Positions 1-49,088 of a stretch of DNA of 49,088 nt are shown here, in pieces. The stretch's first letter is position 1; each line of letters starts with the position of its first letter. Source of the stretch: Octopus bimaculoides (Eukaryota); assembly GCF_001194135.2 (NCBI RefSeq), contig NC_068991.1:54167472-54216559 (forward strand), read 5' to 3'. The translations under genes were made by a program, and so were the position numbers. Below the pieces are notes generated by a model. It did not search any database. It saw only the letters and a program-made list of their open reading frames with translations, and was not told the DNA's origin.

Positions 1-335
1 TGGTAAATAAGAGGGGGCTGAGGACGGAACCTTGGTGGACCCCTACCTCTACCCGGAATTCATTGCTGTACTCATTTCCAACCCTCACCTTACTGGCAGC
101 ATCTCTGTACATGGCTCGCACAGCTCTCACTAACCATTCTTCTATCCCAAGTTTCCTCATTGACCACCAGATAAGGGATCGGGGGACCCTGTCAAAGGCT
201 TTCTCCATGTCAACGAAAGCCAGGTACAGAGGTTTATCCTTAGCTAGGTATTTCTCCTGCAACTGTCTCACTAGAAATAAGGCATCAGTAGTGCTTTTAC
301 CTGGCACGAACCCAAACTGCATCTCATCTAAATTG
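1..335 (-). mobile_element. RTE-clade LINE reverse transcriptase fragment (continues beyond window start)
   Basis: Manual minus-strand translation gives an open frame LDEMQFGFVPGKSTTDALFLVRQLQEKYLAKDKPLYLAFVDMEKAFDRVPRSLIWWSMRKLGIEEW...GVHQGSVLSPLLF, containing the non-LTR RT motifs QFGF, FVDxEKAFD and GVxQGSVLSP. Confidence 0.92.
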
Positions 336-477
336 AAGTTATTATTTTACAGCCAAATTTTCTTCCTGTCACTAACCCTTAACTGTGTTTCAAATAAGGG
401 ATCTTTTATCCCACATGTGTAAGATTATTTTCCTTTGAGAATTTTCTTAGCAAGTTATTTATTTCAAGTAATCTAGT

Positions 478-640
478 GAAGGCCTAGTGGTTAGTGTTGC
501 ACTCACAATTTAGTAATCCCAAGTTCAATTTCCGGACTGAGCAGTGCATTATGTTCTTGAGCAAAACACTTTATTTCATATTGCTTCAATCCACTGAGCT
601 GTAAATGGGTAATCCTGCTATAGACAAGCTTTCTGATTGG
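478..640 (+). mobile_element. Decayed tRNA-derived SINE with CORE-like segment
   Basis: A-box-like GGCCTAGTGGTTAG, B-box-like AAGTTCAATTTCC, then CORE-like GTTCTTGAGCAAAACACTTTA...GTAAATGGG. Confidence 0.45.
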
Positions 641-999
641 TAATGTATAACAAACATCCAATAGTCTTGGTCACTCATGTCATTGTGTGAATCTAGAGGT
701 AGCAGCAGCTGAACTGTCTCATAGCACCGAACAGTTCTTCATTATGGGAATTACATGAATTCTGTAAAAAGTCAACAACTGACTGGCATTTAAATATTTC
801 TTGGCTCTAAATAAGAATCAGTTTTTGTGATGCACTTTTGGCAGTATTATACATGGGAGGTGAGGTTATTATTAGAGATTGTGTGACCTAATATTTATTT
901 GTAGCAACTTGGAAACCTCCGTTGTGTTTTATTCTTGATCATGTGACGTACAAATTGTTTAACATGTGAACATTCATAATGATTAAGTGTTTGTGACAT

Positions 1000-1700
1000 G
1001 TAGGAAAGTGACTCAGCTGCTATGTTCCTGTTGAAGGTTCCTGTTTGAGGTCTTTGACAAGTGAGTAGATGGTCAAGGAGAAGTAAAGCATTCTTTTGTC
1101 TATATAGGAATATGAACTGCTAGAAGTGACAACAAGCAGTTGATGAATGTACAGAAAGGAGAGATTACTAAGCCTTAACATTCACCACAGTTAGTAGCAG
1201 GTGGTTTTGAAGGAACTCGGGATATGTTGCAATGGTGCAGTCAGACTAGGAACTTCCAATCCTAGAAAGGAAACATGAATGCCTCAACTTAGCTTGGAGG
1301 TTTTCATGCTGGACATAGTTAAGATTTTGGTAATGTTTATTGCAACAACATTGCTTTCAATGAAGTTATCAAGATGAAGGACCACTGGTTAGTGACTGAA
1401 GAGAGCGAGGCCCCTGCAGATCTGATCTGGCTCTATAGAATCATTATGCTGGTCAATGAAGAGGGACAAGTCTAATGTATTGAAGGAAGAATATTACCAT
1501 CACCGTTGAGATGTTGGAAATGGCTTTGATGCAAGGTCTGAAAGTTTGTACTTTTTAAGGATTGGATACATTATAGCAGATTTCAAAAGATTCAGATACG
1601 CTCGGAGGGAAAGAGATAAAAGAGTTTAGTGAGGATAGAAATTAGCTCTGGAGAGCACTATTTGAAGGTAATGGAAAGGAGTGCCAGTCATTTGTTGGTT
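1000..1700 (-). mobile_element. Highly decayed CR1/Jockey-like LINE RT
   Basis: Frameshifted minus-strand peptide pieces in canonical order: SITFK*CSPELISILTKLF, MYPILKK, RSAGASLSSVTNQWS, QHENLQAKL, TNCGEC*GLVISP..FINCLLS. Confidence 0.65.
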
Positions 1701-1805
1701 CAGATGATAAGATATTCATTATTAAAACTTTAAAATGTGGAAAACAGTAGACTTCAGATGTTTTTATTTGTATTATTTTTTTCTCATTTTCTTTTATTGT
1801 TTTAG

Positions 1806-3944
1806 GTGAGAAAGCTGATAAAGGAAAGAAGTTGTTGGGTCGAGGCCGTGGAAGAGGTCGTGGTATAACTGCACCACCTCGAAGTCGTATCATACCAGCA
1901 AATCTTGCTAGTGATTCTCGTAAAGTTGAGTGTACAAGGGATCTGCTTGTTGTAAAGATAGACAATGCTCCAGGTGCTCAAGATGATGTAGAAGTTGAAT
2001 ACTCTGATACCGATAATATTGCATTACGGTCAGTCGGTGGTAGTGGAATTGCTTCAGCTAGCATACCTATTTCATATGATCAGACATCACATTCTATCGT
2101 AAGCTCTCCTTACAGTAAGTCCTGTCCTACATCAGGCTGTGCTCCTGCTGAAAAAATGTGGGATACCATACAGGAGAATTCATGGGACCAGTCTCAGATT
2201 AACCTGCAAAATGGTGACCACCTTCACTGTGGCAATGATGAGGAAGATGACGACGACGAAGATGATGATGATGATGATGATGAAGAGGGTGTTATGCTGG
2301 AAGACGAATATATTGAAGATGGAGAGCTTTACAGTGGTATATATGAAGATGCTGAAAATGAAGCCAATTATGGTCTTGTACATGGCATGGTGGAAGGTGA
2401 GGAATGGGAAGACTGTCCTGATGAGGATGACTTTTGCGTTGAAGATGGTCATCTGGTTTATGATAAGACTGATAAAATACAGGAAACTCTTCGACTTGAC
2501 TGTCAGCTAAATCCTGAAGCCCCGGCTTTTGTTCCCACCTCACCAGATTTTTTGAATGCTCCATCAGAAAATGACAAAACTATCAACCTGGCCTCTATAG
2601 AGCATGCCAAAGAGTCTCTTGTTCAAAATAAGAACAAAAGTGTTCAACTCCCAATTTTGAGTAGCAGCTCAGCTAAAGAATTTTCCGCTAATACTGTTGA
2701 CAAAGATGAGGTCCATGAAAATAAAGTATTAAATGACTCTTCCTCCTTCTCCTCCTCCTCCTTAAATCAAAATCTTTGCAAATCAGATTCTCAGAAAGTT
2801 GTTGAGAATCCTGATAAATTGACTAAGACTGATAACGAAGGATTAAATTGCCATGACAAATGTGAAGATAAAGCTGATGGTGATGCTGTTGATGATAGTG
2901 ATGCTAAATTGGAAGATAGCTCAGAAGCATTTACAAAAAGTTTATCAGATTCAGATAGCCTTGTTCCTGATACAGATATTGAGACCAACAAATTAGAAGA
3001 AACTAATTTAGACCCACTGGCAACAAAATCTGATGAAACTGTTCATAGTCACAATGAACAATCAGCAAATAAGGTAGAGAATTCTGATTCTGAAACCAAA
3101 GTTACTACAGAAACAGTTAGATCTGAAAATGAACATAATTCTAATGAACAAATAGCTAAAGCAGAAAATATAATTAAGGAAACTGATGTAGTTGATAATA
3201 AAGATAGCAAAGAGTTGAAAAGTGAAGATACAGACAGCAAAGAAGATGTAGCATCAAAAAGTGAAGATAGTGAAAAAACCACAGTGCCAAACTCAGAAAC
3301 TGATACGAAAACAGAAATTGTTAATGACCAGGCTTCAGTGTGTAACACTGAAAGCATTGTTGATGAACAGAAAGTAGATGTCAAAATAGAAGACAATATT
3401 TGTAAAGAAGAATTAGATAAATCTGTTGAAGAAAATGTTAGCACTGAATCAACTGAGTTAAGTGAAAACCTTGAGACCAAAACTAGTGGGGAGACAGACG
3501 ATAAAGAGGGAAAAGCACCAGTGAAAGAAGATCAAAGTAAAGCTGACGTTGGAGATAATTCTGAAAACTGTTTGAATGTTACTTCTGATGCTTCAAAGCA
3601 GAGAAATGACAATACTAACAGAGACGTTTTTTATCCAACTGAAGAAGTTTGTGCAGTCACGATCAAAGAAACTTTGCAGACTGTCAAAGATGCTGGTGCT
3701 TGGAAATTAAGTGTCAAAGATGATATTGAAACAGTATCAGTGTACAAGAGTTCCAATGAGTCTAATGCCTCTGATTCCAAAACTGAAGGTGTAGCTGCAG
3801 CAGGTTCTGTCTCCTCCTCCTCCTCCTCTCAAAATCCGTTGAAGGAAACTGTTTCTAATAATCTGCCAGACAGCAATAACCAGTCTGTTAATAATGAATG
3901 CAATGATCTTCACAAGAGCAGCACAGATGAAAAATCGAAAACAG
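1806..3944 (+). CDS. Large internal coding exon (phase 1/1, 713 codons) of a PAM2-motif, RG-repeat, acidic intrinsically disordered protein; gene starts upstream of the window
   Basis: Polypyrimidine tract plus TTTAG acceptor at 1804-1805 and ACAG|GTATTA donor at 3944/3945. The frame is open throughout: (G)EKADKGKKLLGRGRGRGRG...CQLNPEAPAFVP..., a poly-D/E tract and D/E/S/K/T-rich composition. The ORF-track TTG start is not the true start. Confidence 0.85.
2501..2536 (+). other. PAM2 (PABP MLLE-binding) motif CQLNPEAPAFVP
   Basis: Matches the PAM2 consensus xxLNxxAxEFxP at L, N, A, F and P; the usual E before F is A here. Confidence 0.75.
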
Positions 3945-4225
3945 GTATTAAACTTCATTCTTCTACTGTTAACATACATTTTTTCACAATCTCTAAGGCT
4001 ACCATATTTACTTGTGTATAAATCACACTATTTTATACTTGATTTTAACTGGAAAAACTGAGGTGCATCTTATACATGGGGCAAAGCTTAAAGCTATGAA
4101 GGGATCAAATTTTGTATTAAGATTTAACGCAAAATTATGGTGCAACTTATACATGGATAAATACAGTAATTTCTTCTGTCTGCTTAAAATGTTAATCTTC
4201 CATTTGACCATTTCTGTTTTTATAG

Positions 4226-4278
4226 AATCTCCAGATCTCGTAAGTGATTGTTCAGAACAAGCATTAAACTCTGTGTAG
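4226..4278 (+). CDS. Terminal coding exon of the PAM2 gene (ESPDLVSDCSEQALNSV*); exon extends to 4305
   Basis: TTTCTGTTTTTATAG acceptor (4224-4225). The phase-1 join with 3944 restores GAA and the frame reaches TAG at 4276-4278. A CAG|GTGAGG donor follows at 4305/4306. Confidence 0.6.
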
Positions 4279-4726
4279 AACTGACTTTGAGACAGTTTAT
4301 AACAGGTGAGGGAACATTCTCTTCTTAATGTATATAACATATTTTTGTGGGAGGGAGTAGGGTAGCAAAACATTTATATATTTTCCCAGTCTATTATGTG
4401 TGGCCAAAATTCTGAACACTTATATGTAGTTATTGTGTGTTGGATTTCTGCCCTTTTCATGCTCAGTTATTTTGCCATTATCTTCAAACAATATTTTATT
4501 ATTTTCTAATTTTACAAATACTTAAGAATTGGTATTTTGTTTACAATAAAACAAGCAATTAGAAAACTTGGATTAAATAATGAAACATTTATGTAAGAAT
4601 AAATGATTATTTCATTAGTCAGCATCAAGGCAGGATCATACCACTTTTGGTAGCCAACCGTTGAGGCGCAGTCACACCATTCGTGTTTCTTGATCAAATA
4701 GTTTTTTTTTCATCTTTTACCATTTA

Positions 4727-5122
4727 CTAGTTTCAGTCATTAGACTGTAGCCATGTTGGGGCACCACGTTGAGGAATTTTTAGTTGAATGAATGAATCAA
4801 TCCCCAGTACTTATTTTTTTTAAAGCATGGCACTTATTCTATTGGTCTCTTTTTGCCAGACCACCAAATTGCAGGCATGTAGACACAACAACAACTACTC
4901 GTCAGACAACAGCTGGTTGTCAGGCAGTGGTGGGGAACAAACACAGGCGTATGCGTGCGCGTGTGTACACACACAGACAATGGGCTTCTTTCAGTTTATG
5001 TCTAGCAAATCCACACCTGGAGCTATAGTTGAAGACACTTGCCCGAGGTGCCACTTGGTGAGACTGAACACAGAAGCATGTCGATGGGAAGCGAGCTTCT
5101 TACGACACTGCCACACCTGTGC
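4727..5122 (-). mobile_element. tRNA-derived CORE-type SINE, family B (internal (CA/TG)n)
   Basis: The minus strand carries a tRNA-like head, CORE-like CACCTCGGGCAAGTGTCTTC, an internal dinucleotide tract and a 3' tail ending CTAATGACTGAAAC. Homologous to 36065-36425, 36690-37085 and 48925-49088. Confidence 0.8.
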
Positions 5123-5759
5123 CCTTGATGATATTTGTATTTAAACTTGCATTCATCCATTACCATCATGACTGTTCATGTTAGGAAAGATTGGAAACTA
5201 AGTGAAGAAACAAAGAATACACCTTCCAACACCCAGCCAGAACACTAGAAGAATGGTGAAATCAATATAAACTTTGTCAAGGCTTTAAGAATATGATACA
5301 GTGAAAACCACAAAAATTGTAGAAAGAAAGAACAAAACAAAGAGTAACCAAAACAATTAAATTAACTTTGATTACCAAACAACATAAGAATGTAAGAATG
5401 AATACAATAAATGCAAGCAACTTGTAGAGCTAAGTGACACTGATGACCATACAAATGTAAGTTATTGACTTTGATTGAAGACGTAAAACATACTTGACTG
5501 CTTTTGAGGGAAGAAAGTGCCTTAATGGGTATTTGAAGATAAGGTGTAAACAGCAGAGAATTGGTGCAAAGTCATACAGAATGATGAGACAAAGATTTCT
5601 ATTTTTAGAGACAATTGACTAAAATACATGAGATGCTGGCCTAATGAATATTTCTTAACAGTCTATTAGAGCAATAATGAAGCATCATATCAGGACGATG
5701 CAATGGGGTTGTTTAAACATTTATTTTAATAATATTGATGGTAATATATTGTGTAAATT

Positions 5760-6180
5760 TAAGGCAGTGAGCTGGCAGAATTGTTAGCACAGCAAGCAAA
5801 ATGCTTTCATCCGTTTTTACTTTCTGGGTTCAAATTCACCTTTTGGGGTTGGTAAAATAAGTACCAGTTGAGGACTGTTGATGTAATTGACTTACCTCTC
5901 CCACCGAATTTGTTGGCCTTGTGCCAAAATTTGAAACCAAAATATTGTGTAAATTTAAGGTAGCAAGCTGGCAGAATTGTTAGCAACTAGGCGAAATGCT
6001 TAGCAACATTTTGTCTGTGTTTACATTCTGACTTTAAATTCGCCAAAGTTGATTTTGCCTTTCATCCTTTTGGGGTTGATAAAATGAGTACAATTTGAGC
6101 ATTGGGCTTGATGTAATCAACTAACCCTTCCCCCAAAATTGCTGGCCTTGAGCCTAAATTCGAAACCATTATATTGTGTA
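5760..6180 (+). mobile_element. Two head-to-tail copies of SINE family A
   Basis: A ~210-bp unit GGCAGAATTGTTAGCA...GCCTTTCATCCTTT..GG.TCGATAA..AGTACCAG...TGGCCTTG.GCCAAAATTTGAAACCATTATT recurs in more than 15 copies across the window. Confidence 0.85.
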
Positions 6181-6212
6181 AATTTAACCCAAATGTCTTT
6201 ATTGTGTTTCAG

Positions 6213-6250
6213 ATTGTATGGAAAAGCATCAATCGTCATCAACTGTCTGA
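6213..6250 (+). CDS. Candidate alternative last coding exon (DCMEKHQSSSTV*) or 3'UTR exon of the PAM2 gene
   Basis: CTTTATTGTGTTTCAG acceptor at 6211-6212. A phase-1 join from 3944 gives GAT TGT ATG...GTC TGA. Sequence evidence only. Confidence 0.3.
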
Positions 6251-7664
6251 CACGAAGAACGCATTTCGAAATGACCCTAAGAGATGTGGTCACATATTTT
6301 TAGTTCCATGCCAATAATCATAATTATCATATCATCACTGCTTGCACTTTTTCTTTATACTTTCTACTCTAACACTCTGGCCTTCATATCAAAAGACAAG
6401 CACTACTAAGGCTACTGCACTTCTCAAATATAAAGTCTCCAACTTGTGAAATACTTTCATTTAGCTATGGTAGCTTGACAAGAGTTTTTGATGGAAACAG
6501 TAATATTTGACAAATTCTCAGAATTGTGTATTTGTTTCAGAATCCTTTCTCATTGATACAGAAATTCAAGAGAAAGTCTAGAAACACTTACTCCTACTGT
6601 TGTTACTACTGCTACTGCTATTATGGAAAAAGTAAAAAAAAAAAAACCCTTACAGTGTTCTGTTAATTTTCCATCTCTGTAACAGCAACACTCTTGACAA
6701 TGATGATGATAATGATTGCTTCCATTGACACCACGATTAAACCATACCATCCTCCGTCCCTCACAATCTATTTGCTGTGTACGTGTGATGTAATTGAACA
6801 TTTTCTATGAATTTTAAAAGGCTCACTGTTTGTAATGAATGAAACAATCACTCTACTCCTCAACTATCATCACACCAAAACATTTTCTCCTTTAATCAAT
6901 TGGTTTTGGCGCTTATGTGCTTAGAAATATTTATTTATATACATTTTTTTTTGCTCTCTTTTTTTTTTTTCTGTTCCAATTTCTTCGCAGCACTATCTCT
7001 CTGAATGCATGTGTGTGTATGTATCTTATAAATTATTTTATTTTCAGTTTTAAAATCTCTTTTTGAAATGTGTTTAGTGCTGTAATGTTGCCAATTAAGA
7101 AAAACTTACATTGATTCAAATTTATCTTTTAATTTATACAATTGTCTATCTAATCTATAATTCTTATTGATAAATAACCATTTTTTAACATTCAGTTTAC
7201 ACGTACATCTTCTTTTCTGGGGTTGATGATGACAATGTTAATAATAAAAATTAGTTGTAGTTGTTATAATTATTATTATTATTCAATGTGGTGTTGCAGT
7301 AAATTCTAAACAAGTGGAGTCCACCACTTAATTTTAATCTGTAGTTGTAACTACTTCACATACTTTGCTAACGATCTTTGGAAAGGGTTGAATATCACAA
7401 CATCCTCCTCCTCCTCCCAATGTAAGAAACCACCTGTTCTTTTAATCTTTTCTTCCTTAGTGTAGACAAATAAATTTCTAAACTATATTCTTTGGCTTGG
7501 TCTTCTTCCAAGTGTTGTTGTTGTTGCTGTTGTGCCCCACCGCCACCACATTCAGAAGTGGTAGTTTGATAAAATGTGCACACGCTCGGGGTTTTTTATT
7601 AAAAAGACTGGAGAGCTCATTACATGCCTTTGATGTTCCTAGATGAACATTTAGAATGTCACAT

Positions 7665-9180
7665 ATGTGTTTTTATTATTTGCTGAGGTTGACTTTACCT
7701 TTCATCCTTTGGGGGTCGATAAATTAAGTACCAGTTGAACACTGGGGTCGATGTAATCGACATATCCCCTCCCCCAAAATGGCTGCCCTTGTGGCAAAAC
7801 TTGAAATCATTATTATTATGTGAGAAATTATCATTATTATTATTCTTTTCTTATTTATATTATTATTGTTGTTGTTGTTGTTGCAAAAAGACAGTGGATT
7901 GGCAGAATTGTTAGAGCATCAGATAAAATGGCTTGTAATATTTGTTCTGGCTCTTTACATTCTGAGTTCAAATTCTTCTAAGATCAATATTGCCTTTCAT
8001 CCTTTTGAAGTTTATTAAATAAACTATCAGTCAATATTTAAGTGTCAATTTAATTGACTAACCACAGTCCCCTTCAAATTTCTGGCCTTGAGCCTGTGTT
8101 AGAAATAATTATTATTATTAAAGCGATGAGCTGACAAAATGGTTAGCATGCCGGGCAAAATGCATAGCAGCATTTCATTCGTTTTTACATTCTGAGCTCA
8201 AATTCCACTGAGGTCAACTTTGCCTTTCATCCTTTCAAGGTTGATTAAATAAAGTACCAGTTGAACACTGGGGTTGATGTGATCAACTTATCCTCTCCCC
8301 AGAAACTGCTGGCCTTGTGCCAAAACTTGAAATCATCATCATTATTATTATAGTAGAATTTAAAGAGCACCGAACAAGTTGCATTTTACTTTTTTAATAC
8401 ATCCTGCCTTTACATTCTGAATTAAATTCTCTTGGTGATGGGGCAGGGATCAATAAATTAAGTACCAGTTATCATCATCATCATCATCATCATCGTTTAA
8501 CGTCCGCTTTCCATGCTAGCATGGGTTGGACGATTTGACTGAGGACTGGTGAAACCGGATGGCAACACCAGGCTCCAGTCTGATTTGGCAGAGTTTCTAC
8601 AGCTGGATGCCCTTCCTAACGCCAACCACTCAGAGAGTTATGTATTGGAATTAGTGTAATAAAAACCCTCACCACTAAAATTTGTAGCCCTGTGCATATA
8701 TAAGAAATCATCATCATTCTTATTAATATTAAAGGTGACAAACTGACCAAATCATTAGTGTGTTGGACAAAATGCTTAGTGGTATTTATTCTGAATTTAA
8801 ATCCCGCCACGGTCAACTTTGCCTTTCATCCTTTCGGGGCTGATAAAATAAAGTACCAGTCAAGTACTGGGGCTGATGTAATTGGCTTCCACCTCCTCTA
8901 AATTTGCTGGCCTTGTGCCAAACTTTACAGCTATTATTATTATTATTATTAATAAGGTAGCAAGCTAGCAAAATTGTTAGCATGCTGGATAAAATGCTCA
9001 ACAGCATTTCCTCTGGCATTGTTCAGAGTTCACATTCCGCCAAGGTTGATTTTTGCCTTTCATCCTTTTGCGGTTGATAAAATAAGTACCAGTCTAGCAC
9101 TGCGGTCGATGTAATTGACTAACCCCTTCCCCCAAAATTTCTGGGCTTGTGCCTATTGAAGAAAAAATTCTAATTGTTAT
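7665..9180 (+). mobile_element. Train of ~6 head-to-tail family A SINE copies separated by (ATT)n tails
   Basis: Copies at ~7680-7810, 7890-8110, 8120-8345, 8370-8468 (partial), 8735-8940 and 8955-9175. Confidence 0.85.
8470..8638 (-). mobile_element. Young 5'-truncated RTE LINE 3' end with (GAT)n tail, nested in a family A SINE
   Basis: Nearly identical to 28722-28890, which is contiguous with RTE coding sequence. It interrupts the SINE at AGTACCAGTT. Confidence 0.85.
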
Positions 9181-9612
9181 TATTGAATATAGTTCTTACT
9201 TATTTATCTGTACAGCTATTCAATGTCCAACTTCTGATTAAATGACAGCAATTTTTTAATAATTTTTGAAATACTTTTTCAGTGGTGTTTGGATATATCT
9301 GATGCAAATTTTTTACCCCTCTTTTCAACCCTTACTTTAGTATTTTCTGAAGTGTTAACAGCCATCTGACTGACAATATTTGTGTGTTTACCTGTGAGCA
9401 CCTTATTTATGTATTTTTTATTTTTATTTTTATCTGAGTATTTAAAGAGTGATTAGCCAGTAGTCGTACAGCTTACAGCTATTGATATTCTTATAATGAT
9501 AGATAGCAACTCTGATAACTACACAGTAACTAGACTGGCTGTTTTTCCTTTTTAAGGATGAAAGAAGGTTTCCAAATTAAACTTCAACTAACCAGTCATC
9601 AGTTAAAATAAT

Positions 9613-9835
9613 TACACATCTGTCCTTGTTTATCACGAGTGTATGGTGCTGCACAAATCAGTGATAAATGAATCATAGAAACTTATAGGGATAAATAGAT
9701 TTCATTCTCAGACCCTCGAGTTATCCTGAGCAATTGTGGATAGTGACTGGGGCATGCTTTTGAAGTCCAAGCAGAAACTATCTAATCACCGACCCATGTT
9801 ATCTCAGATCAGTGATAAACGAAGACAGATGTATA
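9613..9835. repeat. 223-bp segment bounded by 24-bp imperfect inverted repeats (MITE-like)
   Basis: TACACATCTGTCCTTGTTTATCAC (9613-9636) matches the reverse complement of 9812-9835 at 21/24 positions. Confidence 0.5.
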
Positions 9836-10842
9836 AACAGTTAAAACTAATTGTGATATCTAAAATGGATGCTCTTTTTAATTATTGTTGAACTTTCTTC
9901 AACAAGTTTCTTTCTTCAAGAGTCAGCTTACTTTTACCATTTTCATGTTGCTGTCTTTCATATAATTTTCTTTTCCATAGGTGCCTTTCACAATTTAACA
10001 TTAGGGCTAAAGTAAAATATAAAGATAAATGAAGATTTTAAAACATTGCTATTTATTTATTTATTCAGCATTGCTTTGTTTTTATTTTCTCTCTTTTAAT
10101 TCTATTTCTTCTTTAATAATTTAATAGCTATAACTGGTGATGATGATTATGTAAATTATTTTATTATATACACATATATAATGTATGTATATTGTGTACC
10201 CAGACTACTGCCTCATACTCACATATTAGTGTTCATATATACACACATATATTGGTAAAAAGTTGCCTGCAAATATGTCGAATATTTCAGGAAACATCTC
10301 TGATATTACATATCAATTTCAGAGAGTTATTGCTGAAGTATTTTGAGATTCAGAGCTATTAAGAGATTTGTCTGAAACTCTCAGTCTATTACAATATAAC
10401 ATGTTCTCAGAATTCGTTTAGACACCTGTTTTGCAAAATACATGTGTGTTTGTGTACACACACACACATTTTTTTTATACTTAAACAAATAATTGTACCT
10501 CTGTGTTAAATATCATTTTACCCTAAATTGGTTGAGACAGTTTTGACATATAATCCCCCGTGATATTTTTTACATATTCCAGCAGAACAAAATATTCTCT
10601 TTGTATTCTATGAAGCCAAACCATAAGAAAGGTCTGCTAGAATTAACAAATATGATGACCAGGAGTTTTTCATGAACAAACCTTGAAGAATATTCATTAC
10701 AATGCCACTAATAATAAAAAATTCTTCGACTTTATATATATATATATATATATATAGTTCACTGAAATTACTTTTAATTTTAGACATAACAAGTAGCATT
10801 GATAGCTATAGTTTCAGAGTAATATGATTATGCTGAACTTCT

Positions 10843-10871
10843 GAATATATACATACATGTGTGTGTGTGAT

Positions 10872-10909
<38 letters not shown>

Positions 10910-10925
10910 TATATATATAGATACA

Positions 10926-10967
<42 letters not shown>

Positions 10968-11046
10968 CATATATAAATATATATATATACATACATATAT
11001 ATATATATATATATCATCATCATCATGTATGCGTGTGTGTGTGTGT
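10843..11046. repeat. Compound (TG)n/(TA)n/(CA)n microsatellite
   Basis: Directly visible. Similar tracts lie at 11245-11290, 11460-11575, 13900-14045, 18520-18610, 29760-29845, 46015-46095 and 46845-47125. Confidence 0.95.
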
Positions 11047-11541
11047 GCAACAACTACATCTTCATTTGGTTTTTTGTTGGTTTGTCTTCTTATTTTTTAC
11101 AATATGTTTATATCCCTGTGACTAGTAAAGTTTATACATAGGGTCTCTTGGGTTCTTATCTAATTTTGGGATTTCGTTATATCAGTAACCAAGAGTTTTT
11201 CATTTTATTTCATCATATTTAACCAGAATACTATTTAAGAAATTATATGTGCACACACACACACACACACACATATTTATATATATCTATATAATAAATC
11301 AAAGGGGACCCAGCAGTTACCTTTGGCAGCACTCCTGTGAACACTAGCTATCGGAAATTTCTTTGGTAGAAATATTAGTTTCACACAAACTGAAAATTCA
11401 GACGGTTACCGTCTGTTGTGGAATATAAAGTACCAAGTGAAGAATGGAGTTGTTAAATATGCATGCACGCACACACACATATACATATATATATATATAT
11501 GTGTGTGTGTGTGTATGCATGCATGTATGTGTGTGCGTGTG

Positions 11542-11573
<32 letters not shown>

Positions 11574-13199
11574 GTAGTTGCCTGTTAAATGTCTTAATTA
11601 CTGAAGATGAACCATCTGCAGAAAATTCAGCTATTTCTATATATAGTGTCCATACTATGTATATTTGCTGTAAATATACTGTAAATATACACTGCATGTA
11701 TACTATATATATTTACTGCAAATGTACATTCTAGTATAATATAACTCAGAACTGTAATCAGTGGGAGTACTGTAAAATTGGCAAGTGTTTTTTTTATTAG
11801 GTTGGAAATAACAGGGAGAAGTATAGACTCCACTCATCTGATTTATTACTACACTGCATAACAAGGAACTCGTTAGTGATATTCCAATGACCCATTGAAT
11901 TTGTAGACTCACAGTTATTGATCAATAGGGGAATAATATCTATTTGGTTATTAGAGAAAAAGTGAATTAGTCAAACTTGTTCTATTTATGAAGTAAAAAA
12001 TTTAACTAGCTTTTAATTATTCTGACTTAATCTCAATTAACTTGGAATGCTAAATGCTTTTATTTAAATGTTATAGTTTTTTGGGGTTTTTTTTAAAAAA
12101 TATCTTTTGATGAAGTGAGAATGACTGTTCATTTTTATTGCACTACTATTGTAATTTTTAAAATTGGCTGTGAGAATGTACGCATTATTTATTTAATTTA
12201 ATTTATTTTTATTTCTATGCACATCATTGATGTAACTTTATCCTAAACAAAAGAAGGAAGAAAAAGAAAACTAGTGAAACAAAAAGTTATTTTTCATTTT
12301 CATGTTTTATTCTTTTATGTAAGAATTGTTTTGGGGATTTCTCTTCTCTTTTTTTATTTTTCCTTTCATTAAATAAGTAATTGTTTTATACTGTATTAAT
12401 GTTGTTAAAAACAAAAAAAAACACAGTATGAGCAGTTGAAATATAAACAAAAATGCTTGTTGTTGACTTTAAAATATGCTTTAATCTCAAGTGATGTTAA
12501 ATAATAGCTTTCAAATAATTTTCTAGTTATCTAACATTTTGCATTTGGATATTCAGAGCTTAATATTCATAGATTTATTTTTAAAGATATACTTGAAAAA
12601 CTTTTTGCAACTACTTGAAGTTTTTTAAAATCTAAACTCTTATATATATATATTAATACTCATAAATTTTTTCTTTAAACTTTTAATTGATTAGAATGAA
12701 CTAAGTCATTTCCTCTGATAGTATTATCTCAGCACTATCTGAAGGTCAATGATCAAATAGGTTAAGTTTTAATGGTTCTTGGGTTGTGAGTTCTTACCCT
12801 ACCGCAGACACAATTTTGTACCCTTGGAGCAAGATATATCTTGCAATGATTACTTTAATTTCTCTACATGGTAATATTAACTACTTAGTCATGTTGCATT
12901 TTATATACCAGTTACATTGTAAATTATGTTAAATTGTATTCAGTTATTTTAATAAAAACATGAAAAAGTTTTAAAAGATAATATAGCTGTTGTTTTCTTT
13001 TCTTATGTTTTTTTTTTATGAAGTTTAGTTTATTTTTCTTGGATTCTTTGAAAGACTCAGTTTCTTGCCAACACACTTCACTGACACACATTTTTGTTTT
13101 GAAACCCTGTTTCAACTTTTGTTTTAATCTTCAGATTCCCAAATATTCAAATCTGAATCTAACTACTGAAGGGGAACCCCAGTTACTTGTCATTTAAAC

Positions 13200-13570
13200 A
13201 TTGAGGGGGGGGGGCCTTTACATAGTTGCTCGACCCACTAGAAATAGCAGCTTAATCTCCCTCAAATAATGCCATACCATCTTAACAAATGAAAAGAGGA
13301 TACACTGGGCAATCCTAGATGTTCTAAAAAGATTGGATGGTCACAACTGGATTGGCTTTCACTCTGATTGATGAGGTTTGAACTGGAGCCAAACAGCAGC
13401 ACAGCAATTGTCAATCCAATGAGAATCCTACTATCTTTAAAAAAGGAAGGACACATTGTACATGTGCTTCAAAAAGACAGGATGGTCATGGCTGGAATGG
13501 TTTGGATTCTAAGCCTGCTTGTTCAAGGCTAACCTGGGGCTAAACAACAACACCAACAACACAACCGTTG
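13200..13570 (+). mobile_element. Interspersed retroposon-like repeat ending in an (AAC)n tail
   Basis: The motif GTTGCTCGACC..CTAGAAATAGCAGC recurs at ~13705-13740 and, reversed, at ~41120-41225. The copy ends in CTGGGGCTAAACAACAACACCAACAAC. Confidence 0.45.
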
Positions 13571-14081
13571 TATTCAATTTGTTGTGTGGTCATCATGAAA
13601 AAAGTATAATTTATTCATTTACCAAACTACTAGATATCCTTCTTTTGCTATTGTTGTCGGTCATATTTTTTATGCAATAATAATTTATGAGGAAGCCTCT
13701 TACACAGTTGCTTGACCTGATACAACTAGCAGCCAAATCTTAAAAAAAAAATAAATAAAAGGTAAAGGGCAGATACATTCGATAATGTTCCCCTTGGCTT
13801 AATGTCTGAAAAATATAGAAAGAGAATGGTCAATAAAGAAAGGAAACTGGTTTCCGTACATTTTCTTGCAATGTTATCAATTATCGAATTTCTGAACATC
13901 TGTGTGTATGTATATAATTGTATATGATGTCTGTGTGTGTTGGTGTATATATATGGATATGTATGTACATACATACAGATGTGTACACACACACACACAC
14001 ACATATATATATATGTATACATAAATATATATATATATATATACATTATAGCTTTTTATACCTTTTATTTCTTCAGATGCC

Positions 14082-14140
14082 AATTCTGATTAAGATTCAC
14101 TGAACTACAATTCTGCTTAAGATTCACTGAACTACAATTC
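14082..14140 (+). repeat. 27-bp tandem duplication
   Basis: AATTCTGATTAAGATTCACTGAACTAC followed by AATTCTGCTTAAGATTCACTGAACTAC (1 mismatch). Confidence 0.9.
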
Positions 14141-14862
14141 CCAAGTGAAATCAAAATTCTTGACATGGGTTTTACGCTCTTCTTACAATCTGTGCAAATT
14201 TTTTTCATCGGGAATTATTTCACAGTTTAGCTGCAGTACAAATTATCTCTTTTGCACTCTCTAATCGTACCACTAACCACAATGCTGCTTATCTCATTCA
14301 TGATTTAAATTTTTTAAGATCATTCCTATTTTCATTTTCCTTCTTTGCTGTTATTGTTAATAGACAAGAATGTACATGAAATTCCTTATAAGGAAATCAC
14401 TCCAGTGCACATATATTGTAAGGTGTGACCTTGATATTTTGCATATATTTAGAAATGAACTTTATGTTTGTATGTATTCAAATATTGCTGCTCATACTTC
14501 TGTTGACTAATTTTGGTAAATCCTTAAAATGAATGTGGCTGCTTTTGCTTGTATTTTTTTTTTTTTTTTTTTTTTAGCTGTTTCTTCTATTAATTTTTAA
14601 TTCTTTCTATATTTTCTAACATGAATAAATTTTGCAAACTAATACTTCTAATGCTCTTAAACTTGATATTGAAATAGCTTTCACAACAACAGCAAAGATA
14701 ACATCTTTTAGAGATTTTTTTTATATATATAAGACGCACAAATTTCTTCCATTGCATGGAATTTCACCTGTTTGCATCTTTAGATGCAAAAGCTTACTGT
14801 CCTCTGACATCTCTGGTTGAGATTTGAATGCAGCTTCTATAAATTATAGCAATGGCAAATAC

Positions 14863-14895
<33 letters not shown>

Positions 14896-16208
14896 TCCAA
14901 TGACAACTACCACAACAATTTTCCTACTAATATCTTGTTTTCAAAATTCTTTGTTAGATTAGAGTAAAATTTAACTTTTTTCCTTCAAAATGTTTAGTTC
15001 ACCATTGAATTTCATGTCCAACATGATATATAAATATTTACGAACAAAGAACTCGAACTTTGTTGCTTTCATTTTGGGTCTACCTCTTTTTTTTTAATGT
15101 TGCTGCTGAGAATATTGCTCAATTTTTTAAAATCTTTTTCTTTCTTTTTTTTTTTGGCTTAACAATGTCTTGTTTTCTCAAGAAGCATACAAATGTGTAA
15201 TATTTAAAATTTTTTAACTTTTAATATATACTAGGAATTTATTTTGTATAAAATTAGAATTTGTTTTTATTTTGTATTGGTGAAAACAAATCTGTTGATA
15301 AATATATATTGCTTTTTGTCAAACAAATGAGGAAGAGTGCTCAATATGTTGTAGAGGATATGGCTTTTTTATTATTTGAAGCTGAGAGTTTGTCTCGCAA
15401 CTTGAGTTTTAATAAAAAAACATATATACATACATTATTATTATATATGCTTATTTTCATGTTGTCTGTTCTCTCTTAAATAGGTCTAATGTATGTTAAT
15501 TGCATGTTTTTTTTTTAATATTTTTTATATTTCTGTTTATCTTTGAAACTGGAGTTGTTGATAATCTTTTGTATTTTTTTAGTTTTATTTAATATATTTT
15601 CCCCCTAGCTCCACATAAGTCCTATTTTTCAATGTGAGTGTGTGTGGTTTACATTTATATGGTAAATCAGAAATTATGAATTTTTTTCCCCCTTGTATGT
15701 TATCTTACTCATTGGCTGTAGCCATGCTGGGGCACTGCCATTTAAAAATATATTCCTATGATAAATACAATGTTGTGTGAGGTTGTCCAATTTGTTTTCT
15801 TCTATCATTGCAGTCGCAAATAGCAGAAAACTGAACTGAATGCTTGATATTGTTTCATTTCATCCTCTCCATGGAATCAAAATTGTGTTTCATTCCTCCT
15901 GGGTCAGGAGAAATGTCCATTCAGTCCATTCATACAAACATTGGTGTTGGGTCTATTTAAAAGCAATCATTATTACTCTTTTGTCCTAATATTATTATTA
16001 TTATTATTCATTATTATTAGTCCCCCCTCCCTTGCATACCTATTCTATCAATAATAATACTGATGCTTGTATAACCAATCTTGTTCAGGATATTTCTGCT
16101 GTTAATGACTAAGGCAGTAAACTCTGTACCTAATAATGATTTTTTTTATACTGCTGATTGGGTTATGTGCTTAACGAAGATACTTAATTCTACTTGGCTT
16201 GCAAGCAC

Positions 16209-16245
<37 letters not shown>

Positions 16246-16279
16246 NNNNNNNNNNATTATTATTATTATTATTATTATT

Positions 16280-16500
16280 AAAGGCAGCAAGCTGGCAGAA
16301 TTGTTAGTGTGCTGAGAAGAATGCTTTGCAGCATTTCATCTGCCTTTACATTTTGAGTTCAAATTCCACTAAGGTTGACTTTGCCTTTCATCTTTTTGGG
16401 GTCAATAAAGTAAGTACCAGTTGAACGCTAGGGTAAGTGTAATCGGTTTACCCCCCTCCCCAAACTTTCTGGCCTTGTGCCAAAATTTGAAACCATTATT
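16280..16500 (+). mobile_element. SINE family A copy
   Basis: Full-length match to the family A unit, directly after an (ATT)n tract. Confidence 0.85.
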
Positions 16501-16794
16501 AGTATCCTAGGATCTGGATAATATGCCTTGTGGTATGTAATTGCATCCATTTACAATATTAATTTAAACCCTATTGGATCTGACCTTGCTTTTGCTTTCC
16601 ATACTTCTAGCATTGATAAGTTAAACCCTATAACTCCTGAATAATGAATTTACAAAGGACTAAAATATTTGCAGTAACCACCGGGTATCATTGCTTGCAT
16701 GCAATAATGTTATTCAAAGAAATCTTAGAGCTTATACAAGTTTTGAATTTTTGTCATCTTCTCTTTTGGAGTATCAAGAATTATTATATGCATT

Positions 16795-17100
16795 CTATAA
16801 GTACCAGTTGTGTACTGGGTCGATGTAATTGACTTACACCCTCCCTTGAAATTACTGGCCTTGTGCCAAAATTTGAAACCATTATTATTATTTGACAGAA
16901 TCATTAGAACATCGAACAAAATGCTTTGCAGTATTTTTTACCAGCTCTTTACATTCTGAGTTCAAATCTCGCCAAGGTCTACTTTGCTTTTTATCCCACT
17001 GGGGTTGGTAAATTAAAGTACGTGTCAAGTACTGGGGTTGATGATTTCAACTAACCCCCGCAAAACCCTAGAATTTGCTGGCCTAAGTCACAAACAGTTG
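16795..17100 (+). mobile_element. SINE family A: 3' half plus a following full copy
   Basis: AGTACCAGTTG...AAATTTGAAACCATTATT, followed by GACAGAATCATTAGAAC...TTTGCTGGCCT. Confidence 0.75.
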
Positions 17101-18519
17101 CTATTAAGAAATAGATGAGTTTTGTGTAGTGGTAACTGTGCAGTAAATAGATTCCATGATCTGGTCTTTTTTTAAAAAATTTTTGGTGAGAACTCTTTGT
17201 TATTTTTATGCCTTCAGAAAAGACATAATTACTGCAACTTCTTTGCACTCTTGTGTCTAAGGCTTCATGCCTAATTAAGAAATCATTAGTATCACTCTAC
17301 TTTGTTAAACAAATCACTGAATTAGATCTAGTTTGACTTCAGTTTGTAATTGTTATTACTATTATTATTCTGTCACTGGCATGCATAATTTACACAGTTA
17401 TATATTCATGTAAACAAACTCACACTTGTATCTAATATCACAGATGTCTTGCCAACCCATCTCTGACTCTATATTTATCAGTTTTAATACAAATATGAAG
17501 TCATGCTATTGACACTCACCTGTACCCTATAATTTACTGTTCCAAGGGATGGTAGCAATCTTGTATACTTTGGAATTGATTTTTTGTTATCATTTGTGAT
17601 TGACACTTCAATAGAATTTCACATTTTTAATAGTTTCTTTTCATATTCTCAGCCTGATTGCCGTTATGTGGTAAAAGATAATAAAAGCACTGACCATTTT
17701 GATATTACATTTAGAATCCTATTTAAATTGTTAGGTTTTTTTATATGAATTTCAAAAGAATAGTTTTCTTGATGTGATGAGAACCAGCATGTCATTTAAT
17801 GTCATTTGGCATTAGTACTTGATTAAATTTTAAGCTCTGCCAATGTAGACACTCTATAAACATTGTGTATATAAGCACATCACCAGTTCCTCTATACCAT
17901 TGCTAGTTTGTTTTTTTTAATTACAGAATCAAATTTGCCTGTTTGAAACGAAGTTTTTGCTGTGATTTATATAACTGTTTTAATAACCATATATTATTTC
18001 AGTTACAACTAAATTTTCAACTTTTCTTGTCTTTGTTCTTGTTTAAACTTTGTGTTTGTCACTAACTTTTGTAAGACACACTTTGAATACTGTGACTGCA
18101 TCTTGTCTGTAATGTAGAATAAAACCTCAATGTGATATTAGCTATGAGACACTAATTAGAAACACCTCTGTCATAAGTTCTTTACATTGGTGTAACCCTT
18201 CAATGTAGTTTGGGTGGCTAATTAGCAATTTGAATTATATGGTTCTTTAAAGAGAGATACATTTAGCATTTCACTTTCAATGAAAGATATGGTCTCTTTT
18301 GTCATTCCACTCAGGAAGCGTTTTTATTTATTTATTTTTTGTTATTTTTTTCTTTTAATGTTATTATATACCATCTGTAGTACAATTAGGTCCAGTGTAG
18401 AGAGAGCTTATGAATGGTCAATATAGAAAACCAGAAAAGCTCATTAATTTTATTCATCTGTATAGGACATGAATATTTTGTGGTATACTACTTCACACAT
18501 CATATTTATACAACTATAT

Positions 18520-18561
<42 letters not shown>

Positions 18562-18575
18562 NNNNNNNNNNATAT

Positions 18576-18609
<34 letters not shown>

Positions 18610-21600
18610 TATAAGCATACACTTCTGTTTATTAATATAGTGAAGATATTTTAAAGCATTAGAACATATTTCAATGTTGAGACGAACATTGTTATATTAT
18701 ATTATGACAATATATAGTTTAAATTGTTTCCTAGCCATCCTGTGATCTAATTGAGTCCCATTATTTATATTTTTTCTTTTTTCTTTTTTCTTTTTTGGCA
18801 TACAATATATTTAACACAAATTGGCAATTGTATGTGATCCCAAATGTTTACTAACTTATTTATATATTATAATGAAAATAACTTTATAAATTAGTCTTTT
18901 TTTTTTTTTGTATGTGTGTTTGTGTCTTGCTAATTTAAATTTTTATCTGTTGGTATATTTTCTGTTGGAAATATATTTATAAATTTTCAAAGTTTGTGGA
19001 AAGAGTTTAGCAATAGAAACCAAACTCTTATCCTTGGTTTGTATTTTACTGTAAAGTTATAATCAATGACAAATGGCAAAAACAATAACAACAATAATGA
19101 TAATAATGTCAATTTCTTTTATATTAATGAGGGAACTTTTAGACAGCCAATCCCTAACATATTCTTATTTGAACATTCACTGTGTATTTGATCACAATTT
19201 TGTGAAGTTGTTGTATATGTTACACTTGCAAAAATGCAATTGGTGAATAACTAGGATTTGAAACACTTGAGTAATTTTCAATGAGTAGCCAATAATTATT
19301 TGCTTCTTGATGATAGTGTTGTTAATGAGAGAAAATCTTCTCTGACAACAATATTGATATAATTGTATTTATATATGTATATATAACCACAAACACTCAC
19401 TATATGAGAAGGTACAAGAGTAAACAGAAAAAAAAAATATTAACTTATCATTTAATAATATTCAAAACTATCACATTCATGAATAAATTTAAACACACTC
19501 ACACTCACACACACACACACACATACACAAAGTATGTTTTTCTCCTTGTTTGTGAGCTGCTATTAACACATTTGTAATATACTAAGAATATTTCATGACC
19601 TGTAACTCATAACAAACATATTTTACAGCTTAACTATTTTTCTTCTTTACCAAAAAATTTTAATTTGTAAATTATTGACATAACTTACTTCTATTTTTAT
19701 CTTTTTTTATTTCCTTTTTGTTGTTTGGCATTTATACATTGCTTTTTGTTAATTGTTTGGCATTTATATATTGCTTACCAAAATCTTTTGTATGAAGACA
19801 TGCTTAAATTTAAGGATGCTTTTTCAAATGATATAAACATTACATACAGATATAAATAAATATATACATCCCAAGATGCATATGCATCTCTCTTCTTTGC
19901 AACTTTGTCATGCCTCAAACTCCATACTAAGCACAGTCTCACTCAGACCTTCTAGAACAATCTGCTTTTTTACTTATTCCCTCTAAATAAATCTGTCAAT
20001 ATTCAAATTTCGTACCAACCATATCAATTCTGCTAACATGTCTCTTTGTTCCCCAATATAGTAAGGCCTGAAACTTACAGATAGGTATTGGCTTTCATCA
20101 GACTAAGAAAAAAATTACAAGATATTTAACACACACACACTTTAATATGAAAACAAAATCACATCATTTCACTAGTTGTTGTACCCATGATTTCTTGGGG
20201 TATTGAATACTAATAAATAAAATGAATGTTTTTTGTGAGAAATCATGCATGTAACTAAGGCTATCTTTTTTAGAAGCTTACTCTTATTATATAAACCTGC
20301 TCATATATNNNNNNNNNNNNNNNNNNNNNNNNNNNNNNNNNNNNNNNNNNNNNNNNNNNNNNNNNNNNNNNNNNNNNNNNNNNNNNNNNNNNNNNNNNNN
20401 NNNNNNNNNNNNNNNNNNNNNNNNNNNNNNNNNNNNNNNNNNNNNNNNNNNNNNNNNNNNNNNNNNNNNNNNNNNNNNNNNNNNNNNNNNNNNNNNNNNN
20501 NNNNNNNNNNNNNNNNNNNNNNNNNNNNNNNNNNNNNNNNNNNNNNNNNNNNNNNNNNNNNNNNNNNNNNNNNNNNNNNNNNNNNNNNNNNNNNNNNNNN
20601 NNNNNNNNNNNNNNNNNNNNNNNNNATGTCATATATGTTTATACACATATACAGACTTATGTAATATTAAATATTTCTAATGGTAAACCAATATAAATAA
20701 CATATAATGCTAGTAGAAAGTTACAATGTGAATTTTAAGTATTATTATTAGAATAATTCTTTAAATGAAAAATATATATAAATGATTCTCTTTGAATTTA
20801 TGGACATGAAAGGATTAGAGCATTGTGTACACACACGCATACACTTATAGTTGAATTAGAATATATATATGGTTACATGGAAAAAGGTGTGGGACATAAG
20901 TTAGTTATGAAAGTGAATAGAGGGGATTTATATATTTGTATACATACACACACACACACACATTGATAGATTCCATTTTCCACATTGCTAATGTTTTTAT
21001 AGCTTTCATGACATTTTTCAGTTATTATTAAAATAAAGAATGCTTTAGTGCAGTTCAGTACAATACTCAGTATGGTACAATAATACTCAGAACACTCAAC
21101 TCTATGGCTGCTACAATTTTTCCCATTTGGAAATGTTCAAATTGCATTGTTAATTTCATTAAAGGCTTCAACATTCATAATACAATTTCTTTCCTACCTT
21201 AGTCCAAATCGTCATCCATATATAAGATTATTATTATTATTTATTATTATTATTATTTGATATTATTGCATGCTTGCTTGCTTGCTTTGTTTCTTCATTA
21301 ATATTTTTTATTTATTTATTTTGTTCTCTTTTTTATTCCACATCTAACTGAATAACAGGAAACCTTGTTAATGAAAAGTTTTTTTTTTTCCTCAAAATAA
21401 ACAAATGTAATAATTAAATAATAAACCAAAAATATAAAATTAAAAACTGAAATAGTCACATGACCATATATGGTTCTGTTAATGCCATTTCTGGTTCTGT
21501 TGATACCATTTGCAAATTTGTGTACTTGGATGCAAAGGAAAATAAAGCAACAGATTTTTTTTTAAACAATTTTGTTCTGTTTTTGTTCAGCATCATGTTC

Positions 21601-21627
21601 TTTTATAGTAACTGTTCCCAGGTTTAT

Positions 21628-21970
21628 TAACTATTCAGATGCCAATCCACCCGAGATTTCCTTTGGTTCTGACCATATCTGGTTCAAATATTCTACCCAT
21701 TTTATGCTCAAACTGGCTAGGTCTGACCTCTCACATCTACCCTACAATGTCATTCTAAAAATAAACAGTTGCATCATACAAGACAATGCATGATTAATTC
21801 GAAACAATGTGAATAAATAAGCATTAAGTTTAACTGAATAATGTGAATGCTTAAGGGTTAAGGTGATCTAAGTTAATGACAGTAAAGTTAATTTACTAAA
21901 TTTTTCATTATTTTCAAAATTAATTGAAAAAACGTAAACTGCAACAGAAATATCGTACAGAAGGTTTCAA
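21628..21970 (+). mobile_element. Composite/nested MITE-like non-autonomous DNA elements (piggyBac-like GGGTTAA ends)
   Basis: 21670-21860 is the reverse-complement homolog of 22921-23150, and both end AATGCT.AAGGGTTAA. A further terminus lies at 22451-22477. Confidence 0.5.
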
Positions 21971-22089
21971 CCCTCCTGAAATACAATAAAAACTGGTTTA
22001 GAAAAAGAAAAGAAATTCTGAAAAAAATCTTCATCCTGAAATGTCATTTTACTCAGAATTGTTACCTCTTACCATCTCCGAAGATGGTT

Positions 22090-22450
22090 CTGCTTGACCT
22101 TCACTGAGCTCTCCTCACTCATGAGTTTCTCACCAAAATCAACATGGTATCACTTTTGCACCTGCCCTATTTGCCAGATTTAGCACCTGTGGACTTCCAT
22201 CTCTTCCCCAAGATGAAAATGCAGTTCAAAGGTCACTGTTTTAACATTGTTGTCAAGATTCAGGGTGAATTGCAAAAGTTCCTCAACTCACAGAAAACAT
22301 CCAGGCCATATTCCAAAACTGGCAGCAATGTTGAGACTAGTGTATTGCTGTGCAAGGTGACTATTTTGAAGGAGATGATGTTAAAATTTAGGTAAATAAG
22401 TTATTTTTTTTATCAAACATAGTCCAGAAACCTTTTGATATCACCTTGTA
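22090..22450 (+). mobile_element. Mariner transposase C-terminal relic with right end
   Basis: HLPYLPDLAPVDFHLFPKMK matches the mariner HPPYSPDLAPxD motif. The segment ends ...GATATCACCTTG-TA at a TA dinucleotide. Confidence 0.8.
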
Positions 22451-22920
22451 TGGCCAGTTTAAATGCTCAAGGGTTAAGGAATCTTGTAGCTAATAAATAT
22501 TTTAAATACATTTTTTTACTTTGATATCACTCTCACTCACTGTCTTTCACTTTCTTTCTTTCTCTCTCTCTCTTTCTTTCACTCCTTCCCACACTTTCGT
22601 TTTATGTTAATTTTTTTAAAAGTCAAACAACACAGAATGCCTTTTGCTGAAAGACTCTGATATAAGAAAAATCTATACAATTTTTCTTTCTTATCATCCA
22701 GTAAGCATTTCTTTAACAGATGACAACAAACTAGAATGTCTATACTCAGAGGTCCAGCTTGTGACAACATGGATGTTAAATGATGATGATGTTCCCTAAT
22801 TCCTTTGTAAATTACCACTTTTTTAATCATCCAAATAAGATCAATTATCACAAGCATTTTAAAATACATTAATAAGAAATATAATACATAATTGTTTGCA
22901 TATTTCAGATAATTGAGTGC

Positions 22921-23150
22921 TCCAACCCATTAATATTCAGATTACTCTGTCAAATGATATCCCTATTCATTCACATTGTTTTGAATTAATCAGGCATTAA
23001 CCATGTAACTTCAACATTCCAGTGATGGGATTGTTTATTTTTAGAATGTCATTGTAAGACAGGTGTGAAAGGCTGGATCTAGTTAGTTTATATGTAAACT
23101 TGGTCAGATGTTTTGTGTCAGATATGGTCAGTTTAAATGCTAAAGGGTTA
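22921..23150 (-). mobile_element. MITE-like element, same family as 21670-21860
   Basis: Reverse-complement similarity over ~190 bp; terminus AAATGCTAAAGGGTTAA. Confidence 0.55.
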
Positions 23151-23693
23151 AGCTGATTCATTGTCTTTTCTTTCAATGCCTTCAGGACAAATGCATGCTA
23201 TTCTCTTTAATGTGCTGGCTACCAACGAACGAATTATTTCATGCAAAACTAATCCAGATCAGTTTTAATCAAGGTTTTTATGGCTAAAGTGTTATACACA
23301 TCCATTGTAGCAGTAATCTGGCGTTTATAAAATATTTTCTGCATATTTATGATAGTTTCATAATACAGTCACAGTTTCTATAAGATGCAAAGCAAATTCA
23401 TACATTTTATATACATTTGAAAAATATTTTATTTGAAATGTCCTTTTGACTTTACTCAGTGTAAAAAGCCAGCTTAAAAGGTGATTTAGACAAAACGCCA
23501 TCAAATTTGACAAAAACTATTCACTGTACAAATTATGCATTGATTGGGCTTAAATAAATTCTAGTGGTTGTGCAGAAAAAATAGTTTTATTCACTGAGAA
23601 TTCAGCTCTGTCAGTTGAGTTAACGATAATCTCTTTTTGCCAACCTTTACTTTATCTCCTTTGTTGTCATTTATAAGTCTCTTATCCCCTCAC

Positions 23694-23732
<39 letters not shown>

Positions 23733-23835
23733 GTGTCTCTCCCTTCTCTCTCTACACTCCCCCCTCTCTCTCTCTCTCTCTCTCTGACATCTATTGCACA
23801 CTAGTATCTCGTATTTACTGGCTTGTCTAACAACC

Positions 23836-24021
23836 ATGGACATAAACAAAATGAAAAATAAACTAGCTGAGAAGAAGTACTACTATATCTCACCAACAAC
23901 CAAGAGAAAAATAATTGAGGTGGCCTTCTACTTGGGCTTAATGGCTTTCCTTAGTGTTTTCATGGTGGTGTATTATGTGTTTCTGTATACCCCAAAGAAA
24001 AGGAATATATATCATATGTAA
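23836..24021 (+). CDS. 61-aa single-pass membrane microprotein, InaF-motif-like
   Basis: ACCATGG start and sequence MDINKMKNKLAEKKYYYISPTTKRKIIEVAFYLGLMAFLSVFMVVYYVFLYTPKKRNIYHM*, with a basic N-terminus, a ~23-residue hydrophobic helix and a basic tail. The spacing K-x3-V-x2-Y-x13-YY-x3-(Y/W)-x-P equals the InaF motif as recalled. A (CT)n tract and CTAG acceptor lie at 23803-23804, and an AAG|GTAAGA donor at 24223/24224. Confidence 0.55.
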   Translation: MDINKMKNKLAEKKYYYISPTTKRKIIEVAFYLGLMAFLSVFMVVYYVFLYTPKKRNIYHM

Positions 24022-24489
24022 CCATCTATTCACTGAAAGTGTCATTAATCCACAATTCTTGCACTAGTTTGGTTAGTAATGTACTTTAGGTTATTTAACA
24101 TGCATCAGTTTTGGTGTACATGAACAAACCATAACATGATACATACTTTGTCAAAGATTTTAAAAGACATTTGCTGAGAAGACAAGTACAAAAAGAATTC
24201 TGATGAAAAAAAAATTCAAGAAGGTAAGAATTAGTTTTTGTTTGTTTAATTCACGTTAGATTAAATGAGAATATGTAAATCTATAGTCACATGTGAAAGT
24301 CACATGTGAAAATCACATGACCATGATTCAATGATGTCATAAAAATCTTCAAATCACTTGACTCAGAGCAAAAGGAAGATCTCTTCTTCAGATTCATTTT
24401 CTTTTAGTGATAGAGGAAGATATCATTATCTTCTTATATATTTTGTCTTCTTATATATCTTATCAATATATTACCTCTTTGTTTTTAAT

Positions 24490-24712
24490 ATTGATTTCAA
24501 ATTTTGGCATAAGGCCAGCAGTTTCGGGGAAGAGGGTAAATCAATTGCATCAACCCCAGTATTCAACTGGTACTTATTTTATCAACCCTGAAAAGATGAA
24601 AGGCAAAGTCAACCTTGGCAAAATTTGAACTCAGAACATGAATACAGATGAAATGTTGCTAAGCATTTCACCCAGCATGCTAACAATTCTGCCAGTTCAC
24701 CATCTTCTGCTT
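24490..24712 (-). mobile_element. SINE family A copy (antisense)
   Basis: Reverse complement of the family A unit: TTTCAAATTTTGGCATAAGGCCAGC...GCTAACAATTCTGCCAG. Confidence 0.85.
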
Positions 24713-24735
24713 GTTTTTAATATTATGAAGTCATT

Positions 24736-24948
24736 AAAGGTGGTGCACTAACAGAATCTTTAGCATGGTGGACAAAAGGTTTAGCAGCATTTCATCTGTC
24801 ATTACATTTTGTGTTCATACTCCACCAAGGTCAACTTTGCTTTCTCATCCTTTCAGAGTCAATAAAATAGGTACCAGTTGAGCATTGGTATCAATGTAAA
24901 TGACTTAACCCCTTTCTCCAAACTTGAGCCAAAATTTGAAGCCATTAT
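24736..24948 (+). mobile_element. SINE family A copy (sense), head-to-head with 24490-24712
   Basis: Family A match, separated from the antisense copy by only ~25 bp. Confidence 0.8.
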
Positions 24949-25132
24949 TATCAAATATTGATACTGAATTTTGGTATTCTTAAAGAAAACTAATTGAGAA
25001 TTATTTCTTCTCTGTTTCTCCATGGTGTAGCTTCAATCAATTCTAATCTTCTCTATTAACTGCTGACCTTTATTCCAAGAAAGACTTCCCAATATGCCAA
25101 AAGGAAATTATTGTTCTACAAAGTGACTAAAT

Positions 25133-25335
25133 GAAGGCAGCAAGCTGGCTGACTTGTTAGCATGTTAGACAAAATGCTTAGTGATACTACTTCTGGCTCT
25201 TTACATTCTGAGTTGAAATCCTGCTGAGATCAACTTTGCATTTCATTTCTTTACAGCTAATAAAATAAAGTACCAATCAAGTACTGAAGTCAATGTAATC
25301 AGCTTGTTTCCTCCCCTTAAAAATTGCTCTCCTTG
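25133..25335 (+). mobile_element. SINE family A copy
   Basis: GGCAGCAAGCTGGC...CTTTACATTCTGAGTTGAAATCC...AAGTACC... Confidence 0.75.
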
Positions 25336-26577
25336 AATGCTATAATGGTATTGTATCCTGTTCAGAGGTAATGTTGTGTTCTTGGTTAGTTACATGCCAT
25401 AGAAACCAGGTAACTGGTCTTGTAAATCTTAGAGCTCAAGAATAAAAGCGACAATGGGACTTAATTGAACCATTGCATCTTTCATTTTATTTCATAATTT
25501 CATTTTTGTCTCTTGCTTAAAAGCAGTGATGCTAGAATCAGTAGAGTACTTAGTGAAATGCTGTGTGGTTCACAGTGATATCTCTTTACATTCTGAGTTG
25601 AATTCCCATAGAGTTAAACTTTAATTTTCATATTTCATGACCAATAATCAGGTACTGATGATCACTATGTATGTATGTATCCATGCATGTATGCATGCAT
25701 TGCATAAGAGTTAAGGGATAGAGTAGATAATATCCAGGCTACATGTTTCATAGCAAGTGGAACCTCGTAAGTGGTAAATATCCAAATAAGGTGTATACCA
25801 CAGGTTACTCTTCAGGCCAAGGGTATCTTGATTCTAATCTTCTACACCTTCTTACACCTCGATCCTTGGATCTTACATTTATATATATATATTGTATAAA
25901 AATTAAAGTGTGTTCATTCCATTTACATGTTTTATAAATCTTTATATAAATCCTGCATACACTAACAGAATTCCACATGTATATCTAGTAAAAGGAGTAA
26001 TCCTGCTGTATGATGGCAAACAGTAGTCAATAACTGTCTAGGAGATTTGAAATGCACATTACGAGGTTATTACCCAGATGATATTAAATAAATATATTTT
26101 ATATATGTATTATCATTGTTTAATGTCCACCTTCCATACCCTTATTCTCTTATTCAGAGATGAAAATTCATCATGATCCAGTTTGCTTTCCATACTTCTA
26201 GGATTAATAAAACACCCACTCACACACAGATACATGCATGCTAGTCAGTTATTAAGGATCAATTGAATTGATTATACTCCAATGCAAAATTTGAAATCAT
26301 TTTTGTCTCTTACTTATGTTCTCATTTATTAAGTAGATTTTTGTGTGATATAACATTTTATTTCAAAATCATCTATTTTGTGTCTGATTTCAGATTTTAT
26401 TGTCCAAAAATCACATCTAAACAAGTCAATGGCCAAAACACTTTTAATTGCTATTAATTTTGTTATCTGTTACTGCTTATATACTTTTATGTCTGTTGTG
26501 GTCTGATACAGTATAGTCATAATTTTGTCTTGTGTAAAAATACACACACACATACACACAAACACACACACACACAC

Positions 26578-26750
26578 ACATCATCATCATCATCATCTTT
26601 TAACGACCATGTTCTCTGCTGGCATGGGTTGAACAGTGTGACAGGATCTGATGTATCCAAGGACTGCATTGCGTTCCACTGTCTACTTTGGCATGGTTTC
26701 TTTAGCTGGATGCCCTTCCTAATGCCAACCACTTTACAAAGTGTACTGAG
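26578..26750 (-). mobile_element. Older RTE 3' end with (GAT)n tail
   Basis: (CAT)n, then TTTAACGACC..., GGCATGGGTTG and GCTGGATGCCCTTCCTAATGCCAACC, shared with the 8470 and 28722 copies. Confidence 0.7.
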
Positions 26751-27209
26751 TGCTTTCTTTTCTGCCACCTGTACTACTGAAGTTGCCATGTAACTCACAG
26801 GACTGCAAGCCCTGGGGTAGGAGGTGGGGTCAGCTTCATGCTAGGGGAAGGGAATTACTCAGAGAAGGTGGGGTGAGAAGAGGAGGTTTTCCTTCAGAGG
26901 GAGTGTTAGTCTCGAGTTCAATACAGCTTTGATATCCTATAGGTACAATATCTACCACTATCATTTAGCATTACATTAAGATATTCTATGATCAATCAGT
27001 AATAATTACTATGATATCATATCCATTTTCCATGTTGGCATGGGTTGGATGATTTCACAAGATCCAGTGAGCTGTGGGACAACACCAAACTCCAGTATCA
27101 ACTTGGCATGGGTCCAGCCATGGGAGCTATGTCAAACTGTCCAACCCATTCCAGCATGGAAAACAGACGTTAAATCATAATCATCACCATTATCATCATC
27201 ATCATCAGC

Positions 27210-27241
<32 letters not shown>

Positions 27242-27374
27242 CATTATCAACATCATCATCATCATCGACATTAACAGTTAGTACAGCATGAAATGGATGG
27301 CCATTGGCAATTACTACAATATTCTATGGATGATCATTAGCAAATATGTTCATATTATGTTTCTATAAGTTTCC

Positions 27375-28110
27375 ATCTACCTCCCTTCCTCTCGTTTTAT
27401 TTGTCACTCATCACTCATCCTCTCTTTTCTATCATTGTACCTTTACTATTACTACTACTATTATTATATCACGTTTCTCCCTCCCATCACTCTACTGGTT
27501 ATAAAAGCAAGGGGTGGCACTGAATTTGTCCATAATCAATTACCTCCTACTATCACTATTTATTACTAACCATCTATTTCTCTCTCACACATTTACTCTC
27601 TTTTCCTCCCCCTCTCTCTCTTCCATTACCACCCCCTATCACTCATTACTGACATCCATCTTTCTATCTTTCTCACTACCACCTGCTTTTATTACTATTC
27701 ATTACTCTTGTCTCTCTTTCTCTATCTTACCACCACTCAATCTTATTACCACTCATCATTTTCTCTCTCTCCCTCTCTGTCATACTCATACACATCCATT
27801 AGCCTTTTCCCTTTCAGTTATTGTTGACATCTCTTACTCTTCCTTTCTCTTTCTCTCCTATTATTCAATCTACCATCACCTTGTCTCCCTTTTATCTCCT
27901 TCTTTTCTCCTGTCATACTACTCATATTGTCTTCTATTCAGTCTCCCTGCGAACAACCAGTATGTAGCAGTCTATCACTTTCTTTTCCATTACTCCCTCT
28001 CTTCTGTCAATCTCCCTCTTACTCCCATCGCACTCAATCATCCCTCTTACTCTCTCACTTCTATTATCCTCTCACCTCCTTTTCATCACTCATTCTTCTA
28101 TTCAGCAATA
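27375..28110. repeat. G-poor CT-rich low-complexity block
   Basis: The plus strand is nearly devoid of G and built from decayed CT/CAT/CTA repeats. Confidence 0.8.
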
Positions 28111-28479
28111 TTGCTTTGAACAAGATAACAATGGCCTCTTAATGCTAGTGTCACAAAAAATACACCCTGTAAACTCTGATAAGTGGTTGGCACATGAACA
28201 GAGAAAGCATAGAAAAGAAACAATTAAGTAACCCTTTCTTCTCTAGGATGACTTCTGAGAGGACAACTTCTCAAGTGCTGATGTTATGATAAACTCTACT
28301 CAATAAATTCCAAAAATGGGTGATAGAAAGGGTTAGAACCATGCTGAAATGGAACGTATGAGCAAGTTGTGATCCCATCTAGGAAAGTAGCAAGTCCTAG
28401 GAAGAACTGATTTGGATCATGATGATCTGTCCAATCCCTGCCAATATGGAAAGACAGACGTAAATGATAATGATGATTA

Positions 28480-28700
28480 TATGATATTCCATAGGTGATT
28501 TTTGATAACTACTATAGTATTCTATGGATGGTCATAAGTAATTACTATAATTTTTAATCATTAATAACAACTTCAATATCCTACATAAGACTATTGGCAG
28601 CTATCATGATATCTTATGAATAGCCATTAATAATTATAACAATATCCTACGATTATTAACAGCTATATATAACTATTACAATATCCTATGGTGAGAACTA
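28480..28700. repeat. Degenerate ~30-35-bp minisatellite
   Basis: Recurring ATTA(C)..(C/T)(A/G)ATAT(C/T)CTA(T/C)G core, also seen at 26930-27025 and 27300-27360. Confidence 0.5.
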
Positions 28701-28721
28701 TATATATATATATATATATAT

Positions 28722-29505
28722 CATCATCATCATCATCATCATCGATTAACGTCCGCTTTCCATGCTAGCATGGGTTGGACGATTTGACTGAGGACTGGTG
28801 AAACCGGATGGCAACACCAGGCTCCAATCTAAATTTGGCAGAGTTTCTACAGCTGGATGCCCTTCCTAACGCCAACCACTCAGAGAGTGTAGTAGGTGCT
28901 TTTACGTGTCACCTGCACGAAGGCCAGTCAGGCGATACTGGCAATGGCCACGCTCAAAATGGTGTCTTTTATGTGCCACNNNNNNNNNNNNNNNNNNNNN
29001 NNNNNNNNNNNNNNNNNNNNNNNNNNNNNNNNNNNNNNNNNNNNNNNNNNNNNNNNNNNNNNNNNNNNNNNNNNNNNNNNNNNNNNNNNNNNNNNNNNNN
29101 NNNNNNNNNNNNNNNNNNNNNNNNNNNNNNNNNNNNNNNNNNNNNNNNNNNNNNNNNNNNNNNNNNNNTGGCAACGATCTTACTTGGCTTGCTGGGTCTT
29201 CTCATGCACAGCACATTTCCAAAGGTCTCGGTCAGTAGTCATCGCCTCGGTGAGGCCCAATGTATGAAGGTCTTGCCTCACCACCTCAGCCCAGGTCTTC
29301 CTGGGCCTACCTCTTCCACGGGTTCCCTCAACTGTTAGGGTGTGGCACTTTTTCACACAGCTATCCTCATCCATTCTCACCACATGTCCATACCAGCGCA
29401 ATCGTCTCTCTTGCACACCACAACTGATGCTTCTAATGTTCAGCTTTTCTCTCAAGATACTTACACTCTGACGGGTATTCACATTGACATTACACATCCA
29501 TGTTA
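28722..29505 (-). mobile_element. 5'-truncated RTE LINE (ORF C-terminus, 3'UTR and (GAT)n tail; contains a gap)
   Basis: RRLRWYGHVVRMDEDSCVKK...EGTRGRGRPRKTW...DRDLW is the typical RTE C-terminal signature. The tail is inserted into a (TA)n tract. Confidence 0.9.
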
Positions 29506-29760
29506 AATATATATTTTTTTTAACCAAAAATTTGGTAAAAAATATAGTATCTGTTAACAATCTTAGCAAAAAACTCACAGTTGAGTTTTTGTATATATAT
29601 CCTATATTTTATAATATGATATAATATTTTATGATATGTATTAATCATTCTGGATGTTCTATCGAAATGTACATAGGTCTATTTCATTATTATTATTATT
29701 ATTATTGTTGTTGTAATAAAGTATTTTCAACGGATCAATTTTGACCTCTATTTAAAGTTG

Positions 29761-29844
<84 letters not shown>

Positions 29845-30632
29845 TTGCCTTTTATGTTTTACCTTGATGAAGTTATCAAGTAGTTAAAGCCATATATAAT
29901 AGATAAAGCTATATATAACAACATGAGGAATATTGGGTTTAAGAAACCTTGAAAAGAAATAAAGTTGAAAGCTGCCTGTGGGACATGGACCCATATCTTC
30001 TGTAGTTTTGACAAATGTGCTGCCATTGCACCAAAACAATTCTTCGAATTTCCTTTATCTGTTTTTAAAGCTTTATACTTACCAACAAGAATTGCATGCT
30101 GTTCACTTTATAAGAATTTTTTATACTTTAAGAAACTTTGAGAAATGAAAGGAACTGTTTTAATGGTGGAACTCAAAGTAGATAATGCTATAAGTAATAA
30201 CATGTAAATTATAGGAATAAAATATTTAATAATTATCAAGATAAACAGCATATGACCTTGCAGGTGGGGCCCAGTAAGAATTGTCTTCAAGTCGAGTAGC
30301 CCATCCCACTCAAAAGGTCCCTGAATAAGGGTTGTTTAAGGATGTTAAATGAAACACCCATGTTTCCAAAGGTGTATTATCCAAGCCCCAAAGAATTCCT
30401 CTCAACACATGGCTATGATGCTCCCCCACTACTTCTGCTCATGATCAGAGATACACATATCATCAGCCACCAAGGGACATGCTCAGTTGGTTAAGGTCAA
30501 ACAACTGACAAGCAAATCTGTGGTATTGAGCAGAATATTTGCTGTAGCCCATCTTTTATACCAAGACAAAACAATATACATGATAACACTTCCAATAAGT
30601 TTAAGATCAGAAGCCATGGGAACCACTGCCTG

Positions 30633-30880
30633 GTATTATTATTATTATTATTGTTGTTGTTGTTGTTGGTGGTGGGGGTGGGGGTGTTGTTGTTGTTGTC
30701 GTCGTCGTCGTCGTCGTCGTCGTGGTGGTGGTGGTGGTGGTGGTGGNNNNNNNNNNNNNNNNNNNNNNNNNNNNNNNNNNNNNNNNNNNNNNNNNNNNNN
30801 NNNNNNNNNNNNNNNNNNNNNNNNNNNNNNNNNNNNNNNNNNNNTGGTGGTGGTGGTGGTGGTGGTGGTGGTGGTGGTGG
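30633..30880. repeat. Compound trinucleotide microsatellite (TAT/TGT/CGT/GGT) spanning a gap
   Basis: Directly visible. Confidence 0.95.
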
Positions 30881-31118
30881 GAGAAATGTATAGCAGTATT
30901 TCGTCTGCTACTACGTTCTGAGTTCAAATTCTACCAAGTTTGACTTTGCCTTTCATCCTTTTGGGGTTGATGAAATAAGTACCGGTCAAGTGCTGTGGTC
31001 AATGTAATCAGCTAGTCCCCTCCCCTAAATTTCAGGTGTTGTGCTTATAGTAGAAAGAATTATTATTATTATTATTATTATCATTATTATTATTATCATT
31101 ATTATTATTATTATTATA
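30880..31118 (+). mobile_element. SINE family A copy with long (ATT)n tail
   Basis: TTCTGAGTTCAAATTC...GCCTTTCATCCTTTGGGG..., followed by (ATT)n. Confidence 0.8.
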
Positions 31119-31214
31119 AGATGATAGTGTGATGTTAAGATGACAGTAAAAAGGTGTTTGCTAATATATACATTTAAAAGTATTTTGATACTGTTTACAG
31201 ATTAAAATGCTTTT

Positions 31215-32110
31215 GGGATTATATAGACAACATATTTTTTAGGATATGAGCACTATTTTTTTAATTTCTTCCATTTTTGGATTTCCTGTTATCTGTGACG
31301 GGTAGCAATCAACCACTTTTGTTATCGTTCCTAGGGTACATATGACAACAGGTATTGTTTTAATCTTGAGATTCCACATTTTGCCAATTTCTATTTCAAG
31401 ATCTTTATACTTGCTCAGTTTTTTGGTAGGTCTTGACAGATACATTTATGTTGATTGGGACAGTCACATCGATGAGGAGGCATGAATTTTGTCTGACATC
31501 CTTCAATATAATGTCTGATCTATTTGCATTTATCTTTCTGTCAGTTTGAACAGAAAAGTTCCAAAGGAGTGAGATATGATCATTTTCAAGCATTGGAGGT
31601 GGTTTGTGTTCCCACCAGTTTTTATTAAGGGGGAGGTCCAAGTCTTTGCAAATTATCCAGTGAATATACTGTGTTGCCCTATCATGCATGTTGAGATACT
31701 CTGTAGGTGCAAGAAGACTGCACATGGAGACAACATGATCAATGGTTTCATTTTGTTGTTTACATACACAACATGTTGGACTACTGCTGTTCTTTAACAT
31801 GTTGATCAGGTAGCTTCTTGTAGGTAGGCATTGATCTTGAACTGCTATGATAAACCCTCCTGTTTCTGATTTTAAGCCAGAAGACACTAACCATTGATGG
31901 GTAAGGGCTTAGTCAACATCAGCATTATTAGTTTTCTTTGGGTATTTGCTATTGAGAGGTTTTTCTTGCCATTTATCAGTAAGCATATCTAAAGCAGCAG
32001 TTTTAGCAAGGGTTGTCATGTGCTTAGCTTTTTCTGTGCTTGTTTTCACTATGTCTAATTCTGAGATTTGCCGTATTTGGAAATCACTAAGATTTATAAT
32101 TATTGTTGTT
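31215..32110 (-). mobile_element. R4/Dong-like non-LTR retrotransposon C-terminus (CCHC knuckle plus restriction-like endonuclease), frameshifted
   Basis: LKSETGGFIIAVQDQ, CCVCKQQNETIDHVVSMC, NRSDII...LIDVTVP and KYKDLEIEIGKMW...IPVVICTLG motifs occur in order. Confidence 0.85.
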
Positions 32111-32849
32111 GTTGTTGCTGTTATGTTCTTTTATTCTTTTACTAGTTTCAGTCAGTATGTGTGTGTGTGTGTGTATACATGCACACACACACATACACAC
32201 ACCCACATGCACACGCATGTGCATATATATATATATATATATATACAAGAATAAGGGCAGGGAATCGTCAATTAATAATAGAATTAATAATTAACAATTT
32301 TGCCAAGTAGTTCAGTATGAAAAAGCCTTTATCGGTAAAAACATTTATCATCATAAATATACAGGGATTNNNNNNNNNNNNNNNNNNNNNNNNNNNNNNN
32401 NNNNNNNNNNNNNNNNNNNNNNNNNNNNNNNNNNNNNNNNNNNNNNNNNNNNNNNNNNNNNNNNNNNNNNNNNNNNNNNNNNNNNNNNNNNNNNNNNNNN
32501 NNNNNNNNNNNNNNNNNNNNNNNNNNNNNNNNNNNNNNNNNNNNNNNNNNNNNNNNNNNNNNNNNNNNNNNNNNNNNNNNNNNNNNNNNNNNNNNNNNNN
32601 NNNNNNNNNNNNNNNNNNNNNNNNNNNNNNNNNNNNNNNNNNNNNNNNNNNNNNNNNNNNNNNNNNNNNNNNNNNNNNNNNNNNNNNNNNNNNNNNNNNN
32701 NNNNNNNNNNNNNNNNNNNNNNNNNNNNNNNNNNNNNNNNNNNNNNNNNNNNNNNNNNNNNNNNNNNNNNNNNNNNNNNNNNNNNNNNNNNNNNNNNNNN
32801 NNNNNNNNNNNNNNNNNTATATAGATAGATGCACACACATGCATGCTCA

Positions 32850-33100
32850 TTATATCAGTACCAGTTCCTTCTGTGCTCTTTAGCTCTTTTGATAGAAAGT
32901 TGACGCCGCTGCTTTCTGTTGACTACTGCTTTCTCTACAACTCCCCATGTGATATTGGCTTCTTTCAAACAGTTATGAATGTTCTTGCTGTTTATGGCCT
33001 TTCCCCTTTTCTTCTTCCCTTCAGTGATGTCCATTTGAAAGCTGTTTTAGAATGGCATCATTCTGGTAGTTGAGGTATGTGACCTGCTTGTTTTAATCTT
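32850..33100 (-). mobile_element. Second, older RTE-like LINE C-terminal fragment
   Basis: Minus-strand translation gives AGHIPQLPE*CHSKTAFKWTSLKGRRKGERP...EANITWGVVEKAVVNRKQRRQL. Confidence 0.6.
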
Positions 33101-33777
33101 CATTCTCTGATGATTTCACTTATTGAATATGCACAAATATTATTGGTTAAAATGGGCAGGGGTAATAAACAAATTAAGCTACTCATAAAGGAATTATAAT
33201 TTATGCACCACTTTTGTTTTTAAATAACATATTAATACTAATTGAATTCGATTTCCTTCCAAATTTACCATTTATCCCTATAGTTTTTACAATTCCACTA
33301 TCACTGCCACCATTGTTGTTAATAGTTCTATATTATTTCATGTTCTTAGATAATATACTTTTGTTGTTCTTCTTCTTAGAGGTAAAAATTACTATAAATT
33401 GTCTACTTCTTCAACATTGGTTTGTAAGCTGAGATAGCAATGCCACATTACTAAAATTCAAGACTGATTATTATTCAGATTAATACAGTCTTTAAGAGGA
33501 TTACTTATTGATAAGAGCTTAAGCAGATTTTTGTATGTCCTTGTTGATCGGGATTTGTCTCGTAAATATGGCTTTAGTATTGTTAAGAAGATAACTGAGT
33601 TTTGCACAATATATATTTGATCAATAATACAATTGTGAACGACAGACATGAATATTACTGTATATTTTTAAAATAAAACATTTTCAATTATCCTTTTAGT
33701 AATTTTATAACAGACTTGGATGTAATAAAAGTAACATAACAACACTTCATTGCAAGTGAAATAAGCTCAGTCAGATA

Positions 33778-34890
33778 CCCTGCGTCTCACATTATTAAGC
33801 AAATCAACCTTCTCTCAATAAATAAATGTATATTCATTCAAAACCAGTTGTTTTCCCACTGACTGTTGGCAACACCTACCTGAGAACATTCTGTTAAAAT
33901 AAATCGGATCTGCGCAGATGTCAACAAATGGCACCCATTTTTGTTATTGAGCAACATTTTCACCAACACAAATTATTACACAAGTATAATAAAAATGATA
34001 ATTGAGTCAGAACAAACGTTTATTTAATTCAGCAGTAAAGGTTTAAGAAAAAAATGATTCATAAAGGACTTAATGGTAAACATAATAATATGTTCGAATG
34101 AAAGTAATCATGGAATTATGATGAGGTCATACAGCTCCTTATGCTTGATGTATGGTCCTCCACATGCAATAACCTCCCTTACGCGCTGAAAACTTGAAAA
34201 CTGCTGTCCATCTTGGTAAATGTGCCTCTTCAGGATATTCTACAGGTTCTCGATCAGGTTTAAGTCAGGGGAACAAGGTGGCCACTCCATCAAACCACCT
34301 CCAGAGAAGCCTATTTGCTGCAGGTATTCCTTAGAATTCTTCACTGCATGAGACAGGGCATTATCTTGCATGAAGACCAGCTTTTTCTTAAATGAAAGTT
34401 TTTTGCTTTTTGAACCATGCTTAGAAATTGTCTTTTAAGAAGGTAACATATATTTTTGATGTCATCTTAATTCCATCTGGCCCGACCATCATACCACCAT
34501 ACTTTCCATGGCCTGACCATCATATGACCAATGATGCCAGCCCAAAACATAGCTCCACCTCCCCCCTGTTGGCATCTCAGATGATGAGGACAGCTCCCGC
34601 TGATTGATACCCAGCCATTTTTCTCCAACCATCTGGTCCATCAAGGGCAGCATGGCATTCAAGCTTTGAGACAATGGTAGACTTCTCATTCGAGTTAAGA
34701 TCACGTTTCTGACCCATAATGACACTTAAATTGGGCACCTGCCTAATAATTTGGGACAGCAGAAATGTTGCTACTACATGATAATGGCCACCATTTGTTT
34801 TCGTCTGTGCAGATCCGATTTATTTGCCAACAGTCAGTGGGAAAATAACTGGTTTTGAACGAATATATATTTATTTATTGAGAGAAAACG
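33778..34890 (-). mobile_element. Internally deleted Tc1-like transposon with long TIRs and DD37E spacing
   Basis: Inverted repeats at 33811-33985 and 34745-34885. The minus-strand transposase reads GGGAMFWAGI...FMQDNALSH...LMEWPPCSPDLNLIENL*NILKR, with 37 residues between D and E. A TA precedes 33778. Confidence 0.85.
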
Positions 34891-35189
34891 GAATGAACCT
34901 GCAGGAGAAAATCAGAGAATTTCATTAAGAGTTATGTCCCTTCCTCACCATCAAAGTGGCATTTTGGTGGGGGTAGTGTGGGTTTGATATGTGTGTAGGG
35001 GAATGGAGTGGATGGAGTGGACGCCCAGTCTTAAACCTAAGTGTGAGTATATATATATATATATATATATATTTTATGTTTATATATATATACATGTGTG
35101 TTTAAGTGTGTAAGGTTACATGTCGTCAACACCACACTGAATTCTCAGGCTGGGATGTTCGAAAGTGGTGATCGTGGAAGTTCTCATGT

Positions 35190-35620
35190 TAATAATTTTG
35201 ATGGAGTCCTAAATAAACTATCACATATTTCCTTTTATGTGGGTATGAGCAGAAAACCTCGCTTTTACAGCTCCTGCAGTAGGTGTCTGAGTGAAAAGAC
35301 TTCTTTAGTATAGTTCTTTTCTCAGCCAGGCATAGCCTGCATCTACTTTTGAAGTAAGTCTTGCATCTCTCCAGCACTCTCTATTTGATGCTGTAATCCA
35401 TGATACTTTGCTTCAATGATCACACATGTAACATCACGCCTCTTCTGGATATTAAATAAGAACTCACGGCTTTAAATCTGATTCTGAAAGGACCTTCTGC
35501 CGTGCCCACATACTTCTGTGCATTTGCCTGGGGTCCTTTGACATCACCTCTGCTTCATAAACGGCTGATTCTATGTTGCAGTGGCTGTTAAGAGGACATG
35601 CAGTGTTGCCTCTGCATAAT
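35190..35620 (-). mobile_element. Penelope-like element GIY-YIG endonuclease relic
   Basis: CPLNSHC..SAVYEAEV...KYVGTAEGPFRIRF and CRLCLAEKRTI motifs. Confidence 0.8.
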
Positions 35621-36064
35621 CACCCTGCCTTTGTCTTGGATGTGGGTCTACCTACTATTATTTTATACTAGATGCACAGCTAAAAAAAACACCTAATATA
35701 TATAAATATATTTGTGTGTGTGTCTGTGTGTGTGTAATGGTAATTAAGAAAAATAGAATCTGAAAAACTTTAAGAGAACAACAGAAAACGAAAGTGAAGT
35801 ATATTTGGTAGTGAGGTCATACTCACATTCACTAACATAGTTTGTAACTTTCTTGAGTAGCAGACTTGATTTTCGCTGTCTCACAGCTGTCCCTTTGCTG
35901 GTTTTAACAGAGTCCAATCCAGTTTAAACAGGTTTTTCAGGTGCTGACAATCCAATTCTTTCTCTTTTAGTTTCAGTTCCTTGGGAAATGGTTATGACAT
36001 TACTTTTCTTCCTCTTATCTTTTATCTTTATTTGTTTCAGTCATTGGTCTGTGGCCGTGCTGGC

Positions 36065-36425
36065 GTCTGCTTTGAAGGGTTTTAGTTGGGAAGATCACCC
36101 TAGTCCTGATGCTTATTCTATTGGTCTCTTTTGCCAAACTGCTAATTTACAGTTGAATGTTAAGGAACCGCTAGATGAAGTGGTGATAGGTAGTGGACAG
36201 AGAACAAAGACACACATATTTATATATATGTGTGTATGTGCAAGTGTGTGTGTGTGTGTAAATGCATATATTATGGGATTCCGTGCAGATTCTGTCGATG
36301 ACGCTTACTCACAAGGCATTGGCCAACCTAGGGCTAGTGTAGAAGATACTTACCCAAAATGCTGTACAGTGGAACTGAACTCGAAACCACATGGTTGCAA
36401 AGCGAGTCTGTTAACCGTGCACGTT
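36065..36425 (-). mobile_element. SINE family B (diverged)
   Basis: Same tail-(TG)n-CORE-head layout as 4727-5122. Confidence 0.7.
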
Positions 36426-36689
36426 CACTCTCTTTTTTTTTTAATTGATCATAGACTTGAAATCGTATTAAATCAATACTACTTGACCTCACACTTGTAG
36501 GTAGAAAATGTTGGTTGGTAGTCAAAGCCACGTGCAGATCAAAGGCTGAGCATTCACATGTGGATGTATGATATCAACTAGGTTAAACATCCATAGTTGT
36601 TCTCGAAACTAATTTATAAGCTTAAACATTGGTAGGTGGTGGCGGATTGCCAGTGAAAGGACCAGGTGCTTATTAACAGTTATCTTTTA

Positions 36690-37185
36690 TCGGTTTCAGT
36701 CATTAGACTGCGACCATGCTGGGGCTCCGCCTTGGATAATTTTTAGTCGAATGAATCGACCCCACTACTTATTCTCTTCTTATAATCCTGGTACTTATTC
36801 TATCAGTCTCTTTTACTGAACCGCTAAGTTAAAGGGATGTAAACAAACCAGCACCGGTTGTCAAGTGGTGGGGGAGGGGACAAACGTAGACACACACACA
36901 CACACACACATACACACACGTACACCAGACTTCTTTCAGTTTTCATCTACCAAATCTACTCTCATGGATTTTGTCGGCCTGAGGCTACAGTAGAAGACAA
37001 TCGTCCAAGGTGCTTCGCAGTGGGACTGAACTCCGAACCATGTGGTTGAAAAGCAAACTTCTTATCACACAGTCACACCTGCACCTAATAGTAGAAGACA
37101 CTTGCCCAATGTTCCAAACTTGGGACTGAACCTGAAACTATGAGATTAGCAAGCAAACTTCTAACCACGCAGCCATGCCTGCACC
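36690..37185 (-). mobile_element. SINE family B full copy plus an additional head fragment
   Basis: TTTCAGTCATTAGACTG tail through TGGGACTGAAC...ACCACGCAGCCATGCCTGC heads. Confidence 0.8.
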
Positions 37186-37353
37186 TATATATATATATAT
37201 ATATATATATNNNNNNNNNNNNNNNNNNNNNNNNNNNNNNNNNNNNNNNNNNNNNNNNNNAACTATTTGACAGTAAGGACGAAAGAAAGAAAGAAACCTC
37301 GATATTATACAAATAGAGGAATTTATCTGTAAAAATATGACACTTATTCAGTA

Positions 37354-37424
37354 GCCATGATAAAACTCCGAGTTTCGGATGCCAGGGTGGGAGCCCACGC
37401 CAACATCTCTTCAGTTATCCGGCC
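37354..37424 (-). ncRNA. Type I hammerhead ribozyme motif (Penelope/retrozyme-like)
   Basis: Minus strand: GGCC-G-GATAA CTGAAGA GATGTTGG cgtgggctcccacc CTGGCATC C GAAA CT cgg AG T T TTATC AT GGC. The CUGANGA and GAAA cores, stems I/II/III and a GUU cleavage triplet are all present. Confidence 0.7.
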
Positions 37425-37566
37425 ATTGAAAATTCCTGTGAAAAATTACCCTAAAAAAAAAAAAGGGAAATTACTATGTAGTGACAAGGTCAAAATGCAT
37501 CTAAATGCGTATATTATCGCATGCACGCATATATCCATATACGCACGCACATATATCTATGTATTG

Positions 37567-38013
37567 GTTGGCACTCCGTCAGTTACGACGACGAGGGTTC
37601 CAATTGATCCGATCAACGGAACAGCCTGCTCGTGAAATTAACGTGAAAGTGGCTGAGAACTCCACNNNNNNNNNNCGATCAACGGAACAGCCTGCTCGTG
37701 AAATTAACGTGAAAGTGGCTGAGAACTCCACAGACACGTGTACCCTTAACGTACTTCTCGGGGAGATTCAGCAAGACACAGAGTGTGACAAGGCTGACCC
37801 TTTGAAATACAGGTACAACAGAAACAAGAAGAAAGAGTGAGAGAAAGTTGTGGTGAAAGAGTACAGCAGGGTTCACCACCATCCCCTGCCGGAGCCTTGT
37901 GGAACTTTAGGTGTTTTCGCTCAATAAACACTCACAACGCCCGGTCTGGGAATCGAAACCGCGATCCTACGACCACGAGTCCGCTGCCCTAACCGCTGGG
38001 CCATTACACCTCC
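37567..38013 (-). mobile_element. tRNA-derived SINE family C, tail type 1
   Basis: The minus-strand head GGAGGTGTAATGGCCCAGCGGTTAGGGCAGCGGAC...GGTTTCGATTCCCAG carries A and B boxes. Homologous to 42674-42966. Confidence 0.85.
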
Positions 38014-40139
38014 ACATATCTCTATGTACTCACGCATATATCTACATACGTACGCATCCACGCGCACACTCACACGCGCGCATATATAAAGTTCCTTGTA
38101 CGTGTCTATAGGCGTACAGGAAAAAACAGGGTGGAGGGGAAAAAACAGAAAAATATGTGTGGAAAAAATACAAAAACATTAACCCTATAATTATGTAAAA
38201 AACATAAAAATAATTAAAAAATATAAAAATATAAAATCCAAGTAAAAAAGGTTACTCCGGTAACTTTTTTTCATGTGAATAAATGTTCATGTTAATTTAA
38301 AAGATTTATCCATTAAGTGTTATTTAATTGTTATTTTTAGCACAATATGTGTTATGTCTCTGGTAATTTTCTTTCATGTAAATAAATATTCATGTTAATT
38401 TAGCTGTTATTTTTAGCACGCCTCACAACCACCTCAATGCTCAATGACAAAATAAAACAAGTAAGCATTCAATATACATTTAATACAAATGCGATGAACA
38501 ATACGTATCATGCAATACACACATTTCAATTTAAATATGTTTTAAAAACAAACATTTAAGCATTCAATAAGCATTTAATGCAAATGCGATGAACCACGCA
38601 TTACGCGAAATGCTGGCAGCCAAACCGGTAGGATCCGTTACGACACAGTATCCTCCTGTTTTCAATTTTTCCATAACAAAAGCGAAATTACTGAAGCTTG
38701 CTGCCATAATCACACAGAACACAGAATACAGCATCAAATTTGCCAACACGTGCTTCCTCGCAGATAAAAAAAACTTTTCAAAGACTGTTACTATGGCAAT
38801 AGACAAAAGGATTCTCATGTTCCGCTTCTTAGTTTTGAAACAGGCATGAATGTGTTTGTGGCTTACGATTGGCTAAAATTACCAAAGTTTTCAAATTTTA
38901 ATTACGAATTACTCTTTATTTATTGATATATAGTAAAAATTACTTTCATGTCATTAATTAGCCTATAAAAGTGTATCATTACACTGGATATGAAATCAAT
39001 TCGAACAGAATTGATGCTAACAGCTAAAAAGTTCCCTACAGTGTACCTAAGTACAGTACCATCTTAATGCATTTGATAGTTATCCGGGTGCCTCACGGGT
39101 CTAGGGACCCAATTTTCATTTATGTATTGTTTCCAAGATATACTATGGGATCCATTTGATTTGCCCGGTGGTGGTAGGGCTATAATGCTGCTAAGACGAC
39201 CCTGTACCCCTTAAGTACTATTTGAGTATACTGTAAAGTACTGTTTGAGAACAGCTCTCCTAATATATTTGGCAAGTATCAATATTTGAATTACAGATTT
39301 CTTCAATTTCTTCTCTTACGTCTAGCTTTCTATTGAAAAGAAATGGCATTCATATGTTACCAATGCATGCTGACGTTATACTGTCCAACTAAACAGAATT
39401 CAAGGTAAGACATCATCGACTTTTCTTATTCAATTCTTATTTCAACATATAACTTGCACGTTTTTATTACAACCTACTTTTCAGAGACTTTCAATGCAAT
39501 GTGAAATTCCTCTCTTGAGCTGTCAAGATAAGTCATATATGTTAATAATAAACTAATTTAACCACAAGGCCAGCAATTTTGAGAGTCGGCGGTTTTAGTT
39601 GATGCGATCGACCTCAGTGCTTGTTGCTAAGGATTTTTTTTATCATGGGGCTCACGTGCAAAAGCAACCCCTCCGGTCATCATTTATTTCATGAACCATC
39701 AAACATTGCTTTTTCGTAATACTGAGAGCAACAATATTAAAACGAGCTACTTCTCTAATCACCACTATGCTAGTTCCAGAAAAAACGTGTTCAAACTTGT
39801 TTTAGTTGTTTTTGACTTTTTGGGCTGGATTTACCTAGCGCTTGAATAAAATATACGTTGTAAATGACTTTGTTTTGTTTTGGCTCTATTTTTGTGGAAA
39901 TGAACTTGCGTCCAAGTACGACCTCTTTTTAGACACCAGCGGCACTTCTTAAAGAACGCCAAGTGCAGCAGCATGGTTGATTGAAGAAACACAACTAATA
40001 CTTTCTATGCTACACCTATCGTATATCCTTACAAGCGGAAGAAATAGAGAAGAGGCGGTATTTCATCGTCGCAGATACGCATGATAACCCAACAGCCGCA
40101 ACGACCTCCTTTGAATGGTTGTTTGTTTATGGGCTAAGA

Positions 40140-40580
40140 AGTTCATGCTCATACAAAACACCACATGTCCTCTTAACGTCACAGCAACACAAAGACTGTC
40201 GTATATCATGCCGAAGTGACGCCAAAGGACCTCAGCGGGCAGTCAAACGTGTAGAAGTACGTGGGCACAACAGAAGATCCTTTCAGGACTAGGTTTAACA
40301 CTTATAATCCTTGTTTGATATTCAAGAAAGACGCAATGTCACAGCCCAGGCTAGGCATATATGGTCATTGAAATAAAGTGGCACGGGTTACAAGTGGAGA
40401 ACATATAGCGAAGTGCAAGCTTTATTTTGACAATAGAAGGAAGTGCAGGCTAAGTTTAGCCGAAAAAAGAAGTATCTTTAACAATTCTCTTTTCCCGGAT
40501 ATCTACATAAACTGCAGGTGTAAAATAAAAATATCTTGATCGTCTCCAAAGCAGAAACGATACGTGAATTATGCATTAGA
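40140..40580 (+). mobile_element. Penelope-like GIY-YIG relic (same family as 35190-35620)
   Basis: TCPLN..TVVYHAEVTPKD...KYVGTTEDPFRTRFN and KCRLSLAEKRSI. Confidence 0.8.
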
Positions 40581-40766
40581 TGCTGTTGTTGTTGTTGTTT
40601 TTGCTAGTGGTGGTGGTGGTGGTAGTGGTGTTGCCGCTGCTGCTGTTGTTATTGCTGTTGTTGATGTTGATTAGCACAGGTCAGCTTTGACTAAATATAT
40701 CTATGATTAACCACTTTTAGATCGTTATTAATCTATCATTTTATGGGTATCTCGGACTATATTCGT

Positions 40767-41070
40767 GGAGGTGCAATGGCCCAGTGGTTAGGGCAGCGGA
40801 CTCACGGTTTCGAATCCCAGACCGGGCGTTGTGTGTGTTTATTGAACGAAAACACCTAAAGCTCCACGAGGCTCCAGCAGGGGATGGTGGAGACTCCTGT
40901 TGTACTTTTTCGACCCAACTTTCTCTCGCTCTTTCTTCCTGTTTCTTGAGTAACGCTGCGATGGACTGGCGTCCCGTCCAGCTGGGGGAAACACATACTC
41001 CATAGAAACCAGGAAACCGGGCCAATGAGCCTGGCTAGGCTTTAAAAGGGCGCATAAATAAATAAATAAA
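40767..41070 (+). mobile_element. tRNA-derived SINE family C, tail type 2
   Basis: Head identical to family C. The 3' part GAGTAACGCTGCGATGG...AAAAGGGCGCAT(AAAT)n is shared with 43600-43775. Confidence 0.85.
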
Positions 41071-41397
41071 TAAAATAAAGGACTATATTCCATCATTTGT
41101 CAGACGCTAAGATGTTACTTGAGGTTATTTGGCTGCTGTTTCAAGCAGGTTGATATTATTTGAGATATAGTTGTTTCAAGCAGGTCAATGTCATTTGAGG
41201 GATATTTGGCTGCTGTTTCAAGCACTGAGGTTTCTTCATTGACTGGATACATTAAGTCTTAGGAAACTACTGAATCAGCAAAAGTTTATTGAGATAGCTT
41301 GAAGCTTGTTTTAATCCGATCAATTATTTGCGAAACCTTAAAAGACCTTGGTTGTAAGCTTCGAAGAGGATATATATATACATATAATATATGTGTC

Positions 41398-41502
41398 CCG
41401 ACTTTTCGTCCGATATCACTTTGTCTGACATCACTTCGTCCACGTCTTTTGGCCCGACGTCTTTTTGTCCGATGATTTTTTTGTGACACGACTCTTTGTC
41501 CA
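41398..41502. repeat. Degenerate ~15-bp tandem array (7 units, consensus ~AC(A/G)TCW(C/T)TT(C/T)GTCCG)
   Basis: Units start at 41401, 41413, 41428, 41442, 41457, 41472 and 41488. Confidence 0.65.
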
Positions 41503-41759
41503 ATTTTAAATAAACTTTTTTGAAATGGTGTCGAGATACCAAACATCTTTTTCAGCTAATTAGAGGTCGCTGAATCTGAAAATGACCTTACTTTTTCTTG
41601 GTTAGCTACTGTTTTTGCTGTACAGAGATTCCTCAGTTTTTTTGGGGGGAAAAAAGCATTTTTTTCATTTATTTTCTGTATATTTGATCTTGATCGATGG
41701 CAATATTTCTCAAAGTAAAATCGTAGAAATCTCTCAATTCATATTTAAACCAGCAAATA

Positions 41760-42650
41760 TTGGTCTGCTTATTGAGAAATACTATTTTTGCAATAACAAT
41801 CAGACCCTAAGTCTTTAAAAATAACACGATTGAATATAGCTTATTTCGAGAAACAATCAAGCCATCGTCACGATGCAAACCAGCATCATGAGATGGGAAT
41901 CTATTCTTCAATATGTTTAATATTTATAGGCCGACCAGACCACAAACATCTGCGCTGTCGTATGACCCCATAGAGATGTTAGACAACTCGTCATCGTTTG
42001 TTTTTTCTTTTTACCCAAGTTTCCCCCTTACTAAATAATTGAGTTTTTCTGACGTGTCTAATAACATCCAGTTCAATGGTCTCCATATCAACGAATGATT
42101 TAGCAAATTAGACGGCCTTATCTTGCAACGAACTAGAAATCGAGGGGTAAAAATCAACAATATCAAATGGGTAAATTTAACTATATCCTTATTATTAATT
42201 CTGCTGAACCAATCTACCACTGTGAAGTAATTATCTCACTGTCTAAGACCAGTAGTTTTCCTTATTTTATTGTTAATATTTCTAAATATTTTCTTAGGCA
42301 CCAACCCTATTTCCGATTTGGCTGGGTTTAGTGATTTACAAGTAGGTTTGTTGCAGGAAATTCGGTTTGTGGACTTTTAACGCAATAAAGGCTAAGCATT
42401 CTAATCTATCATCAATATTACAGCGGCCTGCAAGAATTTCAGCTTCCTCATTGATGTCATGATATTTCTTAGCATTGGTCTTCTTGTATTTTGCGGTAAT
42501 GGAATCAGTTAATAGTCTATCGTGAGTCTCTTTAGATATTTCATACAGATTGTTGGTTTTATTACAAAATACGAACTTCTTATCCGAATTCCTAAAATTC
42601 TTAATGTCCGAATCCATTTTTGCTTGAAAGTGATTATTGTACTTGCGTAA
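41760..42650 (-). mobile_element. Penelope-like reverse transcriptase relic
   Basis: NKTNNLYEI...LKVHKPNF...LNPAKSEIG...FDIVDFYPSI...MGSYDSADVCGLVG...GLHRDDGL occur in order with frameshifts and stops. Confidence 0.85.
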
Positions 42651-42673
42651 TCTAACGCTAGTATCTAGATTAA

Positions 42674-42966
42674 GTTGTTGTTGGCACTCCGTCGTTTACG
42701 ACGTAGAGGGTTCCAGTTGATCCGATCAACGGAACAGCCTGCTCGTGAAATTAACGTGCGAGTGGCTGAGCACTCCACAGACACGTGTACCCATAACGTA
42801 GTTCTCGGGGATATTCAGTGTGACACAGTGTGACAAGGCTGACCCTTTGAAATACAGGCACAACAGAAACAGGAAGTAAGAGTGAGAGAAAGTTGTGGTG
42901 GAAGAGCACAGCAGGGTTCGCCACCATCCCCTGCCGGAGCCTCGTGGAGCTTTAGGTGTTTTCGCT
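42674..42966 (-). mobile_element. SINE family C, tail type 1 (head lost in gap)
   Basis: Highly similar to 37567-37920. Confidence 0.85.
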
Positions 42967-43599
42967 NNNNNNNNNNNNNNNNNNNNNNNNNNNNNNNNNN
43001 NNNNNNNNNNNNNNNNNNNNNNNNNNNNNNNNNNNNNNNNNNNNNNNNNNNNNNNNNNNNNNNNNNNNNNNNNNNNNNNNNNNNNNNNNNNNNNNNNNNN
43101 NNNNNNNNNNNNNNNNNNNNNNNNNNNNNNNNNNNNNNNNNNNNNNNNNNNNNNNNNNNNNNNNNNNNNNNNNNNNNNNNNNNNNNNNNNNNNNNNNNNN
43201 NNNNNNNNNNNNNNNNNNNNNNNNNNNNNNNNNNNNNNNNNNNNNNNNNNNNNNNNNNNNNNNNNNNNNNNNNNNNNNNNNNNNNNNNNNNNNNNNNNNN
43301 NNNNNNNNNNNNNNNNNNNNNNNNNNNNNNNNNNNNNNNNNNNNNNNNNNNNNNNNNNNNNNNNNNNNNNNNNNNNNNNNNNNNNNNNNNNNNNNNNNNN
43401 NNNNNNNNNNNNNNNNNNNNNNNNNNNNNNNNNNNNNNNNNNNNNNNNNNNNNNNNNNNNNNNNNNNNNNNNNNNNNNNNNNNNNNNNNNNNNNNNNNNN
43501 NNNNNNNNNNNNNNNNNNNNNNNNNNNNNNNNNNNNNNNNNNNNNNNNNNNNNNNNNNNNNNNNNNNNNNNNNNNNNNNNNNNNNNNNNNNNNNNNNNN

Positions 43600-43775
43600 A
43601 GAGGGTGGTGGCGACCCCTGTTGTACTCTTTCGCCCCAACTTTCTCTCACTGTTTCTTGAGTAACGCTGCGATGGACAGGTGTCCCGCCCAGCTGGGGGG
43701 AACACATACGCTATAGAAACCGGGAAACCGGGCCCATGAGCCTGGCTAGGCTTTAAAAGGGGCGCATAAAAAAAA
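43600..43775 (+). mobile_element. SINE family C, tail type 2 (head lost in gap)
   Basis: Highly similar to 40880-41055. Confidence 0.85.
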
Positions 43776-44413
43776 ATCAATAACAAGAGTACTCTAATGA
43801 GAGTCTAATATTACTATAAATGCTTCCTACTATATGCATTATATGCGCTACCGATAGTTTCACGTACATAAGTACGTTCATCTAATTTTATTTTACCTTT
43901 TCGCATTTTTCATAACGCTTAGGATACTGACATAATTGCGTCGAGTTATTTCAACATTTACAATTTCTCCATCCTGTCATTTCAATTTTGTATTATATTA
44001 TCGACATTCAAATTTTTCCACTAATATTTCTACAATTTATATATATTCTCTATCAGATTTTTCCGCTTATATTTTTACACGATTTTGTGTATAATGTTTA
44101 TTTAATATAATTTGTATAGTGTGTGTACTGTGTCTGGCTTTGTGTATGCATGAGTTCGTATGGTCTTTGGACTCTTTAGATTCTTCGTATATACAATATA
44201 ATTCCAGTTTTTCTTTTATATTTATATATTCTTATTTTTTATTTTCTTCTTACTTTTCATGTTCATACGTGAATTTACAGTTTTCTGAAAAATTATATTT
44301 TATATATTTTAATATTTATATTGAATATACCTTTTAAAGTTTTATATATAATTTTTATTTACCTATTTATTTATTCATTAAAAAAAATCTTTCTTTTGGG
44401 TCTTTTTTATTAT

Positions 44414-44702
44414 TCATTCACCCATCTTGGTGGAATCTTCCATTAGGTACGTTTTGCCTTATATTCTTAAAGGAACGAAAAATTACTCAGCAGCTCGGGC
44501 TAATACGAACGATCCTGGTAGTTATAAAAGTCTGACTGGCATTTCATATCAAGAGTACAGGTGACAGTCAGATCGCTAATGTTTGTTGTACACCCCGCTG
44601 TCGTTATTTGATTGCCGTTATTCTGTGCGTCTGTGTGTAAAGATCAGTTTTGTTTTGCAGGATTATTTTATTATTACCCTGAACTTTAAAATGGAGAAAG
44701 AT
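44414..44702 (+). promoter_or_regulatory. Candidate 5' end of a second gene (Inr/TATA, splice sites, ATG running into a gap)
   Basis: TCATTC at 44414, AG|GTACGT donor at 44446/7, TATAAAAG at 44523-44530, TTTTGTTTTGCAG acceptor at 44659-44660, and AAAATGG start at 44691 (MEKD...). Confidence 0.3.
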
Positions 44703-46033
44703 NNNNNNNNNNNNNNNNNNNNNNNNNNNNNNNNNNNNNNNNNNNNNNNNNNNNNNNNNNNNNNNNNNNNNNNNNNNNNNNNNNNNNNNNNNNNNNNNNN
44801 NNNNNNNNNNNNNNNNNNNNNNNNNNNNNNNNNNNNNNNNNNNNNNNNNNNNNNNNNNNNNNNNNNNNNNNNNNNNNNNNNNNNNNNNNNNNNNNNNNNN
44901 NNNNNNNNNNNNNNNNNNNNNNNNNNNNNNNNNNNNNNNNNNNNNNNNNNNNNNNNNNNNNNNNNNNNNNNNNNNNNNNNNNNNNNNNNNNNNNNNNNNN
45001 NNNNNNNNNNNNNNNNNNNNNNNNNNNNNNNNNNNNNNNNNNNNNNNNNNNNNNNNNNNNNNNNNNNNNNNNNNNNNNNNNNNNNNNNNNNNNNNNNNNN
45101 NNNNNNNNNNNNNNNNNNNNNNNNNNNNNNNNNNNNNNNNNNNNNNNNNNNNNNNNNNNNNNNNNNNNNNNNNNNNNNNNNNNNNNNNNNNNNNNNNNNN
45201 NNNNNNNNNNNNNNNNNNNNNNNNNNNNNNNNNNNNNNNNNNNNNNNNNNNNNNNNNNNNNNNNNNNNNNNNNNNNNNNNNNNNNNNNNNNNNNNNNNNN
45301 NNNNNNNNNNNNNNNNNNNNNNNNNNNNNNNNNNNNNNNNNNNNNNNNNNNNNNNNNNNNNNNNNNNNNNNNNNNNNNNNNNNNNNNNNNNNNNNNNNNN
45401 NNNNNNNNNNNNNNNNNNNNNNNNNNNNNNNNNNNNNNNNNNNNNNNNNNNNNNNNNNNNNNNNNNNNNNNNNNNNNNNNNNNNNNNNNNNNNNNNNNNN
45501 NNNNNNNNNNNNNNNNNNNNNNNNNNNNNNNNNNNNNNNNNNNNNNNNNNNNNNNNNNNNNNNNNNNNNNNNNNNNNNNNNNNNNNNNNNNNNNNNNNNN
45601 NNNNNNNNNGAAGTTCAGTGGTTTTAAATCACAAAAGTCAATTTTGCTTTTCAGAGTTTTCTTGGATCAATAGAAGTACCAGTTTTGTACTTGGGTCTCT
45701 TTAAATAAGTATGTATTTTTCTTACAAAACTTGGCCCCTGTTTAGTCAAAAGAAATCTAATTTTCACTTTTTCATTTGTTTGAATAACATTGATACTTCA
45801 TACTTCATACTTACACAAAACCTTCGCTGCCTCTCAAGTCTGGCCTGTCTTTTCCTCTCCCAGATTGTGTTGGTTTTGAATTGTCATCAATGCTTCTGTA
45901 ACTTTGCTTTTTTCTAGATAGGGGCGTTGACTCTACACAAACCCATTTTTACCTCTGGGAAAAGGTGGCCCATATTAGTCTGGCCCCTGTCCTTTCAGCT
46001 GTTCACCAATATATACATATACATGCATACATC

Positions 46034-46095
<62 letters not shown>

Positions 46096-46129
46096 AAGCA
46101 TAAAATTAAAAAAAACATGCAACATGCCT

Positions 46130-46360
46130 GTCAAATATAATATGGGCATTGAAAGAAGGTGGAACAAGCAACCCCTAGATAGAATGGAAAATCATTGCTA
46201 AAGCCAAAAATACAGAGAATGGGGTACCAAATGTGAACTCTGTATTACTGTAATACTAAACATTATTCAATCAACAGATAACATCCTAAACATTAGGGAT
46301 GAAACCTTCTCTCCCTGCATACACAAGCAGTATTTTACTCTCAAATACTTCAAAGAAGAG
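46130..46360 (+). mobile_element. Penelope-like GIY-YIG C-terminal relic
   Basis: LSNIIWALKEGG...EWKIIAKAKN...KCELCIT...ILNIRDETFSPCIHK. Confidence 0.7.
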
Positions 46361-47038
46361 CCACATCTGCGACGGTAATCCCACAAGGATATCCCCTTTC
46401 CTGAATGTGGAATCTGAACACACACAGGACACAAAATCCACACACAGAAGAGATATACTCCAATGACGAACTACCTCAGCTCACAAGTATAAGAACACTA
46501 CACCCAGAACAAAAACAAAATAATGCAAATTGACCACACAAGAGTTTGCCCAAAAGGCAAATCTAATGGAGACAAACATTCAAAAGATGCCACCCAAGAG
46601 TAACGCCCATTAATTCATTGTTTTATTCACGAAAATTCACGAGAATCTTCGCGAACTAAATGAGGTTGTGTTTTCCAAACTGGAGGCGATCACCGTCTCC
46701 ATGTGATCGGTTTGAAAAATTTCTAAGACACTAGGACATTTTCCTACTTTTCGTAACATGAAACCAACGGTAGCCTTAATTCACAAATAAAGAAATTATA
46801 TCCATCAATGCGGTGTTGAGCACTCATTTTCATCGTTTAACATTTACACACACACACCNNNNNNNNNNNNNNNNNNNNNNNNNNNNNNNNNNNNNNNNNN
46901 NNNNNNNNNNNNNNNNNNNNNNNNNNNNNNNNNNNNNNNNNNNNNNNNNNNNNNNNNNNNNNNNNNNNNNNNNNNNNNNNNNNNNNNNNNNNNNNNNNNN
47001 NNNNNNNNNNNNNNNNNNNNNNNNNNNNNNNNNNNNNN

Positions 47039-47126
<88 letters not shown>

Positions 47127-48058
47127 TAGCAAACGCACGCACCCTTGGGATGGTTTAACATATAAATAAATAATAGATAAAAATATGTGAAAACAACTAA
47201 ATGATATTCTATAATGCAAATATACGACCATGTAGATTTTAAAAGTATGGAAAGCAGTCGAAATATATAAATAGACAAAATCCTTTCACTTTTATAATAT
47301 TCTCTAATCAAAATTCTCAAACAATATACACCAATACACATAAAAAATATAGAAAGTAATAATACACAATTACAACATATAAATAGATAATAATAATAAA
47401 TAAGAAAACCCACTAAAAAATATTCTCTAATGCCAATATACCACCATATAGATTCAAAAAGTATGGAAAACCCTACGTATAAAAATCTATGTACATACAA
47501 CGAATTAGAGAAAAACCCTTGTAAACCACCGTTTTTCCTGGTTTGTCCACTTACACGGGAGCTCTGAGCAAAATGTTATTCTTTTGCTAGTGGAAGCAAC
47601 ACTCTTATTTAAGAGTTGATTCTCTGGGACGAATCATATGTTATTGTTTAAGAAAAGGCTAGAACGACAATGCTGAAACGTATTTGAAATAATGGACAAC
47701 AGTCGAAATATCATAATGGACTGGTAAATAAGCATCCTTAAAGTGAAACAACGCAATGGAAAAGAGGGAAGGGAACATCACCTTTCAAGTAACTCAGAAT
47801 AGGTAAAGGTAAGCTTGCCAAAGTTTAATGCAGTTTAAATATGGAGATTAAGACTGTTTGGTATTGGATATTCATCGTGTACAATCTTCCTAGTCAATTT
47901 AATCACCATTGCAGGTGGACAGTCAAAATATTATAGTGCATAACCATCCTTGGGACATAAGTAATGTGCGTGCAAAGTTTGATGAAAATCGGTTGAGAAT
48001 TGTGGAAAAGTATGCGTTAGTCATTATACACACACATACTGTGATTTATATAGACTGT

Positions 48059-48089
<31 letters not shown>

Positions 48090-48924
48090 NNNNNNNNNNN
48101 NNNNNNNNNNNNNNNNNNNNNNNNNNNNNNNNNNNNNNNNNNNNNNNNNNNNNNNNNNNNNNNNNNNNNNNNNNNNNNNNNNNNNNNNNNNNNNNNNNNN
48201 NNNNNNNNNNNNNNNNNNNNNNNNTATATAGGCGCAGGAATGGGTATGTTGTAAGAAATTTGAGAGAGAGAGAGCGAGAGAGAGAGAGATAAGGAGAGAC
48301 AGAGAGATGACAGACAGAAACAGAGAGACAGAGGCGGAGAGAGAGGAAGACCTAGAAAGAATAACAATGAGAGAGAGAAAGGAATTTGTGCATGATAACG
48401 AAATGTGTGTATGTGGGGAGGCGATAGTAACCGAAGAAAAAAAAGATGGAGTCGGATTTTGACTGAGATAAAAAGGAAGTAACTACATATATATTGGGCA
48501 GATAGGGGAAATTTAATAATGAAGTGCTCTGTGAAGGTAAAAGCGTAAGAGTAAGCAAGCGAAGAAGGGGAGCTATTCAAAGATACGGGAAAGAGAAGCT
48601 CATGGAAAAACAACACACAATCCAATTCTGGTTAACTCCATTGAGACGAAGTTCTTAGTTATAGAGAAATTGCTTGTCTTCGAACTCGAGAAAGAAGACG
48701 AAGGTATCACAAGAAGTAAATGTTTAAAGTGTATTGGAGAGTTGAGCTAGAAAACCATCACGATAAACACAAGAAGAAACAGAAGCAACGGCCGAGGGGG
48801 GAAAAGAATAACAAAATGAATCATAATAACATCTGAAGGTTAAAAGGTTAACAGCCTGATGCCTGCGTCTGTGACTGTGAAAAAAATATGAGTGACGAAT
48901 GGGTTAATCCCTCCATTGTTTTCT

Positions 48925-49088
48925 GGTAGGTGGTCTTGTGGTAAGAAGCTTGCTTCGCAACCATATGGTTCAGGTTTCAGTCACACTGCGTGGCACCTTG
49001 GGCAACTATTTCATACTATAGCTTCGGGCTGACCAAAGCCTTGTGAATGGATTTGGTAGAGGGAAACTAAAAGAAGTCCGTCATATAT
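48925..49088 (+). mobile_element. SINE family B 5' portion
   Basis: GTGGTAAGAAGCTTGCTTCGCAACCATATGGTTCAGGTTTCAGTC...GGCACCTTGGGCAAC...GGAAACTAAAAGAAGTCCG. Confidence 0.85.

What the first reader, a model, noticed from the sequence alone, without database searches (positions are those of the whole stretch)
23805..24223. Unannotated-size InaF-like membrane microprotein: candidate TRP-channel regulator in a cephalopod
Seen: a 61-aa ORF with an ideal ACCATGG start, one TM helix flanked by basic residues and no microsatellite content, inside an apparent exon (CTAG acceptor 23804, AAG|GTAAGA donor 24224). Its core KRKIIEVAFYLGLMAFLSVFMVVYYVFLYTP aligns ungapped to the InaF motif as I recall it ([32 protein letters not shown] in INAFM2): V, Y, VYY and P are identical and R/K, W/Y and most hydrophobics are conservative, but the SLAA core is diverged. 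Known: Drosophila InaF proteins are needed for normal TRP channel levels in rhabdomeric photoreceptors, and cephalopod photoreceptors are rhabdomeric with a Gq/PLC/TRP cascade. Inference: a divergent InaF-family sORF that gene predictors would likely miss.
Basis: partly seen in the sequence, partly recalled or inferred. Interest (0 to 1): 0.78.

Follow-up and report, generated by a model that had tools for sequence, protein, structure and literature searches.

The report
Cephalopod InaF-family membrane microprotein gene
The 61-codon reading frame is a real, evolutionarily conserved gene for a tiny single-pass membrane protein of the InaF family (helpers of TRP ion channels in fly eyes), with expressed relatives in cuttlefish; it is a new member of a known family, and its proposed role in cephalopod vision is untested.

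Summary
The ORF is there: ATG 23836 to TAA 24019-24021, + strand, 61 aa, ACCATGG start. It has one hydrophobic helix (aa 26-51) between basic flanks.

It is not a chance ORF. A search of 1.84 billion proteins gave one true relative, a 77-aa protein (E 2.3e-6) from poly(A) RNA-seq of Sepia esculenta larvae. A 79-aa relative lies on an unidentified 238-kb genomic contig. An HMM built only from those two picks this ORF alone among 1,481 window ORFs (56 bits; next 7; shuffles at most 14.7).

Both relatives pass Pfam's InaF-motif threshold (25.9 and 29.2 vs 21.8 bits). The window ORF has InaF as top hit but falls below it (17.9 bits), in the same alignment register. None of 120 shuffles hit InaF.

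Purifying selection is clear: dN/dS is about 0.13, all 5 CDS differences between two Sepia species are synonymous, and the CDS has only one in-frame indel while the flanks are full of gaps.

In decapodiforms the mRNA is collinear with genomic DNA, with no intron next to the CDS.

TRP-channel regulation is inferred from family membership only. Verdict: new member of a known kind, of moderate interest.

The parts
23836..24021 (+). Coding sequence of the 61-aa microprotein (ATG 23836, stop TAA 24019-24021)
   Evidence: It is the only one of 1,481 window ORFs matched by an HMM built from the two decapodiform proteins (56.1 bits, E 3e-16). phmmer E 2.3e-6 to P0002 over 1.84e9 proteins.
23833..23839 (+). 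Start context ACCATGG (A at -3, G at +4)
   Evidence: A at -3 is also present at the Sepia (L001) and L004 start codons.
23839..23910 (+). N-terminal, probably cytosolic, basic region (aa 2-25, net charge +6). It holds residues conserved outside the membrane helix (D2, K9, P20).
   Evidence: Alignment A1, BLASTP alignment covering aa 2-55, charge count, low-confidence helix at aa 3-13.
23911..23997 (+). InaF-motif / transmembrane helix (aa 26-54)
   Evidence: Pfam PF15018 matches aa 26-54 to model positions 6-34 of 35, the same register as P0002 aa 38-67 to positions 5-34. Hydropathy peak 2.25. AF2 helix at aa 20-51, block-mean pLDDT 86-94 over aa 21-50. Invariant V29, Y32, L33, G34, M36, A37, L39, S40, F42, V44, Y46, Y47, F49, T52, P53 across the three proteins.
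23998..24018 (+). Short basic C-terminal tail (KRNIYHM, after TPK). The helix ends 10 residues before the C-terminus.
   Evidence: K55 is invariant; the rest of the tail is not conserved.
23689..23785 (.). (CT)n microsatellite 50 nt upstream of the ATG.
   Evidence: TRF; sequence. Its role is undetermined.
23801..23804 (+). Claimed splice acceptor (CTAG); present but unverified
   Evidence: The decapodiform relatives have no intron between 5'UTR and CDS.
24221..24229 (+). Claimed splice donor AAG|GTAAGA, 202 nt after the stop; present but unverified
   Evidence: 2 copies in the window against 0.63 expected. Looser donor-like motifs are common. The Sepia 3'UTR is collinear with L005 for about 390 nt.
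24486..24950 (.). Inverted pair of a ~210-nt interspersed (SINE-like) repeat that bounds the unique sequence downstream of the ORF
   Evidence: at least 12 copies in the window at about 70-82% identity, none in L004 or L005.

Best explanation
The ORF at 23836-24021 is a functional protein-coding microgene. It is probably the octopod-lineage orthologue of a 77-79-aa cephalopod protein that belongs to the InaF-motif family (Pfam PF15018, 'TRP-interacting helix').

The product is a 61-aa single-pass membrane protein. It has a basic N-terminal segment of about 25 aa, probably cytosolic. Its membrane helix is itself the InaF motif. Its basic C-terminal tail is only 10 aa.

Because the helix lies so close to the C-terminus of so short a chain, the protein must be inserted after translation, like a tail-anchored protein (inference).

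By analogy with Drosophila INAF-B (81 aa) and vertebrate INAFM2/ROME, its most likely action is helix-to-helix association in the membrane with a TRP/TRPC-type cation channel. It would then act as a small auxiliary subunit that stabilises or tunes the channel.

Shown: the ORF, its helix, its homology, purifying selection, and transcription of the cuttlefish relative. Inferred: topology, insertion route, TRP binding and any role in photoreceptors.
For: 1. Homology. phmmer over 1.84e9 representative proteins finds one true relative, P0002 (77 aa, E 2.3e-6). Pairwise BLASTP gives 39% identity and 69% positives over 54 aa, extending outside the helix.
2. Independent test. An HMM from P0002 and P0004 alone scores this ORF at 56.1 bits (E 3e-16). 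The next of 1,481 window ORFs scores 7 bits. 2,000 segment-wise shuffles reach at most 14.7 bits.
3. Family. P0002 scores 25.9 bits and P0004 29.2 bits on PF15018 (cut-off 21.8), and InaF is their only hit. The window ORF has InaF as top hit at 17.9 bits, in the same register. 0 of 120 composition-preserving shuffles hit InaF at E<=0.1.
4. Selection.
- dN/dS is about 0.13 between the Sepia and L004 CDS.
- All 5 CDS differences between two Sepia species are synonymous third-position changes, while the transcripts differ by about 6% overall.
- The motif region is 80% identical at DNA level without indels. The flanks are 54-68% identical with 15-113 gap positions per block.
- Window and decapodiform loci share no detectable non-coding similarity, yet the ORF is preserved.
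5. Expression of the relative. Contigs of about 1.2 kb occur in 46 blocks of the collection. Two of the runs are published poly(A) RNA-seq of S. esculenta larvae.
6. Structure. One long helix at aa 20-51, block-mean pLDDT 86-94 over aa 21-50; hydropathy peak 2.25.
7. Family function. INAF-B is an 81-aa single-pass protein that co-localises with and binds TRP; null mutants retain about 5-10% of TRP protein (PMC3433705). INAFM2/ROME co-immunoprecipitates with TRPC1 and is a single-exon gene (PMC13012068).
Against: - The window ORF alone does not reach Pfam's gathering score (17.9 vs 21.8 bits).
- Hits of that strength to some TM family occur in 2 of 60 shuffles, so membership rests on the transitive link through P0002 and P0004.
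- The motif is short and largely hydrophobic, so convergence cannot be fully excluded.
- No transcript, peptide or orthologue from the window's own species or any close relative was available.
- The exact protein, and anything closer than the P0002 cluster, is absent from the protein collections.
- The Sepia transcripts come from whole larvae, so nothing ties the gene to retina.
- In human cells TRPC1 protein level did not depend on ROME, so the fly mechanism is not universal.
- This protein lacks ROME's long extracellular domain.
Confidence: 0.72

Rival explanations
1. It is a conserved cephalopod-specific single-pass microprotein whose likeness to the InaF motif is convergent or compositional. 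Its function would then have nothing to do with TRP channels.
For: The window ORF is below the Pfam cut-off and also gives weak hits to TMEM128, FixQ and a holin family. Shuffles reach similar E-values with other TM families. The phmmer search found no canonical InaF protein at E<=0.001. The motif is only about 30 residues and mostly hydrophobic.
Against: Both relatives pass the curated threshold with InaF as their only hit. 0 of 120 shuffles hit InaF. The three Pfam alignments share one register covering 29-30 of 35 model positions. Size and architecture match INAF-B.
Confidence: 0.15
2. It is a silent or recently inactivated copy (pseudogene or retrocopy) in this species. The ORF would be intact but no longer expressed or translated.
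For: No expression evidence for this species. No octopod-type homologue appears in protein collections that include transcriptome-derived ORFs. The locus is embedded in repeats: a mariner remnant 1.5 kb upstream and SINE-like copies 0.5 kb downstream. The decapodiform gene is intronless, so a retrocopy could not be told apart by structure.
Against: The ORF is intact, with start and stop aligned to those of its relatives. All motif residues invariant between the two decapodiform proteins that could be compared are retained or conservatively replaced. It has a good start context. It is the only copy in the window. pN of about 0.37 with saturated synonymous sites means long-term constraint.
Confidence: 0.09
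3. It is a chance ORF in AT-rich non-coding DNA.
For: The window has 1,481 stop-to-stop ORFs of at least 20 aa, many of them hydrophobic. The ACCATGG 7-mer is not over-represented.
Against: Database-wide E 2.3e-6 to a protein of the same architecture. 56 bits against at most 14.7 bits for shuffles. Similarity extends outside the helix.
Confidence: 0.02

Closest known systems
Drosophila INAF-B (inaF locus; Cheng & Nash 2007, as summarised in PMC3433705)
   Same: A very small (81 aa vs 61 aa) single-pass integral membrane protein whose helix carries the InaF motif. It was also first overlooked because the ORF is so short. Both come from animals with rhabdomeric, PLC/TRP-based photoreceptors (the cephalopod side is established knowledge, not tested here).
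   Different: Sequence similarity is confined to the motif of about 30 aa, and the window ORF is below the Pfam cut-off. The fly locus encodes four InaF proteins that share a 3'UTR (PMC4528330); only one InaF ORF is found here and in L004. TRP binding, INAD binding and eye enrichment are shown for the fly protein and not for this one.
Vertebrate INAFM2 / ROME (and INAFM1)
   Same: InaF motif equals the transmembrane helix. The N-terminus is intracellular. The gene is single-exon, as the decapodiform relatives appear to be. It associates with TRPC1 (PMC13012068).
   Different: ROME is 153 aa with a 97-aa glycosylated extracellular domain and beta-catenin/Wnt functions. The cephalopod protein has only 10 residues after the helix. 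TRPC1 levels do not depend on ROME.
Cephalopod 77-79-aa InaF-motif proteins P0002 (Sepia esculenta; identical protein in a second Sepia-like sample, L005) and P0004 (unidentified 238-kb ENA contig)
   Same: True homologues, probably orthologues. 37-40% identity, the same architecture, 20 invariant positions, and A at -3 of the start codon.
   Different: The window protein lacks the first 14 residues and has a shorter, unrelated C-tail. There is no DNA similarity outside the CDS.

Membership tests
InaF-motif family (Pfam PF15018) | The sequence itself matches the InaF-motif profile at or above the curated gathering score (21.8 bits) | tested here: inconclusive
   17.9 bits, E 0.0032. InaF is the top hit and covers model positions 6-34 of 35, but it is below the cut-off. 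2 of 60 shuffles reach that E-value with some other TM family; none does so with InaF.
InaF-motif family (Pfam PF15018) | Significant homology to proteins that do pass the profile threshold (transitive membership) | tested here: met
   P0002 scores 25.9 bits and P0004 29.2 bits, with InaF their only hit. Window ORF to P0002: E 2.3e-6 database-wide. 56.1 bits against an HMM of P0002 and P0004. All Pfam alignments share the same register.
InaF-motif family (Pfam PF15018) | Single-pass integral membrane protein in which the motif coincides with the transmembrane helix | tested here: met
   Hydropathy peak 2.25 centred on aa 35; a single hydrophobic segment at aa 26-51. AF2 helix at aa 20-51, block-mean pLDDT 86-94 over aa 21-50. 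The Pfam match spans aa 26-54.
   Y46, Y47, T52 and P53 are invariant in the three cephalopod proteins, and the decapodiform ones read IYYAFIWTP. The reference motif was recalled from memory and could not be retrieved: Cheng & Nash 2007 is not held.
INAF-type TRP auxiliary subunits (functional class) | Physical association with a TRP/TRPC channel and an effect on its level or gating | not testable with these tools
   Known for INAF-B and ROME-TRPC1. No data exist for any cephalopod protein.
INAF-type TRP auxiliary subunits (functional class) | Expression in photoreceptors or other TRP-expressing cells | not testable with these tools
   The only expression evidence is poly(A) RNA-seq of whole S. 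esculenta larvae. There is no tissue resolution and no data for the window's species.

The most novel reading that the evidence does not exclude
Coleoid cephalopods carry a fast-evolving, minimal (61-79 aa), tail-anchored InaF-B-like subunit that partners the rhabdomeric TRP channel in retina, and possibly in skin or sucker light-sensing cells. The INAF-TRP partnership would then be an ancestral protostome component of rhabdomeric phototransduction, one that genome annotations have missed.
Probability: 0.3. Interest if true: 0.55.

Novelty: new member of a known kind. Interest (0 to 1): 0.4.

Why it matters
Auxiliary subunits of TRP channels are few. InaF is one of the best genetic examples, yet its mechanism is still unknown even in flies.

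A minimal 61-aa version, little more than the motif helix plus a basic N-terminus, would define the smallest functional unit of the family. It would also provide a candidate missing component for reconstituting cephalopod phototransduction channels.

It is also a clean example of a conserved microprotein gene that standard annotation appears to have missed. The find is not surprising to a specialist, however, because the motif was already known to run from flies and worms to humans.

Tried and rejected
- Word-indexed homology searches added nothing beyond P0002 and P0004. The ORF alone gave no hits, P0002 as query returned only itself and P0004, and the 3-sequence profile gave nothing new.
- Exact look-ups of the 61-aa ORF and of the 75-aa TTG-start version found nothing on record.
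- The JGI metagenome scan with the family profile gave 599 pattern matches and no relative.
- The PDB profile search gave only chance hits to BAP31 at E about 2, so no solved relative exists.
- Rfam gave no hit and ARAGORN found no tRNA in the window.
- P0001 and P0003 from phmmer are long tandem-repeat proteins whose scores sum weak repeats. I rejected them as spurious.
- P0005 (152 aa) is the same Sepia-type protein with the 5'UTR read through in frame, which is a gene-caller artefact.
- The apparent synteny hit (window 22099-22230 vs L004 609-740) looks like a shared mariner-type transposase remnant, not a conserved neighbour. That reading rests on motif recall; Pfam gave no hit on the 83-aa fragment.
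- The second 61-aa ORF in the Sepia 3'UTR is not conserved in L004, so I rejected it.
- No second InaF-like ORF exists in the window or in L004, so there is no fly-style multi-InaF locus.
- Cheng & Nash 2007 could not be read.
- Accessions ERR12408771 and ERZ21867824 could not be tied to an organism.

Full report
**1. What is in the sequence**

The window is draft eukaryotic DNA. It is 17-41% G+C in 2-kb windows, holds 2,987 N in assembly gaps, and carries many microsatellites and interspersed repeats.

At the reported place there is an ORF from ATG 23836 to TAA 24019-24021 on the + strand. It encodes MDINKMKNKLAEKKYYYISPTTKRKIIEVAFYLGLMAFLSVFMVVYYVFLYTPKKRNIYHM, 61 aa.

- The start sits in ACCATGG (23833-23839), the only copy on the + strand. 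The 7-mer itself is not enriched in the window.
- The product has one hydrophobic stretch, aa 26-51 (Kyte-Doolittle maximum 2.25). It lies between a basic N-terminal part (net +6) and a 10-residue basic tail (+3).
- AlphaFold2, run on a three-sequence alignment, models one long helix at aa 20-51 (block-mean pLDDT 86-94 over aa 21-50). A short low-confidence helix lies at aa 3-13.
- A (CT)n array at 23689-23785 lies just upstream.

**2. Is it more than chance?**

Yes. HMMER against 1.84 billion representative proteins returned three hits.

- Two are 1,000-aa tandem-repeat proteins whose scores are sums of weak repeats. I discard them.
- The third, P0002, is a 77-aa protein with the same layout. 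Its database-wide E-value is 2.3e-6, with 39% identity and 69% positives over 54 aa.
- The alignment starts at residue 2 and runs through the helix to the TP-K after it, so it is not merely a match of two hydrophobic segments.
- P0002 has a 79-aa relative, P0004, at 68% identity.

An HMM built only from P0002 and P0004, and therefore independent of the window, was searched against all 1,481 stop-to-stop ORFs of the window. It scored this ORF at 56.1 bits (E 3e-16) and nothing else above 7 bits. Two thousand shuffles that keep the composition of the N-part, helix and tail separately reached at most 14.7 bits.

**3. Where the relatives come from**

P0002 is encoded on contigs of about 1.2 kb in 46 blocks of the Logan assemblies.

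- Two of the runs, SRR19578110 and SRR20545814, are published poly(A)-selected RNA-seq of whole larvae of the golden cuttlefish Sepia esculenta (PMC10141105, PMC9538352).
- The contigs from three samples start and end within a few bases of each other. They carry AATAAA about 20 nt from the 3' end.
- They therefore look like a full-length mRNA: 463-nt 5'UTR, 234-nt CDS, about 545-nt 3'UTR.
- A 2.4-kb contig from another run (L005, ERR12408771, organism not identified) is 93.7% identical to this mRNA in one uninterrupted block and encodes the identical protein.
- P0004 lies on a 238-kb contig of an ENA assembly (L004). I could not identify its organism. Its roughly 70% DNA identity to Sepia suggests another decapodiform.

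The window shares no non-coding similarity with these loci. It also carries an abundant ~210-nt interspersed repeat that they lack. This fits a distant cephalopod lineage. From my own knowledge the repeat resembles the common Octopus SINE, which I did not test.

**4. Selection**

- Sepia against L004: 32 synonymous and 30 non-synonymous differences over 50 and 181 sites. That gives dN 0.19 and dS 1.4, so omega is about 0.13; dS is near saturation, so this is approximate.
- The two Sepia-type sequences differ at 5 CDS positions. All are third positions and all are synonymous, while the transcripts differ by about 6% overall. With about 22% of sites synonymous, five of five by chance is roughly 5e-4 (my arithmetic).
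- In a global alignment of the locus, the motif-coding part is 80% identical with no indel, and the whole CDS has a single 6-nt in-frame indel. The flanks are 54-68% identical with 15-113 gap positions per block.
- Window against decapodiforms: pN is 0.36-0.38 with synonymous sites saturated. Start, helix and stop still align.

**5. Family**

Pfam gives InaF-motif (PF15018, 'TRP-interacting helix') as the top hit for the window ORF. It scores 17.9 bits, below the gathering score of 21.8. Weaker hits to unrelated single-helix families follow.

On its own this would not convince. Of 60 composition-preserving shuffles of the ORF, two reached an equal E-value with some other membrane family. Three observations make the case:

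- P0002 and P0004 pass the threshold at 25.9 and 29.2 bits, and InaF is their only hit.
- None of the 120 shuffles of the ORF or of P0002 hit InaF, even at E 0.1.
- The Pfam alignments are in one register. Window aa 26-54 map to model positions 6-34, and P0002 aa 38-67 map to positions 5-34. This agrees with the direct alignment of the two proteins.

I therefore file the ORF as a divergent member of the family by transitive homology, and I note that it fails the threshold by itself.

**6. Gene structure**

The Sepia mRNA is collinear with L005 over positions 1-1088. L005 is in turn collinear with the genomic contig L004 over about 1.3 kb, spanning upstream sequence, 5'UTR, CDS and about 100 nt of 3'UTR.

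So the decapodiform gene has no intron next to the CDS. Human INAFM2 is likewise described as a single-exon gene (PMC13012068).

The exact 9-mer AAGGTAAGA is rare: 2 copies in the window against 0.63 expected. It was chosen after the fact, and looser donor-like motifs are frequent.

I cannot exclude that it is used. In Drosophila, INAF-B is encoded in the first exon of a spliced transcript. Only transcript data from the source species can decide.

Candidate 3' ends are an ATTAAA at 24260 and the start of repeat DNA at about 24486.

**7. How it most likely works**

*Shown:*
- a conserved 61-aa protein with one membrane helix that is the InaF motif.

*Established for the family:*
- INAF-B (81 aa) is a single-pass membrane protein that co-localises with and binds TRP in the rhabdomere.
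- The two proteins need each other for stability; null mutants keep about 5-10% of TRP protein with normal mRNA (PMC3433705).
- INAFM2/ROME binds TRPC1 and dampens Ca2+ responses, and mouse INAFM2 appears in native TRPC interactomes (PMC13012068).

*Inferred here:*
- The cephalopod protein docks through its helix onto a TRP/TRPC channel in the membrane and acts as a small auxiliary subunit.
- The more basic N-terminus faces the cytosol, by the positive-inside rule and as reported for ROME.
- A 61-aa chain whose helix ends 10 residues from the C-terminus cannot expose the helix before termination. Insertion must therefore be post-translational, in the manner of tail-anchored proteins.

Nothing here ties the gene to retina. 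The Sepia data come from whole larvae.

**8. Comparison and novelty**

- The closest known proteins are Drosophila INAF-B (same size class and architecture) and vertebrate INAFM1/2 (same motif, much longer extracellular part).
- The fly locus encodes four InaF proteins. Only one InaF ORF is found in this window and in L004.
- The held literature has no mention of InaF in cephalopods.
- P0002 and P0004 carry no name in any source.
- The window protein is absent from a collection of about 15 billion proteins that includes NCBI annotation.

This is a new member of a known family. It is a useful annotation and a reasonable lead for cephalopod TRP biology. It is not a surprise, since the motif was already known from flies and worms to humans.

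**9. Verdict**

Interest is moderate at 0.4.

Noticed in passing
window 1832-4021 (+): A 729-aa uninterrupted ORF, by far the longest in the window. It has an N-terminal GRGRGRGRG run, a long acidic D/E tract and the peptide QLNPEAPAFVPTS. That peptide gives a sub-threshold Pfam PAM2 (PABP-interacting motif) hit at 16.2 vs 20 bits. It is probably a large coding exon of a neighbouring gene about 20 kb upstream of the microprotein.
   Followed up: partly
window 22099-22395 (+); L004 446-1639 (-): A remnant that looks like a mariner/Tc1-type transposase (…PYLPDLAPVDFHLFPKMK…). It gives a tblastx match (45% over 44 aa) to a transposase-like gene near the InaF gene in L004. I read it as a shared transposon family, not conserved synteny, because the relative orientation differs. 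Pfam gave no hit on the 83-aa fragment.
   Followed up: partly
window 29180-29578 (-) and 31405-31887 (-): Reverse-transcriptase C-terminal remnants of non-LTR retrotransposons. The second scores 27.2 bits on Pfam zf-RVT (cut-off 27.5). They are separated by assembly gaps.
   Followed up: partly
window 24486-24950, plus copies at about 5835-6172, 7679-8335, 8728-9153, 16257-17043, 25145-25299 and 30875-31008: A ~210-nt SINE-like interspersed repeat at 70-82% identity, in at least 12 copies. One inverted pair lies immediately downstream of the microprotein ORF. It is absent from the decapodiform loci L004 and L005.
   Followed up: partly
L005 1092-1377 vs L004 9288-9572: A conserved non-coding block (72% identity) spans the apparent transcription start of the Sepia mRNA (L001 position 1 = L005 1298). 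It may be a conserved core promoter and 5'UTR start of the decapodiform InaF microgene. No counterpart is detectable in the window.
   Followed up: no
L001 872-1057 (+), also in L002 and L003: A second 61-aa ORF was called in the 3'UTR of the Sepia transcript. It has no Pfam hit, and that part of the transcript is not alignable to L004. It is probably spurious.
   Followed up: partly
window 24287-24335: A short imperfect tandem repeat (GTCACATGTGAAA x3), about 60 nt after the claimed splice donor. Its significance is unknown.
   Followed up: no
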